Shown here: positions 1 through 64,000 of the stretch, one piece after another
How the letters are laid out: each line of letters opens with the position of its first letter
Numbering within the stretch: the stretch's first letter is position 1
IMG/VR virus record: IMGVR_UViG_3300033153_009397
Location: 1 to 64,000 of that record
Reading direction: 5' to 3' (one strand)
Length of the DNA stretch: 64,000 bases
From: a virus
Position numbers and translations under genes: made by a program
Notes under the pieces: generated by a model
What the model was told of the DNA's origin: nothing
Seen by the model: only the letters and a program-made list of their open reading frames with translations
Databases searched by the model: none

Positions 1-459
1 ATAGGTCTTACTTCTACTAACTCAAGAGTATAATGATAAGCTAATTGTTCTTGACCTATTTGTCTCCATTCCATCTTATCCAAGATAACAATAGACATGT
101 CAAGGTCACAAGACATAAGCAAAGGTGCATCAGCTTGCCATATATATTCTAGCATAAATTTAATAACACGGGGGTCATACCACTGGTCATCGTTCATTCT
201 GGAGCCTTTAGTACCTAATATCCTAAGATAAGGAATAGATTTTCTAATGATGTTTTCAAAATTCATTTTCCCAGAAACCTTAAACATAGGACTTTTAGTA
301 CCAAATCTTTGCCACAATGAACCGTGTCTACCAAGTGGACTTAGCTAACCACAGTGGAAAGAGATAAAGCAAGAACTTCTTTCTTTTATCATATTCAAAA
401 GCCTTGCCAGTTAAGTAGTCAGTATCTGTTCTTACTTTTCTTATTACCTCTGTACTCAT
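1..459 (-). CDS. Tail/baseplate protein after TMP (tube-initiator-like); partial, with a frame break near 328-357
   Basis: ATG at 459 gives MSTEVIRK...LYLFPLWLAKSTW* (stop at 328); a second frame from 338 reads PLGRHGSLWQRFGTKSPMFKVSGK... to the window edge; not in the ORF track. Confidence 0.5.
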
Positions 460-464
460 TATTA

Positions 465-2033
465 TCACATCGTTTTATTCATTTTATTAATCGCTTTGAC
501 TAATTCGTCTAAAGCTTCTTCGCTACTATTTTTCAATAATTGTAAAATTTCATAAAGACTACTAACAGTTGGAGATATCTTACCTATTTTATCGTGAAGT
601 TCATCTATTTTTCTGGTAACTATTTCTATTTTATCTTCTGTACTATATTCTTCACCTTTCTCTACTTCAGTAAACACGTCTCTGAGATTCTTAATTTTTT
701 CAATGAGTTCTTCTCTTTGACCTTCTCCAAATATTTCATAAACACCCTTCTTAGCTTCTTGAGATAAAGATTTAGTATAAACATCTCCTAAAAATCCCAT
801 AAGCATGTCATAGAAAACTACTTCAGCAGTCATCAGCTTCTGTTCTTTTTCTCCTACAGTAGCATAGATATCTTTTTCTACACCTTTTCCCTTTTTCACG
901 TGAATATCTATATCCTCTGTTATTTCTAACAACCTTTGATATTTATCACCAAATTCTTTTTCTCTGCTTATTATTTCTTCTATCATACCAACAATTGCTG
1001 ACGAAGAACCAATTTCCATAAATCTTTCAACGTATTTAGGAAGAGTTAATATTTCTCCTTCTCCTTCTTTTGCTCCTACTGATAAAAGAGTTAATATTTC
1101 TTTATCACTTTTCCACATATTTGATAAAGCTTCTGATACCACGTCTTCTAAGTTTTCTCTTTCAAGATTTTTTTGAATATAATCTACAGCAGCCATTATT
1201 TCATCTGAAGTTCTGGCACCAACTTTTTGCATCTGAGCAGCATACTCAATATTACTACCTACAATGTCGGGACCAACTTTTAACTCGGCTCCTCTAAACA
1301 TTGCTCCTTCACGCTGATACTCAAAGAAAATATCTTGTCTTCCTTTTTTACCCATCTGAGCAACACTTGCTTCTAAAGCAAAAGTACTCAATACATCTTC
1401 TGGCAAACTACCCTTAAGTATATCTCCAATTATTTTGCTCATATCAGCTTCTTTCATCATTCCATGAAACATATCTAAAAGACGACTCCAGATAGCTTTA
1501 GGTTCTGTTTTAATTCTTCCTTCTCGTTCATCGAGAACACGATTCTCTAGAACTGCTAATAAATTCTCAATACTATCTTTAATAGCTATTTCTTTAGAAT
1601 AACGAGACCTACCAGCACCAAGATTGGCAGCCATATCTTCAATGTTATTAATGATAGTCTGAACAAACTCCATAGGGTCTACTCCTTCTGGAATAACGTC
1701 TCCTAATCTGCTCTCAATAGTTTCCTCAGCTCCTTCCTCCCCAAGAAGTTGTTTAGCTCTGTTAAGCTGGGTCTGAAGAGCATGTTCTAATGACTGTCTA
1801 CCACTTATTGGGGTAAGAAGAGGAAGAACTTTATCCATGCTATATTTCATGGCTCTAATCTCTTCTGTTATCTCAGTAGTATGTACAGTAATAAGATTCT
1901 CAAAATATTTAATATCTGGTTGAATCTCCCCCATTTCCTCTCTTAAAGGAAACAACTTAGCAATTTCTGCCCTTAATTCATCTGGATTATTTATCTCAGC
2001 ATCAACAGTTAGGGTTAAGTTCATGTCTGCCAT
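465..2033 (-). CDS. Putative tape measure protein
   Basis: Helical 522 aa protein directly downstream of the tube and chaperone genes; positional call. Confidence 0.5.
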   Translation of the reverse strand: MADMNLTLTVDAEINNPDELRAEIAKLFPLREEMGEIQPDIKYFENLITVHTTEITEEIRAMKYSMDKVLPLLTPISGRQSLEHALQTQLNRAKQLLGEEGAEETIESRLGDVIPEGVDPMEFVQTIINNIEDMAANLGAGRSRYSKEIAIKDSIENLLAVLENRVLDEREGRIKTEPKAIWSRLLDMFHGMMKEADMSKIIGDILKGSLPEDVLSTFALEASVAQMGKKGRQDIFFEYQREGAMFRGAELKVGPDIVGSNIEYAAQMQKVGARTSDEIMAAVDYIQKNLERENLEDVVSEALSNMWKSDKEILTLLSVGAKEGEGEILTLPKYVERFMEIGSSSAIVGMIEEIISREKEFGDKYQRLLEITEDIDIHVKKGKGVEKDIYATVGEKEQKLMTAEVVFYDMLMGFLGDVYTKSLSQEAKKGVYEIFGEGQREELIEKIKNLRDVFTEVEKGEEYSTEDKIEIVTRKIDELHDKIGKISPTVSSLYEILQLLKNSSEEALDELVKAINKMNKTM

Positions 2034-2124
2034 GACCAGTTATCCTCTTCTTCTTGTTCTGATTTTGATGACTTTGGTAATCTAATAAACTCAGATACAA
2101 ATACCATTTCATTTAAAGACATAT

Positions 2125-2583
2125 TCAAGACTTCTTTGGGGGATTTTCCGATTGCCCGACAGATTTTCCAGACGTATTTTCCGAGAGGGCTTCGGGCAAA
2201 CTTGATAATTGCACTCTCGTCTGGTGAGAAAAAGCTAATGAATTAGCAAATACTGTAATACTGTCTACCATCCCTTTAGGCATCTTGGAAATAGTATCGA
2301 AATTTAATTTAGGTTCTACTACACACTGGTGAACAACAAATCTATTTCGTTCTCCCCGTGTTGGAAACTCAATAGTTTCTAATTTAATCTGAGTAGCCAA
2401 ATCCATAGGTTTGACTTTGAAAACAAATTTAGTATTTAACTCTTCATAAGTAATAGTTAAAGTGGAAATCAAATCTTTGCTTAAAGCCTCTATAGCTGCG
2501 TTAAGGTCATCATCTACGAGATTTGTACCTAACTCTCCAGCCAAATCATCCAATTTGTCTTTAAAGTTTTGTTCGTTCATCAC
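2125..2583 (-). CDS. Tail assembly chaperone (gpG-like), with a probable -1 frameshift extension to 2021
   Basis: Lies between tube and TMP; the -1 frame is open from about 2245 to the stop at 2021 and reads ...VWKICRAIGKSPKEVLNMSLNE..., resembling gpGT C-termini. Confidence 0.65.
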   Translation of the reverse strand: MMNEQNFKDKLDDLAGELGTNLVDDDLNAAIEALSKDLISTLTITYEELNTKFVFKVKPMDLATQIKLETIEFPTRGERNRFVVHQCVVEPKLNFDTISKMPKGMVDSITVFANSLAFSHQTRVQLSSLPEALSENTSGKSVGQSENPPKKS

Positions 2584-2603
2584 TTAATTTGTTACATCTC
2601 TAA

Positions 2604-3134
2604 TTATATAATGCTTTTGTCTGTCATACTTCTTGCCCAAAAATCTATTGTTTCAAAAGCATACTGTCCTTGCTGACTATCTAACACACTTGTTATACCA
2701 ACAATTCCACTATACACTAATCTTCTCCCAGCATAGGCAACATCAAATTTTATCTCAGCATCATTGGGAGGAAGAAAAGGTTCCCCAGAATTAGCCAGTT
2801 TGTTTTTATAGTCTGCTGGAGAAAGAAGCAATGACATTCCTATGGCTGCTATTTCTCCTTTTCTTGACATTACTGCCTTAGTAATTGAACCCTTAATAGA
2901 TGTCCTATGTCTGAAAAAATCAGTAGCCAAGATTGAACTTGAATATATTGTTCCTAACTGACTATTTATTGGTCCTCCTATTGGCCAATAAGGCTCTCCT
3001 TCAGTTACTATTTCTGTTCTAATCTTCTGAGCAGTACCAATTGGCAAATCAATAATAGCCAAACTGGGAATGTCCAAACGAATAACTACATCATGAGAAT
3101 GAACTGCTCTATATGATAAAACATAGTCTGACAT
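2604..3134 (-). CDS. Tail tube-like or minor tail protein
   Basis: Position; beta-rich; C-terminal ETIDFWAR strand and overall pattern resemble the neighbouring tube protein. Confidence 0.45.
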   Translation of the reverse strand: MSDYVLSYRAVHSHDVVIRLDIPSLAIIDLPIGTAQKIRTEIVTEGEPYWPIGGPINSQLGTIYSSSILATDFFRHRTSIKGSITKAVMSRKGEIAAIGMSLLLSPADYKNKLANSGEPFLPPNDAEIKFDVAYAGRRLVYSGIVGITSVLDSQQGQYAFETIDFWARSMTDKSII

Positions 3135-3188
3135 TGTACTCTAAAGAATATATAAAAAAAGGGGGTAAATAATGTTTTGGTTTGTTTT

Positions 3189-3770
3189 TTACGTTCCCAC
3201 GTTGAGGTCGTATCGAGCATAACGATAGTTTCCTTCGATTTCAGCATTTTGGAAATTCCCTTGGGCTCCATCAAAAGCTCGTCTAAAGAATGCAACATTG
3301 TAAAGCACATGTTTCTTATTCTTTCGCAAATTAATAACTTCAATTTGAAAAGTATACGGAACCATGTGTTTGCCTTCTGAAGTATTATCATTCCACAAAA
3401 ATGTGGCTGGGTCTACTCCTTCAATCGCATCATGAAACAATTCTGTCTCCCCATCAGCTTCATTAACTATTACTCCGAGAGCATACTTAAACAACTCATA
3501 ATTGATATGTTTTATTCTTACTCTAAAAGTTCCAAGAAAGTTTGCTTGTCTCTGTTCAATAGGCACATTAGTACCATATCCATGAAGAATTGACATATCA
3601 TTTCTATCCTCCCATCGAATATAGTCTATTCTACCAATGACTTGGGAATTCGTCTGTTGTCCAGAGCTATCAACAAATGCTGGTAGGCTTTGGTCACTTA
3701 TCTGAGTTTCCCCAGATACTTTTAACACGATATCAACGCTATGGTCAGATTTGTATTCTGGCATTTTCAT
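3189..3770 (-). CDS. Tail tube protein
   Basis: Immediately downstream of the sheath; IGRIDYIRW..HGYGTNVP..FLGTFRV pattern typical of myovirus tubes; GAGGTGA RBS. Confidence 0.7.
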   Translation of the reverse strand: MKMPEYKSDHSVDIVLKVSGETQISDQSLPAFVDSSGQQTNSQVIGRIDYIRWEDRNDMSILHGYGTNVPIEQRQANFLGTFRVRIKHINYELFKYALGVIVNEADGETELFHDAIEGVDPATFLWNDNTSEGKHMVPYTFQIEVINLRKNKKHVLYNVAFFRRAFDGAQGNFQNAEIEGNYRYARYDLNVGT

Positions 3771-3775
3771 TCACC

Positions 3776-5047
3776 TCATATTGTTGCTGAAACAACTAAG
3801 TTCACATTTATCTCAGTCACTTCAAAGACTGGAACTATAGTTAAATCACATCTCATGATATGATTCACTTCATCGGTAGATGAAGCAAAAACATTCACGG
3901 CAAATTCTTTAATCATCCCTTGAGATACCATTTGCCTAAGAGTGCTTTCCACTCTTGACTTTGCTGTTGACCGACCTAATGAAGTATTATTTGAAAACAA
4001 GAATGGTAAGAGTGTATTTCTTGTTCTCTTGGCTGCTGTGTCTGCTATTTCACGAGTAGTCAAATAAGAGAAGTCTGAACCAGCAGCAGAAAATGTCCAT
4101 CCTTTATCAAACATATAAGAGACAGATGCACCAGTACTCCACCTTCGTGGAAATAGAACATGGTCATCGCTCATACTTTCCATATCAGCCTTTTTGAGTA
4201 CTGCTTTAGTAGTACTACCACTCCATACGGGGGTAAATCCTAAAGATTTCAAAGGAACATGTGGTTGCATAGCAGCACGTCTACCAGCTAACCAAGCAGC
4301 TAACCAGTTACCACCAATTTCCACACTCCCAGAAGCAAGAGAAAGAGCAGCCAGATGGGTATCAGAAACATCATAAACAACGTTTCCAAACTTATGAACA
4401 GTATTACCTACTAATGTGATTGTTCTTCCATAATCTGATTTTGCTCCAGCATAGCTACTTAAATCATAAGTAGTTCCACTGAACACTTCTTGATAACTAA
4501 CTCCAGTAATATAGATTCTTTCTTTTCCATTATTCACACTGGAAGCAGTTTCCATCTCCGTAGTTACAGCAGAAATAGGAGGTTTACCAGCTATTACAAC
4601 ATAATAAATATCATCAAACTCTCTAAGTTTTGCAAGAGCTTGAGTTGTTCCCGTATCAGCACTAGTACCATACGTACCAGTTCCAGAGAGTACACAAGCA
4701 TAAACTTTGGACGCTCCACCAAGAAAGGCCAATTCTACGGCTCTGATAAGATTAGTTTCATTATCATAGGCTCCAGTACCAAAAGTAGTTTGACTATAAG
4801 TTCCAGCATCCCAAGAACCAGAAAGAGCTAACCCGCATTTTTGTACAGCGTCAATAAGGTTATTCCAAACGAATACCTCACCTTCATTAGAAGCACTCCA
4901 TTTTTCGGCATCATTGATATTATAACCACTTGAGCCACTTTGCATATGTCCAATAACTGCTACTGCTCCAGTAGTTGTAGAAGGAGTAGGAGCTATACCT
5001 CTCGTGGTTTCTGTAATGAATATACCAGCGAGTTTATGTGTTGACAT
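3776..5047 (-). CDS. Contractile tail sheath protein
   Basis: N-terminal AGIFITE..T..AVIG; C-terminal REIAD...FLFSNN...VESTLRQM..GMI..F.V....CDLTIVPV..V..I, a sheath C-terminal signature. Confidence 0.88.
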   Translation of the reverse strand: MSTHKLAGIFITETTRGIAPTPSTTTGAVAVIGHMQSGSSGYNINDAEKWSASNEGEVFVWNNLIDAVQKCGLALSGSWDAGTYSQTTFGTGAYDNETNLIRAVELAFLGGASKVYACVLSGTGTYGTSADTGTTQALAKLREFDDIYYVVIAGKPPISAVTTEMETASSVNNGKERIYITGVSYQEVFSGTTYDLSSYAGAKSDYGRTITLVGNTVHKFGNVVYDVSDTHLAALSLASGSVEIGGNWLAAWLAGRRAAMQPHVPLKSLGFTPVWSGSTTKAVLKKADMESMSDDHVLFPRRWSTGASVSYMFDKGWTFSAAGSDFSYLTTREIADTAAKRTRNTLLPFLFSNNTSLGRSTAKSRVESTLRQMVSQGMIKEFAVNVFASSTDEVNHIMRCDLTIVPVFEVTEINVNLVVSATI

Positions 5048-5080
5048 AATTACCTCTCGAATGAAGAGTATTTAAATCTT

Positions 5081-5788
5081 TTACTCACTTAAACTCCCAG
5101 AGGAATTAAGGATGTCATAAGATGCCGTTGTACCAGAAGAGATATATGACCTTTGAATAATCTCTTCAACCCATGTACTGTAATCTTTTTCTCCAGTAGG
5201 TGGCTTGAAATATACATCAGCAGTTACAGTCGTCCATATGGCTCTTCTGTACTCTTCACTAACCATAGCCTTATGGTCTACTTCCTTGATTATTCTGTCT
5301 GTCTGGTCGAAACCCATTATTTCAGAACGTATAACTTTAAGATTTCTTATTCCGACATTATACAAAGCGTTACTTTCTGGAGTATTCCCCCATTCTAGCC
5401 AATTTTCCACTTGTCCAGCTACAACATCTCTTTCCCATCCATGATGACCCCATACATCAAATCTTATAACATAATCACAAGTTTTTCCATAAACAACTGT
5501 TCCACTACTTCCACTGGCTGCGGGAATATTAAAAAGCATTGCTCCGTGATAATACCTACTTGATTCAGATACTATAGTTACTACACAAGTAGGTAGTTGA
5601 ATATTTTCTTTGGTAGGAAAGTCTCCAACAAATTTTATAGTAGCCCCAGTAGAACCAGACTGAAGATATACTGTCTCAGCAGTACCAGAAAGAAAATTAA
5701 TCAGATGTGCTTTTATACTATCCATAGGAGAAAATGCTCTCCCTTGATATTGAACCAATACTGAACCACTATAACTATCATAACTCAT
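5081..5788 (-). CDS. Tail terminator / head-tail joining protein
   Basis: Position before the sheath; LPTCVV and IRFDVWG...ERD motifs. Confidence 0.65.
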   Translation of the reverse strand: MSYDSYSGSVLVQYQGRAFSPMDSIKAHLINFLSGTAETVYLQSGSTGATIKFVGDFPTKENIQLPTCVVTIVSESSRYYHGAMLFNIPAASGSSGTVVYGKTCDYVIRFDVWGHHGWERDVVAGQVENWLEWGNTPESNALYNVGIRNLKVIRSEIMGFDQTDRIIKEVDHKAMVSEEYRRAIWTTVTADVYFKPPTGEKDYSTWVEEIIQRSYISSGTTASYDILNSSGSLSE

Positions 5789-5790
5789 TT

Positions 5791-6291
5791 CTAATAACCT
5801 CTTGGTCTCTTCGCCTCAAACGCTCTACAAATAGATTCCTCTACCATTTCTCTTCCATTAGATATAATCTCATCAATGACGGCTACTCTTACTGGTCTAT
5901 AATAAGAAGGATGGTCATTCCAATAGTTAACCCATCTACCAGTAAACCTCAAATGACCTATTATTTCTCCTTTCAACTCATCACTTATATGTGAAGTAGA
6001 AAGGTTCTCTGACATATTAGACTGTTTGCCAGCAGCAGTATCTTTAAGAGACTGAATACTTTCTCCAGTTTTTTTCATAGCATCTGGGTCATAATCATAT
6101 CCTTGAGAAAGATATTTTCTTTCCGTGTCCAAAGCTCGCTGTTCAAAACCATATTTAGAATAAGCCTCTTCCAATACCCCTTTCATAGTATTAGCTAATC
6201 CCTTTCCTATGAAATGTGCAGTCACATCCATTTTTCGTTTTAGAAAATCTTTTGACTGCTTAGTAAAAGATAACTTAATCTTAATATCCAT
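5791..6291 (-). CDS. Neck / tail-completion protein
   Basis: Position; KTGESIQS and RP motifs loosely like HK97 gp10-type neck proteins. Confidence 0.45.
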   Translation of the reverse strand: MDIKIKLSFTKQSKDFLKRKMDVTAHFIGKGLANTMKGVLEEAYSKYGFEQRALDTERKYLSQGYDYDPDAMKKTGESIQSLKDTAAGKQSNMSENLSTSHISDELKGEIIGHLRFTGRWVNYWNDHPSYYRPVRVAVIDEIISNGREMVEESICRAFEAKRPRGY

Positions 6292-6326
6292 TAAGAATAA
6301 TAAAAAAAGGGAATAGATAAAGGTTT

Positions 6327-6662
6327 TTACTCCTTCCGAGATTTATCTTTTAGACTTTGATATTTTTTATGTTCCCATTTCTCACTAGGATTAGTAATCT
6401 TAGATATTAATCTATTAACTCTATCAATATTTTCTTCTGTTTCTACTGTGGTCTTTCTAATAATTTTGTCTGAGCTGATTTTATATTGTCTCTGTATTAT
6501 ATCTCTACATATTTCCCACGTTGCAATACTACATCTACTAAGTAACTCTTTAACAAAACTCTCTTCATCTGGTATTTTTACACCATTCTGTTTAAAGTAA
6601 GTTATAAAGTAGTTAGGGCAAAGATGAATAATAGGATTATCCCACTTCTCATTGTGTTTCAT
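6327..6662 (-). CDS. Hypothetical protein
   Basis: ORF coupled to the upstream ORF by an ATGA overlap. Confidence 0.55.
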   Translation of the reverse strand: MKHNEKWDNPIIHLCPNYFITYFKQNGVKIPDEESFVKELLSRCSIATWEICRDIIQRQYKISSDKIIRKTTVETEENIDRVNRLISKITNPSEKWEHKKYQSLKDKSRKE

Positions 6663-6874
6663 TTCTTAAACACTTCCTTACAAGTTACATTTCCTTTTTT
6701 AACTTCAAGTTCAATTTCAAGATTATCTACAATAGCCGTAACTATCATTCTAATATACCCATCAGAATCAGTCTTAAAATTCAAATCTCTTACCCAACCA
6801 ATTAATTGGTCGTCAAAAAAGACTTTTGTAAAATGTTTATGACCGTTATCTGACACAATTTTTAACTTCACCAT
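6659..6874 (-). CDS. Hypothetical protein
   Basis: GGAGGTGA RBS; coupled to the glycosyltransferase stop. Confidence 0.6.
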   Translation of the reverse strand: MVKLKIVSDNGHKHFTKVFFDDQLIGWVRDLNFKTDSDGYIRMIVTAIVDNLEIELEVKKGNVTCKEVFKK

Positions 6875-8886
6875 TATATATCACCTCCTACAAGAACTTC
6901 GTAAAGCTTCTTAGCAGACCTTTTCCAAGTAAACCGTTTAACATCTTTCCTAGCTTGTGTTCCTAATCTGGAACATTCAGATGGATGTTCATAAGCATAC
7001 CTCATTGTTTTACGAAGATTATCTATAGAAGGAACTGCCCATTTCAAAGCATTAGTTGGAGCATACCATCCAGCTCCATTGCTAATTTCCATAGTTTCTG
7101 GTTTAACCAAGAACGAGTTTTTCTTGTTCATATAAGTCAAATGACCTCCATATTCTTGTGCAATACAAGGAATCCCACAATTATGAACTAAAATACCATT
7201 GGCAAAATATATTCCACTACTAGTGGCTATGTTATATACTTTTCCGCTAAAGTTGTATATTGACTTTGAGAGAATTTTACTCTTTGATTTAATTTTCTCA
7301 TCTCTATGAAGGCTTTCCAGTCTTCTTTTGTGTATTTGTTCATAAATGTTTCTTGTCTTTTTATTCGTCTGTTTATAAACGAAATCAATATTCCACATTG
7401 TTTCTTCTTCAAGATAAGATAAGGGTGCAATTTTTCTAGCAAAGGTAATATTTTCATTCCTTGCAAAATTGTTGTATAAAATTCCGATTTTTGTTGTCTC
7501 CTTTTTATATCCAAGTAACTTTCTGGAAAATTCTGTTTCAACCAATTGTGTATTTCTATACACTTGTTGCATATGCGTATTTGAGGAATTAAAGTGCCTA
7601 TCAATCTCTCTTCTGCTCGACCCTTTCGATGAAGTCGAAATGTTATTGTTCCATCTGCGTCTATAAACCCAGCCAGATATGAAATCATCTCCTCTGGAAT
7701 GTTTATATTCATCATCTTCATTCTTCCAATTTTTGTTTTCTTTAATTTCATTTCTCTTACTTTCATTCTTATTGAAGCTTCTGAACGTCTCTTTAACATC
7801 TTTGAAATTTGATAAGCTGTATGGGTCTCCCAATTTTCTTTCAAAACTTCCAATTCTTCTTTTGTCCATCTCATATAATTCATATAACTCATCACCTATT
7901 AATATGTCTTTTGCCATCTTCCATCCATTAACTGTGAAAATGGGGTGTTCTGGAGTACATTCAAGTATTGAACTCTCTGTTTCAATCCTAATCATTTTAC
8001 CATCATAATGTCTTACATGTACATCTTCTATGCCACTTGGTATATCAACCAAAGTATTATATGGAAAACATGCCATACTTTGCATATATGGGAGACACCA
8101 ACTTTCCCCTTTACTTGGTAAAATGAAACAGTCTGCACTGTTGTAAAGCTTTCTTAATCCTTCTTCATTGAACATTTGTCCAATAACTAAAATATGAGGA
8201 GGATTTTTTAATCCCATGTCATAACTTAGTCTTTTAACGCTGTTTTGAATATTAACCATAGTAGCAAAAGTATTATCTTTTCCATAGGTTTTAATGATTA
8301 AGTTTACTTTGTCATCACCAGTAAATTCACTAAGATAAGATTTCAACAGTTCATGAAATCCTTTCCGCATTATCCATTGACCTAAAGAAAGAAAGACAAA
8401 TCTATTTTGGTCATCCTTTTTAATCATAGGTTCATCTGGATAAAACGTCTTGGTATCTACTCCGTGATTAACTATGTGAATTGGTTTAGGAACATTCCCT
8501 ATAGAATCTTTAATCATATTTTTCACAAATTTATTAACAGTTACATATTCATCATAAACGCTTATTAACTCTCTCCATAGAGGCGGAAGCCTATCATTTT
8601 CCCACACAAACTTTATCAAGTTCCTTGTATGGTCTGGTGGTGTATTCCAAATTACTGGAGTACCGTATCTTAGAAGCGGAACTTGAAGAGTAGAAGTATT
8701 CTTCATCATTGAAGTAAAAATTTCTGCTTCTTTTTCTGGTAAATTTAAACGCATTTTATCTACGTGATTATCTACCAAATGAATGTCCAATCCAAGTTCA
8801 TTCATTCCTAATAGTAGTTTTCTAGCTACAAAAGAATATCCACTTGGAGCAAATACTGTCGTTTCTATTTTAACGTCTGCTGTCAT
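6874..8886 (-). CDS. GT-B (GT4-family) glycosyltransferase containing an intein
   Basis: SGYS, NHGVD, RKG and LYNSADCFILPSKGESWCLP..SMA|CGIPCIA motifs; the EAMACG-like motif is split by a 297 aa insert. Confidence 0.9.
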   Translation of the reverse strand: MTADVKIETTVFAPSGYSFVARKLLLGMNELGLDIHLVDNHVDKMRLNLPEKEAEIFTSMMKNTSTLQVPLLRYGTPVIWNTPPDHTRNLIKFVWENDRLPPLWRELISVYDEYVTVNKFVKNMIKDSIGNVPKPIHIVNHGVDTKTFYPDEPMIKKDDQNRFVFLSLGQWIMRKGFHELLKSYLSEFTGDDKVNLIIKTYGKDNTFATMVNIQNSVKRLSYDMGLKNPPHILVIGQMFNEEGLRKLYNSADCFILPSKGESWCLPYMQSMACFPYNTLVDIPSGIEDVHVRHYDGKMIRIETESSILECTPEHPIFTVNGWKMAKDILIGDELYELYEMDKRRIGSFERKLGDPYSLSNFKDVKETFRSFNKNESKRNEIKENKNWKNEDDEYKHSRGDDFISGWVYRRRWNNNISTSSKGSSRREIDRHFNSSNTHMQQVYRNTQLVETEFSRKLLGYKKETTKIGILYNNFARNENITFARKIAPLSYLEEETMWNIDFVYKQTNKKTRNIYEQIHKRRLESLHRDEKIKSKSKILSKSIYNFSGKVYNIATSSGIYFANGILVHNCGIPCIAQEYGGHLTYMNKKNSFLVKPETMEISNGAGWYAPTNALKWAVPSIDNLRKTMRYAYEHPSECSRLGTQARKDVKRFTWKRSAKKLYEVLVGGDI
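7180..8070 (-). mobile_element. Intein (297 aa) inserted before the Cys of the GT4 SMA-CG motif
   Basis: N-terminal CFPYNT, block B CTPEHPI, GW..A.D...GD, block F KVYNIAT, terminal HN followed by a +1 Cys. Confidence 0.93.
7227..7883 (-). CDS. Single-motif LAGLIDADG homing endonuclease with an N-terminal Myb/HTH-like domain, nested out of frame inside the intein
   Basis: YLAGFIDADGTI motif; LLEKLHPYLILKKKQ; N-terminal RWTKEELEVLK...ISKML.RSEASIR; AGGTGAT RBS 7 nt before ATG 7883. Confidence 0.88.
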   Translation of the reverse strand: MNYMRWTKEELEVLKENWETHTAYQISKMLKRRSEASIRMKVREMKLKKTKIGRMKMMNINIPEEMISYLAGFIDADGTITFRLHRKGRAEERLIGTLIPQIRICNKCIEIHNWLKQNFPESYLDIKRRQQKSEFYTTILQGMKILPLLEKLHPYLILKKKQCGILISFINRRIKRQETFMNKYTKEDWKAFIEMRKLNQRVKFSQSQYTTLAEKYIT

Positions 8887-10214
8887 TATATTAACCCCAC
8901 TCTGTTATTTACTTTTTCAAGTACTTCTATCCACATTTTATCTACCACTTTCCAGTCAAAGTTTTTGACTGCCCATTCTCTACAAGATTTACTTTGTTTA
9001 TCTATCAGCTCTTGATTTTTGTAATAAGCTTCCATACCCAAAGCAAAAGCGTCAACATCAACCCATGCCTTGTGTACTCCAGAATGTTCCAGATATAACC
9101 TTGATGGAAGAATTGGCATACCTCTCATCTGGTCGATTTCTAACATCTTCCCATCATTATCAGTAGCTATTAACTCTCTTGTTGTAGTATAATCTGTAAT
9201 AAGATTAGGTTTACCACAACTCATAGCCTCAATAATGGGTATTCCAAAACCTTCTCCTCCAGTACTCAAAACATGAACATTGAAAGAATTATACAAAAGA
9301 ACAAGGTCATGAGATGGAATACCTTCAATGAAATCATAAGCAGTACCTTCAATCTTCCTCGGAGGAGTAATTATAACATTGTCATTTAATTTTAATGCAT
9401 CAATCCATTCAAGAAATAGATAGTCATGATTATGGTCTGGCATAAACAAAGGGTCTTTAGGGTCAAGATGAAGATAAAGATAACAACGTTTTCTTTTTTC
9501 ATCAATCTCTTGCTGAGTTGGCCCAGTATCAAGAAATTTTCTAAATGCTGTTAACAACCTAATATGATGTTTTCTTAGATTTAATCTAGCCACTGAACCA
9601 AAAATGAATGCGTCTTCCAAATCGCACTGACGAGTTCTTAATCCGTACATTTCAAAGAACGCCTTTCTGCATTCTATCATGTTAGCGGGACTGAACTTTT
9701 TAGTATCTAAACCATGAGGAATATATTCAGAATGAAGCTTTAACTGTAACTGGACTAATTCTCTGCCATACTTAGACATGCATACTCTTACATCTGCTTT
9801 CGGTAATGTTCCCCCAATTATCTGATTGATTGGATGCCCATCAATCGGCAAATACCATATCCAAAATGGTCTTGGCATACTACCTAACTGGTCTACCATA
9901 TGGGCATCTCCTTGAGTAAAAACCACGTCTGGATTAGTCATCTGAAATAATGGGTCATAGCTGTCCTTTCCAAAAGGAGCTCTTCCCTTAATTCCGTGTA
10001 TCTTAAAAGGGAACCCTTTGATATCTGGATTTCCTCTGGTTTGCCAACCTAGATAATGTACATCCCACTTCATTTTTTCAGCTGCTAAAGCAGCAATGTG
10101 TCCACACTGGTTCGCAAAACCCGTAGGATAATAGGGACTATCAGAACCAAAAATAGCTACTGGTGTTTTGTCCCCTATTTGTATGTTAGTTTGAACATCG
10201 ACATTATTTGTCAT
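8886..10214 (-). CDS. GT-B (GT4-family) glycosyltransferase
   Basis: DSP..PTGF, IPHGLD, ARLNLRK, GEGFGIPIIEAMSCGKP; start moved to the leaderless ATG 10214, 30 nt from a TATA box. Confidence 0.9.
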   Translation of the reverse strand: MTNNVDVQTNIQIGDKTPVAIFGSDSPYYPTGFANQCGHIAALAAEKMKWDVHYLGWQTRGNPDIKGFPFKIHGIKGRAPFGKDSYDPLFQMTNPDVVFTQGDAHMVDQLGSMPRPFWIWYLPIDGHPINQIIGGTLPKADVRVCMSKYGRELVQLQLKLHSEYIPHGLDTKKFSPANMIECRKAFFEMYGLRTRQCDLEDAFIFGSVARLNLRKHHIRLLTAFRKFLDTGPTQQEIDEKRKRCYLYLHLDPKDPLFMPDHNHDYLFLEWIDALKLNDNVIITPPRKIEGTAYDFIEGIPSHDLVLLYNSFNVHVLSTGGEGFGIPIIEAMSCGKPNLITDYTTTRELIATDNDGKMLEIDQMRGMPILPSRLYLEHSGVHKAWVDVDAFALGMEAYYKNQELIDKQSKSCREWAVKNFDWKVVDKMWIEVLEKVNNRVGLI

Positions 10215-10258
10215 GTATAGACTATTATTCTTACAACATTTAAATGTTTCTAATAATT

Positions 10259-10786
10259 TTATAATTGCGGTGTCGACGGGTACGTTATGTTTTGAGAAAT
10301 ATCTTTCTTCCACAACATACAAGCAATATAAATAACTCTATTACTAGTACCAAAATAAGGTACAACATTTGCCACATCAAATTCTATTTGTTGTTGAGGA
10401 GCGTCAATAGGCCAGATAATAGTATCTCCTACAACTATCTTTCCCCACTCATAACCATAAGTGTACATAAGATAATCATACCTCTGAAGCCTACCAGCCT
10501 CAGAAACAAAATCTGCGTTACCACTTCTACCGTGAGGAGGAAAAGCCTCCATAATGCATTGAATAGGACGGTCATCGGCATTACCATAAATCCACCCATC
10601 ATTACAAATACTACAATAAGGGTCTCTATTCTCTGTAATTGCATCCCAACAAGAACAACGAACAGAATCCTTCTTAGCTAACAATCTAGCCCAAGAAGGG
10701 AATTGCGATAAAATAATAGTAAATTCTCTTTCATCTATTATAGGAGTATGTGGACTTCCTATTTTCAATTGTCTATGTTGAGACAT
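10259..10786 (-). CDS. Head closure (stopper) protein
   Basis: CSCWD..DPYCSICNDGW zinc motif and a GDTI motif; follows the adaptor. Confidence 0.6.
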   Translation of the reverse strand: MSQHRQLKIGSPHTPIIDEREFTIILSQFPSWARLLAKKDSVRCSCWDAITENRDPYCSICNDGWIYGNADDRPIQCIMEAFPPHGRSGNADFVSEAGRLQRYDYLMYTYGYEWGKIVVGDTIIWPIDAPQQQIEFDVANVVPYFGTSNRVIYIACMLWKKDISQNITYPSTPQL

Positions 10787-10788
10787 TC

Positions 10789-11049
10789 CTACTCACCCTT
10801 ATTTTTGTTCTCACCATACGTTGTTTCTAAATATGATGTTTCTAAACAAGTACTCCCCGTTCCAGCTAGAAAATCATACTCTTGGTCAATAATTGTATAA
10901 TCATCTATTCTAACGTCACTGTTCATAACTGAAATACACCAATTACACTCTACACACTTTATTGTATAATAATAATCTGTAGACCCTAAATGAATGTGTT
11001 CCTTAGTTTTTACTCGTTCTGTTTCTCCACCACATACTGGACAATCCAT
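10789..11049 (-). CDS. Small zinc-ribbon protein
   Basis: CPVCGG...CVEC; GAGGTGA RBS. Confidence 0.6.
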   Translation of the reverse strand: MDCPVCGGETERVKTKEHIHLGSTDYYYTIKCVECNWCISVMNSDVRIDDYTIIDQEYDFLAGTGSTCLETSYLETTYGENKNKGE

Positions 11050-11059
11050 TTTTTCACCT

Positions 11060-11881
11060 CTAACTATTGAATATAATTACTCTATCTCCATAAGCATAAA
11101 CCATTGCTTCTCCTAAGTCAATAATTCTCTCACTTTTATTAGCTGGAAATACTCTTTCTTGATACGGCAATGAATAGGCACTTCTATTAACTATTATGCA
11201 AGGAGCACCATCGTAAACCAGTTTTAGTGTATTAATCATTTGATTACAAACACGTTCATATTCCTTGAAGAGAGCTTCCATTGACATACCTTCTCCCCAT
11301 AACTTGGTTTGTACACTAAGTCCACCTACATTGTAACTGAACCCTCCTTGAACAGCATTACTATTATTCATTTGAACTATAGCATCTCTCACTGCAAAAA
11401 CATACACCGTAAAAATTGCTAGCTGTTCAGTAGTATTGTCAGAAGTTATATCATAATCCCAATACTCAGTAGATTTATCACCATGAAACTCAGCATTTAA
11501 CCAGACCTTTCTTTGGTCTATAATGATGTTAAGATTGTTATCCGTTAACCCGTTCCAGTGAGCATACGTTGCCCAAACCTTATCTCCGCTTGAAACACTT
11601 GCTCCAGACGCTAAATATACTTCTCCTTCCATAGCATTGTAATATGAACCACTGTTAGCATTATAAAGATTAGTACCAGAGTGCCACGGGTCATTTTCCA
11701 ACCATATCCCAGCAACAGCTTTCACCGGGGTATTTCTAGCAAATATGTAATGTTGAGAGGTTCCAGAATAAACATGTGCTCTTTCATTTTCTGTTGTTAA
11801 CGTCTGGATTATTCCAACCGACGTTAGCATGTTCCTAACATTTGTTACATGGCTATTTGAACCAGACGTTATGAAGCTCAT
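11060..11881 (-). CDS. Head-tail adaptor protein
   Basis: First gene of the neck cluster; FSYNVGGLSV motif common in adaptors. Confidence 0.6.
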   Translation of the reverse strand: MSFITSGSNSHVTNVRNMLTSVGIIQTLTTENERAHVYSGTSQHYIFARNTPVKAVAGIWLENDPWHSGTNLYNANSGSYYNAMEGEVYLASGASVSSGDKVWATYAHWNGLTDNNLNIIIDQRKVWLNAEFHGDKSTEYWDYDITSDNTTEQLAIFTVYVFAVRDAIVQMNNSNAVQGGFSYNVGGLSVQTKLWGEGMSMEALFKEYERVCNQMINTLKLVYDGAPCIIVNRSAYSLPYQERVFPANKSERIIDLGEAMVYAYGDRVIIFNS

Positions 11882-11971
11882 TACATTACTTGCCGTTTAG
11901 GAGTAAAAAAAGCTGTCGGTTCAAAAAATAATTGTCAAAATATTTAAAAATGATAAAGATAACCGTGATAT

Positions 11972-12526
11972 ATGAAAAGAAGTATACTTGTTTTAGGTAT
12001 AGAACGAACTGGAACAAGAATAGTAACAAAAATGATTATTGATGGTGGAGTATGGGGAGATAGTAATCATGAACAAAGAGTAAATATGGCACTAATAGGG
12101 AAGTACCTTATACCAGATGAAATAGAGACAGTAGTAATAAGGAGAAGTTATCCTCATAATGGATTATATCCAAGCATAAATAGACTAATTTACAGCATGA
12201 ATACAATAGGATATCCTATATCAGACATTGTATTAACAATAAGAGATACTAACTTTGTTATAATATCACAACATAAAAGCGATAAAATATTACCTTTCCC
12301 AGCAGAAATAAAAGATAGAGACAGAGAAAAACTATTTCAAAAATCCCTAAAAATAATATTTGAACAATTATCAAAAATAAAAATACCAGTAACGGTAATA
12401 TCATACGAAGCATTAGTAAATTATCCACAATTTATATTTAATCATATAAAAGATAGATTAAACTTACCAAAACTGCCAAACACAGAAATATTTGACGGCA
12501 ACAAAAAATATACAAAAAAGAGATGA
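11972..12526 (+). CDS. Sulfotransferase-like P-loop protein
   Basis: LVLGIERTGT (5'PSB-like G..RSGT), IRD and SYEALV motifs; own TATA at about 11943, leaderless start. Confidence 0.6.
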   Translation: MKRSILVLGIERTGTRIVTKMIIDGGVWGDSNHEQRVNMALIGKYLIPDEIETVVIRRSYPHNGLYPSINRLIYSMNTIGYPISDIVLTIRDTNFVIISQHKSDKILPFPAEIKDRDREKLFQKSLKIIFEQLSKIKIPVTVISYEALVNYPQFIFNHIKDRLNLPKLPNTEIFDGNKKYTKKR

Positions 12527-12559
12527 AATGAAAATATTATTCCCAATAAACATTCTTCA

Positions 12560-12916
12560 TTAAATGTTTCTGGTATCCCAAAGTCCACATTTTGTACATT
12601 GCCAAGTAGAATAACCCGTATTAGTATGTTTTAAAACCCAGCTATGGTCACAATCTATCACAGAATGCCTTTTTACGTAGCCATCATAAAAATCAACCGT
12701 ATTATCACTGGCTGTAATTATTGAAATACCTTTCAGAATTTCTTCTATCTCTCTAACACGTTCACATATTCTTGAAATCTTCCTACTCATTTTCATGATT
12801 TCAGCAGCATATTTATCTTTCTTAGTCATCTGAGCAAAAAACTCTTCTACCTCTTTATCTGTTTTATATTTCTTTGATTTATACTTATTTTTTAATAAAT
12901 CACTCTCAAACCCCAT
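12560..12916 (-). CDS. Hypothetical protein with a C-terminal zinc finger
   Basis: CDHSW...CTKCG. Confidence 0.55.
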   Translation of the reverse strand: MGFESDLLKNKYKSKKYKTDKEVEEFFAQMTKKDKYAAEIMKMSRKISRICERVREIEEILKGISIITASDNTVDFYDGYVKRHSVIDCDHSWVLKHTNTGYSTWQCTKCGLWDTRNI

Positions 12917-12969
12917 AATTATTCCTCATTATCACAACAGTCTGTCTTAATTAAAAGGTTTTCTAATAT

Positions 12970-12992
12970 AAAAAAAAGAAAAAAAAAGAAAA
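12970..12992 (-). terminator. Oligo-T archaeal-type terminator after the MCP
   Basis: Long T tract on the coding strand just after the MCP stop. Confidence 0.5.
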
Positions 12993-13001
12993 GTTTTACT
13001 T

Positions 13002-14033
13002 TTATCCAGTGTAATCGGCTGGGTTGACATATGATAAGTTATCCAATCTTGCCGCAGCATCTGGATTGACAATACCGACACCCATTCTGGATGTCATGTA
13101 GATAGCAATACTGTCATGTGAAATAAGACTCTCTCTGTCAACTGACAATGGTCGTCTCATAAATCTAACAGCATACTTACCCTTGTTTAAGAACAGAGCT
13201 TTGTCTGTATCCATCCAAGGAGTAACTACAATATCAATACCAGCAATTGGATATAGTCCACCACGCCTCATGGTTGCTTGTTGGTCTGGAGGAAGTATTT
13301 GCCATACGTTTGATGACTTGAATTCGTCCATCATCATCAGATAGGTAAATACATATGGATGTACTACCATCGTCTCGTAAGGAATATCTTCTGCTCTACC
13401 AATAGAAAGCATGACTTGTATCTTTTCCCAGTCTAATGTTCCACTAGCAGTCCAATCTGTATCAGTGGCGTCGAGTATATGATTAGAAACTTTTTGACCA
13501 GTTTTCCAGTCAGTAGTTCCATCAGAAGGTCCACTAATCAAAGTTTTCATGATTAGTTGGTCCTCATATCTACGACAAGCGTCTAAAGCTAAACGAATTT
13601 GACGAGATGTTACATCAAATGATTGAACATCTTCAATCGTCTCATTAGTTATAACTATACCAATACCAAATTTGGTGATTTCAGTTCTTACCTTTCCATA
13701 GCTAGATTTAGCGATTGGAATTTCTGCTCCCTCAGTTAGAGGTTCTGCATCAAATCCAATTTCGAAAGTATAAGAAACTACTGGAGCATTGACGTTTATG
13801 GTGTCAACAAGTCCCACAGCGATAAGGTCTGGAATATATTCTTCCCAAGCTTGACGATTAATAGCTTCACCAATGAAAAGTATCATATCTTCTCTGCTAA
13901 TGTATTGGTTAAGCAATGTATGTAACTGTTCCATACTTTTTGGTGCATTGACATAGTCATCACCAAATTTGATGTATTCTGCAGTTCTAAAGCTTGAATA
14001 GTTTTGATTAATTGTTGCTACCATTTTTACCAT
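13002..14033 (-). CDS. Major capsid protein (HK97 fold)
   Basis: EGAEIP..KFGIGIVITNETIED, MVVHP, GIDIVVTPW and RMGVGIVNP motifs; position. Confidence 0.88.
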   Translation of the reverse strand: MVKMVATINQNYSSFRTAEYIKFGDDYVNAPKSMEQLHTLLNQYISREDMILFIGEAINRQAWEEYIPDLIAVGLVDTINVNAPVVSYTFEIGFDAEPLTEGAEIPIAKSSYGKVRTEITKFGIGIVITNETIEDVQSFDVTSRQIRLALDACRRYEDQLIMKTLISGPSDGTTDWKTGQKVSNHILDATDTDWTASGTLDWEKIQVMLSIGRAEDIPYETMVVHPYVFTYLMMMDEFKSSNVWQILPPDQQATMRRGGLYPIAGIDIVVTPWMDTDKALFLNKGKYAVRFMRRPLSVDRESLISHDSIAIYMTSRMGVGIVNPDAAARLDNLSYVNPADYTG

Positions 14034-14656
14034 CCTCTTTTCTTAGATAAGTCGACTAAGACTACTGGAATATTCGTATCAGATGTTAGGTTTGGACCTA
14101 ATGAGCCGCTAGAAATACCAATAACTTGACCTATCACATATGCTCTGTCTGGGCCAGTTGCACTTCCTACTGCTCCACAAGCTTCTACGTATCCATCTGT
14201 TCCAGATGAAAGTGTAACGTATCCACCCATTGTAGGAGCTGTACCACTATAACAAACCCAAATAGGTTCGTCTGTTACATAAGTTCCAATATATTGATTT
14301 TCCAAAGTTGTAGTACCACTCTGTGAGTCGTAGATGTTTAATGAGCTACCCCATACGTTCCATTGAGGGATTGCCTTTCTGGTTGCTATTCCTAAAATCT
14401 TATAATCTGTAGCACCGCTACCTAAAAGTACTCCACTTGAAGCAACGTCGGCTGCTGAAAGAATATCGCCTTCTGGCATAAGTCTTTCGTCATATCCAGA
14501 TTGTCCACCATAGTATTGTGTCGAAGGCACTTCCCCAGTCTGAACAACTATTGTTCCAGCATCCCAATTGGTACTTCCACTGGCTACTGCTACCATCTTA
14601 ACATTCTTTGGTGCGAATCTTAATCCGCCTCTAAAAGGTTTTCTAAAGTTTGGCAT
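14027..14656 (-). CDS. Capsid decoration/cement protein
   Basis: G/S/T-rich beta protein directly upstream of the MCP (ILGIA, VIGQV). Confidence 0.6.
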   Translation of the reverse strand: MPNFRKPFRGGLRFAPKNVKMVAVASGSTNWDAGTIVVQTGEVPSTQYYGGQSGYDERLMPEGDILSAADVASSGVLLGSGATDYKILGIATRKAIPQWNVWGSSLNIYDSQSGTTTLENQYIGTYVTDEPIWVCYSGTAPTMGGYVTLSSGTDGYVEACGAVGSATGPDRAYVIGQVIGISSGSLGPNLTSDTNIPVVLVDLSKKRGW

Positions 14657-15242
14657 TAATCCTCAACTCCTTTAAAAGCTGACTGTGCTAGTACACGAGC
14701 CACTTCGTTTCTGTCTTTTTCGGTATGTTCATCCCTAACCTTCTGCGTCCAGCTTAAGTTAAATACTCGTCCAATCCCAGTGATTACCATTTCTCTTTCG
14801 GCATCAGCCTTAAGTTTCTTTGGGTCTCCAGCGATGAATTGGCCTTGATTAACAACAGCATCTGCTTGATTTGAAGGCGAGGGGGTTTTCTTCTCAAGTA
14901 CTTTCACCGTAGTGTAGACTTGCTCAAGAACTGTAAGGTCTCTGTCTGCATAGGTTTTTGGTTCCTCTCCTTATCAAACATCTTCTTGTATTTCTCATTC
15001 TCTATAGCCGCTTGTTTCATCTGTTCGAGGGTAGGAATAACAGACTCTTTGAACGCTCTCAGTTCTTCGATTTGTTTTTCGTACTCGATAACTGATTTGT
15101 TTTCTTCCGTACTCAAATTTATCCTCTCTTTATTCTTCTGTTGTTCTAAGATTCTTTCTTTTATAGAATCATTTATTGACTGAACCAGAACCATATAACT
15201 CTTAGAATTAAGGTCATTTAGTTCTGATGCACTCTGGGCCAC
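14656..15242 (-). CDS. Scaffold-like coiled-coil region, as two overlapping ORFs (14904-15242 and 14656-14907)
   Basis: Between protease and decoration protein; coiled-coil; both ORFs have weak GTG starts. Confidence 0.5.
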
Positions 15243-15754
15243 ACCAATCTACCAAGATGCACAGCTTCAGCATCATAAACCAGTCCTTCACACTTAACGT
15301 CCTTGTATTCTTGATTAATCATATGCACACATTCACCGACTTGTTTTCCGCATATACTGCATCTAAAATCCTTGAGATAAGCTCTTACTGATGTATTTTT
15401 TACATATCCTTGTTCTATCTTGTGAGCAATCTTGCTCGGGTCTTCTCTATCTACATCTCCAATGTACTCAAGCATTCCTTGTTTGTTTACTGTATGCTTA
15501 ATTATTCCTACTACTTTGGTTACGTCATCAAAGTGATGGTTTAAAACAATTTCTCTGCTCTTAAGACTTTTAGCATAATTGGTTAAGGCTTGGTCTACCC
15601 AGCGAATACCGAAGTTATTAGTCTGATTAGATACTGCTACTCCTCTCACTGGAAGTCCTTTTATATCGTACTTGGTAACAATATCCTCATCATCGGTTAT
15701 AGATGATAAAGGAAGATATTGCTGCAACGTACGAGTGTCATTGTCGTACCCCAT
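15218..15754 (-). CDS. Prohead maturation protease
   Basis: VLNHH..VVG, TSV and CSICG...C.H motifs; follows the portal. Confidence 0.8.
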   Translation of the reverse strand: MGYDNDTRTLQQYLPLSSITDDEDIVTKYDIKGLPVRGVAVSNQTNNFGIRWVDQALTNYAKSLKSREIVLNHHFDDVTKVVGIIKHTVNKQGMLEYIGDVDREDPSKIAHKIEQGYVKNTSVRAYLKDFRCSICGKQVGECVHMINQEYKDVKCEGLVYDAEAVHLGRLVWPRVHQN

Positions 15755-15880
15755 AAATAGATTTTACGACTTAGAAGTATATAAATATGTTTAACCCTAA
15801 GAGGGCTAAACTACAAAATACAACTATAACTCTTTTTCCATGTAAAAAATGAAGGGGGTCGATTTTTGTCGAAACCAACT

Positions 15881-17437
15881 TTATTTAGGCTTTGTTTTAT
15901 CAGATTTATGAGATTGTGTTTTAGTATTAGTAGCTCTAGTCTTAGCAGCAGCAGCACTAATTTGAGCAGTCTCTTTCTGTACTTCCAATCCTTTTTCTTG
16001 AATATCTAGCTCTCTGTCCATGTTCTCAGTAGCCTTATTAAGATTCTCAGCTTGAGCAAGAAATTGTCTGAGTTGAGGATGTAATTCATCTTCATCATAG
16101 TATTCTGACCTACCAAACTCTTTACGAGCTTCTGGCAAAGTAAGAGTACCAGCAATAAGTTCTTCTCTAACTCTTAATCTTCTATTAGGAATATTCTCAA
16201 TTTCATTATATCTAATAAAGGGTACTTCAGCATATTGTATTGGGGTAATTTCATGAACAGCCTTTCTTCCATTAGCTGTTTTTAGGTCATTAGGATGAAA
16301 CAAAAAGATATCTCGCAAAACCTCATTAGTAATCATTCCACCTATATAGTTTTGTAGAACCATTATTCTTCTTCTGAAATACTCTTCTGTAATTTCATCT
16401 GTCTGCCCAGAAGTAGAAGGAACTAATCCAAGTATAGTAGCTGGAACACCTAAAGTAGTAGAAATAGCTCGTATTTGATATTCCATAAACCAATCAGTAT
16501 CCATAACTTTATCTCCACCAGAAATAACTTCTGCCTTAACTCTGCCGTCTACTGCTATGTCAGAACCCATAGATAATCCTTGAGAAATACTAGTTGCTAT
16601 TCCTTCCATATGTTTTCGAGGCATGGGATTATCAGCATCACCCATATACCATACAGTGAGTGGTCTTGCCATAGTTCTGATAATATCAGCAGTATCACTT
16701 TCCGCACCAAGTAAAATATTAATAGAAGTACGAATAGGTCTCATCAATGACCTACCATATGCTCCTCCAGTATAATCTCTTCTTTTGAAGTGAACCACAT
16801 TCTCTGCTGGAACCTTAATAAGCCACTCATCTCTATCTCTTTTATTAGACTTCCCTTTAGTAACACCAGCTCTTGGAACAAAATATGAACCTTGTACATG
16901 TTCAATCTTCGAAACGTCTTGTACATATGTTTTAGGATTTCCCCATTTATCCCTCTCTATCTCAACAGTATGAGGATGTACGAGTTTCAATTTCTTTATT
17001 CCCCATCCTCCTTCATCATAACTTTTTTCATCATAAATTTTCTCTACAAAAGCATCTCCCAACCCTTCTACACACAAAGCTATCTTTTCTTTAAGACTTG
17101 TAAGATTTACAAATCTACTCCACAACCTTAAGAACTTTAACTTCTCTTTATGTCTGTCCTCCAACTCCTCGTCATTGTCAAATCCGAAAGTATATCCGTA
17201 TGCTACAGTTACACTTGCTTTGAGGTCTAAACATGCCATAACTATTCCAACGGTATCCATGGCTTCTTCATATTTTAATATATTATCTTTCCTAGCTTCA
17301 GTAAATCGTATATACTTTTTTGGAAGAATAACCAATTTTCCTTCGTTTCTTGGTCTCGCTTGGTCAACAAACCACTGCTGATTCATTCTTGTACCCAAGT
17401 GAGTAGCATATGGTTCTGGATACTCTTTTTCATTCAT
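15881..17437 (-). CDS. Portal protein
   Basis: GDAFVE, LKLVHP, VVHFK..YGRS, LGVP..LG and TL.EAR motifs. Confidence 0.9.
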   Translation of the reverse strand: MNEKEYPEPYATHLGTRMNQQWFVDQARPRNEGKLVILPKKYIRFTEARKDNILKYEEAMDTVGIVMACLDLKASVTVAYGYTFGFDNDEELEDRHKEKLKFLRLWSRFVNLTSLKEKIALCVEGLGDAFVEKIYDEKSYDEGGWGIKKLKLVHPHTVEIERDKWGNPKTYVQDVSKIEHVQGSYFVPRAGVTKGKSNKRDRDEWLIKVPAENVVHFKRRDYTGGAYGRSLMRPIRTSINILLGAESDTADIIRTMARPLTVWYMGDADNPMPRKHMEGIATSISQGLSMGSDIAVDGRVKAEVISGGDKVMDTDWFMEYQIRAISTTLGVPATILGLVPSTSGQTDEITEEYFRRRIMVLQNYIGGMITNEVLRDIFLFHPNDLKTANGRKAVHEITPIQYAEVPFIRYNEIENIPNRRLRVREELIAGTLTLPEARKEFGRSEYYDEDELHPQLRQFLAQAENLNKATENMDRELDIQEKGLEVQKETAQISAAAAKTRATNTKTQSHKSDKTKPK

Positions 17438-17532
17438 ATCCTATTTTTCAACTTAAGATTACTTAAATCTGTCTGTTAAATTTAGCTAAATATAATCGTA
17501 ATGTTTAAATATATTTAATCCCACGTTACACC

Positions 17533-18075
17533 ATGAAACGAATAGAGGTAGAAAAAACCGACCTTAAAATATTACTTTCAACAGCAAAAGAAAAAGAAAA
17601 GGGAGTAGAATACTATCTATGGGATAGGGGGTATCTTATAGGGGGTAATCAACATCTAACAGAAGTAGATGAAGAAATAGTAAGAAAGATAATGACCCCC
17701 ACCGAAGAATTACCAATAAAATACAAAACATGGACACTGAAACCTACCAGTTTTATTCATTCAGAAGTAATGAAACGTGCTATACATATTATAAGGTTAG
17801 AAGACCTTCCGTCGTACGGGAAGGTACCAGAAGGATATTTTTTCATATCAAATCATCCAACAGTATTTGACGCCCATTATTACGACGCAGAAAGATGGTA
17901 TGAAATTAAAAAAACCCAGTGGAAAGTATGGATAGATAATGAAGTGTACGAACATTGGAAAGTATATCTTTATTTTCCAGCTAATCATCTTTATGACCAT
18001 TCCCCCCCATTCGTAGTAGATTATAGTGTTATCCCAATACCAGTAAAACCAATAGGAGGAAACAAAAATGAGTAA
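17533..18075 (+). CDS. Hypothetical protein
   Basis: Leaderless ORF about 29 nt after TTTAAAT. Confidence 0.6.
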   Translation: MKRIEVEKTDLKILLSTAKEKEKGVEYYLWDRGYLIGGNQHLTEVDEEIVRKIMTPTEELPIKYKTWTLKPTSFIHSEVMKRAIHIIRLEDLPSYGKVPEGYFFISNHPTVFDAHYYDAERWYEIKKTQWKVWIDNEVYEHWKVYLYFPANHLYDHSPPFVVDYSVIPIPVKPIGGNKNE

Positions 18076-18271
18076 AACACCACAACACCCTCCCCAACCT
18101 ATTTATTGTTGTTATTGTGAATCACGTCAGATACTTGAATCTAACGTTCATTTTAATACCAGATTGAAGTGTCCAAGATGTAAGACAGAATTTCAATGCA
18201 TAGATAGTGGAGTGGGAGAACTTCATGTAGTTATTAGACAACCAAAAGAAGAAGAAGTACCAAGGATGTAG
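18068..18271 (+). CDS. Zinc-ribbon protein (Com-like)
   Basis: CCYC...KCPRCK; GGAGG RBS. Confidence 0.55.
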   Translation: MSKTPQHPPQPIYCCYCESRQILESNVHFNTRLKCPRCKTEFQCIDSGVGELHVVIRQPKEEEVPRM

Positions 18272-18279
18272 GATGTAAT

Positions 18280-19125
18280 ATGACTATTATATATGGAAAT
18301 TTCTATGATGTAATGTATGATAAAATAAACTGTGAATCTATTGACCACCTTATAACCGACCCGCCATTTGGTATAGAATTAAAAAGTAATCAAAGCTCGT
18401 ACAATAGAAAAGATGACAATGTAATAGGAGGATATATTGAATGGAGCAAAGAAGATTATTTTTCAAATATGAATGCGTTGCTATCTAGTGCTGCACGAGT
18501 ATGCAAATCTACTGCTAACATAATAATATTCAGTAGCTGGAATAATCTACCTATCTTTTTCAAAGCTTTCAACAATAGATGGATAAAAGATATCTATAAC
18601 TATCAAGGAAATATAGTATGGAAATACCAATTTGGAGTAAGAAACAATTCAATAATAACGGGTCATTATCATATTCACTGGTTGACTTTTAGAACAAACA
18701 AGAAACCTATTTTTAATAGAGACTGTAGATATCCTCCAATAAGTGAGGAAAATAAAAGATTATCATATGCTGACAGATACAGTGTGTGGAACATAAAAAA
18801 GAAATATAGACGAAATGTAAGAAAATATACCACAGAACTCCCATCGGAACTATGTGATAAGCTTATTCAATATTTCACTAACGAAGGGGATATAGTACTA
18901 GACCCATTTGCTGGAGCTGGCAATATTGCTGTTGCAGCCAAAAAATATGAAAGATTGCCATTATCTATAGAACTTAACCATGAAGTTATACCTTACCTTA
19001 TGCACAAAGTATATGGTAAATCAATATTTGAGGGATGGCCCACTTCAAAAATAAAATCTTATTTAGAAAAAAATCCTATACAACATTCAAAACAATTGGA
19101 GGACAGACAATGTTTAATACTATAA
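18280..19125 (+). CDS. Beta-class amino (N6A/N4C) DNA methyltransferase
   Basis: TDPPF catalytic motif precedes the LDPFAGAG SAM-binding motif. Confidence 0.9.
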   Translation: MTIIYGNFYDVMYDKINCESIDHLITDPPFGIELKSNQSSYNRKDDNVIGGYIEWSKEDYFSNMNALLSSAARVCKSTANIIIFSSWNNLPIFFKAFNNRWIKDIYNYQGNIVWKYQFGVRNNSIITGHYHIHWLTFRTNKKPIFNRDCRYPPISEENKRLSYADRYSVWNIKKKYRRNVRKYTTELPSELCDKLIQYFTNEGDIVLDPFAGAGNIAVAAKKYERLPLSIELNHEVIPYLMHKVYGKSIFEGWPTSKIKSYLEKNPIQHSKQLEDRQCLIL

Positions 19126-20207
19126 GCGTTAATATTATTGTAAATAGAGAAAGGGGATGTCACAATTTACTTCGAGGGACAATTTCTTGGCTTACTGCTC
19201 TGAAGAACAATTATCTTCCAGAAGGAGCAATAGACGAAGTTCTCGTAGCTTGCTCAAAAAGCGAGTTCGTAAGAACAAAAAAAATGCTCATTCCAATAAA
19301 AGAACAAGGAATAAGAGTAGAAGTCATACCAAAAGAAAACGTAGATATAGATAAAGCCGAGACCAGAAATAATTTAATGAGGGTATCTAGAAATAACCTT
19401 ATTCTTTTTTTAGACCCTACAATATTGATAGGGAGTACTGCAAGATTATATATTCAACAAGTAGTAGAAGGTAAATTAATGAAAAAAAGCAATGAAGTCT
19501 TAGTTACTAAAAACTTGAAAATAGGACTAGTAGACTTATCCGGAAAGTTTTCTTCACTACATATGTTGTCTACTACTCGAGCCATTTCATTTATTGAACC
19601 TAAACCGTACCAAACAATCAATAATCATCCACTGTTATTCTACAATTTATACCCAGATAACTTATGGATAGATTACATACCACCAGTACTCAGAAATGCT
19701 AAATATCCAGAAAGACTTGATGCTCCGGAAAAAAGAGTGGGTCTTTCAACAACAAGACAGACATTTGTAAGAAACGTAGAAGATGAAGAATTAGAACAAA
19801 TTATCTGTTCTCTTTCTCTTGACTTTTCCAGAATATCTTCTACTTACCTATATCTTGAAGATTATATAGAAGAACATACAACCATAGAACCTTATCATAC
19901 TACATACAAAACTTCTGGTAAAGTATATGCTTGTAACATTACTCTTAGATATCCTAATCCTTATGAAATTCAACCTATCCTAAAAAGGCTATTCTATGGT
20001 TCTGATGCTTTCATGCATTATATGAACTACAGATTAAATCTCTATCTTTCAAATACTTATTCTGATATAATTGTAGATATTAATAGAAGACCAAGACTTT
20101 ACCAGTATGGTCATGATGAAGGTTTATTTGACTTTCCTCATGATGGGGACAACTCTCTTTTTGCCGAGATGCCTCGTGTATATGATTCAATTAATCCAAA
20201 GGAGTAA
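19110..20207 (+). CDS. GT-A (GT2-like) glycosyltransferase-like protein
   Basis: EVLV...KAETRN.LMRVSRNNLILFLD pattern; GGAGG RBS before ATG 19110. Confidence 0.5.
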   Translation: MFNTISVNIIVNRERGCHNLLRGTISWLTALKNNYLPEGAIDEVLVACSKSEFVRTKKMLIPIKEQGIRVEVIPKENVDIDKAETRNNLMRVSRNNLILFLDPTILIGSTARLYIQQVVEGKLMKKSNEVLVTKNLKIGLVDLSGKFSSLHMLSTTRAISFIEPKPYQTINNHPLLFYNLYPDNLWIDYIPPVLRNAKYPERLDAPEKRVGLSTTRQTFVRNVEDEELEQIICSLSLDFSRISSTYLYLEDYIEEHTTIEPYHTTYKTSGKVYACNITLRYPNPYEIQPILKRLFYGSDAFMHYMNYRLNLYLSNTYSDIIVDINRRPRLYQYGHDEGLFDFPHDGDNSLFAEMPRVYDSINPKE

Positions 20208-20683
20208 AATCATGAAAACTTTACTTATTATATTTGCAATTATCTATACGGGCTTAATCTTTGGATGGTTTCTAATTTTGTGGATAAAATTAATAAAAAT
20301 AAAAAGAAGAATTATAGCAACAAATGAGTGTTATGGATTACTGGAAGATTTAGATGACAAAGCATTGGAAGCTTATGAAGAATGTATAAAGAGATGAATA
20401 AAAATGAAGTGCCCAGTTTGCGAAAAGAAAATGATTAAAAAAGCAGAAGAAGATTATAAAACCTTCTGGATTTGTAGTAATGAAGATTGTTATATAATTA
20501 CCATGATATTAACAACCACAAAAAAGGTAATTAAACTAGCAAATAGAAGTATTATAATTCAATCCAATGATGTTACAGACGACGTAGTTAGAGGTTTAGA
20601 TGAAAATGAATAACTACGAAGATATATAGATTACGAAACTCACAAAAGGAAGACCACCAATGAAGGGTTGTTTATCTTTATTT

Positions 20684-20998
20684 TTACACTCTTTTATTTC
20701 CATGTTTATATCTTCTTTTCTTATTTACCTCTAATTTTTTCACTATTTCTTCTCCTATGTTTATGTTTAATCCAGTCGTTAGGTCTAATAATCTAATCAT
20801 TGTGTCTGCTATTTCTTCTTTGAAGTTTTCAAAATCATAATTTCTGTATGCTTCCAGAGCTTCTGATAGTTCTGATACACATAACATCAATTTTGTTGGA
20901 ATAAAGTTTTCTAACTTATTCCATGCATTTTCTGGAAAAATCCAACCATTTTCGTCATTTATTTTTCTTATTTCTTTTTCTATCTTTTCTAGTTCCAT
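20684..20998 (-). CDS. MazG-like NTP pyrophosphohydrolase
   Basis: SELSEALEA...EEIADTMIRLLD...K..VNKKR. Confidence 0.85.
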   Translation of the reverse strand: MELEKIEKEIRKINDENGWIFPENAWNKLENFIPTKLMLCVSELSEALEAYRNYDFENFKEEIADTMIRLLDLTTGLNINIGEEIVKKLEVNKKRRYKHGNKRV

Positions 20999-21459
20999 TT
21001 TTTTTCTACCTCCAGCGAGTATAGACTTAACGCTTCATCCACTCCATATCCTTGCCATTCATCATCTTTAGAAAGGTTTGGGATGTTTTCAACGTATTTT
21101 GCCTTTGTTCTCCATTGGTGTCTACATTTTAAACATATCAAGGTACTCCACTTACTCGGGTGGGGTTTCCCTTTAGGATGCTCTGAATAGCTAACATTCT
21201 TTTGACGTAGCATTACTCTATAATGACTTTTAGAACAATTATGTTTCTTTCTTTTTAACACTAATTTTCCCCCAATATTTAACACTACCTTCCATAAAGG
21301 TCTATCAGAAGGAAATTTTACTCCTATTGCTCCACTATTAAACAATCTTTCTTTTAATTCCACATCATTTATCTTTGCTTTTATTCTTACAGTGTCATTT
21401 CCAACATACATTACATCATAGACATCAAATTCATACTTTGGCATTATATTGACATACAA
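20989..21459 (-). CDS. Hypothetical protein with a C-terminal CxxC domain, paralogous to 25856-26089
   Basis: HPSKWS.LICLKC..QWRTKAKYV. Confidence 0.55.
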   Translation of the reverse strand: MYVNIMPKYEFDVYDVMYVGNDTVRIKAKINDVELKERLFNSGAIGVKFPSDRPLWKVVLNIGGKLVLKRKKHNCSKSHYRVMLRQKNVSYSEHPKGKPHPSKWSTLICLKCRHQWRTKAKYVENIPNLSKDDEWQGYGVDEALSLYSLEVEKKWN

Positions 21460-21540
21460 CTGAATATATTTAAATGTTACCGTTACGTTTAAATATGGTA
21501 AATGGTATCGTTAATAAAAGGTAATAATGGAGAACAAAAA

Positions 21541-21735
21541 ATGAAAATGAATAAAAAAGACCCTCTAACAAGAAGGATATACGAAGTTATAAGAGAACAA
21601 GAAGAAACTTCTATAGCTCAATTGTATCTCAAATTCGGAGAAGGAAGAAGAGAAGAGGTATATAACAGAGTGCTAGAGATGATTGACGATGGAGACATCT
21701 ATGAGTCAAGAGAAGGAATTTTTAGGGTGATATAA
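21541..21735 (+). CDS. Small winged-helix protein
   Basis: LEMIDDGDIYESREG.F resembles the C-terminal wH of RPA/MCM. Confidence 0.5.
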   Translation: MKMNKKDPLTRRIYEVIREQEETSIAQLYLKFGEGRREEVYNRVLEMIDDGDIYESREGIFRVI

Positions 21736-23787
21736 TGGTAGGAGTAGATAAAAGCCACGTAGAAATATTGTCTTTTGAAGATAATGGTATAGTAACAAGA
21801 ACTTCTCTCCCGTGTAGAATGTGTAATTGTGACGAAGAAAGTGCTGGAGAGTTTTATTTTACTACTGGAAAGATAGTAAAAACACGAACATACGGAAAGA
21901 TGTTTGAAGTTAGATGTAAAACTTGTGGAGATAGAATATTTACAAATATTAATTGAAGGTGAAAACTTGTCAAACAAATCAGCAAATGATATAGTAGAAG
22001 GAGTTGAGTGATAATGGTCATGAAAACAATGCAGCCTAAAAACAAAAGAAAAAAATTTGAGAAAAAAGACCCACTATGCATATGTGGACATATAAGAAGT
22101 CATCACAAGTTTGATGTTGTAGTTATGGATGGTTTTCCCGTCTATAAAGAAGCCATGTGCAGACATATAAACTGTGATTGTAAAGAATTTAAAGAAATAG
22201 AAGAACCAAAAATGGAGGAAAAAGAAAATGAATAAAAATGAGGGGGACGAAGAATTTATACATTCTGCTTCTGGAACTACATGGACCTCAGATACTTTTT
22301 ATGATTTAACTATAACGCCCTCAAAACAAAAAGTAAGTGCGACCGTACCAGAGTGGATTAAATATATTATTTTCGAAGAAAAGGTAAATCAGCTATCTAT
22401 TACACAAACAATTATCTCAAAAGATATGATAATTGACATGCTTAAAAAATACCAGAGAAAGATACATCGAAAAGAGAAAATCAAAAAGATAATCAAAAAG
22501 ATAATTAAATGGTGATAAAAATGGTTAGCTTAAAAGAACTGGAAGAAAAAGACAAATTAAAAATATTAATTGAATATCTCAGAGCTCTCATCATAAAAAT
22601 GGGTGGTCATCCCGTTCTTCTAGAAGAGTATGAAAATCTCCAGATGGCTCGTACAAGATACCTCAGTGTACCTACAAGTTGTTTAATTGATGGAGAAATA
22701 CTCGATGAACTTGAAAAAGAAAAGAAAGAAGTCCTTTTTCCTATATCTCTCGATGAAGCAATAGAGAATCGGCTTTTTGGAACTACGCCTAAGTCTATCA
22801 AACGGATTAGACGTGAACTTAATCAATATACAAACAGAAACAAGGAACTGTTAGATGAAGAATTAGAAGCTTATGATAAGCTAAAAAATGATGATAATTT
22901 CTCAATTCCAGTTAAAATTGATATGCGACTAAAACTTATTCACAATCTATATACTAGTAGGTTGGAAACCAAACCAGAATTTGACCAAGTACTACTCCAA
23001 ATAAAAGAAGATTTAGATAGCGTCATTGCTAGAACTAGGGAAAAAATGAAGAGTGAAATAAATGAAGCTTAACTTACGAGCTTATAGAGGCATAAAAGTC
23101 TATTTAATACCAACAGTAGCTTTTACATATATAGAAGACTATGGCGGAGAAACAAAATACGTTATCCGGATAGATTTCTATTTCCTAATGTTTAGGATAG
23201 TGTTTCGAGTAAGGTGGGGTAAATGGTCAATAACTTTGTGAACAGAAAAGTCTATCTGCTCTTAGCTCATGACTATGACGAGACCGTGGTTGTGGCAGTT
23301 TATAGTTCCTATAAACGAGCACATAAAAACATGATTAATTTACTCCCTAAGACTAACTATAGTCTAGCTATTCAAAGCATAAAGGTTAATGGCAAGATAG
23401 AAGAACAAATCTCGGACTATATTAAACCCATAGAAATGAGAGAGGTTTATTGTTGGGAAACAGAAACTGAATCCGAAATTGAATGTCCCAAATTCGAAGA
23501 TGAAAAAGTGAAACAAAATGAATGATAGTAAAGATGTTAGAGACAATTTTATACGTTCTATCAACAGTCATACAGAAAAATGGGGTAAGCCCCCTAAATA
23601 TGTTGTTGTTGATATATATACCTATTATGAATTGTTAAAACAGTTTTCAGATGTACCAGTCTGGAAGGTACTTGATAGTAAAGCAAAATACAAGATAGCT
23701 GGAGTAACTCTTCTTGACCCAGATGAAGTTATGGTTTTCCAGACGGAAGACGTAAAGGAGAAAGATATCAATGAACCAATATGTTAG
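21735..23787 (+). CDS. Cluster of small hypothetical ORFs (21735-21956, 22008-22235, 22228-22515, 22509-23072, 23223-23525, 23518-23787); some Cys-rich
   Basis: Tightly overlapping + strand ORFs with purine-rich RBSs. Confidence 0.55.
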
Positions 23788-24409
23788 TAGTATGCTTAAG
23801 AGTATGTGTTATAGTGAACTACACGATTTATTCGTACGTTCTAATAAACCCGCCAAGGAGATATCGGAAAGCTATGCTGCTTTTCATCATCTAAAAAGCG
23901 TCATGGGCGAAGAAATGCAGAAAGACCACTTATTTCTCCATATTGGTGATGGAAAATATTGTCGTACTGCTGCTCTTTTTACTCTCATGTTAGGTATAAA
24001 AAGCACCTCTAAAAATATGTCTATTGACCCTAATATAAACGCAGAGTTCATGAAAGAATGGGGGGAAGGTCCCAAATGGGGTGAAACAAAAAGAATTAAA
24101 AATTTTACTTATCTCCCTCACAAATGGCAAGATGTTGATTGGAATGAAAAAACTCCCCGTCAACCTTATTCTTATGTTCTTGTTCATGCTCATGTAAACC
24201 TTCGAGAAATGATTGACAAGATAGGTTTTAACGGTTGGTCATATATTTATAGTAACCCTTGCTGTAATATCTCCAATCAAATCTTAAGTCTTACCTACTG
24301 CGAAAGGCACCACATAGACATCTTGAAATGTGGTGCTGACCACAACATTATTTCTCCCAAGAACATGGTCTTTGTTTATCGTAATAATCTTATTCTGGAG
24401 CGTTGGTAA
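23771..24409 (+). CDS. Class I SAM methyltransferase-like protein
   Basis: HIGDG..RTAALF, SIDP, HAHV and PCC motifs. Confidence 0.5.
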   Translation: MNQYVSSMLKSMCYSELHDLFVRSNKPAKEISESYAAFHHLKSVMGEEMQKDHLFLHIGDGKYCRTAALFTLMLGIKSTSKNMSIDPNINAEFMKEWGEGPKWGETKRIKNFTYLPHKWQDVDWNEKTPRQPYSYVLVHAHVNLREMIDKIGFNGWSYIYSNPCCNISNQILSLTYCERHHIDILKCGADHNIISPKNMVFVYRNNLILERW

Positions 24410-24410
24410 C

Positions 24411-26306
24411 ATGCCTAAATATGGTTTCGGTAAAATTCGAACTTTTAAAGGTAAAACCTTTGTTTTATACAAAAAATATCGTATCGATATAATCATACGA
24501 GATTTAACCTCTGTTCACAATGATATTGACCAACTCAAAGATACTCACAACTATCGTCTTCTTAAGGGAAATTACGTTGTTTGGAGTTGCCCCCCTTATG
24601 AACATTACTACCTTTATATCCGCCCCAAAGAACCAAGACTTAAAATAAGGTGGGAAGAATACCATTTTTCAGTTCCCATGTCTGCTACATTCATAGATTA
24701 TTATAATAGAATTTTCTGGAGTAATTCTACTCCTTTATATAAAGAGGTTAATGAAAATGAATGACAAGATAATACTAGATGATGAAATTATCGACTTGAT
24801 TAAACCAGCTATATCATCTTATCTGGAAAATAAGCTTATTGGTCTACTTGAAGAAGACGACATTAAAAAACTGGCAGATGACGTAATATATCTAATTAAA
24901 AAAGTATCAGCAGAAGCATCAAAAGGATATTATAAAAACTATCAAGGAGATATCAAAATGAATGAAACAAAAAAAGAAAACAAAAGTTTGTATATGTTAA
25001 GTGACAGAACACTGGTTAGGTTTTTTAAAAAGAGAATTCTTATTTTAAGTGTTTCTGAAGAAAAAATTGAAAAGGTTTATCTATCTTATGACGAAGTGTG
25101 GAAACTGTTCGAGATAGTAGGAAGCCTAAACGAATCTGGATGGAGCGAACCTCGATGAAAGAACAAACAATTGAACTAGTAGATAAGGTGTGTAAGAACC
25201 TTTTTGACTACAATAAGAATCTCAATGAATATGCTAAGAAACATGGCATCATTTCTCCTTTGTTAGGTATTGAGATGGGAAAAGAAGAGAGAAGGAAAAT
25301 GAAGAAAGAGATAGAGGAAGTGATTGATAAAATTCATTCTTCTATAAGGGATGCTCAATTCTACTCTCTTGAGCTGGGAGAGATACCTCTCACTCACGAT
25401 GATGATAAAAGAGCTATCTACAACCTTTTTACTAATGAGAATATTAATCTCTTTGGTCAGTTCTTTCATCCTCATAAAGAAAAAGAGAAAATAATTAAAT
25501 ATCCTACAGACAGCCATTATTATGAAAATACTTGCTACAAACGACACAAGATTTCCCATGGTTATCGTACCATTAAAAAAGATGTTATCGAGTTAGCCGA
25601 AGAGACTAAATTTTTTGAAGGCTTTAATGGTATTTTTATCATGATTCCCCCCTTTGATAGGGACGCCTTTGCCCAGATAGGTTTCAACTTCTATCTTCAT
25701 CGTGAAGGCTATCCTCGTGACCGTTCTATCCTTTTACCTTTCTCCATTCTCCCTCTTGCCACCCGTTACCGTCTCCTCTTCTACAACGAGCCCAACCTTC
25801 TCCAATTGCTCAATGATGCCATCTTCTCTTCTGTTCAAGAAGTTGGCAACTATGTTTGGGAGGACTACTCATGAGCGGGGGTAAAGCTTGTATCTGTGAG
25901 GGTCCTTTCAAAGAGAAATCCCAGAACTGGGTTATTTGCCACTACCGACACAATCACTCCTATTTCAACGCTGGTCCCCGAGGTTCTTGGCACCCCTCTG
26001 ACTATTCTTCTGTCCACTGTAAGAAGTGCGGCCATTACTGGCGTACCAAAGCCAAGTATGTCGATAATTTGCCCCTCGAGGACTGGTGATTACATGAAAA
26101 TCAAAGACTCTGATAAAAATGAATTACTTGACAAAGTTGTCGAGCATTTCAAGGATGTACCCCCTTCTCCCCGTGTGGTCTACCGCCAAGCTTGGGTCTG
26201 TATCAACTGCTATACTGAACCCGACCCTAAACATTTGAACTCTGACCTTCTCTGTCCTATCTGCGGAAAGTCTTTAACTCTCCGCATAGTAACTTCCGCA
26301 CGGTAA
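24411..26306 (+). CDS. Cluster of hypothetical ORFs (24411-24764, 24751-25158, 25155-25874, 25871-26089, 26094-26306)
   Basis: Coupled + strand ORFs; the last two carry CxxC pairs. Confidence 0.55.
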
Positions 26307-26427
26307 ATTTTTACAAAACGGTTGAGTGACCAAGTGACATATAAGGCTCCTCTCATTCGTCTGGAGCCTCTCCGAAACAAAAATCCCGTCCCTCAAAAAC
26401 CTTAACAAAAAGAGATAAAGAGAGCGT

Positions 26428-27399
26428 TTAAACGTATTTACGCCACTCTGGTAATTGTTCATCCATCCATTGATACATTTCATTATCTGTATGATGGATG
26501 AAGTATGTTGAACTATTATTCAATAAATCACTAATTGCTATCTTCATCGCTCTTAACTGATTAGAACGTTCCTTCTCTGTTAGTTTATTTGACAGCTTAT
26601 TCTTGCAAGTGTTATATTTCTTTGCTAATTGGTTTTTCCTCATTCCCGTTTGAGCTAGACCCCCTAACAATAGGGACATGGTAGCAATGGGTTCGGTTAT
26701 ACCATCGAAGCGAATAGTTAAACCTAACTCTCTGCTCCTCTGAAACCACATAAGCAGAGCAGAAGCAGAAGCGTTATTTCTTGCCAATCTAGACAAGTCT
26801 AATTGACCCAATTCAAGAACTAATAGATTAACAGACCTATTAATCAACAGTTCTGTTACATCAAATAGAAAGTCTGTTAGTTCATCAATCTTAAACTGTT
26901 TTATTCTTGAGAATATCCCAAAGATGAAAGATTTGCCTATTTGACCCTTCTTAATTGACTTTTTAGCTACTTCAACGTCAGAGAATATAGCATATTGTAG
27001 TTTAGTCACTTTATCTTTAATATTCAACCCGTAAATCCCAAAACTGTTAAGGGTACGGGGTTTTGTAGCCTTATAGACCTTTGGCTTTGGTTTTCCCTTC
27101 ATAATCTTTACCTCTACCTCCTCAACTTCAGTTAGTGATAGGTAGATGTCATTTAGCTTCATATTTTTGTAATATTCTCCTTTTAAGGCTTGGTACGTTT
27201 CCCTCCAGAGCGTTTTAAACTCTGTTGCCTTTAACAATCTCTCTAATCTTCCCTTGCTTAAAGCTCTTTCTCCTTGAACGGTGAGGTCAAGGCTCTCAAA
27301 CCTTACCCCTAGCTTATAGTTAGGGGCTATGAAGACTATAACTTGTTTTTCTTCGTCTTCTCCTATAACTCTTAAATCCTTGTTCAGCATTTCAAACAC
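26428..27399 (-). CDS. Basic hypothetical protein, possibly DNA-binding
   Basis: 323 aa Lys/Leu-rich ORF downstream of a TATA box and the AAGGAAAC element. Confidence 0.55.
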   Translation of the reverse strand: MFEMLNKDLRVIGEDEEKQVIVFIAPNYKLGVRFESLDLTVQGERALSKGRLERLLKATEFKTLWRETYQALKGEYYKNMKLNDIYLSLTEVEEVEVKIMKGKPKPKVYKATKPRTLNSFGIYGLNIKDKVTKLQYAIFSDVEVAKKSIKKGQIGKSFIFGIFSRIKQFKIDELTDFLFDVTELLINRSVNLLVLELGQLDLSRLARNNASASALLMWFQRSRELGLTIRFDGITEPIATMSLLLGGLAQTGMRKNQLAKKYNTCKNKLSNKLTEKERSNQLRAMKIAISDLLNNSSTYFIHHTDNEMYQWMDEQLPEWRKYV

Positions 27400-27440
27400 A
27401 ACCTAATATATAAAAGTGTTAAAAGTATTTAAATGTGTCG

Positions 27441-27498
27441 TAAGGAAACAAGGAAACAAAATTCTATCATGATAGGGCTTTGTTTCCTTGTTTCCTTA
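27441..27498. promoter_or_regulatory. Inverted repeat element A, with (AAGGAAAC)x2 arms
   Basis: Perfect 20 bp inverted repeat TAAGGAAACAAGGAAACAAA / TTTGTTTCCTTGTTTCCTTA, 7 bp upstream of a leftward TATA. Confidence 0.8.
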
Positions 27499-27647
27499 TG
27501 CATTACATATATATACATTACATATATATACTCTTTAGAATGTAATTCAAGAAAAAAGAGTTTTTGTTTTTTTTTATTTAGTATAAGATGTAAGATGTAA
27601 ATGGAGTTAGAAAATAAAGCCTTTGTTCAAAATCATCCTAAAAAAAA

Positions 27648-29771
27648 TTAAAACTCTCGCTCATAAACAGCGAGAGTTTTATTCGATAAATCATAGAAAT
27701 ATAGTTGCTCTTCATAGACATCATTTGTTTCGTCGTAGATTTTACGATAAATTAAGACTGAAGTCTCAAAATTCTTGAAACGAACAGTCTCTACTGTCGT
27801 AGGTATGCTTGAAGTAGATATAGTTTCTATTTCACAATTACCCGCTAACACAGTGTAGCGGTCTGTTCTGAAGTACAAACTTCCAACGCCATATTCGAGT
27901 GTGATATCGAACTCGAATATATTATCCTCCTCATAAAGAAGAGCCCAAATTTTTTGTTTTTTGTTCATTTTAATATCCTCTTTTATTTGTTCACGGGTTT
28001 TACTCTATAATCTGGTAATTTATTTACGAAATGCTTAAAAGCATAGCTCTGAATGTTGTAAATCTCATCTAAACACTTTTGTGCTGAATGAAATGCTGAA
28101 TGAAAGGGTATTCCATTCTTTTCAATGTACAGAATACCGTTTTCAATTCTAGCTCTGTACTCGTCGTAGTCTAAAAGACTAAAGAAAATATTAATTATAT
28201 TCTGGTCTGTTCTAGACCAACCCTTACATGACATGACTTCACGTTTTGTGTGATTTAAAGTTAAGATTTCAGTACTAAAGTGTTGAATAGACACGATTGT
28301 GTCGTCGCCACATTCATAGATTGTAACTACAGCGTCAGTTTGTGCCATTTTTATACCTCTCCTTTATATAGTTCTTGTATTCTTCTTCTTGCTTCTCTTC
28401 ATATTCTTTCCATTCAACAGTTTTGTGTAGTAAGTCTATGAGTGATATAAATTCACTATGTCGTTCTCCTCTATCTGTTATTACTAAATAAACTCGTGAT
28501 TGGGGTCTTTTAGCGATATCAAGATTAACATAGACGTCCCATCCTCTACGTCTCAAATAAGAGATATTTTCTCTTATTGATTGTCTCAAAATTTCAGTTT
28601 TACTTTTTTTCACTTATCTCACCTTTTATTACTTTTGTTATCTATTGACACTTTCTTGCAAAACTATTTAAATATAACGCATAAGGAAACAAGGAAACAG
28701 TTTCCTTTCATAAAACCCCTTTGTTTCCTTGTTTCCTTGCACTAAATCGATAAAAAAAGATTAAAAACTATAAGATGTTTTTCAGATGTCTTTGTAGGGG
28801 TGTCCTACTGCACTTTTACAGCTAGAACAAATAAGCTGTACTGTCAAAATACCGTCGCTATCACAATCTAGTGTTATCAAGTAGCTGTTACTGTCGTCTC
28901 TCTCGTCTTCCTCAATCTTACAATATTCACATTCACAAAAATGTCTTACTTCACTCTCAAACTCAATGTTGTACATCCCATGAGTTTCAGCGTTGTATTT
29001 AGCTCTTATCTTTCTTACTTCATCAGCTTGCTCTCTTGTTATTCTTTGAATATTGTAACAATTAGGACAAAAGACTGCATTGTAGAAAAGACTTACTTCC
29101 ATTTTGCTACTGCACTTTTTACATCTCATTCTTGTATCACTCTCTTATAGCTATCAGAAACTAAAGCTCCGCATGTTTGGCATTCGTAAGCATCGAATGC
29201 AGTAGTGTAACAGTTATGTTTAACGGCAATAGCCATAATCCCATTTTTAGCGGGATACATTGGAACACCACAACGTAAGCACAATGGGGGACAATGTCTT
29301 GGTATATTTGAAACCTTAATAGTTCTCAAGCTGTTCCATACTACTTTGTACATTGGAAATGTCCCTTTACTCTTATCTGGATACTTCTCTTCATCCATGT
29401 ACTTATTAGTCTCTGTTATTATCTCTCTGAATATCTCATCGAATTTTCGGCTTCTCTCGTTACTATCTTCGATTTTTAACAATTTAATGTTTTCTTTACA
29501 GAATATTCTTATTTCGTTCATTCTTATTCCTCCTTTAGTGTAGATGAAAAAAAAGGTTAAAAAGTTACTTTGTAACCGTGTTGATTACTTCTAATGTAAC
29601 TTTTATCTCCGCTGGAACTTGTTTAAAAGCGTTCTTCCTAACGTATAGTCCTCCTACTACTGTAGGTTTCCCGCTTCTTATTTGTTCTTGATATCTGTAA
29701 CAGTTTGTACTTTCTTTTTCTATCTTAATGAAAGTCAAAACTTGTTTTTCGGTCTTTGGTGTTGTGCTCAT
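27648..29771 (-). CDS. Small hypothetical ORFs (27648-27968, 27983-28348, 28335-28613, 28782-29129, 29126-29521, 29565-29771)
   Basis: Leftward operons downstream of elements B and C; several zinc-finger motifs. Confidence 0.6.
28682..28738. promoter_or_regulatory. Inverted repeat element B
   Basis: TAAGGAAACAAGGAAACA...TGTTTCCTTGTTTCCTT, 9 bp upstream of a leftward TATA. Confidence 0.8.
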
Positions 29772-29822
29772 TTCTTTCCACCTAATTAATTAGCCTATTA
29801 ATATATATATAAATATATCTCG

Positions 29823-29880
29823 TAAGGAAACAAGGAAACTGTTTCCTTTCATGATTTCTTTTTGCGTCCTTGTTCCCTTA
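29823..29880. promoter_or_regulatory. Inverted repeat element C (degenerate right arm)
   Basis: TAAGGAAACAAGGAAAC...GTCCTTGTTCCCTTA, 9 bp upstream of a leftward TATA. Confidence 0.75.
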
Positions 29881-30288
29881 ATTCCACCCCCTCTTCCTTA
29901 TCTTGACCATAAGATGTTAAATATTAGGTAGAGCCTTTCTACTGCCCGACAAATTCTTTTTTTCTTGCGTCCTAAAGTCGAAAAATACCTTACGTCAGCC
30001 TTGTTTCACTTCAACTTAATGACAAGTGTGTATCAGTCAGCCTATTTTCTTTCTTTTGTACTACTTCCTACTTTTTTTCTTTAGATGTGTAAATTTACTA
30101 AACACCGATTTTCACAGACATGAGTTTAAAGGCTTGAGAACACTGACCGGTATATTCACAAGCGACGTAGTACAACTCTCTTGTAATACCATCTTAACAT
30201 TTCTATCATCTTCAAACTTCATCCATAAGATGTAAGATAGTAAGACGATAAGCTTACAAGCGTTTCGCTATTCTTGTACTACTTCATC

Positions 30289-30350
30289 TTCAAAACCTTC
30301 GATAACCCCACTATACTATATATATAGTGGCACTATCGAAAGCTTTGGAA
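30289..30350. repeat. Imperfect palindrome with a TA-rich centre in a 740 bp gene-poor region
   Basis: CCACTATA/TATAGTGG, TTCGATA/TATCGAA and TTCAAA/TTTGGAA arms. Confidence 0.6.
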
Positions 30351-30511
30351 ACGACAAAAGGGGTTTGAGCCGGAGAGGAGACAGAATAAGAAATTAAAAT
30401 CGACAAAAGTCAAGAGAGGACAGAAAAACAGCGTTAGAAAGAAAAAAGGAAAAAGAAGAAAAGAGAACTAAAGATAAAGACACTTGAGGGATATCAAGAA
30501 ACAGTTATCAT

Positions 30512-33500
30512 TTAACTGATACTGAAATAATCCTCTTCATCTTCGTCTTCATCAGAAAAGTCTATGTCAGCCCAATGCATACATGCTCTCAAGAGATGAT
30601 TGTAATCGCCCATTTTAGCGTATTTGTAGAATTCTTTTTCTTGGGTAATGTAACCTTCTCTATACTCGGGGTACTGGTGCCTTTGCCTTTTAATGGCATT
30701 AGCAACAATGCCCATAAGATTAAAGGCATTGCTATTGACACCAGTAAAACTAACAGAGGGTTTATCGTACCATTCGGGTAGTTCTGGAAATTCGATTTGC
30801 TGTTCAGTCATTTTAAATCCTCCTTAATCTTCTTTTTGTAACTTTCGCAGTACATCCCATCTCTCGGTATATTTCTGATAGTGACTTTCTTTTTGGAGCA
30901 ATAAAGCTCCATCTCGTCGAAATATTTGCAGTCTTCTTCATGGCAATACATTGTCCTTCTGAAAAAGTATATAGGTATTTTACGTTTCTCTCCTTTCTTC
31001 ATTCGTAACGTACCTCCTTGTTTTTCTCTCGTTCTATGGCATAAAGGGAAGCCATGAATTCAACACCGTTGAAAGTGTGTCGAGAATTGCCAAGCATAAC
31101 GAGTTTGTAGTTTTTAAGAGCATAAGAGAAGCCAATGAGTAGATTAGTAACAGCAAGACGCAATGAAACTTCATCATCATGTCTATAAAGCAGAACAAAC
31201 TCGGGAACTATGGTAAAAGCATGTCTGGTATGAGCATGAGAAGTACGGTAACTATAATGTTCAGTATAGCGTCGAACTACCCTCTCTTGTAAAATAATTG
31301 CTGGTTCAAGTTCAAACATCTTACGTAAGCGTCGAATAACAAAACAAAGAGAAGGGGGCAAAAACTGGTCAATGACATGCCAATAATAGTAATCATCTGC
31401 ATCTGTAATAGGCAAACTCTTCATGGCTTCAAGGTAAGGAATATCATACTCGGCATAAGAGCCATAGCCTTCTTTTTGGAGCTTATCAAAGGGTGTTCTA
31501 AACTTTGTAGGTTGCCAATTTACTAAAATTCCCGTATATCTATGAGGATAGAAGGAAGGGAGAATGTAAGTATCACTTTTAGTCATCAATATCTACCTTC
31601 CTCCACCTTTATGCTAAAATCATATGTTGAATATTTTGAGTTTAGTAACAGAACAGCAAAGAAAAAGACGACAGCCGTTTCAAAGGAGCATTTGCCAAGT
31701 AAATATAGGACTGGAATAAGGATAATTGCTACTAGAGTCGTTATACCTATAACAAAAGTGATGCAATTAATACGATATTGGAGAAGCTTTATTCTATACC
31801 AGTGTTCTTCAGTCATTAGAGCTCTACCTCTACATGCTTACGAACTTCTTTAATGGCTTCGTCGTACTGTTTTCGTAATTCAACAAGACGGGTCTTAATC
31901 TCGTTTTTCTTTTCAGTCAGTGTATCAAATCTAGATGGATTAGAATTAATCCAAACAGATTGACCCTTATGCAAAGTTGCTTCTTGGTCGATATAGACGA
32001 TTTCATCTATTTCTTTATCGACCCTTCCCAAGCTTGCTATAGCTTGGCTGATTTGCTCTTTAATATCTTGTAAGACCTTAAGAGCTTCTTCATATTCTTC
32101 ATTTACTTTATTCATTTTTCTTTTCCTCCATTGATGAAGAGTTTATTTAGAGCGTTAAGGAAATCCCTTTCATTCTCATTGAGGAGTGAGCTTTTGATGT
32201 CTCCATAAGGATAATCTTTAAGCACCCTTGCAATTTTCTCTATTAGAAGGATTGCTTTATCCTTATGTTCAATAGGTACATAGTGACTTGATAGAATGCT
32301 GAAGAGATTACTAGTACGCATAATAACAATGAAATAAGGTATGCCTTCGGATTTTAGCCCTTTGGCTAACAAATCAGCGAAGTTTTTATTGAACTCTGCT
32401 GTACTATCACCCCATAGATGACACATATATTGTATCTCTGCTACCAGCTTTGTATTTTCAACTTCATAGTTTCCTCTCAAGGCATCAGTTTTAATGTAGG
32501 ATACATGTTTGCAGATATCAAGTATCCAGTCTTGATATATTCCAATTGCTGGTTGCCAAAAAAGATTATCTTGAGGGTCTCTTTCTTCTCCTACAATCTC
32601 AACGTTTCGATAAGCAATATCCCATAGTATAGGGTCATCATAGATAACTTTTAATTTCAGATTGTTGTGATAACCTAAAATCTGAACTGGACACTCATTC
32701 AACCTTTCGTAACAACCATAGCACAATCTTCCTTCTTTGCCTTCTATATGTGAGAATTCACATCCATCAACGTATTGTGCTTCTTGTGCATAGTCGTCGA
32801 AATCTTGGGTTTCTCCGTTTTCATCATCATATTCTATTATAGCATTACAGCTAACACAACGATTAAGCCTTTCTTCTTCTATCAGAGTGATTTTAAAGAT
32901 AGTGTCTTGGTCATGTTCAATATCGTAAGAAAGGAGCTCTAATGTCATAATTCCCAAGTCATGGATGTTTGAAACTGGTACTGGTATAAGTTCATAGTAA
33001 TCTAAATGATATTGCTTTATTAGGGTATCTAATGAGATATGACCTTGAGTTTCAAAGAAACTCTTTTTTAGGTCATCATACATCTCATTTATACGCCAGT
33101 TTAAAGTTATCATCCTTATTCCCATCCAAAACTTATGTCAAGAGCGTGTAGCCCTATCATTATCTTGCCTTCATGTGTATCATAGCCAAAGAACTCTCTA
33201 CACCAAAACTTTCTTGTTTTTCTATCTTTGAATAAATAGCGTATGAATTCTCTTTGTTCGAATTTATGTCCAATGATGGATATGAAAGTTTCTTCATCTA
33301 GAAGGTCAGAAATAGTAAGGTCAAGACGGTTAATTAAATCACTTGAATAAGTACGATAATAATTCTTTCTACTCTCACTTCCACAATTAAACCCGTAAGT
33401 AGCTAGGCAGAAGCTAGCCAATGGTATGTTTTTAACATGGAATTCTTTAGGGAGCTTCTGAATGAATTGCTTATATGCTTGGGTCTGTTTTAGTTTCTTT

Positions 33501-34696
33501 ATTTTGGTTCTATTGACTTTGTAAGTTTCAAGCTTCTGAATAATTTTTCTGATTTTACTCATTTGTTATTCCTCCTTTTGGGATTTCCCCATAATAATCT
33601 AGCAATAATTTCTGCTATTCCTCTTGTTGTCTCGATTTTTCCAGTATGCTTTATGACATGGTATCCATTACATTCTCTGCATTGTGTCTTGGGTATCCAT
33701 TCATTGGTTAAATAGACTGTATCAGCATCTACTATCTTGTCACAATCCCAACAGTAATGAGATTGAGGTAGTAATTTAAATCGGTGTTTAACTTCCATAA
33801 TCATTGCACTTTCTCTTTTTTCTCCTTTGTTCTTCTCCTCCTTTGTTCTTCTATCTCTTAATTTTTCCCATAGTGTGCGATGGTTGATATTGAAGAACTG
33901 TCCAAAGACTTGAACGTTTAGGAGCCATATTAGCTCTTGTACTTCGATTGTGTCTTTAATATCAGTGAGATTGTTAGTCTCATGTTTTTCTAGAACTTCA
34001 GTTAGCCTATTTAGAATTGCTCTACTATTGACTGGTAAAGCGTTTGAGTAGATAGTTTGTTCAATTTTCATCTTTCTATCACTTCCCATCCGAGAACCCA
34101 AGCAATGACATAAGCAGTCATTCTGTATTGTATTCCTCCTAGGAGGAGGTAAAATTGTAAGAAACGTCCTCCTCCTTCGACTCTGCTGATTTGTTCATTT
34201 GCACACTCTTGTAATTCTTGGTACTCATTGACCAATTGCTCTAGTTGTTCATGAGATTGAATTACAATAGGATTGCCTACATTGGTAAAAACGCTTTCTG
34301 AGCTGATAACGCTATAAGGTCGGTCTGGTACATCTTCTTCAAAGGTTCTTTGGCTTCTTTCTTTCCATTGTGCTATAAGTGTCATTTTAAAGTCTCCTCA
34401 AAGATATTTTTGCCATATTTGTATTCTAATGAGTTTTTGTGCAAAGGTAACGGGTCTAGCTTTTCGAGAATGGGTTTGACTTCCTCACGGCTGAATGGAA
34501 CTACAATTTCTTGTGCATGTAGTTCTTTTTCATGGTTATAATTAGGTTCAGAAGCCCAATCGGCATAGATGAGCCATCCTAAACAATTAGACCAGCATAA
34601 AACTGAATAATCTCCAGAAGGGAATTTCTCTGTTCTAACTCCGTAACGAGTACGGGTGGCTATTATGGAATTTATTGACTGAACTATGTCTGCCAA
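30512..34696 (-). CDS. Operon of about 10 hypothetical ORFs (30512-30811, 30808-31002, 30999-31589, 31586-31816 membrane, 31816-32115, 32112-33125, 33116-33562, 33559-34071, 34068-34385, 34382-34696)
   Basis: ATGA-coupled leftward ORFs downstream of element D. Confidence 0.65.
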
Positions 34697-34782
34697 TAGT
34701 ATTCCTCCTTTTTATTTGTGATTGTTTTTTTGGTCATTTTCAATCAGCCACAATTCTCAAAGGGTTTTTTAAAGATTTAGTG

Positions 34783-34817
34783 TAAGGAAACAAGGACACA
34801 AGGAAACAAGGACACAA
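34783..34817. promoter_or_regulatory. Element D: four tandem AAGGA[A/C]AC units
   Basis: TAAGGAAACAAGGACACAAGGAAACAAGGACACAA, 9 bp upstream of a leftward TATA. Confidence 0.75.
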
Positions 34818-34961
34818 AATTTAAATACTTTTGTTGTCTCTAAATATTGGGAGCATCTCACGCTTTCATACACAACCTAAAATTCCATTTTAGAGGTGCT
34901 CTCTCTTCTTTTTATATAAATAAGATGTTAGATATTTGATGGTAACGTAAAAAAGAAAAAT

Positions 34962-35033
34962 CCCCAGAGGCGAAAAGGCTTCGCTTTTGCGAAGATAGAT
35001 AGTTTTTGGGGCACGACAATGACGCCTCTGGGG
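34962..35033 (-). ncRNA. GC-rich structured element (possible sRNA or terminator)
   Basis: 11 bp stem CCCCAGAGGCG/CGCCTCTGGGG; internal hairpin CTTCGC-N4-GCGAAG; followed by a T tract on the minus strand. Confidence 0.45.
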
Positions 35034-35041
35034 GAACGTGA

Positions 35042-38000
35042 TTAATCTATGCCAAGTTTCTTCTTGATTTTATCTATCTTTGTTTGTAATATTCTACACT
35101 TCTCTTTGGCATTTTTATATTTGAGATATGCATATGGAGGAGTTGGCTGTCTATCGCACCAATCATAACTAGCTAGCTGGTATCGAAGCTTGCTCTCTTC
35201 ATACTCTATTTGTAATTTAGACAATTTTCGTCGCAGAAAATATTTAGTCCAAATCATTTTCATTCACCATCATTCTTGTAACTTCTGTAGTCTTTTTTTA
35301 TTACTTCAAAATTTGAGATTTGACCTTGCAAGAATTTGCTTTCTTTAGGTTCTAATCCCGCTTTTAGAGTTTCATAAACTATCGTATCTACTTCTGCTGG
35401 TGTGAGATTTTTTGGGATTGTAACTTCTGCTACATGTTCATAATAGCCATTCTCTGTCCATAGAACAGTTACTTTCTCGGTCTTTTTTTCTTGGTTCATG
35501 ATTTGTGCTCCTTCAACATTTTCTCATAGCATTCAATGTGGTAATATTCTACTTTTCCTACATAGTCCTCAAATCCTCCTTCGAGCTCATTAGAGAAAGC
35601 TACATCCATGACTACTATGCCATAGGTTGTTTTTCTCTCCTTATTTAGATTTTTACCACATATTTTACATGGATAGTTCCATGTTATGGCTTCTATATTT
35701 GTAGAAGCTACTTCATTTATCGGTTTTTTGTCGTTCATTTTTCTTCATCTCCTTTTCTATCTCTTTTGAAATATTTTTATAGAAACATTCTTCATCGTAG
35801 TAATATGGATAGTTTAGGTCGAGAGGTATCTCTGATATATCTGGTAGGTTCTCACTATCGTATTTTGCTATCCATTCATATACTATCATTGCTTCTTCTC
35901 CTTCTTTTATTGGCTTCCCGCATTTTCTACATTCTTTCATTTTTCTTCACCTTCTTCTCTATCTCTTTTGAAATATTGTTTGAAGATAACTCTCTCTTTA
36001 CCGTCACAAGGTAGTTGTCCTATCCCGTCGATAAATCCTCCAGATACTGTTTTATATATCATTACAGCTTTGCCTTTTAGCTCATGGAATTCTTCAACAT
36101 CGAACATTCGCATAATATCGGTAACTAGCTTCATTCCATAGGGAGATACTATTCTCTCTATAAATTTCCCTCTTTCATCTTTTATTGGTTCGCAGAGTAT
36201 CAAACTTATTCCTTGTGCTCCTATCTCCAAGTCAAACACTATATGCATCGTGAAAAATTTTTCTAGTGATAATGAGACTTCAGTTATTCGGGCGATTTCT
36301 TTCCAAAAACCTTTCGAACCGCCCAGTGTTCTCTCTTTATTTAAATCCATGATAGTCTGTATATCCACATTAAAAATCTCTTCATGTCGTTGATTTATGA
36401 CCTCTTTCTGGTCATTTTTTCTTTCATTATTAGTCATCTTTTTTACCTTCTTTTTCTACTGGGACATAGCAACGAGCTGTTAAGGTCAAATCTGGTTCAA
36501 TATACATTTGATATATTTGTAGATTATCTAATTCCCATTCTGTTATTTGTCCTTCTTCAATTTCTGTTCTGATAAGTCCTTTTATCAAATTCAGTAAAGC
36601 AACAGATAGTTTGATATACTTTGTATTTGGTGTTTTGCAACGAAGACAATGATAATCATTTTCCATCTTGAAGAGTAGTGCTCCGCATAATAGGCAACTT
36701 TTTCTTTCTTCTATTAGATTATTCATTATTATTCACATTCCATTCTGCGAGTGACTTTGTTAGTTGGGGGCTTCTCGTTTGGTTCTTCATCTTGGTACAG
36801 CTCAATTCTCTTATCGGTCATTATGGGTATTTTTATATACTTCATTGTTCTTTCCTCTTTTTGTCGAGTTTCCAATCAACAAAAGCCATATCTATAGCGG
36901 TGTCTATATCAGTATCCTTACCAGAAGTGTTAAATACTTTGGCTACATAGTTTTCGATATAATATAATATATCAACTTGTTCTTTTGTCCTTTTATTCTC
37001 TGGGGTTTCACAAGCATTTATATAATCATTGAAGTGTTTAATTTTCTCTTCTTCTCTTCTTATTGTTTCATCTGTTATTGCGAAGTCTCTTTCTTCACCT
37101 TCATTGCGTTTGATTGCTTGTTTAAGCCATTCCATACTGCCATCTCTAATTCGTATTATATCATAATACAAATCTCTCGTTGTATAACAATATGAATATA
37201 ATTCTTCATTTTTTTCTTCATTGTCGGTCATGTTGATTTAACATGTACTACTATATTTTTAAACATTTTGGTCATATTCAAAGGTTGAAAAAAAAAGAAG
37301 GTTAAGATATAGATGTGAGATATCTTAAGCATTGAATATATGAGAAACGAAGTATCCTTCTTCTGACCACTGTAGGACATAAATTCTTGTACCTTTTTTG
37401 ATTTCTGCATTAGCACAAGCCATATCATATTCATGTTCATCTTTATCGAAGTACCTTGTTATTTGTCCATTCCACTCTATTGTGCTGAACCATTTTCCAG
37501 CCCAACTATCGTTTGCTCCTATAAGTTTTCTATATTCTTTGTCTATTTCCCAAGCTAGTTCAACAGCTTTTCTATATATACTTCCTCCATACATATATCC
37601 ATAATCAGTAGTTTGTATTGAACTTGTGGCTACATCTCCATACTCGTTGGTTGGTTCTACTTCTATCCAGTCATACGTTTTATCATATCTCACTATATAT
37701 CTATAACCTTTTATTCTTGTTTCTGTCTCTTTTCCATCGTAGAGACATGCAAGTATTCTTCTTATTGTTCTTTTATCAGCCATTTTAAGTCACTGTATTT
37801 ACATGTATTTACATGTATTTAAATGTTTTGGAAAACATAAAAAAAAATAAAAAATTAGATTGAAGTAGGTTCGATAAGGACAATAATGATACTCCAATAT
37901 CCTTCTGGGGCATCATCAAGAATATCAACGCTGATTAAGTCCATGGTATAGTCTTTTGCTATCTTATTAGCTGTTTCCATGAGATAGTAAGCTGATAGCT

Positions 38001-39906
38001 GGTTGAGTGAGTGTTTATCTGGGAATAACTTGGGAATGAGGCTCTTGATAACGATAGCTTGTTCTACGCTTTCATGTCTTATAACATAAGTTTGTTTAGC
38101 CTTCATTTTCCTAGTCATTATGTCGGCAATATCTCTTTTCATAGTTGAACTAATGCGTCTCATTTTCACATCCTCTTTTAATCATTTTAAGTGCTTCTTT
38201 GCATCGTTCTGCCTCGTTTTGAACTTTTTTCTCTATTTTAGAAAAAATATCTGAAAGTCTAGTGGCTAACCATAAGGCTTGTTCTTTGCTTATTCTCCTC
38301 CTCATTGGTGTAGCTACATTTATTTCATTTCCAAATGGTACTTTTACGTTGATATATCTTCCATCTAATAGCCAGTAAGTGTTACCATCTAGATGGTCTC
38401 TCACTAGCCTTATATCGTGGTCATCGTATTCTATGTCAAAATTGGGTTCAATAGCATCTGCTAACCAATCGAATAGGTCAATGATAGTTTGGTCTAATTT
38501 TTGGGATATTCTGGTTCGTCCCGTGGCAGCTTGGTTGAGCATGTAAATACGTTCTTTGGTTAATCGTTTCATATTTTGACCTCCTCCAATATTTTGCTAT
38601 TATAGCCATTTTTTGCATTTATTTCATCCATTGCATTATTGTATGATATATAGTTGAATTCTATACATATCCAAGCTAGTTTCTTTTGGTTTAGACCATT
38701 TTGTCTTTGTTCTTCGGGTTGTAATACTTGATTGCCCCATTCACCTAGTTTTCCAAGATTGTAAGAAATTTCTTCGAGAATAGCATATTCGTCGCTATGA
38801 GTGTCAAAGTAAGTGATGATTTCGTCTAATTCATACAATATGTTTTCCCAATCTTCTGGATGAATAAATGGTCTTCTCGTTGCTTTATCTCTAAACTCTT
38901 GAAGGTAGTCTCTGCATTTGGATGAAAATTCTCCATCTGTTAATTCATCTCTTGTCCATTGTTGGTAGAAAGGATGGATGTAGATTATATATTGCCAATC
39001 ACTCATCTTCTTCCTCCTCCCAGCATTGTTCTTCTAACCATCGAGTTACTACTATATCTCTTGGAATGGCTTCTCCTTTAAGTACCTTTATTATTTCTTC
39101 TGTGTTTATTATTGTTCCTTGAGTGCATTTGCATGTAGCACATATTAGTTCTACTGCTACCCCATTGGCAAAGCTTATAATTCGATTGATATGAGGTTTG
39201 TGTCTGTTTTCACTTGCCATTTGGTATCTCCTCATCTGGTGTTAATGTAAAGATATCTTGTTTTTCATAGAGTTTTCTTAACTCTTGGTATTCCTCTTTT
39301 GTTAAATACATATCTGCCAAGAAACTAAAACCTTCTACTCTTTGTATTCTTTCAAAGACTAGCTGTTCTAATTGTTCTATTCGACTTGGATACTGTTTCC
39401 TTATTCCTTCGTAAGCTTCTATCGCTAAAATTTTGTCGTATAATTCTCTCTTTGTTCTTCCGTGAAGGAAACAGTCATTGTTAGCATCATATTTAAGAAT
39501 ATCAAATCTGTATCCATCTGTTATGAGTATTAGTTTTACCCCAATCATTTCTTGTAGCTTTCTTGTTCGTTCTAATAACATCTTTCTTGTTATTCCATTC
39601 ATGTTAATCATTCCCTTTCATTATTTCGATGTATAGAAACAGTTGAGGTATAGGCTTTTTTGAATATTCATCCCATCTATTATCTAAAAACCAACCAACC
39701 TCGCTCTCGTTGAACTGTAATAATGAACCTCTTATATCTTTCTTGAGTAGCTCGTAGAATTTTTCTTCAAAATTCTTTATTAAGTCAAATAGTTCTTCTT
39801 TGGTTGATTGCATTTGCCCAGTTTCTGCATAAGCCTCCGCATAGAAATAGTCTTCCATTTCTATTAGTTCCATCTTTTCAATGTTTGACTCCATTTCAGT
39901 CATCAC
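35042..39906 (-). CDS. Leftward clusters of small hypothetical ORFs
   Basis: Coupled ORFs with TATA boxes at about 37260, 37820 and 40515. Confidence 0.6.
37795..37826. repeat. Tandem TGTATTTACA repeat overlapping a TATA box
   Basis: TGTATTTACA TGTATTTACA TGTATTTAAA. Confidence 0.6.
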
Positions 39907-40067
39907 CTATTTCATATTTAACGGCTGAATTTGATAGTATTTCTATCAGAAGGTATGTAGCCTCTTCATAGTTTTCTACTTCCCATTCATTGATGGTTTT
40001 CCATTTGTCATTATCTCTTTCTAATGCTTTGATAATCATTTGTTTTCACTTCTTTTCGATTTCTCGG

Positions 40068-40487
40068 TCATTCTGATTTCATCTCTTCTAATTTTTCGGT
40101 TATTTCTTTCTCTATTTTTGGTAACCTTGTTTTTATGGTATTATATTCTCTCATAAGTGATACTATGAGCGGGTCTGAAGTATCTATTTTCCCCCATCCG
40201 TTATCTCTACTTGCTTTAACTCTTCGTAAAAATCCATGTATTTTTTGATGACAAGCGTGGCATAGTATTTGGCATTGTTTCATTTCTTTCTCTATTTCTT
40301 CTATTTCTTTTCCTTTTACTATCATTGTAGCAATGTTATTTTCTTCATCATATCTTGGTATTGGGTGATGTAATAAAAGTTTCTTGGTATAGCTACCACA
40401 AAATAGACAATTTTTTCCTTTTTTGAACTCCTTAAGGAGTTCTAATGACACTTTTCTTTTTAAAACACTTTTGCTTATCTCGGTCAT
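40068..40487 (-). CDS. HNH endonuclease-like protein
   Basis: CLFCG...LHH...CQILCHACHQKIH. Confidence 0.75.
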   Translation of the reverse strand: MTEISKSVLKRKVSLELLKEFKKGKNCLFCGSYTKKLLLHHPIPRYDEENNIATMIVKGKEIEEIEKEMKQCQILCHACHQKIHGFLRRVKASRDNGWGKIDTSDPLIVSLMREYNTIKTRLPKIEKEITEKLEEMKSE

Positions 40488-40638
40488 GTAATCTTACATT
40501 GTTTTTAACATATTTAAATGTTACGAGACATCACAAAATTTTTATTTAAACTTGTTTGGTTTTTGTAATATAAAATTGGCGTCTTTTATAGTTTCAGCCG
40601 TCGAAATGTTTAAATGTGACAAAAGAGATTTTAGAATA

Positions 40639-41281
40639 ATGACTGAATTAGAATTTTGTAGTATAGAAAACCGACTTACAGATAATGGGATAGGGTGTCT
40701 GAAAGAGGCTCGATTTGCTCTGGCTATTGGATTGGACGGAGTAATAAAGTTTTTACCTATACAAGAGATGGGAGTTATTGCAAACAATTATATTCCCTTA
40801 TGTGAAAAACATAAAAAGGAAATACAACAAGTCATCAAAAATATAAAAGAAAAAGAGAGAGAAAATGAACGTCTCAAGAACATCAAAGCTAATCATAAAA
40901 GAACATAAGATTGTAATGATAGTAGGAAATATGTATCCCACGTCCCAGAAGATACTTACTGGGTTACATCTTCTAGCTAGGAGGTTTGGGCAAGGTAATC
41001 ATCCCTCATATGTCATTGCCTATATGGTACCCAATAGAATTAAGACCGAGTTTGTTTGGGAGAAAATACCTAGCCATTTTTCTTCCAAGGATAAGATGTT
41101 AGATATACAGCGAGCTTGTGGGAGAAAACCCTCATTTAAAAGAATATGGTTTAACAAAAAGAAGAATAAGATGATATGTTACATTGAATTTAATACTTGT
41201 GAAAACGCTAAACTTTTAGATATCTATTTTGTTGAGCCCGAAGAATATTTCGACGGTTTGCGTAGTTATCAAACAAGATAA
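40639..41281 (+). CDS. Two hypothetical proteins (40639-40908, 40865-41281)
   Basis: Leaderless ATG 30 nt after TTTAAAT at 40609. Confidence 0.55.
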
Positions 41282-41328
41282 TTGTTTTATACCGAAATGT
41301 TTAAATGTATTTAAAGATAAAGTAGTAC

Positions 41329-41958
41329 ATGATGAAAATGACCGATAAAGATATTTTTTCGAGATATCTTCACCCAACAAGGTCTCAACACATTTTGTTG
41401 GGAAATAAGGAGAAATTAAGTGTGGGGGAAGTGGCTAGTCTCTTAGGGAAATCGGAAAATAGAATTAGACAGATGATTAATGATGGGGAGTTATTAGCAG
41501 ATAAAGTAGGTAGAAGATGGGAGGTTTATTCTTTTCCTCTTCTTGAAAAACTATCATCTTTTAAAAGACTGTTAAGAAAAGCCAAGATTGGAAGATTAAA
41601 CTCAGAGTATTATAGCAATATGTGGTATGCTAAAATGGATGAAACCTTCATTGAATATTTCATCTTTGATGATTTAGGAGATTCTGTTGAAAGAGTAATA
41701 AAGATTCATTATCTACGAATTAATGAGGCTAATGTTTCTGCTCAGTATATAGTTCCTTATTGTTCTATGACTATCACTTATAGTCAAGGAATTCCTATTG
41801 TTTATACTATGAGTCAGAGGTGGAATGTAGACAATAGATTTGATAATTATCCCAATAAGCTTATCAGTCCTAAATGGATGTTGTTAAGTTATTATTTGAT
41901 AAATGTGTACTTGATGTCTGAAGGTGAGAAACATGCCAATTGTGATAGTAAAAGGTGA
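41329..41958 (+). CDS. HTH (excisionase/MerR-like) DNA-binding protein
   Basis: LSVGEVASLLGKSENRIRQMINDGELLADKVGRRWEV. Confidence 0.8.
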   Translation: MMKMTDKDIFSRYLHPTRSQHILLGNKEKLSVGEVASLLGKSENRIRQMINDGELLADKVGRRWEVYSFPLLEKLSSFKRLLRKAKIGRLNSEYYSNMWYAKMDETFIEYFIFDDLGDSVERVIKIHYLRINEANVSAQYIVPYCSMTITYSQGIPIVYTMSQRWNVDNRFDNYPNKLISPKWMLLSYYLINVYLMSEGEKHANCDSKR

Positions 41959-42277
41959 AGGAGATATGAAAAAAGTGTCACGAGCTGTAAGAGTTCCAAG
42001 TGCTCTCAGAAAATGGATTGAGGATAGAGGGTTAGGATATACTCAAGCTATTAAGTTAGTAATGTCTTTGGAGTTGGAGCAAGGAGATATAGACTATATT
42101 GGCGATGGATATCTTATAACCTTTAAGGTTAGTGAAGCAGAAATAGAAGATTTAATGAGGGAATCAATAAGAATGAGGATACCTTATTCTACTATAATAA
42201 GAAGAAAGCTACTTAAATGGCATATAATGGAATGTGAAAAGAATGGAGAAACCGACATTATTACCAGAAATAATTGA
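41924..42277 (+). CDS. Tandem ribbon-helix-helix-like regulator
   Basis: AVRVPSALRKWI and ITFKVSEAE..YSTIIRRKL. Confidence 0.5.
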   Translation: MRNMPIVIVKGEGDMKKVSRAVRVPSALRKWIEDRGLGYTQAIKLVMSLELEQGDIDYIGDGYLITFKVSEAEIEDLMRESIRMRIPYSTIIRRKLLKWHIMECEKNGETDIITRNN

Positions 42278-42672
42278 GTTACATGATGATTTATCTGATT
42301 ATCTCTCAGAAGAAACGATAGATAAGGTTTTTATGAAACATCTTAAATTGTTTAATGATAGATTGAGAGAATTGGAGAAAATGAAGGAATTATGGGACAA
42401 TGAAGAAAAAGATGGTGATGAAAATTAAAGCTGGTTGGAGAGATTGTAAATGCATGTTAGAAAATTGTTGGATTGATGACAATAAGGATGAGCTTGAGAA
42501 AATGACCTCTACTTTTTTCAAGAGATTGTTAAATCGACTTATATTAAAAAGGAAGAGAAGAATATTCATATTGAAAATTAGTTTAAGCCCAGTAAAAGAT
42601 GAAGCGGATTTCTGTAAATATGATTGTGGGTATAATAGATGGGGAGAGATAAGAGAAGATAACGATTAGAGG

Positions 42673-44013
42673 ATGGAAAAAATGAAGAAAATCAAAGAGA
42701 TGGAAAACTATGCTTGGGCTAAGAAACAAGCAGATAAGTGGAATACTGGTTTGATAAAAGCCAAAAAAGAGCTGAAGCTAAGCAATGATAGAATACTAGC
42801 CATGTCTCCAGCTAATGACCCGTACTGGATGACCCCAGCCAAATTGATGAAAGCTAAGTGGGCAGAAGAAATAATGGAAGAAACAATCACACCTCATTTA
42901 GAAAGGATAGGTGTTAGAGATATTCATTTACGAGATATTCATTATACTCTTACTAGCAGCGAGCTACAAGAAACGTGGGATGGAGAAAGATATCTTAATA
43001 CTGTTGGTTGTTGGTCAGACCTTATCAAAGCTTTTGCTGTGGCAAGGTATACTGGTCTAATAGATTGGAGACTTATTAGGGATAATAAAAATATCTTGTA
43101 TCAGCGTACTAGATATGGAAACAATAAAACTTTTATGGGGAATTTGATTGAGGGGAAGGATAGTTTAACTGTAGATAATATTATCTACGAAACTTTACTT
43201 TTCAGATTTGGGGATATGCTTAATCCATGGAACTGGATGCCTATTCATATTGAAATTTGGACTGAGAAAGACCTAGCTTTGTTAGAGCTAATTTGTAGCA
43301 AACATAAAGTCAATATGGTAGTAGGAGAAGGTGAAACTTCTATTACTCAAGTGTTTCAGTTGGTTGAACGTATAAGGAAAGCTGGTAAACCTACCAGAAT
43401 AGCTTATATAGCCGACTGTGATGTAGTAGGTTCAAATATGAGCAAGGCTATGGCAAGGAAACTTGAATTTTTGCTTAATAAGTTACTTGGTGAAGAAAAG
43501 CGTGATGTCAAGGTTATACCTCTTATGCTTACTCCCACGCAAGTTGATGATTATGGATTGCCTACTATTCCGATGAAGCCATCTAAGTCTGGAGCTTATG
43601 AAACTCGTAAAGACCAGTGGTTAGCATCCAGAGGTATGGATGGAGCAGTGGAAGTTAATGCCTTTCATGCTCTTTATCCAGATGATTTTAAATTTATTGT
43701 GGAGAGTTTTATTTCTAGTTACAAAGATGAGAAGATGTGGAAAAGAGTTAAGGAATTTAATGGGACGGTAAGAGACTTTGTTAGAGAACAAATTGATTGT
43801 AGCAATGTAGATATTAGTAGTCTTATCAAGGCTATTGAGTCCGTTGACTGGGTTAAAGTAGAAAAAGAGTATCATGACAATGTGGATGAGATTGGAGAAA
43901 GTGAATTATCCTATGGTTACAAAGACCAAAAATATAGGTGGTTGCTGGATACTGAAAGAAACTATTTTGAACAGTTGTGGGCTTACAACAGATATGAAAA
44001 TGGTGAATTGTAA
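42673..44013 (+). CDS. Topo VI-A/Spo11-like toprim protein
   Basis: LRDIHY, ARY.G.I..IRD, EIWTEKD, YIADCD..G and LT..QV..YGLP motifs. Confidence 0.7.
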   Translation: MEKMKKIKEMENYAWAKKQADKWNTGLIKAKKELKLSNDRILAMSPANDPYWMTPAKLMKAKWAEEIMEETITPHLERIGVRDIHLRDIHYTLTSSELQETWDGERYLNTVGCWSDLIKAFAVARYTGLIDWRLIRDNKNILYQRTRYGNNKTFMGNLIEGKDSLTVDNIIYETLLFRFGDMLNPWNWMPIHIEIWTEKDLALLELICSKHKVNMVVGEGETSITQVFQLVERIRKAGKPTRIAYIADCDVVGSNMSKAMARKLEFLLNKLLGEEKRDVKVIPLMLTPTQVDDYGLPTIPMKPSKSGAYETRKDQWLASRGMDGAVEVNAFHALYPDDFKFIVESFISSYKDEKMWKRVKEFNGTVRDFVREQIDCSNVDISSLIKAIESVDWVKVEKEYHDNVDEIGESELSYGYKDQKYRWLLDTERNYFEQLWAYNRYENGEL

Positions 44014-44101
44014 TGAATAAGAGAATACTAATAAAAAGGTTAAAGAGGTTTTTGAGCTCGAGAAAATGTAGGAAATGGAAAAAAGGAAGAAGTGATGAAA
44101 A

Positions 44102-45665
44102 ATGATATGGCAGACAACTATTTATTGCCCCGATAACACTTGTAAATACAATTCTAACTATAAGTGTCAAAAAGATTTTATACAATTAGAGTTTGAAGAC
44201 CAAGAGATACCTTCTTTTGTGTGCACTGATTACGAGTTTAAATCTTCGATAAAAAGCAAAAAATCGAATTTTGCTTTAGGAGAAGGTGATAATCTATGAC
44301 TGAAGTACATTGTAGGTGTGGAAAGGAAAGAGATGATAAAACAATTGATAAGAAACAGAGTTTTAAAAATATGCATAAAGAGATGATGAAACATATTAAT
44401 TCACGTGTAAAACTTGACCAAGAACGAATATTAAACAAAATAATTTCTGAAATGGTATTAAACGATGAAGAAATGATTGTTTCTAGTCTACTTTCAAGAT
44501 ATACTAAGTTGCCATTAGTACAGCAAGATGAGGATATTTTACAGATACTTTATAAGTATACAAATAGAAGAGGAATAAAAAATGACCAAGGTAAGAATTG
44601 AAGAAGGAGAAACGCTAATAGAAGCGTTGTTGAAAAGGAAAGAATTAGCTAATGGGGATGTATTAGAGCTTTATAAAGACGAGGCTGTTTTACATCTCTT
44701 GAAAAAACAAGCTGACCTCAAAGCGGATTTGAAGAAAATTGATGAGGTCTTAAAGCTTGTTGATAAAGAGGCGATTAAACGTCTCAGACGTAGAAACGTT
44801 ACTACTGCAGAGGATGATGAGATAAAAGTAACTCTTGTGAGTTATTCTCAACGTTCTGTGGATAAAGATAAACTAGGTGAGTATCTTTCTACTCAAGGAA
44901 AGAGTTTGGAAGAGTTCGAGGAAATCAAGAAAGTAGAATATGTGAGGAGAAAGCTTAAATGAGTTTCCTCTCATTTATTCTCTTATTTATTATAGGCTCT
45001 CTTGCTACGGCTATTGCTACTCTATTGTTATCTGTCTTTAAAATTGTAAGACTGATTGGGGTAGATAGATATCTGTTGATTATGTCTTTGTTAGGAGTAA
45101 TGATTTCTGGTTGCTATTTGTGGTGGAGTAGATTATGAGGAGATATTGGAACTCTGAACGTGTAATAAGGTCTATAGAGACCTTTATTCATGAGACTGGA
45201 TACTTTCCTACCAAGAAGGATTTTAATGGGTTAGAATGTCTACCCTCTTATTCTACTTATCAGAGTATCAACATAGGAAGAAATATCGAACAGATTGAAC
45301 AGCTACGTGAACAGTTACGGGCTGAAAATCGAACTTTTTTTCCTCGTCTTAATTACCCTCGCTCTAAGATGATAAATATCGTTAAAGAATATAGAAATCG
45401 TACTGGCACCCCGTTCTTTTTAGAGATGGATAGGTTTTTCTATATAATTACTCTTCATGATGGATTGAGAATATCTTTTTTTGATACTCCCTTTGTTTTG
45501 GGGCATAAGCATCGCTATGAAGAGCTTAAGGACGAAGTTATGTTTGTCAATCCTTGTAAGGTTGAATGGGTATTGCAAAATATGGGTTTTCTTGCTGAAT
45601 GTAAACAAAAAAATAAAAAAGAGGAGGATGAAGTTTCTACTCTGATAAGCTCTCTTCTAGAATAG
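44102..45665 (+). CDS. Hypothetical ORFs (44102-44299 Cys-rich, 44296-44601, 44582-44962 coiled-coil, 44959-45138 two-TM peptide, 45135-45665)
   Basis: Coupled ORFs; 44959-45138 read manually (59 aa, hydrophobic). Confidence 0.55.
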
Positions 45666-45952
45666 TATCACGTTTTGACAGATAAGGAATTGTTGCTTTT
45701 AATGGAGTTCTAGTCATTTTAGACAATTCTTTGTTTTGTGTAAATTCTTTGCTTAGTTGGTTCATTAGACTTACTATATTTTTTATTGTTTTTTTCTTGA
45801 TAGCAAAAAGAAAAGTAACTACTTTTTTATGAGATAGATATTGACAATCTAGTAATTCATCTGGATGATTATTAAGTAGTATGTCTCTAACAATGTTAAA
45901 AATGTCATAGTTACAAGACATGATATTTATTCTTACAGCCTCACACATAACC

Positions 45953-46180
45953 TCACACATCTTTATGCATCCTTGTAATGTGAACACTTTTTCCTCTTTT
46001 GGTAGAAAATACTCTTCCACAATGTTCACAGACATATCCAACTTCTGCTGCCTCATAGTTGTCAGTTGAGTCCGTATATGCTGTACTAGTGTGTACCCAA
46101 GTACGTCCACTATCAGTTGAATCTATCATAACAATGGGTTCTTTCTTTTCTTCCTTTTTCTTTCTTTTGAAAAATTTCAT
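45953..46180 (-). CDS. C2H2 zinc-finger protein
   Basis: YVCEHCGRVFSTKRGKSVHITRMH. Confidence 0.75.
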   Translation of the reverse strand: MKFFKRKKKEEKKEPIVMIDSTDSGRTWVHTSTAYTDSTDNYEAAEVGYVCEHCGRVFSTKRGKSVHITRMHKDV

Positions 46181-46542
46181 TCTTTTATCACTGTCCTTTT
46201 TATCTGCCTATTTTCTACTTCTCTGAGTTTGGCCCGTTTGTAGACCTTTTTTTCTCTGCCAAGTATTTCTTTTTTCAGTTTTCTAAATTCTTTCAGTCTA
46301 TCTGGCTTTATTCTGTATACTGGTGTTAGATGTGAGTCTTTTGGATGTCCTTTTTCTAGCAGTTCTGCATAGCTAAATGGATTGATATGGTAATGTACTG
46401 TTCCAGATTTCTTACCTACTTTTTCGCATATTTCACGAATACTCCACCACTGTAAGTTCCCTTCTTCATCAGTTTCTTCTAATAAATCAAGGATAACTTC
46501 TTTGGTGGACTTGGCCTTAACGTCGTCACTTTTTAATGGCAT
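46177..46542 (-). CDS. Winged-HTH DNA-binding protein
   Basis: SIREICEKVGKKSGTVHYHI. Confidence 0.7.
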   Translation of the reverse strand: MPLKSDDVKAKSTKEVILDLLEETDEEGNLQWWSIREICEKVGKKSGTVHYHINPFSYAELLEKGHPKDSHLTPVYRIKPDRLKEFRKLKKEILGREKKVYKRAKLREVENRQIKRTVIKE

Positions 46543-46602
46543 TTTAATCTATGTAAACATTTAGACATCTACTATAAAAATCTATTGTTCTCATTATTAA
46601 GG

Positions 46603-46881
46603 TCATTTTTCAATGATTTTGTTGAACCTTAGTTTATTGTCGAAGGTACGTAGAATAATTGTGTCTTGAAGAAGTTCAAAAATAAGGGAAGAGTATCGTT
46701 TACCTCTGAAATAAGTATGAGGGTTCATAGTGAGAAATGCTTTTTTCAATTCTTCATGAGTTAGAGAACCCTCTCTTCGAAGAATAAAAATAATACTATT
46801 AATAGCAGCACGTTTATGGATAAACTCCATATTTCTACTAATATAAACTTCATTATTTTTGTATGGCAAAAAAATCATCAA
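46603..46881 (-). CDS. Small wH-like protein downstream of PolB
   Basis: ILRREGSLTHEEL pattern; overlaps the PolB stop. Confidence 0.45.
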   Translation of the reverse strand: MMIFLPYKNNEVYISRNMEFIHKRAAINSIIFILRREGSLTHEELKKAFLTMNPHTYFRGKRYSSLIFELLQDTIILRTFDNKLRFNKIIEK

Positions 46882-49800
46882 CTTGTGTATTAATTATTTT
46901 CTTTTTAGGCATTGTATCTTTTACTGGTTGTATTAATTGTTTAAAAACATTATTGAGTCTTTTGATATATTCTTGGTAGTCTAAATCCCTTTTTTTGGCT
47001 ATTTCTATGGGTTCCACGCCTAGTATTTTATTATCCATGGACGGTTTATCAATGACGTAAACAAAGTCGATAAATGAGCCTTTTCTCATGATGATATTTT
47101 CATCAATAGGATGTTTACTGGATGATTGAATAGCTTCAACTAATTTTTTGGCAGCACGAACATGAGGAGCTCTTTGTTGAGTATATTTAGAAAGAGGACG
47201 AGAAAGCTGTTTAGTAATCTTATAATCTTCAATACTGCCATGTTTTAATCGTATACCTCTAACAAATTTATCTCTAATGGCAATAAGATTGAAGTAAAGT
47301 TCTTTAATTTGCTCGGGACGGTTAAATTTTTCAATGGCTGCTATCCACTCATTGAAAGCTTGCTGTATGATGAGAGGGGTATCTCTCTTCTTGCCAACTA
47401 ATCCTTTAATTGTTTTATGAAGCTTACCGTCTTTTTGTTCAATAACTACATAGTTTTTCTTTTTATGCAGTACAAGTATTAAGCCCGTTTCTTCTATATC
47501 TATGTCTACATCATATTTTTCACTAATTTTTGGCTGCATTGTTTCTTTAAAGTGATTTACATCTAAACCTTTAATGAAAACACTGTCGGTATTATGTACA
47601 ATTAGTTCTCCCACCCCAGCATGAAAATGATGGTTGTAAGTTGTAAGGTCGTATACATTTTCTTCTTCTTCTCTTAATAGTTCTATTTTTTTTATTTTTG
47701 TTGAGGAGTATCTTTGGTTGTTATTTGATATATTAAGACGAAATATATCTAATTTATCTCTTCTGGTATTAATAGAAACTTTATATCCTATTGACTTGGC
47801 GAGAAAATAGAGTCCTTGAGCTCCTATTTTACCTTTAATATCACATCTTAAGGAACCACTTTTTTTATCTCCATCCCCTCGATAATATCCTTCAAAGAAG
47901 GCTTTTTTTATCTCCTTTTTGCTATTAAGTATAATTGAAGGTATTTTCTTGTAACCATCTTCTGTGTATAAACTTAGATAGATTTTTACCATATCTTTTA
48001 TGTTGCCTTTTGGTATAACTCTATATATTTTCGTACTCTTTCTGATATCTATGATTTTGAAGTCAGTAAAATGTCCGTAGACTTTGAGTAATTTCTTTTT
48101 TAATTCCTTCATTAGTGGTAAATTATTTTTTCCTATATACCAAGAGTATTTTGTTCCCCATTTGGTATTATAAATACCACAACTACCATCGGCAAGAAAT
48201 AAACCCATTATCCAAGCTTCGTCTTTGGAAATATAATTCATGTTACTTTTTATTTCTGGAAAAGAGTGTAAAAGTTTATCACCAATTAGTATCTCAGAAG
48301 GTCTAACTATATTATTATTGGGTTTTAATAATGAATGGTCTTCTGTAACATCTACACAACCAGTATGAGTTAGTATTCTATAAATTTTCTTTTTGGTTTT
48401 GTGTTTATGTATTTTTAGAATTCTTGTCCAACCTTTTTCTGTCCACACTCTTAGATTTTCTCTAAATTCATGGTTTTCTAATTCTTTTATTGGCATGATT
48501 TCTATGTAACCATCTAAGTTGGTTATTATTGGTGTATCTGCTGTTACACTATCTCCATAGAATACGGTTAAACCTTCTGCTTCAAATGTTTCTTTGATGC
48601 CAATAAGGGTATCTCGTCCAGTGGCTGTTACACACTCTGCAACTGGACCGCAGAAAAAGGGGAAAGATTCAAAACCAGCAACTCCATAACTGGCATTGAT
48701 GATTACTTTTAGCCATTGTTCAATAACTTTGGCTATAGCATTAGTATTTTTCATGGGCTTATAATAGTAAACTCTTGCATCCTTGATGAAACCAACAACT
48801 GAAGGAAAGAGACCAATGTATTTGGTACAAACTTGATGATAAGCACCTTCAGAAACTTTTATTTTATTATCTTTACATTCTTCATGACCACAATTCATTG
48901 TAGTATAACATAAGTTATGGTTTACAATCATGGTGGGATAAAGAGAGGCTACATCAGCAACAATAATATCGTAGTGTACTCCTTTTTCCGGCTCAATGAC
49001 TATTGCTCCTCCATATCTCTTACCAGTGGTTGAAGCGGAAAGTATTTTTCCTATTGCACTTAATTCAATACGAGAAATGGCTAACATGTTGTAGAAATGA
49101 AGGGCACGATAGAATATATTTGATATAATAGCCGAAACTTGTCGTCTAACAGCACTTTCTACTGTTAAATGACCCATCCTCATTGCCATACAAATAAGTT
49201 TCATTACTACTTCATTGTCAAAAGTAGCCAGTTTTAAGCAAAGAGATGTATCTTGAGCATTGTAATATAGTAATTCTTGCATACAGAGGTCTGTTACTCT
49301 TCCTTCATAGTCATATTTTGTCTCTCCTATGAGTTCTTTTGATACATCATCAAGAGAGTTTTGTTTGTATTTGTTTTTAAAAGCGTAATTTTTAATGCTT
49401 GGATTAGAAAAGAATGGATAAAGGTCAATGAGGAACTTGTCTTTCAATCCTTTTACTATGCGGTCTTTTTTCTTATATGTTCTATCTTCATCTTCTGGTC
49501 GCATAAATCCCCATATTCTACTATCATAAATTCCCAGATATTTCATTCTGGTGACAATATAGGGAATATCAAACATATCAAGGTTATATCCTACCACGAA
49601 TTTTTGTTTCATAGCAAATAAGAATATCATAAATTTCTTTAGGAGTTCCACTTCATTATCACATATTCTAATAAGATGATTAGGATGTTTGAGGTTAAAT
49701 TTTTTGACTTTTATTTTTCTGACCTCATCTGATATAACGAATGATAGGTGATGAATATCATCTCCTTTGTACCAACTCAAGGTAATGGAAGAAATAGGTG

Positions 49801-50482
49801 AAACCGCCTCAAACGAATTTAAGGCATCTCTAAAGTTAAAATCTATTTCGATATCTAACGCTACCAGATGCTCCTTAAATTGTGGGAACGGAGTAGTGAA
49901 GATACTCATCATCCAATCATACATTTTTTTTGGTAGTTCTTTTTTGTATCTTTCTATTTGTTTTAGATTATAAATAGGGTGATGTTTTACATGGTACCAA
50001 TCAATCTCTGGAGATATAGTTGATATATTATAAGGCATACCAATTGTAATATTATGTTCTATGTTAAAGAGGTCGGCATATTTTATATGGTTGTTATATA
50101 CGAAAGTAGGAAGCAAAAGTTGACTTAGTCCAGTTCCAGTATCTCTATCTGTAACATATCTAGGTTGAGTAACTATAACTTTGGTTACCTTCATTTTTTT
50201 TCGTGTTCTGGGATGAATTTTATCTACTTCTTCACATCCTATAACTTTTTTATTGTTCCAATATGGTTCTCCCCGTTCATTTAGTTTAACATATCCACAT
50301 TCTCTTACTTTTTCGATGTTTAAGAGCTGTGATTCTTTTAATCTGGTATAAAAATAGGGTCGGTGAGATTTTCCATGCGGTATCTCGGTTAATTTTCCAG
50401 TTTCATCATTCCAGAAGATTAATACTTGTCCCGTTCTGCTTCCTTCTTTATTATATTTAGTGCTTATCAGCCATTCGGTCAT
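46853..50482 (-). CDS. polB: Family B DNA polymerase (PolB1-like) with an intein
   Basis: Exo motifs DIE, YNLDMFD, YNAQD; polymerase motifs DVASLYPT, KVIINASYG, YGD|TDS, KKNY. Confidence 0.96.
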   Translation of the reverse strand: MTEWLISTKYNKEGSRTGQVLIFWNDETGKLTEIPHGKSHRPYFYTRLKESQLLNIEKVRECGYVKLNERGEPYWNNKKVIGCEEVDKIHPRTRKKMKVTKVIVTQPRYVTDRDTGTGLSQLLLPTFVYNNHIKYADLFNIEHNITIGMPYNISTISPEIDWYHVKHHPIYNLKQIERYKKELPKKMYDWMMSIFTTPFPQFKEHLVALDIEIDFNFRDALNSFEAVSPISSITLSWYKGDDIHHLSFVISDEVRKIKVKKFNLKHPNHLIRICDNEVELLKKFMIFLFAMKQKFVVGYNLDMFDIPYIVTRMKYLGIYDSRIWGFMRPEDEDRTYKKKDRIVKGLKDKFLIDLYPFFSNPSIKNYAFKNKYKQNSLDDVSKELIGETKYDYEGRVTDLCMQELLYYNAQDTSLCLKLATFDNEVVMKLICMAMRMGHLTVESAVRRQVSAIISNIFYRALHFYNMLAISRIELSAIGKILSASTTGKRYGGAIVIEPEKGVHYDIIVADVASLYPTMIVNHNLCYTTMNCGHEECKDNKIKVSEGAYHQVCTKYIGLFPSVVGFIKDARVYYYKPMKNTNAIAKVIEQWLKVIINASYGVAGFESFPFFCGPVAECVTATGRDTLIGIKETFEAEGLTVFYGDSVTADTPIITNLDGYIEIMPIKELENHEFRENLRVWTEKGWTRILKIHKHKTKKKIYRILTHTGCVDVTEDHSLLKPNNNIVRPSEILIGDKLLHSFPEIKSNMNYISKDEAWIMGLFLADGSCGIYNTKWGTKYSWYIGKNNLPLMKELKKKLLKVYGHFTDFKIIDIRKSTKIYRVIPKGNIKDMVKIYLSLYTEDGYKKIPSIILNSKKEIKKAFFEGYYRGDGDKKSGSLRCDIKGKIGAQGLYFLAKSIGYKVSINTRRDKLDIFRLNISNNNQRYSSTKIKKIELLREEEENVYDLTTYNHHFHAGVGELIVHNTDSVFIKGLDVNHFKETMQPKISEKYDVDIDIEETGLILVLHKKKNYVVIEQKDGKLHKTIKGLVGKKRDTPLIIQQAFNEWIAAIEKFNRPEQIKELYFNLIAIRDKFVRGIRLKHGSIEDYKITKQLSRPLSKYTQQRAPHVRAAKKLVEAIQSSSKHPIDENIIMRKGSFIDFVYVIDKPSMDNKILGVEPIEIAKKRDLDYQEYIKRLNNVFKQLIQPVKDTMPKKKIINTQVDDFFAIQK
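47591..48550 (-). mobile_element. Intein (320 aa) with an in-frame LAGLIDADG domain at the YGD/TDS site
   Basis: Starts SVTADTP; VTEDHS; GLFLADG and EGYYRGDG; VYDLT; ends HN followed by Thr. Confidence 0.95.
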
Positions 50483-50747
50483 TTTTTATACTCTCCATTT
50501 TTAGTCCAGCTTTATCCATCTGGAATTTAACGAATCTTACATGATTTTTATGGCTTATTTCTTCTTTTGTACAGTGGTCTATTATCTGCAACCGTAGTTC
50601 TTCCAGAAAGTCCATTAGTGGTAGTTTATCCATTGGTAAAAACCCATTTTCGTCAAACTCATTTAGTTGTGTTGCTGCAGCAAGTAGAATACTGTAGAAC
50701 ATGTTCGCTTTTTCTTTACCAAATATTATTTTTATTTCTTCTTCCAT
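50457..50747 (-). CDS. Hypothetical protein
   Basis: Between the MTase and PolB, overlapping both. Confidence 0.55.
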   Translation of the reverse strand: MEEEIKIIFGKEKANMFYSILLAAATQLNEFDENGFLPMDKLPLMDFLEELRLQIIDHCTKEEISHKNHVRFVKFQMDKAGLKMESIKNDRMADKH

Positions 50748-51567
50748 ATTTATTTAACCTCTTTTTTGTTGCTTCTACATATGATTTGGCTATATCGCAG
50801 CCATAGAAGTTGCAGCCTAAATGATTAGCTACTAAGGCAGTTGTTCCTCCACCCATAAATGGGTCATATACTGTAAAATTTTCTTTTCTATCATAATCCC
50901 AGTGAACTTTTATGCATGTTTCTGGGAATTCTGGAGGAAATTCTGTTGGGTTGAATCTTTTGACGTTTTGATTGTATTTTAATATGTTTATATCCCATAC
51001 ATCTCCTCTATCTCTGAATACTTTACCATACATCTCCATTTGTCTTTGTCTGGAAGCTTCATATCTTTTATCCATCAAATAGGCCTTACTATATTCTGTT
51101 CCTATTCGGGATTTATCTAATTTGTGGTCACCTTTAGCAAACATGAATACATATTCTTTATATATCGAAAACTTTTTTACATATTTTGTCGGGGCGATAG
51201 GTTGCTTATTAGGCATAAACCATATAATATCTTGAATGAATTTCCATTCGGAGTGGTCTTCTATTTTTTGTACAATTGTTCCCATTGCCTTAAAATATGT
51301 AGAAATCTCTTTGGTATTGGGTTTGAGGTTTAAAAACATTAATGCCCCATCATTGCATATTTTGTCGGTGGGGTGAAGGCTATAAATTATAGTGTCCATC
51401 CACTCTTGTAAAGGTAAATTATCGCTGGTTGCAGCGTAGATTTTTCCTATGTTATACTGGGGTGAAGTACATATTACATCTACTTTTGGTTTATTGTAAG
51501 AATGTATCAGCCCGTAGATATAATTATGAAAATCTAAGGCATCATGACATAGAAGTATTTGTTCCAT
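50716..51567 (-). CDS. Beta-class N4-cytosine DNA methyltransferase
   Basis: TSPQY motif precedes YDPFMGGGTT. Confidence 0.88.
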   Translation of the reverse strand: MEQILLCHDALDFHNYIYGLIHSYNKPKVDVICTSPQYNIGKIYAATSDNLPLQEWMDTIIYSLHPTDKICNDGALMFLNLKPNTKEISTYFKAMGTIVQKIEDHSEWKFIQDIIWFMPNKQPIAPTKYVKKFSIYKEYVFMFAKGDHKLDKSRIGTEYSKAYLMDKRYEASRQRQMEMYGKVFRDRGDVWDINILKYNQNVKRFNPTEFPPEFPETCIKVHWDYDRKENFTVYDPFMGGGTTALVANHLGCNFYGCDIAKSYVEATKKRLNKYGRRNKNNIW

Positions 51568-51653
51568 TATATCAATCCTAAATATATTAATACTTGTTTT
51601 ACAGTAAATATAGTTATTACAATGTACAAAATTATCAAGAATTCACTCGTCAT
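51567..51653 (-). CDS. 28 aa hydrophobic peptide
   Basis: MTSEFLIILYIVITIFTVKQVLIYLGLI; leaderless after a TATA at about 51680; TAATG-coupled to the MTase. Confidence 0.4.
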   Translation of the reverse strand: MTSEFLIILYIVITIFTVKQVLIYLGLI

Positions 51654-51745
51654 AATTAAAAGTAAGACCTAACATATTTAAATATTTCTAACATTACGGT
51701 TCGGGCACGGGAAAATTGTACCAAAAATTTTTTCAAAAATGGTGA

Positions 51746-52113
51746 TTAAGGGATTTGGTCTAAGAAGTGAGAAATTTCATCGGTTTTTTCTTGGATTTTT
51801 CGCTGGTAATAGGCTTTTTTACCACGACTGGTAGTAGTTCTGCGAAGCTCAAGATAGCCGTCTATTTTACCTACTAAGTTGCGTAAATGATGTACGTAAC
51901 CTCGTACTTCATCACGAGTGTAGGTCTCCCTCGTCATTTTTTACCCTTTCTTTGTTTTTTGTAGTGTTCATCAATTCGTTTGTTATATTCATCGATAAGT
52001 TGTTCTGCCGCTTTGGGAAAGGCTTCTCGTTTTTTTCTCAGCTCTTTTGCTAATTGCTCAGAGGACATCTTTTTAATTTTTTCTTGGTCATCGACATCTT
52101 TATTGTAACTCAT
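51746..52113 (-). CDS. Two small helical proteins (51934-52113, 51746-51937)
   Basis: GGTGA RBS before 52113; ATGA coupling. Confidence 0.55.
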
Positions 52114-52123
52114 CTAATCACCA

Positions 52124-52194
52124 TGCATAAGGAGGTTTCTGGGCAAGGAAATGACCGAGAACCTTGCCTCAGAAGAATTAGCTGCACTTACGCA
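52124..52194 (-). ncRNA. Structured RNA (sRNA or 5' leader) with a 13 nt loop UUCUCGGUCAUUU
   Basis: TATA 29 nt upstream; 8 bp outer stem with a G-U pair on the minus strand; 12 bp inner stem with one bulge. Confidence 0.6.
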
Positions 52195-52239
52195 ATATAC
52201 AAAGGGTACCGAACTATTTAAATTTATTGATGTAGAATT

Positions 52240-55200
52240 TTAGATGTAATAATTGGGGTCAGAAACAAGTCTCTTAAAAATAAGTTCTCCATCTGTATTT
52301 TTATGCCAAGTTATACCAAAATGAGAGAGAAGATTAGGGATGGCTCGAAGTTCGCCAAGAAAGTCTCTTCCAAGATAAAGTTCTTTCTTAGCTCTGTTCT
52401 CAGTAAGCTGTTCATGTTTCTCAAAGTATTTTACAAATCTAACAAAGCGGTCATCTAGCAGAGCACCAAAACGTAACCATGCTTTGCCTATTTTAATGAA
52501 CTCTTTATTCATGCCACGACTAGAGATACCTCTGTATTCTCGCATTTTTGCTATGTGGGGGATAGGGACATCTTCATCCATTTGAATAATTTCCATGACT
52601 TTATTATAAGAGATACCCCAACAATAAACCAAGCTCTGTTCCTTAGCTGATGGGTCCTTTACTCTTCCTATTGTTTGATAAAACGTTTGATGCATATTCA
52701 TTTTCTCTAACATATCTGATAGTTCAAAGGCATTCAAGTCTTGAAAAAGTTCTTCTTCATGATAATATCTTGCTAACCATAAATGGCTACCTTTGGGGGG
52801 AGCTGGAGGACATGCAGCAATCATTATTCTTTTCTTGCTTCCTACTCCTACAGTTTTATCTGACCTATACCATGTTACTTCTAAGTTATAAGGAAGATGT
52901 TTTTGTCTTTTCAGTGTCTGTATAAGACGATAAATAAACCTTTTATTGGGAAGTACTAACATGACATTCTCTGTTCCGTGAGCTTCGCAGACCATGTTGA
53001 CAAATTTTATTAAATCTTCTATGTGTTTTTGACTATTAGGGTGTTTGTTTAGCTGTTTAGCTGATACATTTCTAACACCACAAATAACTAACTGATTATC
53101 ACAAGTTTTTCTGGGGTCTCCTATGACAAATCTCTTAAAATCTACTCCAAATACATCGCTTATCTTGGCTAAAGGCATAGTAGCATCAGTAACAATAATT
53201 TGGTTCTTGAAATGTTCTACAGTCATTTTTACAAACTGTTTAGTCATGTCTATCTTGGGAGTGGTTGTGAAAACTACTGAAGCTGGTTTATCTGGTGTAG
53301 GAGTGCTTTGCATCCACCAAGATTCATTCTGTAATAATACTAACATTCTTTCCAGACTATTAAGGTGAATATTAAAGTCTTTAGCATACTTACTAATCAT
53401 TGCATAATAAGAGAAGAAGTTTTCTTTATAATTACTTAACTCGGAAGGGGATAAAAAATTGCCTATTTTGTAAGTAGTAGATTTCTCAAAGATACCATTC
53501 AAAGCCGCCCTTCTAATAAACGGGTCAAATTTATTTATAAATTCGTCTGCTAGTTCAACTATCTTATTTATAGTTTGATTGTTATATTTCTCTATGAGCC
53601 TAGCTACATCTTGTGAGAGTTCATAAGTGTAATCAAAGAATTTTTCTCCCACTTCATTCTGTTCATATACAGTTATTTCAAGGGGAGAAGCTTGAACAAG
53701 CTTGGAAATTTCATCCATGAAAACGATATCAAAAGAGTTGTATAAGACACTGACAAATTCTTGAGCTTCTTTTTCTACGTTACTAAGAAGTGAGGTAAGC
53801 TTGTCATATGTTATGAATACTATGTCATAATCCATAATCCTTTCCATGATTGTTCTGTAAGCACACTTACCTACCTTTTCTCCTATCTGATACAAAGCAT
53901 GGTCATGTTCAGAGACTATGATAGGTATTGGATATTCTCCTTCTCTATGAGGATACTCAAATACCTCTTCATAATATTCACAGTAACGATACTCGCTACT
54001 CCCCGACTGTGCCACAGCACAAGACGGTTTAGATTGGAACATCATATTTTTCCATTGCACTCCTTCTTCTCCCCAATTAGGATTTTCTTTTTTCTTCTTC
54101 TCTAAATCCATGAGAGTAAATCTAAGTTTTAAACAAGCCTTCATATTAGCTGATAATACTGCTCCTTCTATACTCTCTCCATATATATCATATATAAGCC
54201 TCATTGCATCTACAAATACTTCTCTTGCTATTCTGTTGGTAGGGGTTACTACTAACATTCTCTTGCCATGAAATGTTGCTGCTCTAATAAGACTGGTAGT
54301 AAAACCAGCTCGAGTAGTCTTTATGGCTTCAAAGTTGGTGGTAGGATTTCTAACTAACTCACTGACTAATGATGTAATAACTTCAAACTCATGTTCTGAG
54401 GAAGCAAACTTCTCTTTCTCTACAGTTACTACTGATTTGGGTTTGGGAAACATACAATAACTTCTTCTACATTTGGCTGCATCTTTTGGTGTACAGCAAT
54501 AGAATTCACTTTTTTTATCTTGCATTTTATCGCAGTGTGGTGGCATATCTGGTTGGTCTGGATTTCCATATGTCCATGCTACAAGTTGTATCTTATCTTT
54601 GTTTTGTGGAGTATTATCTTCCTCGTCATTTACTACAAATCTTATAAACAATGCACATTCATCTGGCGTATATCCCTTCCCTCCAAAATCGTCATACCTC
54701 ATTGCTCCTAAATACCTAACCAGTATCATTCTCATCCAGTGGTCTCTTCTGTTTATCCAAGCATTTCTTATGCATGGAGGTGTATCAAATGGGTCTGTTC
54801 TATTGACAAGATTAGTCATCTCTTGTAGTAATGCTTTTTGTTCATCTGTTAAAATGGTATTTGGTTCTGGTACCATCACTTCATATTCTGCATGGCCTTT
54901 TCCTTGATACGGTCTTCTTACTACTATCTTTGCTGTTTCATGCATTACCTCTTTGATTATATCTTCAAACTGGAATTCTTTATAGTATAGAGGCTTTATC
55001 TTTAGATATTTATATTTACTATATAGTATTGTTCTTGTAGCATTCATTTCTCCGTTGTCGTATTCTACTGGGACACAGTAGAATGTTTCATATGATAGCT
55101 TGGTATATACCGTGTATGGAAGTCTGTAGACGTGTCTTCCTCTCTTGTACAAAGAGGTATCAATGATAATGAGGTATTTGATATTATCTAATTCTATTAT

Positions 55201-55788
55201 TTTTCCTATTCCTTTTTTGTTTCGTTTATTCTTTGGTAAAGGAGAGTTCTTGGCATTAAGCATAAAGAAACCTTTACATCTGCTACTACATCTATGTATC
55301 TTCCCCATTCTGGCATATTTTTTCTGTTGAATACATTCTTCTAATATTCCTTTTTCTCCCCATAATATATCTATAAAGTCTGCCTTATCTACCTCTTTAT
55401 GATATCTTTGTACTCTATACATTCCTTGTCCAGTAATGTATGATGTCCACTTGTATTCTGGATGTTCTTTATCCCATTCATTCCAGAAGTGTATGGCTGC
55501 TCGTAGTTTTAATTCCCTTATTTGATTAACTGTATATTCTTCTTCGATGTATGGAGTTAATATTTCTACATCTGTATCTATTACAAAATCAGTATGACCA
55601 TGTCCTTCTAAGGTTCTAAACAATGGCTTGTTGGTATTTATGCCGTATCTATCGAAGATATCTTGCCATTGATATATCTCTTCTCCTCCTTCCTCTTTTC
55701 TTCTTCCCATCGATATAGCTTTAGCACCATCTAATAGCCTAAGCACAACATCATTGATTTGTTGTAGTTTATTTTCTACCTCGGTCAT
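52240..55788 (-). CDS. Primase (PriS-like + PriL-like)-SF2 helicase fusion
   Basis: VIDTD, TGQG, IDTSLY..YRLPYT (AEP); PPC..H..R..PPHC..C (PriL Fe-S); TRAGFT, MDE, DAT, QTIGR (SF2). Confidence 0.72.
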   Translation of the reverse strand: MTEVENKLQQINDVVLRLLDGAKAISMGRRKEEGGEEIYQWQDIFDRYGINTNKPLFRTLEGHGHTDFVIDTDVEILTPYIEEEYTVNQIRELKLRAAIHFWNEWDKEHPEYKWTSYITGQGMYRVQRYHKEVDKADFIDILWGEKGILEECIQQKKYARMGKIHRCSSRCKGFFMLNAKNSPLPKNKRNKKGIGKIIELDNIKYLIIIDTSLYKRGRHVYRLPYTVYTKLSYETFYCVPVEYDNGEMNATRTILYSKYKYLKIKPLYYKEFQFEDIIKEVMHETAKIVVRRPYQGKGHAEYEVMVPEPNTILTDEQKALLQEMTNLVNRTDPFDTPPCIRNAWINRRDHWMRMILVRYLGAMRYDDFGGKGYTPDECALFIRFVVNDEEDNTPQNKDKIQLVAWTYGNPDQPDMPPHCDKMQDKKSEFYCCTPKDAAKCRRSYCMFPKPKSVVTVEKEKFASSEHEFEVITSLVSELVRNPTTNFEAIKTTRAGFTTSLIRAATFHGKRMLVVTPTNRIAREVFVDAMRLIYDIYGESIEGAVLSANMKACLKLRFTLMDLEKKKKENPNWGEEGVQWKNMMFQSKPSCAVAQSGSSEYRYCEYYEEVFEYPHREGEYPIPIIVSEHDHALYQIGEKVGKCAYRTIMERIMDYDIVFITYDKLTSLLSNVEKEAQEFVSVLYNSFDIVFMDEISKLVQASPLEITVYEQNEVGEKFFDYTYELSQDVARLIEKYNNQTINKIVELADEFINKFDPFIRRAALNGIFEKSTTYKIGNFLSPSELSNYKENFFSYYAMISKYAKDFNIHLNSLERMLVLLQNESWWMQSTPTPDKPASVVFTTTPKIDMTKQFVKMTVEHFKNQIIVTDATMPLAKISDVFGVDFKRFVIGDPRKTCDNQLVICGVRNVSAKQLNKHPNSQKHIEDLIKFVNMVCEAHGTENVMLVLPNKRFIYRLIQTLKRQKHLPYNLEVTWYRSDKTVGVGSKKRIMIAACPPAPPKGSHLWLARYYHEEELFQDLNAFELSDMLEKMNMHQTFYQTIGRVKDPSAKEQSLVYCWGISYNKVMEIIQMDEDVPIPHIAKMREYRGISSRGMNKEFIKIGKAWLRFGALLDDRFVRFVKYFEKHEQLTENRAKKELYLGRDFLGELRAIPNLLSHFGITWHKNTDGELIFKRLVSDPNYYI

Positions 55789-55983
55789 GCAGTTTCACAT
55801 TTGTTTTTTGACATTTAAATATTTTCATTGAGAGTATCGGAATATTTAAATGTGATAAAAGTATTAGTTTCTTAATGAAAACCAGAAAACAATATCAAGA
55901 TGAACTTTTAGAGCATAAAGAAATGTGGATAATGAGGGGGGGTTTATATTGATGCTTCTCGTGTACAAGAATGTTTTACACAT

Positions 55984-56358
55984 ATGATAATTACCCTCTC
56001 ATTTAAAATATCATATGATATTGCGGAACATTTATCGTTTGTAAATGATATGTTTGAATATAAAGGAGAAGAAAAAGGACACGAATATATTTCTTATCTA
56101 TATAGTAGATGTGATATAGGAAAAGTACTATGTGCTGAAGTTAGTAGACAGTTTGGTGAGGCTAAGGTTAATATAAAAATAAAATTGTCACCCAGATTTT
56201 ATGAGATTTATAAATTATTTTATTATTTTTGGTTAAAACCCGATGAGGAATATCAACGAGAATATAAGTATTCACTAAATCCAGTTTGTAAGAACTCCCT
56301 CCACAAGCATATGGAAAGAAAAGTAAAAAAACTTTTCAGTTCCGATAAAAACATTTAA
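55984..56358 (+). CDS. Hypothetical protein
   Basis: ORF track. Confidence 0.5.
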   Translation: MIITLSFKISYDIAEHLSFVNDMFEYKGEEKGHEYISYLYSRCDIGKVLCAEVSRQFGEAKVNIKIKLSPRFYEIYKLFYYFWLKPDEEYQREYKYSLNPVCKNSLHKHMERKVKKLFSSDKNI

Positions 56359-56380
56359 AAATGATAGGGATAATATTAAT

Positions 56381-56450
56381 TTGCAAAGTGCAGAGGATGG
56401 TTACTTCGTAACTGACATGTGAAATTGCCCATCCTCAATTATCTTGCAAC
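56381..56450 (+). ncRNA. Y RNA-like RNA 1, upstream of TROVE
   Basis: TATA at 56354; stems TTGCAA/TTGCAA and GAGGATGG/CCATCCTC; shared AGTGYAG and GGTTACTTCGT. Confidence 0.7.
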
Positions 56451-56483
56451 TGTTTTTATAACAATTTGCAAGGAGGAAAAAAA

Positions 56484-58079
56484 ATGAAATATAATGAAAA
56501 AACAGAAGGAAAGAGTAGAGAAATAAACTATATGGGAACAAATGCATATAGGTTAGATAATAGAACTCGATTATTGAACATTGTAGGAACTACATTTGTA
56601 GCAGAGCCTACATATTATGAGTTGGATGATGTAAAAGAAATCATAGAGATGTGCCAGAAAGATAAGAGTGAATTTATTCTACAGTTAGCGGCATATGCCA
56701 GAAATGAGCTTTATCTACGTAGTGCTCCTACATTGTTACTGGTTATTGCAGCAAATATAAATGAGACTAAGCCATTAGTTCGTAAGTATGCTACTAAGAT
56801 TATTAAAAGAGTAGACCAAATGACTGAGGCATTAGCAATGCAGTTAGCATTGTTTGGCAAACCCATTCCTAACTCATTAAAGAAAGCCATCGCTAGTGCC
56901 TTTATTACTTTTGATGAATATCAGTTAGGTAAGTATAGAGCTGAGGGAAAGAAGGTTACTCTCAAGGATGTAGTTAAACTATGTCATCCAGCGGCTTACA
57001 AGAAAGAGGGCTTAGACTTAGCCAAGAAAATTATTGATGAAACACTTGCTACTCCTTATACATGGGAAACAGAGATGTCTACTAAGCCTAATGAAGATAG
57101 AGGCAAACTTTGGGATGAATTAATATCATCTAATAGACTTGGATATATGGCAACCTTGAGAAATTTGCGTAATATGATTAAATATAGAGTTACCAAGATT
57201 TCAGAGGTAGCAAATTATATTAGTAATGAAAAGGCAGTCGCTCATTCTAAACAATTTCCTCATAGGTATTTGAGTGCTCACCAGATGTTAAAAGAGTATC
57301 TCGAAAAGAAAGAAGAAGGAATTGTATTTGAGAAGGATGAACTTCCTATTGAAAAAATAGAAACTTTATTAGCAGCCATCAATAAAGCCACCGTCATTGC
57401 AGCGAATAAAAATATTCCTAAACTTCAAGGAAAGACTGCTATATTAGTTGACAATTCTGGTTCAGCTAGAGGAGATAGCGGGGGACAATCCAAGATTAGT
57501 CATAAATCTATTAGAACCATGGCAGACGTTGGTAACCTCTTGGGATTATTGTTCTGGTATGTATCAGATGATACTTACTTTGCTGTATTTGGAGATAAAT
57601 TACTTCAAGTAGACCTCGATAGACATGCTCCTTTCTTGGACAACTTTGAAGCTGTCAATGAATTGGGTAATAAGGCTGGAAAATGTACTGAACAAGGAGT
57701 ATTTACTTTCTTGAAGAATATCATTCATGATAAGGTTCATGTTGATAGATTGATTGTTTGTTCAGACCTACAGATAGGGGATGGTCGTAATTATGCCTAT
57801 GGTCTTGATAGGTTTGAGACCAACATTGAAACAGTTCCTAAGCTCGTGCAGAAATACAGAGAAGAAGTTAATCCAGACTTTATGTATTATTCTGTCTGCT
57901 TCAAGGGATATGGTAATGATGTAGTCATGGGTGAGAAGAAGGTTCTTATCAGCGGTTTCAGTGAAGGTATACTCAAGTTTATTCCATTCTATGAAAAAGA
58001 TAAGACTACTCAAATCAAGTATATCAAAGAGAACTTTGGTTTAGATGTTGAAAAGGTTGAGGTCAATAAAAACGTTTAA
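56484..58079 (+). CDS. rsr: Ro60/TROVE-domain RNA-binding protein with a vWA domain
   Basis: YARNELYLRS, FDEYQLGKY, LKDVVKLCHP, TWET, YMATLRNLRN, SKQFPHRY, DNSGS, SDLQ; AGGAGG RBS before ATG 56484. Confidence 0.93.
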   Translation: MKYNEKTEGKSREINYMGTNAYRLDNRTRLLNIVGTTFVAEPTYYELDDVKEIIEMCQKDKSEFILQLAAYARNELYLRSAPTLLLVIAANINETKPLVRKYATKIIKRVDQMTEALAMQLALFGKPIPNSLKKAIASAFITFDEYQLGKYRAEGKKVTLKDVVKLCHPAAYKKEGLDLAKKIIDETLATPYTWETEMSTKPNEDRGKLWDELISSNRLGYMATLRNLRNMIKYRVTKISEVANYISNEKAVAHSKQFPHRYLSAHQMLKEYLEKKEEGIVFEKDELPIEKIETLLAAINKATVIAANKNIPKLQGKTAILVDNSGSARGDSGGQSKISHKSIRTMADVGNLLGLLFWYVSDDTYFAVFGDKLLQVDLDRHAPFLDNFEAVNELGNKAGKCTEQGVFTFLKNIIHDKVHVDRLIVCSDLQIGDGRNYAYGLDRFETNIETVPKLVQKYREEVNPDFMYYSVCFKGYGNDVVMGEKKVLISGFSEGILKFIPFYEKDKTTQIKYIKENFGLDVEKVEVNKNV

Positions 58080-58103
58080 ATATGATGTATTGTATATTAT
58101 TTT

Positions 58104-58186
58104 AGGCAGTGTAGAAAACGGTTACTTCGTTAAGACGACACTAACTAATGCCGAAAGGCAGTTCCCGTTTTCGACTTACCTCCAAC
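58104..58186 (+). ncRNA. Y RNA-like RNA 2, downstream of TROVE
   Basis: TATA at 58075; stem GAAAACGG/CCGTTTTC; GNRA hairpin TGCC-GAAA-GGCA; same conserved motifs as RNA 1. Confidence 0.7.
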
Positions 58187-58239
58187 TTACTTTTCTCATA
58201 GAGATAAAGTGAAAAGATAAAGTGAAAGATGTGATAAAT

Positions 58240-59760
58240 ATGAGTTTAATGAACAAGAAACTAGAAACTGTCGAATTTGACGATTTTTTAGAGGCTGTTA
58301 AAGCTCAAGTCAATGTTAGAACAGATAAGCAAAGGATAGTTGATTCCTTTGCTGAAGGAAAATACGAAGAGAACCTCATTAGTATATGCGAAGCAGTCTA
58401 TAATGAGAGTACATATAAGAAGGGTACTTTGCGAGGAGGAGTAAATGGGGTAATCCGTAGACTAACTCAGTCAGCCTACGACGCCAATAGTGCTGAAAGG
58501 CTGTCGGAGCGAATTAAAAAAGGGGAAGTTATCACGAAAAGAGGAGTAATTCTTGGATGTTTAGACCGAGAGATACAACGCAATGATGGTAGTGGTAGCT
58601 TTATGAAAGCTTTTTGCCCTCTTATTGAGGAGGACGGAAAAATAACAGAGGTTACTTATATCACCAAGATAGGCGGAGAAAGACGAGGAAAGGCTACTCC
58701 ATATTTATGTGTAGCAGATTACTATGTCGATGAAGACAGCTATTTTAATGCTCGATTAGGTATAGAGCTTCCAGATAATAAGATAGTTAACTATGATAAT
58801 GTAGCAGAGAAGGAAGTTGATATTATGAAAATAATTGATACTGCCAAGAAAGCGGGTCTTTGTCATGATGCGAAAAGTCTGGTAGAAGGGTTAAATAATG
58901 GGAGCATAAAGAACTATAGCTGGTTGTGGTTTGAAGGCATTGTTAATAATATAAGACCTACGCCAGTATTTTCAAATGGTGTAAAGACTGATGAACTAAG
59001 GTTCCTCATGATACCAACCAGAACTGAACAATACTGCTATACATTTCAAACCAAGTCTCGAGGAGTTAAACTTCCAACTCCACAATGGAACTATGATGAA
59101 AACGGGAATAAAACAGACCCAGTTGTCGACCCAGAAACTGGTGAACAGTTAATAGAAGATAATAAATATTATCCTACTGTCAGACTTAATCCAGTTCAAA
59201 TAGTTCAAACATATGTTGACTGGGGTAACATCAATGATTGGGTACTTGACCTTCTTGATGGGGAAGCGATTAGTCCAGAGATACAAATACAATCTCTTGC
59301 TGACCAAGTACTAGGTAGAAAATTCTATGCTCTTACAAAACTTGGTAAAGTTTCTAAATCAATTGTAGAAGTCAGAGGAGACGGTGTTCCAGAAGGAACA
59401 TTGGAAACTATTTACTTCATTAATCTTAATGCTGTAGCCTTTGTTCTTACTGATGAAACTGTAGGTTGGGAATCTTTAGATGAAGAAGATAAGAAGGTAG
59501 AAACCAAAGCTGAAAAAGTAGATGATAGTGATAGTAAAGAGCCAGAGATTAAACCCGAACCCAAGAAAGCCCCAGTTAAGAAAGCCCCAGTTAAGAAAGC
59601 TGATTGGAGAAAGAAGCTAGAAATGGATGTTGAGGCATACCTTGAAGTCCTTCCAGACGCCACCTTTGATGATATGAAAGGAGACAATCTCTTTATTGAT
59701 TATAGTCATATACCAGATGCAGCTCTTAAGAAGGCAGTCGAACAGATTAAAGGAGGATAA
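58240..59760 (+). CDS. Hypothetical protein, possibly OB-fold ssDNA-binding, with an acidic/KKAPV linker
   Basis: Precedes the AAA ATPase; beta-rich core; function inferred only. Confidence 0.4.
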   Translation: MSLMNKKLETVEFDDFLEAVKAQVNVRTDKQRIVDSFAEGKYEENLISICEAVYNESTYKKGTLRGGVNGVIRRLTQSAYDANSAERLSERIKKGEVITKRGVILGCLDREIQRNDGSGSFMKAFCPLIEEDGKITEVTYITKIGGERRGKATPYLCVADYYVDEDSYFNARLGIELPDNKIVNYDNVAEKEVDIMKIIDTAKKAGLCHDAKSLVEGLNNGSIKNYSWLWFEGIVNNIRPTPVFSNGVKTDELRFLMIPTRTEQYCYTFQTKSRGVKLPTPQWNYDENGNKTDPVVDPETGEQLIEDNKYYPTVRLNPVQIVQTYVDWGNINDWVLDLLDGEAISPEIQIQSLADQVLGRKFYALTKLGKVSKSIVEVRGDGVPEGTLETIYFINLNAVAFVLTDETVGWESLDEEDKKVETKAEKVDDSDSKEPEIKPEPKKAPVKKAPVKKADWRKKLEMDVEAYLEVLPDATFDDMKGDNLFIDYSHIPDAALKKAVEQIKGG

Positions 59761-59762
59761 CT

Positions 59763-60581
59763 TTGATGTCAACTGAGAATGAAATAAAACTAAAAGGAAC
59801 AGCCACACAGCAGTTATCTACGCTGAATGCTTGTGCCTTTGGAGGAACTAACGTTGGAAAAACCTATTTCCTTCTTTCTTATGTTCGTTCTCAGAAAAAA
59901 AGAATGGTATTTATCAACGCCGATGTCGAAGAAAATTTCGTAAGAAATTATAATCCTCTTGAGTCAGAACAAAAAAGGAGAATTATTCAACCTCATAAAG
60001 CCAATGTTTCTGGGATACAGATGGGAGATGTTCCTTCTATCAGAAAGATAGTAAAAGAGATACGTGAAGGACCTATTCAAGCCCTCATTCAAAGTGGACA
60101 GATAGAACTTATTGCAGTAGATAGTATAGATACTATAATGAACGTCTATGAGGATTGGCATTTTACTGCTAAAGGGGTAGAAAATCCTACTCCTTTTGAT
60201 TATGGTAGAGCTAGAGATATTTTCGAAAGAGAATTTCTTCTTCCGTTACTTCGTCAACCATGCCACTTTTTGTGTACCAGCAATTTCAAAGTAGTTTATC
60301 CTACTCCACAAACACAGTTTTCTAAGCCTATAATGGTTCGAGTTGGTGGAAGAATGCTACCAGCTCATCAACCCAAAGTTCCAGCTAGGTTCTGGAAGCA
60401 CTTTACTACTATCTTCGAGCTTCGTCAAGCTAATCCTTTCGAAATAAGAGATGTAGAGGCATTCTTTATTAAGTCTAAAGAACAGTCTGGCTTATATCAT
60501 TATCGTATGCTTCCTAAAGCAGACAAGAAAGGTCTGGTTTTTGCAGATTACTTAGCTTATATAAAGAAGGTTTTTGAATGA
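59763..60581 (+). CDS. P-loop ATPase (AAA_24/Sak4/RecA-like)
   Basis: Walker A GGTNVGKT; Walker B IAVDS. Confidence 0.75.
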   Translation: MMSTENEIKLKGTATQQLSTLNACAFGGTNVGKTYFLLSYVRSQKKRMVFINADVEENFVRNYNPLESEQKRRIIQPHKANVSGIQMGDVPSIRKIVKEIREGPIQALIQSGQIELIAVDSIDTIMNVYEDWHFTAKGVENPTPFDYGRARDIFEREFLLPLLRQPCHFLCTSNFKVVYPTPQTQFSKPIMVRVGGRMLPAHQPKVPARFWKHFTTIFELRQANPFEIRDVEAFFIKSKEQSGLYHYRMLPKADKKGLVFADYLAYIKKVFE

Positions 60582-60895
60582 CTGTTTTTTTATCAGAACT
60601 TCCCCCCCAAAAGCAGTTTGCTGTAATGAAATTGTTTATGGAGGGGGAAATTCCTCTTTTTAAGGGTGAAGAAGTTATTTTACCAGATATGATTTCAGCC
60701 CGTTATGTTTGTGCTGATTGTGGAAAGTTTGTTATTCCTACTTTTTATTTAGATGATATTGTTAGTATAGCAAAACGGGTTAAATGCCCTCATTGTTCTG
60801 GTAATATGAGCTTGTATCTTATGGGTACTGAACTTCAACAAGAAGTTAAAAGAATAAGAAAAGGTATTCAACGTAAGATTTATGATTTCTTTTGA
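60578..60895 (+). CDS. Zinc-ribbon protein
   Basis: CADCG...CPHCSG. Confidence 0.6.
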   Translation: MTVFLSELPPQKQFAVMKLFMEGEIPLFKGEEVILPDMISARYVCADCGKFVIPTFYLDDIVSIAKRVKCPHCSGNMSLYLMGTELQQEVKRIRKGIQRKIYDFF

Positions 60896-61689
60896 AGTCT
60901 CATCTTTGCTTCTCTTCTTTCTTTTTCTGTGAGTGCAAAGATAACTTTTTTGGTTTTACTCTTTCTAATAAGTGGTTTCTTTAGAAATGGAAATATAATA
61001 AAGATGACCATTAATATTATTCCTATTCCAATCATAACAAAAAAGGTTTTGTTATTTTGAATGAAGGAAACAAAGTTTTCTGAGCCAAAAAATCTGTTAG
61101 CAATTAAAATTACTAACATGGTAATGTTATAAGCAGTCACGGCAGATTTAATAAAGTCATTAATAATTTTTTTGAAGATTTCACTATTTTTTTCTTGTCT
61201 AAATATCCAATCTCTTACTTCTGCTCTGAATTCTGTTGCCATTTTTATTTCTGCTAACTGGTCTCTTCTGTAGATTACTTGATTTTCTTCTACTCTGCTT
61301 ACTCTATTCTGTAAAATAGTTTCTGATTGTTTTTTAATATAGTTTTCTACTTGTTGTAAAAGGTTAGGTAATCTTAAAGGCTTAGGAAGAATAGACCTAG
61401 CTCCAGCAGCAATGGCTTCTTCTTTTCTTGAAGAAGCATGACCAGTAATAGTGACTATCTCAGCATCGGGGTTAATCTTTATTATCTCTCTTGTAGCTTC
61501 TACTCCATCCATAATAGGCATATGTATATCCATCAGCACGATGAAGGGGTCGTATTTTTTGTACATATCTATAGCTTCTGAACCGTTAGTAGCTCTGATA
61601 ATCTTATAGTCTTTTAGATAATCTTCTACAATGTCCAGTAGTTCAGTGTCGTCATCGACGACTAATATAATAGGATTTTCAGAAGCCAT
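60880..61689 (-). CDS. CheY-like receiver domain fused to a coiled coil and two TM helices
   Basis: VVDDD, LMDIHMP.MDG, ITG and PKP motifs; two C-terminal hydrophobic segments. Confidence 0.85.
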   Translation of the reverse strand: MASENPIILVVDDDTELLDIVEDYLKDYKIIRATNGSEAIDMYKKYDPFIVLMDIHMPIMDGVEATREIIKINPDAEIVTITGHASSRKEEAIAAGARSILPKPLRLPNLLQQVENYIKKQSETILQNRVSRVEENQVIYRRDQLAEIKMATEFRAEVRDWIFRQEKNSEIFKKIINDFIKSAVTAYNITMLVILIANRFFGSENFVSFIQNNKTFFVMIGIGIILMVIFIIFPFLKKPLIRKSKTKKVIFALTEKERREAKMRLQKKS

Positions 61690-61711
61690 CTATATCTGTC
61701 CGTTAGTGCTG

Positions 61712-62011
61712 TTATTTTGCAAGTTCTGGAGGTTCTTCTATAATTTCCTCTTCTGATTCTTCTTCTATAAGTTCTTCATCTGGCTTGACAATGATTGCCT
61801 TGATAAAGTTCATACATAACATGAGTAATCTTTCCGCTTCTTCTGGGTCAATCTTTCCGTCTGCCATATCTTTTCCGAGCTCTTTAATAAGGGCAAGAAA
61901 AATTCTGGCTAATGCTGGAAAGTTTTTTTTGTTCCAGAAATGGTACACAGCGTATAAAACAGCTATTGTAGCTACTGTTATTGTTACATAATCAAATGGT
62001 CTTAATATCAT
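61712..62011 (-). CDS. Small N-terminally anchored membrane protein
   Basis: One TM helix; DGKIDPEE; acidic tail. Confidence 0.6.
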   Translation of the reverse strand: MILRPFDYVTITVATIAVLYAVYHFWNKKNFPALARIFLALIKELGKDMADGKIDPEEAERLLMLCMNFIKAIIVKPDEELIEEESEEEIIEEPPELAK

Positions 62012-62041
62012 ATTTAAAAAAATGTTAGGGAATATAAAAGT

Positions 62042-62968
62042 TTATTCTATGGAAATTTTTGGTAGTTCCTCCAGCTCTACAGTGCCATAACTAAACTCTG
62101 GGCAATCTTGTACTCTATCACATACAATACATAATCCCTTTATTCCTACTTCTTTGTTTCCATGATTGTAAGCAAGATTTCTTGGGTTGTTGTGTATCTT
62201 CCAAGCTTTGAGCCACTTGTTTAAGTCAACGTTATATTTCTTAAGCTCATATTTATATCCTCCAAAGATGGCACAAAGTGTTACGGGCTTACCTTCATCA
62301 TGCCAATATGGTGCTTCATTAAATATTCCCATGTCAGCCATGTCTTTATATAATTGGTGGTTAGTAAACTCCCAATAGTAGCCACTTAGTTGAATAGAAT
62401 GACTGAGGAGACCTCGTTTGCTGGTTTTCCAGTCCAGAATAACTGTTCTCCACCCTTTTTGGGTTTTCCATTTAGCTATACAATCTATTGTTCCAACGAT
62501 ACTTTTATTTTCATCTATTGTTCCATCTGGATTTCTTTTTATAATTACCATCCTTTTTTCTAAGAATAGTGGTACGAAATTATTTTTATTATCACTATAG
62601 AACTGCATAAAGTTCTCAAAACAGTGGTCTATTGACTTAACGAAGTACTTGTATCTCGTAGGACTTTTTCGGAGCTTTGTGAATAGTTTCTGTTGATGTA
62701 AATCCAGTTTTAAAACGGGTTTAGGTATGTCCATTATGGCTGCCATATATCCTTCTATTCTATGGTGAGTAATAGTTCCTCTAAGTGCTGCTACGTTGAA
62801 CCTCAGAGGCGGACTTAGACCTTCAAGTGAGGGGTCTTTCATCTTTTTTCTGTGTTCCTTATCTAACCTAGCATACATCTCGCATTCATAAGAGTTAGAT
62901 ATCTCTGTAGTTCTGTTGAGAAGATATTCTCTACCTTTCTCTGTGTATCTATAAGGCAAAATGTTCAC
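62042..62968 (-). CDS. PD-(D/E)xK (Cas4/RecB-like) nuclease
   Basis: GTITH, GTID, DWKT, QLSGY; Cys cluster (one N-terminal Cys plus CxxC..C). Confidence 0.8.
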   Translation of the reverse strand: MNILPYRYTEKGREYLLNRTTEISNSYECEMYARLDKEHRKKMKDPSLEGLSPPLRFNVAALRGTITHHRIEGYMAAIMDIPKPVLKLDLHQQKLFTKLRKSPTRYKYFVKSIDHCFENFMQFYSDNKNNFVPLFLEKRMVIIKRNPDGTIDENKSIVGTIDCIAKWKTQKGWRTVILDWKTSKRGLLSHSIQLSGYYWEFTNHQLYKDMADMGIFNEAPYWHDEGKPVTLCAIFGGYKYELKKYNVDLNKWLKAWKIHNNPRNLAYNHGNKEVGIKGLCIVCDRVQDCPEFSYGTVELEELPKISIE

Positions 62969-63846
62969 TCTGCTTTTGCGGCTCTGACTTTTGCCATTTT
63001 TTCTTTGTTAATAAGACTAATTTTTTCTCTGGCAGCAAGTACAATAGCTGGATAACCTTCAGCTTCTGCTTGTTTCATTATACTTTTCAAGGCTTTAATA
63101 CTTCTACTTCTTTGTATTGATTGATACATAAACTCTCTATTTTCTTCATCTTCATCCTCATCAATTATTGCTTCTTCCATATCTATTACTGATGGTGATG
63201 TTGGTAGTATTTGTTCTGGTGTTTGTATTTGTTTCAGTACATCTTTCACACTGGGATAAGGTCTATTTTCTATCACTGAAGGAGGCATAGTATGGCTTTT
63301 TTGGACTTGAGGAATTGCTACTGAAGGAGGTACTTCATCTCCTTCCTCATTCGTTGTTACTACTGGCATTTTTGGATATTGTATCTTTGAACGAACCAAT
63401 TTATCATCCTCTATTTTGCTAGGAAGAATATCTTTTTCTGTTAAGGGCCGGCCTATTTGCGTCATTTGATGTTGTCGAGCTTTATCTGCTGAAGTAATTG
63501 CCTTTGTCACATCAGCAACTGAAGCATATTCTCTAGGTATTTTAGTAGGTTGTTCCTCTATAGATATTGGTGGTCTTTTTTGTAAATCTAATTTTTGTTC
63601 TATTTTGATTGAAGCTCTTCGAGTTATTTCTTCTTCTCGCTTCATTCTTTCTGCCTCTTCCAATGTTAGTTGTGTTTGTGTTTTATAGAGGTCCAATTCA
63701 TATTTTCTCATAGGATTTCTTTTACAATTCATTTGAAAACAGATACCTTGAGATAACGGCTCATTTGTCACTGTATGTCTTGCTGGAATATAATTTATGC
63801 ATTTTCTGTAAAGTTCACATTGACTCATGTATATCAATACTATCAA
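62965..63846 (-). CDS. Hypothetical protein with a Cys-rich N-terminus and Pro-rich linker
   Basis: ORF track; TATA at about 63860. Confidence 0.55.
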   Translation of the reverse strand: MIVLIYMSQCELYRKCINYIPARHTVTNEPLSQGICFQMNCKRNPMRKYELDLYKTQTQLTLEEAERMKREEEITRRASIKIEQKLDLQKRPPISIEEQPTKIPREYASVADVTKAITSADKARQHQMTQIGRPLTEKDILPSKIEDDKLVRSKIQYPKMPVVTTNEEGDEVPPSVAIPQVQKSHTMPPSVIENRPYPSVKDVLKQIQTPEQILPTSPSVIDMEEAIIDEDEDEENREFMYQSIQRSRSIKALKSIMKQAEAEGYPAIVLAAREKISLINKEKMAKVRAAKAE

Positions 63847-64000
63847 ACGTTTTGTTGGTTTTAAACATTTTGGTAGAGAAAAATAAAAAGAAAAAATAGA
63901 TTAAATCTTATGTTGGAGGTTGTTCTGGTTCGGGTTGAGGGTCCTCTTCGACAATCTTAAACAAAGGATTGCTCAGTAATTCTTTAATAGATGCTTCGAG

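Follow-up and report, generated by a model that had tools for sequence, protein, structure and literature searches.

The first proposal of an out-of-frame endonuclease in an intein, that of the cyanobacterial dnaX gene, was reportedly made by Gorbalenya in 1998. The cyanobacterial dnaX intein with its out-of-frame LAGLIDADG endonuclease is described by Phillips, DeSimone and Gogarten (bioRxiv 10.64898/2026.09.14.751524), who read the arrangement as a secondary invasion of a mini-intein. The locus reported here, from a window of 64,000 nucleotides of viral DNA (the whole stretch that was analysed), has in common with it two splicing halves around a disordered in-frame linker, a LAGLIDADG protein in the other frame and a Shine-Dalgarno (SD) sequence upstream; the dnaX intein also displays purifying selection in the nuclease frame and relaxed selection in the host frame. 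The two differ in their host, a phage GT4 glycosyltransferase gene here and the bacterial dnaX there, and in the label of the frame, +1 here and “+2ORF” there. Moreover, unlike the nuclease of the dnaX description, that of the window is single-motif, led by a helix-turn-helix (HTH) domain, predicted to form an I-CreI-like homodimer, and drawn from a large family of stand-alone genes.

Also close are the non-canonical inteins of actinobacteriophages (bioRxiv 10.1101/2025.01.02.630785), which like ours are phage inteins with the endonuclease in a separate overlapping ORF and an unstructured in-frame middle, and for which a model of invasion by free-standing endonucleases was put forward together with evidence of continuing transfer. 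These cases comprise an antisense LAGLIDADG, an antisense VSR-like and a frame-3 endonuclease VII-like protein, hosted by DNA polymerase, minor capsid, terminase and thymidylate synthase genes; none is a +1 LAGLIDADG gene on the same strand as a host GT4 gene. In “fractured genes”, split inteins surround a free-standing endonuclease gene (Dassa et al., 2009, PMC2677866), but in those the host frame is divided between two genes, which makes trans-splicing necessary, whereas in the window the host frame runs open through the homing-endonuclease gene (HEG) and splicing would take place in cis. Hidden HNH insertions of the ShiLan type in phage methylases likewise hold an out-of-frame endonuclease in an insert free of host-frame stops (Arsenault et al., 2025, PMC11855218). 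The ShiLan insertion, however, is without splicing domains and stays in the host protein, while the window insert is flanked by clear intein blocks. The first-pass annotation of this DNA knew of no described example of such an element, a statement overturned by the actinobacteriophage and dnaX preprints and by Gorbalenya's proposal of 1998, as it is cited, all of which concern out-of-frame or antisense HEGs in inteins. The window case is a rare but already published intein layout, and what it adds is breadth, not principle.

Our reading, to which we assign a probability of about 0.8, is that a composite selfish element occupies the GT4 gene of a tailed phage and consists of a mini-intein with a formerly free-standing HEG nested in its +1 frame (Table 1). 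The mini-intein would supply protein splicing, and a complete HTH and single-LAGLIDADG gene would sit inside it on the same strand. Ribosomes in the GT4 frame would cross about 195 codons of stop-free, unstructured filler, and other ribosomes would start at the internal SD and its ATG to make the 218-aa endonuclease. This protein is modelled to dimerise via its LAGLIDADG helix, like I-CreI, and, going by its family, would cleave the conserved active-site motif of GT4 alleles that lack the intein, upon which repair of the cut allele would copy in the intein and the endonuclease gene together. Selection would then be double, keeping the protein sequence of the endonuclease and asking of the host frame only the absence of stops.

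Table 1. Features of the GT4 gene, its intein and the nested endonuclease gene, in window positions
Feature	Positions	Strand	Basis or remark
GT4 glycosyltransferase gene	6874-8886	(-)	670-aa precursor; ORF list and Pfam
N-extein of the GT4 gene	8886-8071	(-)	
Intein in GT4, 297 aa (precursor aa 273-569)	8070-7180	(-)	alignment with intein-less alleles
N-terminal splicing region, intein aa 1-66, blocks A and B, CFPYNTLV...TPEHP...WKMAKD...GDEL	7873-8070	(-)	conserved among homologous inteins
SD-like AGGTGAT, 7 nt upstream of ATG 7883	7891-7897	(-)	sequence
Nested HEG, +1 frame, 218 aa from ATG 7883	7227-7883	(-)	ORF list
Host-frame linker, intein aa 67-261	7288-7872	(-)	stop-free, non-conserved, predicted disordered
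HEG N-terminal HTH domain, residues 9-60 of the 222-codon frame, WTKEELEVLKENW...	7716-7871	(-)	
HEG LAGLIDADG core, residues 68-159	7419-7694	(-)	alignments, model, Foldseek
Short hairpin CCACTAGTAGTGG then AATATATTTT, directly after the HEG stop codon	7214-7226	(-)	consensus scan only
C-terminal splicing region, intein aa 262-297, blocks F and G, VYNIATSSGIYFANGILVHN	7180-7287	(-)	conserved among homologous inteins
C-extein of the GT4 gene, stop included	7179-6874	(-)	

All that the first-pass annotation described lies in the sequence where it placed it. The GT4 ORF matches Glycos_transf_1 (E 6e-9), Glyco_trans_1_4 and Intein_splicing in Pfam, and its intein-less homologues are 47-76% identical to the window protein. 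The 297-aa insert is absent from the homologues P0003-P0010, which read ...QSMA/CGVP... at this conserved host site (slashes mark junctions), and the junction QSMA/CG(V or I)P of the intein-less homologues gives the exact insertion site. This point lies three residues past the second position of the GT4 EX7E-type motif and reads GESWCLPYMQSMA/C...HN/CGIP in the window. An identical 670-aa GT4 protein is on record from six contigs; blastn of the gene against phage records returned no match.

The splicing blocks are intact, as the first-pass annotation had it. The intein carries C1 (C273), TPEH in block B and a terminal ...LVHN followed by the +1 Cys (C570), and C1, T39, H42, H296 and N297 are invariant in an alignment of six homologous inteins. 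Judged from these residues it is a class-1 mini-intein (Cys1 ... His-Asn / Cys+1), which would be expected to splice. The Pfam model Intein_splicing (PF14890) scores 26.5 bits (E 6.2e-6), under its curated cut-off of 35.8, with the match split by the insert. Both ends are modelled as beta-strands (pLDDT 71-89 in the N-terminal and 74-83 in the C-terminal region), and their top Foldseek matches are all mini-inteins or Hint domains, though weak ones (E 7e-3 and above). The first part of the C-terminal splicing region doubles as the 3′ end of the HEG ORF. Splicing blocks like these are found in canonical in-frame LAGLIDADG inteins, namely the PolB intein of the window and that of the GT-like protein P0031, with which the GT4 intein shares a TPEHP...GWKMAKD block at 33% identity over 91 aa. 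Both of these have an endonuclease domain with two motifs that is read in frame with the intein, and the PolB intein of this same phage is the ordinary one that the earlier annotation had taken it for.

The centre of the GT4 intein had been described as devoid of an endonuclease motif, and the host frame indeed matches no Pfam endonuclease family, with pLDDT below 50 at residues 67-75 and 77-261. What likeness the linkers of relatives show in the host frame is only a shadow of the LAGLIDADG codons, and the host-frame linker exists to carry the +1 gene. The earlier estimate that two frames could hardly stay open by chance is borne out by shuffling: the host frame holds no stop across the HEG against a mean of 12.6 in synonymous shuffles of that gene, none of 200,000 of which was stop-free. 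Depletion of stop-forming junctions, which had been suggested as a check, is complete, as the 50 T-ending HEG codons and the 75 starting with AA, AG or GA meet in no such junction against a naive expectation of 16.9. The third sense frame over the same DNA has 37 stops, and stop avoidance is also significant in the relatives L003, L031 and L055 (P ≤1.5e-4). The open +1 frame of 222 codons, at 31% GC, is itself unlikely absent selection.

The window is a metagenome-assembled viral contig, and one might suppose that the endonuclease is truly in frame and was displaced by two compensating indel errors. This is next to impossible: an indel error would not erase the roughly 12.6 expected host-frame stops or recur in the six contigs that record the identical protein, and the +1 ORF comes with an SD and an ATG of its own and with an N-terminal HTH that has homologues among stand-alone proteins, entering and leaving well inside the intein (58 codons after its start and 15 before its end). 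Compensating indels, which the first-pass annotation wished to see eliminated, are excluded by the conservation of the +1 arrangement across many independent contigs, more than 15 of them at 34-65% GC and with the nested gene at the same position.

The nested gene lies wholly between the splicing blocks. Its frame is open from a GTG at 7895 and ends at a TAG at 7229-7227, with further ATGs at 7892 and 7874. The proposed ribosome binding site is well placed, AGGTGAT being built from the host codons GGT GAT of ...LIGDEL..., and of the five copies of this motif in the window, four stand 5-7 nt ahead of an ORF that begins with ATG and is 60 aa or longer. All AT-rich relatives have an SD motif before the HEG ATG, and the GC-rich ones a -10-like box 7 nt before it. 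As a single mRNA bears both frames and the overlap begins inside translated sequence, a programmed +1 ribosomal frameshift could in principle yield the endonuclease fused to the N-extein and N-intein. We consider this very improbable, given that TAA 7901 and TAG 7898, in frame just upstream of the +1 start region, would confine the shift to a few codons, that a canonical SD and ATG stand where the stand-alone relatives begin, and that the relatives carry either SD motifs or the -10-like box. Independent initiation at the internal ATG is the reading we retain. A sigma-70 promoter scan of 6600-9200 gave 8 sites against 12.1 in shuffles, none of them convincing before the window HEG start. Downstream, a consensus scan counted four terminator-like sites in 2.6 kb, where 0.9 would be expected, and the hairpin after the HEG stop is possibly a weak terminator or a product of chance.

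The identification of the +1 product as a LAGLIDADG protein with an HTH, made at first from the motif YLAGFIDADG (7679-7650), holds at the level of family and fold. The AlphaFold2 model (pLDDT 88.6, pTM 0.82) shows the core order alpha-beta-beta-alpha-beta-beta-alpha, preceded by three HTH helices at residues 12-48 (pLDDT 93-97). Foldseek places I-CreI, I-MsoI, I-CvuI and I-Vdi141I at the top (E 1.5e-8 to 3e-6), with I-CreI the best match (E 1.5e-8; target-normalised TM 0.71-0.74). I-CreI, I-MsoI and I-CvuI have in common with the HEG a single LAGLIDADG motif, the core fold and a modelled dimer interface through the motif helix, but they are intron-encoded, without an N-terminal HTH, and only about 20% identical to it in sequence. 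In a homodimer model the ipSAE is 0.70 (best control 0.01), a mark that 20 of 30 solved pairs attain, as does 1 of 23 single chains; the interface runs through residues 68-82 of the motif helix, at least 58% of contacts agree between runs and pLDDT is at least 74. This pass may stem from likeness to solved I-CreI dimers. With that in mind, the HEG product is predicted, on a high-confidence model, to be an I-CreI-like homodimeric LAGLIDADG enzyme.

Sequence comparisons place the HEG in a family of stand-alone genes. HMMER gave 1929 matches (141 below 1e-10), most of which cover stand-alone proteins of about 200 aa from end to end; residues 8-205 align throughout with many such proteins of about 195-260 aa, and the HTH plus single-LAGLIDADG architecture is common to both. 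The HEG matches PHROG 5046 (E 4.8e-14) and its HTH the transcriptional regulators of PHROG 323 (E 8e-8), and family members match Sigma70_r4_2, GcrA and HTH_23. Against LAGLIDADG_1 (PF00961) the window HEG scores 20.9 bits (E 7e-4), under the curated cut-off of 23.1; among 36 aligned relatives, 19 match PF00961 and 21 match PF14528. Close kin are scarce: the window copy shares about 25-31% identity with the nearest nested HEGs, protein searches of viral and metagenome contigs returned no close relative, a word-index protein search found P0001 as its sole match, and the exact +1 protein is absent from a collection of 15 billion sequences.

These relations bear on how the element arose. Related inteins such as that of P0031 have in-frame LAGLIDADG domains, and present sequences do not reveal the order of events, so the nuclease might once have been the intein's own in-frame domain, later shifted out, with no invasion by a free-standing gene. 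Such a history is quite improbable: the nested protein is single-motif, HTH-led and collinear with stand-alone genes from the first to the last conserved block, and no residual homology to the double-motif in-frame endonuclease of P0031 was found in either it or the host-frame middle. Furthermore, 76 of 80 viral loci holding relatives showed no long overlapping frame, and an in-frame LAGLIDADG motif occurs in no member with the GT4 junction. Invasion of a mini-intein by a free-standing HEG out of frame, the course the first-pass annotation had envisaged, is supported by these comparisons; splicing, independent translation and cleavage are inferred.

The search for homologous inteins that had been suggested was productive. 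An intein at the same site with a nested gene at +1 is carried by 15 or more further GT4 genes from viruses or metagenomes, spanning 34-65% GC; the same site and frame relation are seen in L003, L085, L086/L089, L090, L094, L099, L104, L105, L109, L116, L117, L119, L122, L124, L127, L133 and L140. A DUF2201 metallopeptidase gene provides two more examples of the +1 relation (L031 and L055), and the nested HEG stands always at +1 to its host across recurring independent contigs. One candidate, L012 (overlap score 0.83), was rejected as a free-standing HEG with a chance open frame in another frame relation. A junction-pattern scan of genome contigs gave only chance matches in unrelated ORFs. In a quick tree the window HEG falls outside a 97%-supported clade of the other GT4-nested HEGs; a single clade of all GT4-nested HEGs is not rejected (p-AU 0.79). 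The reconstructed intein-less junction shows no consistent axis of pseudo-palindromic symmetry across 15 loci.

Two pairs of relatives tell which frame selection follows. Between L031 and L055, the third position of HEG codons differs most in the overlap (0.50 per site) and the third position of host codons least (0.28), but in the exteins it is the third host position that differs most (0.58-0.62); the same DNA is 54.7% identical in the HEG frame versus 35.4% in the host frame. Between L109 and L140, host position 1 holds 42 of the 68 mismatches in the overlap, and changed codons are 34 synonymous to 25 non-synonymous in the HEG frame, 10 to 48 in the host frame. In both pairs, selection on the overlap follows the endonuclease frame. 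The L109 and L140 inteins have diverged far less (8-10%) than their exteins (23-27%), which points to recent transfer. The window has no close relative, and the evidence for frame-specific selection comes from the family.

This lack of a partner for a direct selection test leaves room for the view that the window HEG is an inactive relic in a +1 frame not yet decayed, the intein persisting by splicing alone. Decay after fixation is what the homing-cycle model predicts, and L095 has lost the LAGLIDADG motif from its +1 ORF with the host frame still open. We regard it as improbable for the window copy, in which all invariant or nearly invariant residues of the family are kept (Y73, A75, G76, D79, G82, P158 and K163). 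D79 is nearly invariant, all relatives have D or E at position 81, and the window HEG keeps D79, D81 and K163 in the alignments. Its SD and ATG are also intact, the predicted protein folds with high confidence, and the 222 open codons, next to a third frame full of stops, are unlikely by themselves.

Beyond the window, we put forward tentatively, and as somewhat doubtful, that the inteins at the GT4 EX7E site and their +1 HTH-LAGLIDADG genes form a large, old and still actively homing family across 34-65% GC, in which the overlap is stable and not transitional and may carry a third layer of information. We found no report of this family in papers. The conserved intein codons for L-Y-N/T are kept as (TTG) TAT AAT or TAT ACT against host codon bias, and from the sequence TAT AAT or TAT ACT may be a -10-like box placed exactly 7 nt ahead of the nuclease ATG, constituting that third layer. 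If true, a promoter inside the intein would yield a leaderless nuclease mRNA, and AT-rich members such as the window would use the SD instead.

As gene callers give only the 670-aa GT4 ORF, nested nuclease genes of this kind go unannotated, and inteins that hold them are misread as decaying or mini-inteins. The locus provides some 660 nt of natural dual coding, in which one frame is selected for its protein sequence and the other for nothing but freedom from stops. On the practical side, it points to compact, HTH-led, predicted I-CreI-like nucleases whose natural target would be the GT4 active-site motif. The GT4-site family shows that a mini-intein can live in lasting partnership with a free-standing homing endonuclease that is not fused to it in frame, and bears in this way on the “splicing first, nuclease later” view of intein origin.

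The extent of the intein in the GT4-type glycosyltransferase gene can be read from the homologues of its host, since GT4 proteins of 369-389 aa with 47-76% identity lack residues 273-569 and read ...QSMA/CGVP... (slash, junction), and the intein is therefore placed at window positions 8070-7180, three residues past the EX7E-type motif of GT4. Its splicing blocks are intact, as the first-pass annotation had noted, and the protein presumably splices. In a model built together with five homologous inteins, the segments 1-66 and 262-297 adopt beta-strands (pLDDT 71-89) and residues 67-261, read in the host frame, stay below pLDDT 50. The top fold matches of the model are all mini-inteins or Hint domains, each weak, and the middle of the intein in the host frame matched no endonuclease family in Pfam, in line with the earlier view that this part holds no endonuclease motif. 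A related GT-like protein, P0031, has the TPEHP...GWKMAKD block in common with the window intein and bears an in-frame double-LAGLIDADG domain in the normal layout, which resembles neither frame of the window intein middle. The PolB intein of the same phage is likewise canonical, its double-LAGLIDADG domain (IMGLFLADGSCG, FFEGYYRGDGDK) lying in frame as previously annotated, with no long ORF in the other frames across it.

The window comes from a linear IMG/VR viral contig of 80 kb (about 49% complete, 34% GC), assigned to a tailed phage because it encodes tail sheath, portal, family-B DNA polymerase and TROVE proteins. Directly upstream of the intein-bearing GT4 gene lies a second one for a GT4-type glycosyltransferase, the two overlapping from stop to start; the pair suggests a glycosylation module adjoining the tail and structural genes.

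Features of the window and of related loci
Feature	Position	Strand	Remarks
GT4 ORF	6874-8886	-	670 aa; GT4-type glycosyltransferase domains and intein splicing match
Intein	8070-7180	-	Cys1, TPEH, terminal His-Asn, +1 Cys
Nested ORF	open 7895 to TAG 7229-7227	-	+1 frame; ATGs 7892, 7883, 7874; YLAGFIDADG
5-bp hairpin (CCACTAGTAGTGG) then AATATATTTT	7214-7226	-	immediately past nuclease stop, within intein block F codons; consensus match only
Second GT4-type glycosyltransferase	8886-10322	-	478 aa; TTG start
Family-B DNA polymerase	46853-50482	-	intein at aa 660-964 (about 47591-48505)
TROVE (Ro60-like) domain protein	56466-58079	+	phage-encoded; Pfam E 5e-33
L105 and L119 +1 ORFs	L119:728-1717:+	+ (L119)	331 aa (L105), 330 aa (L119)
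L095 +1 ORF	L095:10861-11514:+	+	host ORF L095:10074-11774:+
L084 element	L084:2730-3608:+	+	host ORF L084:1865-4882:+; recurs in L130:1250-2128:+

Read in the +1 frame, the DNA of the intein middle encodes the LAGLIDADG protein with helix-turn-helix (HTH) that the first-pass annotation had described. Its ATG at 7883 follows 7 nt after AGGTGAT, a putative ribosome-binding site supplied by host codons (GGT GAT). The window contains this heptamer five times, and in four cases an ORF begins with ATG 5-7 nt further on, one of these ORFs being the next gene downstream of GT4; its occurrence ahead of other viral genes is also borne out. The nuclease frame holds 50 T-ending codons and 75 codons beginning with AA, AG or GA, and the depletion of stop-forming junctions that had been proposed as a check is complete: T is followed by AA, AG or GA zero times against a naive expectation of 16.9. 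Synonymous-codon shuffles that keep the nuclease protein give a mean of 12.6 host-frame stops, none of 200,000 being stop-free, and the third sense frame over the same DNA has 37 stops; the two open frames are thus beyond chance, as had been estimated, and the first-pass observation is confirmed on all points.

Scanning both frames with Pfam HMMs gave matches under the curated cut-offs, to intein splicing in the host frame and to LAGLIDADG_1 in the nested one (weak, E 7e-4). A HMMER search of 1.8 billion representatives with the nested protein returned 1929 matches (141 below 1e-10), mostly proteins of about 195-260 aa collinear end to end with residues 8-205. Their alignment reveals a common architecture of an HTH at the N-terminus (WTxEE...L..NY), a single LAGLIDADG motif and the blocks PYLIxKKxQA and IRxLN, and the window nuclease retains the invariant and near-invariant residues. 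In PHROGs, residues 71-204 match a homing-endonuclease group (there labelled HNH, 4.8e-14) and residues 5-60 an HTH regulator (8e-8). The AlphaFold2 model built from the family alignment (pLDDT 88.6, pTM 0.82) is structurally closest to the homodimeric I-CreI, I-MsoI and I-CvuI (E 1.5e-8, target-normalised TM 0.71-0.74). Modelled as two copies, the nuclease scored an ipSAE of 0.70, a mark that 20 of 30 solved pairs and 1 of 23 single chains attain; the best of the three controls gave 0.01. Likeness to solved I-CreI dimers may account for part of the score; runs agreed on at least 58% of contacts with pLDDT of at least 74, and the predicted interface comprises residues 68-82. The nuclease probably cleaves the empty GT4 allele as a dimer.

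Among 80 IMG/VR loci encoding relatives of the nuclease, 76 have no long overlapping frame and three (L003, L031 and L055) place it wholly within a long ORF, likewise in the +1 frame. In L003 the host is a GT4 gene whose intein occupies the site found in the window GT4 gene, and L031 and L055 are intein-bearing DUF2201 metallopeptidase/VWA genes. Further GT4 inteins were sought by the junction pattern G-x-LVHN/CG-x-P, which retrieved GT4-site inteins, each with a +1 HTH-LAGLIDADG ORF, from viral contigs (L085, L086/L089, L090, L094) and metagenomes (L099, L104, L105, L109, L116, L117, L119, L122, L124, L127, L133, L140; some duplicates). None of the junction-matched inteins has an in-frame LAGLIDADG motif, and the members of this family range from 34 to 65% GC. 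Of six GT4 examples measured, five have the nuclease ORF starting 55-58 codons from the first intein codon (37 in L090, where the +1 open frame extends further upstream of the ATG); the ORF ends 15-24 codons short of the intein end. Host-frame stop avoidance was significant in each of three relatives tested. Because relatives repeat the site, the +1 frame and the stop avoidance, a sequencing artefact is excluded.

Some loci depart from this layout. The nested nucleases of L105 and L119 have three tandem HTH repeats ahead of the LAGLIDADG core, the intein being longer to match. In the GT4-site intein of L095 the +1 ORF keeps the HTH and C-terminal blocks and has lost the LAGLIDADG motif region with the host frame still open; its appearance is that of a nested nuclease in decay, in line with the prediction of the homing cycle. 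The L084 intein ends in ...ILVHN/CGVP in a different host protein of about 1000 aa, and in its +1 frame lies an ORF of 293 aa in which CxxC zinc-ribbon-like motifs recur and the C-terminal part resembles Vsr/DUF559-type nucleases; the only matches of this ORF are PHROGs without a known function (E 2.6e-6). The intein would then contain a VSR-like nuclease encoded out of frame on the same strand.

Over the L031 and L055 overlap, differences per site at nuclease positions 1, 2 and 3 are 0.37, 0.30 and 0.50, and at host positions 0.50, 0.36 and 0.28, whereas the flanking host sequence has its usual maximum at host position 3 (0.58-0.62); amino-acid identity from the same DNA is 54.7% in the nuclease frame versus 35.4% in the host frame. 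For a closer pair of groundwater metagenome contigs, L109 and L140, 42 of 68 overlap mismatches fall at host position 1, and the codon changes split into 34 synonymous and 25 non-synonymous when read in the nuclease frame and into 10 and 48 when read in the host frame. It follows that the nuclease protein is conserved and the host frame merely kept open. Divergence between L109 and L140 is 8-10% in the whole intein versus 23-27% in the GT4 exteins, which clearly marks a recent horizontal transfer of the element between diverged GT4 genes. Since the window has no close relative, selection on the nuclease frame and recent mobility are probable for its copy from the family.

In AT-rich members a Shine-Dalgarno sequence stands 5-8 nt ahead of the nuclease ATG (AGGTGAT in the window, TAGGAGGA in L099, GGAGGG in L116, AGGAGG in L124, AAGAGG in L117), and the nuclease is probably translated independently. 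TATAAT, TATACT or TATTCT lies exactly 7 nt before the ATG in L085, L086, L090, L117, L133, L003, L109 and L140, built from the conserved intein codons L-Y-N/T/S. The Tyr codon of this box is TAT in 14 of 15 copies (14 loci, with two copies in the window's LYELYE), whereas GC-rich hosts favour TAC elsewhere (for example, TAT in 0 of 15 Tyr codons of L109). Box and codon choice hint at a putative internal promoter whose -10 box would give a leaderless nuclease mRNA; the spacing could also be simply inherited, and the window has no good box.

A quick maximum-likelihood tree unites 17 GT4-nested nucleases in one clade (SH-aLRT 97) that also includes three database proteins of unknown context, with the window nuclease grouping weakly with the proteins P0033 and P0071, and L031/L055 on a separate branch. 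A tree keeping all GT4-nested copies together is not rejected and had the higher likelihood (p-AU 0.79), and a single origin is favoured, though not settled, by the common site, frame and entry point. The off-frame stops expected at 53-57% GC are about half the window's number, thus a first insertion would probably have been easier in a GC-rich genome.

Invasion of a mini-intein by a free-standing nuclease out of frame, the mechanism originally suggested, is supported; the accompanying statement that no example had been described does not hold. A survey of actinobacteriophage inteins reported antisense LAGLIDADG, antisense VSR-like and frame-3 endonuclease VII-like genes and proposed invasion by free-standing nucleases (bioRxiv 10.1101/2025.01.02.630785), and a cyanobacterial dnaX intein contains an out-of-frame LAGLIDADG gene with a Shine-Dalgarno sequence and frame-dependent selection (bioRxiv 10.64898/2026.09.14.751524), a preprint that traces the first proposal to Gorbalenya 1998. 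Conceptually close are the ShiLan elements (PMC11855218) and the fractured genes (PMC2677866). A literature search not aimed specifically at the GT4-site intein family found no paper describing it. The layout is therefore not new in principle, and the GT4 element joins a rare kind already known; what sets it apart is its host gene with the site at the GT4 active-site motif, a nuclease of I-CreI-like type with an HTH and a single motif, and how broad the family is.

Follow-up and report, generated by a model that had tools for sequence, protein, structure and literature searches.

The stretch of DNA analysed here (the window) comprises the first 64 kb of an IMG/VR virus record that is 80,003 nt long and has a GC content of 34%; CheckV puts the completeness of this record at about 49%. 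Besides a primase-helicase-like protein, the virus encodes a TROVE/Ro60 protein, a family B DNA polymerase (PolB) with an intein and an N6/N4 methylase. The PolB gene (46853-50482, minus strand) is split by the intein, which comes with a LAGLIDADG-like domain. Relatives of the 1182-aa primase-helicase-like protein are unannotated proteins from metagenomes and from Thor-/Lokiarchaeota MAGs, and one of them sits in a Promethearchaeota MAG. The nearest protein relatives found were P0002 and P0003 for the primase-helicase (68-71% identity) and P0042 for Ro60 (77%). Since primase-helicase relatives occur in Asgard MAGs and Ro60 has been reported from Nidhogg-type Asgard viruses (bioRxiv 10.1101/2021.07.29.454249), the gene content points to an Asgard-archaeal tailed virus as the likely source.

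The locus of interest is the 126-nt gap on the minus strand between the stop of the primase-helicase gene (52240) and the ATG of a 59-aa ORF (52113). Its features and neighbours are as follows.

52240-55788, minus strand: primase-helicase-like gene, 1182 aa, leaderless, start ATGACCGAG at 55788
52215-52222, minus strand: TATA box TTTAAATA, directly 3' of the primase-helicase stop (viral consensus TTTAAAT[AG])
52187-52194, minus strand: predicted transcription start zone and 5' arm of the terminal stem, UGCGUAAG (from TATA spacing and fold)
52182-52189, minus strand: AAGUGCAG, overlapping the 5' arm of the terminal stem (same TATA offset as in the Ro60-upstream Y RNA)
52162-52174, minus strand: 5' arm of the hairpin, UUCUG, bulged A52169, GGCAAGG (from sequence and fold)
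52149-52161, minus strand: 13-nt loop UUCUCGGUCAUUU, exact complement of AAAUGACCGAGAA (unpaired probability at least 0.90)
52137-52148, minus strand: 3' arm of the hairpin, CCUUGCC, CAGAA (from sequence and fold)
52124-52135, minus strand: CCUCC, then 3' arm of the terminal stem, CUUAUGCA (52124-52131; from sequence and fold)
51934-52122, minus strand: Shine-Dalgarno sequence (SD) GGUGAU (52117-52122) and 59-aa ORF (51934-52113), with an SD spacing that fits other GGTGAT-led genes
51746-51937, minus strand: 63-aa ORF, coupled to the 59-aa ORF by an ATGA overlap

Promoter and transcript

TTTAAA[AT]N boxes are common in this virus. In 15 called genes, 19-25 nt (mostly 21-24) separate the end of the box from the ATG, and these genes are therefore leaderless (examples in the window start at 5047, 11972, 17533, 21444, 37231, 40487, 55788 and 62011). 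The same leaderless TATA architecture is found in the two relatives described below, G1 (12 genes) and G2 (11 genes). With the TATA spacing of the 15 leaderless genes as a guide, the hairpin RNA is predicted to start at 52194-52191, 21-24 nt past its TATA box.

The first-pass annotation had proposed a free-standing small RNA at this place. The locus does have its own TATA box, but no terminator was found, and the folded region runs into an SD-led ORF. Indeed, the order on the minus strand is TATA box (52222-52215), hairpin, then GGUGAU-UAG-AUG of the 59-aa ORF at 52113, and no run of four or more T occurs either between the hairpin and this ORF or within it. Because of this lack of a T-tract terminator, we take the hairpin to be the putative 5' leader, of about 77 nt, of the SD-led 59-aa ORF rather than a terminated sRNA. 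Such a leader is unusually long for this virus, in which first genes are otherwise leaderless or have short SD leaders.

At three places, about 27436 (plus strand), 28675 (plus strand) and 34825 (minus strand), a TATA box is closely followed by a repeated motif, GGAAACAAGGAAACA or its complement, which might be bound by a regulator or form the 5' end of small RNAs.

Folding of the leader

Read from the sequence, the minus strand forms two stems: an 8-bp terminal stem, in which 52187-52194 pairs with 52124-52131, and a 12-bp hairpin with a 13-nt loop. Folding of 52119-52194 gave a minimum free energy of -23.7 kcal/mol (z = -2.2). In four contexts of 76-295 nt, pair probabilities in the stem were at least 0.91 and unpaired probabilities in the loop 0.90-1.00, so that the two-stem fold with an exposed antisense loop, placed by the first-pass annotation after a minus-strand TATA box, is borne out by sequence, fold and accessibility. 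The hairpin ranks ninth in strength among the 194 local hairpins of the 80-kb record and is one of only 11 that are intergenic. The strongest hairpin of the record, also intergenic, lies at 30297-30341 (-21.3 kcal/mol; bulged stem of 18 bp, AUAUA loop).

No Rfam family matched the window at gathering threshold, and at E values of up to 10 nothing meaningful appeared around the hairpin locus or in the corresponding loci of the relatives; ARAGORN called neither a tRNA nor a tmRNA.

The loop complement at gene starts

The 8-mer ATGACCGA, which is the core of the loop complement, occurs eight times in the window against 0.81 expected, in agreement with the earlier estimate of about one chance copy; none of 100 shuffles reached eight, and the remaining 16 kb of the record contain no copy. 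Of the nine TGACCGA copies, eight have an A in front of them. The seven copies outside the hairpin, each of which had been placed at an ORF start, are all in-frame ATGs followed by an open frame, those at 36821 and 40071 opening mini-ORFs. One copy opens the primase-helicase gene; the others are listed here.

50475-50482, minus strand: ATGACCGA at the PolB start (loop duplex -13.9 kcal/mol)
41338-41345, plus strand: ATGACCGA at the third Met of an HTH/excisionase-like regulator (ORF start 41329)
40480-40487, minus strand: ATGACCGA at the start of a leaderless HNH endonuclease gene (loop duplex -16.7 kcal/mol)
40064-40071, minus strand: ATGACCGAGAA at an 11-codon mini-ORF, in ATGA overlap with the HNH stop
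37224-37231, minus strand: ATGACCGA at the start of a leaderless 129-aa ORF
36814-36821, minus strand: ATGACCGA at a 30-codon mini-ORF

The seven starts lie within at most 19 kb, in a span that includes the hairpin (permutation P=0.005). Those at 37231, 40487 and 55788 are found 22-24 nt past a TATA box and are therefore mRNA 5' ends; the one at 41338 lies 9 nt inside a leaderless mRNA, and those at 36821, 40071 and 50482 are internal, without a promoter. All five of the ATGACTGA starts that had been proposed to pair with the loop through G-U were located as well (30811, 31816, 39903, 40639 and 44296).

Part of this pattern has a protein-level origin. Threonine is about twofold enriched at codon 2 over gene interiors in this virus and in both relatives, so that part of the motif can be put down to a general preference at N-termini; genomes G0 and G2 have many MT[DE] starts. 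Codon choice was examined at the same dipeptide: ACC accounts for 13% of internal ACN-GA codon pairs and for 5 of 12 starts under a strict definition, or 7 of 13-14 under a loose one (p about 0.01-0.0005). The codon-controlled comparison asked for by the first-pass annotation thus came out in favour of the starts. The enrichment of ATGACCGA at starts exceeds an amino-acid preference, which leaves the choice of ACC unexplained. We rejected the idea that MTE is an add-on to PolB: the relatives likewise have two residues between M and W.

One reading of the motif is that it acts as a DNA site, either an operator or an initiator element of leaderless promoters, the copy in the hairpin being an inverted site that lies past the promoter at 52222. 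Predicted leaderless transcription starts, 22-24 nt past TATA, do coincide with three or four of the seven sites; the conserved core is sharply the 8-mer, and conservation does not extend into the flanks; and the copies cluster in one module that includes a gene for an HTH regulator. We nevertheless regard a DNA site as improbable, given that the copies at 36821, 40071 and 50482 are internal and promoter-less, that the motif is neither palindromic nor repeated nearby, and that all eight copies are in frame with an ORF-opening ATG, a pattern that a DNA site would not require and that this reading leaves unaccounted for.

The eighth of these ATGs opens, within the loop, the 30-aa plus-strand ORF (52151-52243) that the first-pass annotation had pointed out and that is indeed present. 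Were ATGACCGAG on the plus strand the true start of a protein gene, the hairpin would be its translational context. Three things speak for such a gene: the other seven 8-mer copies each open an ORF, the frame stays open for 30 codons (about 10% by chance, as we estimate), and there is an AAGGAGG upstream. This AAGGAGG is, however, 15 nt away from the ATG, as opposed to 6-10 nt (at most 13) for real SDs in this virus, and 12 of the 19 AAGGAGG copies are not SDs. There is no TATA box 21-24 nt upstream, and no plus-strand promoter fits the viral consensus. The ORF moreover opposes a 10-kb block of minus-strand genes and crosses their promoter, has no PHROG match, and has no ATG in the equivalent loops of the two relatives. 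A plus-strand gene is, on this evidence, highly improbable.

Pairing of the loop with gene starts

When the loop alone was hybridized in silico with windows spanning -10 to +15 around gene starts, the strongest duplexes were those with HNH (-16.7 kcal/mol), primase-helicase (-15.6), PolB (-13.9) and the ORF at 37231 (-12.1), and most targets offered the loop only an 8-10-nt core. Duplexes of -11 kcal/mol or stronger were obtained with 9 of 126 start windows (7.1%), compared with 0.9% of internal windows. Since any loop that contains CAU favours starts, we shuffled everything in it except CAUUU: the start preference of the real loop was matched in only 1-3% of these trials.

As a rough estimate, the chance that the loop of an intergenic hairpin matches the top start 8-mer is below about 1%, considering that there are only 11 strong intergenic hairpins, that the probability of an 8-mer match is about 1e-5 and that a few alternative motifs were allowed for. 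A scan of viral contigs with the 15-mer of the loop returned 118 unrelated matches, mostly at MTEN starts of GC-rich phages, and none of them had the stem.

Conservation in relatives

All relatives that were fetched are distant. Among them are L002 (G1, 79 kb, with terminal repeats) and L003 (G2, 85.6 kb), whose primase-helicases share 43-44% amino acid identity with that of the window. In these two, the primase-helicase stop is directly followed by a TATA box, and a hairpin occupies the corresponding position. Stem pairs were counted from the individual folds, since MAFFT did not align the three hairpins in structural register. Read from the loop outward, the inner stem is GC GC AU AU CG GC GC in the window, GC GC AU AU GC AU GC in L003 and, after a closing UA, GC GC AU GC AU GC GC in L002. 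Three of the seven positions are thus changed on both sides and none is broken. The hairpin is a real and structurally conserved element, and it very probably acts at the RNA level.

The loops behave otherwise. They measure 13 nt in the window (UUCUCGGUCAUUU), 9 nt in L003 (UCUGGUCAG) and 14 nt in L002, where the loop is AU-rich. CAU (anti-AUG) is missing from the loops of both relatives, and the complements of these loops do not occur at their own gene starts (the L003 loop was checked in G2); the L003 loop retains GGUCA, the complement of UGACC. The first-pass annotation had suggested looking for conservation of the loop and its covariation with start motifs. The outcome is negative, in only two hairpin-bearing relatives and at 43-44% amino acid identity, which makes it a weak test. 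G2 contains exactly three copies of ATGACCGA, all at gene starts, one of them that of an orthologue (25% amino acid identity) of the window's HTH regulator, and no complementary loop was found in its 85.6 kb; the start motif can therefore persist without this RNA. The surroundings of the hairpin differ as well. In L003 it is directly trailed by U6, which resembles a terminator, and in both relatives what comes next is a second TATA box with a leaderless methylase gene; the second promoter suggests that the hairpin is not always a leader. With its stem kept and its loops differing, the hairpin is an old structural feature, and the anti-start loop is lineage-specific at most.

These comparisons bear on the alternative that the conserved stem is functional and the complementarity of the loop is not, the ATGACCGA starts having a separate cause such as a preference at initiation or at the N-terminus. 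The stem could then stabilize the leader or the 3' end of the primase-helicase mRNA, act as a signal for processing or termination, or be the binding site of a protein. The compensatory changes in the stem, found alongside loops of differing length and sequence, argue for such a role, as does the terminator-like U6 of L003; G2, which keeps its motif starts without a matching loop, and the abundance of MT[DE] starts in G0 and G2 point the same way. Against it stand the improbability of a chance match between loop and motif, the clustering of the motif starts around the hairpin and the absence of a U-tract after the hairpin of the window. We give this alternative well under an even chance, which makes it nearly as likely as the antisense reading favoured below.

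Two other non-coding elements were noted after primase-helicase genes. The first, containing ..CGUUGUUUAUAAAGG..CUCCCAGC.., is conserved in four other relatives, L007 (11466-11575), L019 (758-880), L021 (593-715) and L023 (540-650), where it follows the stop codon. A second promoter and a structured leader are possible identities for it; as a homologue of the hairpin it was rejected on account of an unconvincing alignment. The second, L017:929-1030, is tRNA-like, with a T-arm GGGAUUCGAAGCCC, acceptor-like ends and UAUGACCGAG on the gene strand; neither ARAGORN nor Rfam called it.

Relation to Ro60 and Y RNAs

On either side of the Ro60 gene (56466-58079) lies an RNA with its own promoter, at 56378-56452 and at 58099-58188 (both plus strand); the two RNAs are clear paralogues. 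Both are Y-type RNAs with the signature AGUG[CU]AG ... GGUUACUUCG. This signature links them to RNAs of other viral Ro60 loci: AGUG[CU]AG occurs 106 times in 45 of 80 such loci, 105 times on the Ro60 strand, and the general layout is stem, AGUG[CU]AG, stem, (G)GUUACUUC, variable module, stem, U-rich strand, stem. A covariance model, R1, was built from 20 short family members and the Ro60-upstream RNA. It gave 50.9 bits for the upstream RNA, which was in the training set, and 37.2 bits (E=2e-7) for the downstream RNA, which was outside it; Rfam 15 misses both. A weak third match to R1 at 29070-29149 (plus strand; 17.4 bits, E 0.098) contains GCAUUGUAG...UUACUUC, has no stems and runs antisense to ORFs, and is unlikely to be a gene.

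The hairpin leader resembles these RNAs in part. It carries an AGUG[CU]AG-type motif, AAGUGCAG (52182-52189), together with a terminal stem. As the first-pass annotation had noticed, it also shares a 5' AAGTGCAG with the Ro60-upstream RNA; this sequence has four copies against 1.47 expected, which alone is not significant, and in both RNAs it lies at the predicted transcription start and is preceded by TTGC. These similarities raise the possibility that the leader is a degenerate third Y-type RNA, which would be bound by Ro60 through AAGUGCAG and the terminal stem and would use its loop as an effector module. AGUG[CU]AG is, after all, a signature of the Ro60-linked RNAs, AAGUGCAG stands at the same TATA offset as in Y RNA 1, the layout is alike (terminal stem, purine motif, long stem, pyrimidine-rich 3' strand), and GGUUCUCG follows the stem in place of the family's GGUUACUUCG. 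Yet R1 gives the leader only 1.8 bits, compared with 50.9 and 37.2 for the flanking RNAs; the GGUUACUUC that is invariant after stem 2 in alignment A6 is missing from it, GGUUCUCG being found there instead; and its global alignment to either flanking Y RNA is not significant. A published criterion for Y RNAs asks for a distance from Ro60 of no more than about 4 kb and for the strand of that gene (PMC4201824), whereas the leader is 4.3 kb from the Ro60 gene (56466) and on the opposite strand. Finally, L002 and L003 (G1 and G2) have the hairpin but neither Ro60 nor any Y RNA match. A third Y-type RNA is accordingly quite improbable, and the earlier proposal of a delivery by Ro60 loses its footing on the same low score and on the same Ro60-less relatives. 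That the leader would be handled by the virus's own Ro60 through AAGUGCAG as a mere handle, as an addition to the antisense reading, is hardly probable at all.

Discussion

The reading that we favour, tentatively and at somewhat less than an even chance, is that the match between the loop and the gene starts is functional: the leader, or an RNA derived from it, would mask AUGACCGA starts. Transcription would begin at the consensus viral promoter directly after the primase-helicase stop and would continue through the leader into a pair of small SD-led ORFs that precede the methylase-PolB block. The very stable core of the hairpin would display 13 unpaired bases, and the active form could be either the leader itself or a stable leader fragment shielded by the terminal stem. 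The loop would pair with AUGACCGA at the leaderless 5' ends of the primase-helicase, HNH, 129-aa ORF and HTH regulator mRNAs, and also with the internal starts of PolB and of the two mini-ORFs. Such pairing would occlude the start codon and thereby tune the translation of the replication and regulatory module. Starting from the observed fold, loop sequence, motif enrichment and clustering, and conservation of the hairpin, we infer a transcript that would accumulate and pair in vivo, with an effect in the direction just described. The broader proposal that an anti-start-codon loop joins the primase-helicase, PolB, the HNH nuclease and the HTH regulator in one post-transcriptional regulon is somewhat less likely still.

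Antisense sRNAs that mask translation starts are known from bacteria and from Methanosarcina mazei, in which sRNA162 masks both the ribosome-binding site (RBS) and the start codon (PMC4152357). The leader is like them in having an unpaired stretch complementary to several mRNA starts, and the predicted effect, an occluded initiation, is alike. It differs in that, lacking a terminator, it is an mRNA leader, and in that several of its putative targets are leaderless 5' ends and not RBSs. It also differs in being encoded by a putative Asgard virus and in showing no covariation of seed with targets in the two relatives available. An archaeal sRNA review has pointed out that regulatory motifs of leaderless transcripts would need to sit in the ORF or in the 3'-UTR (PMC4152357).

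A second comparison is with the Y RNAs bound by Ro60, namely the bacterial and phage YrlA/YrlB (PMC4201824) and the viral AGUG[CU]AG...GGUUACUUC RNAs. The terminal stem, the 5' AAGUGCAG, the long stem and the apical module of the leader are similar, and the same genome encodes Ro60 and two bona fide members of the family. The leader departs from them in lacking GGUUACUUC, in failing the covariance model, in its position on the opposite strand 4.3 kb away and in its presence in relatives that have no Ro60. The structured 5' leaders of phages and archaea, in turn, share with it the hairpin, the position between a promoter and an SD-led ORF, the strong fold and the compensatory changes; unlike them, it is followed in L002 and L003 by a second promoter and not by an ORF, and it has no known ligand or protein partner.

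In a limited literature search, we found no regulatory RNA described for viruses of Asgard archaea. If the masking of starts by the leader is true, the pairing of a loop with the first nine bases of an mRNA would be a simple way to control leaderless mRNAs, and the genes so controlled would form a viral replication regulon. Should the antisense idea fail, it still holds that a conserved and unexplained hairpin lies downstream of the primase-helicase gene in this group of viruses, and that the over-used ATGACCGA start is a real signal at the nucleotide level that needs an explanation.
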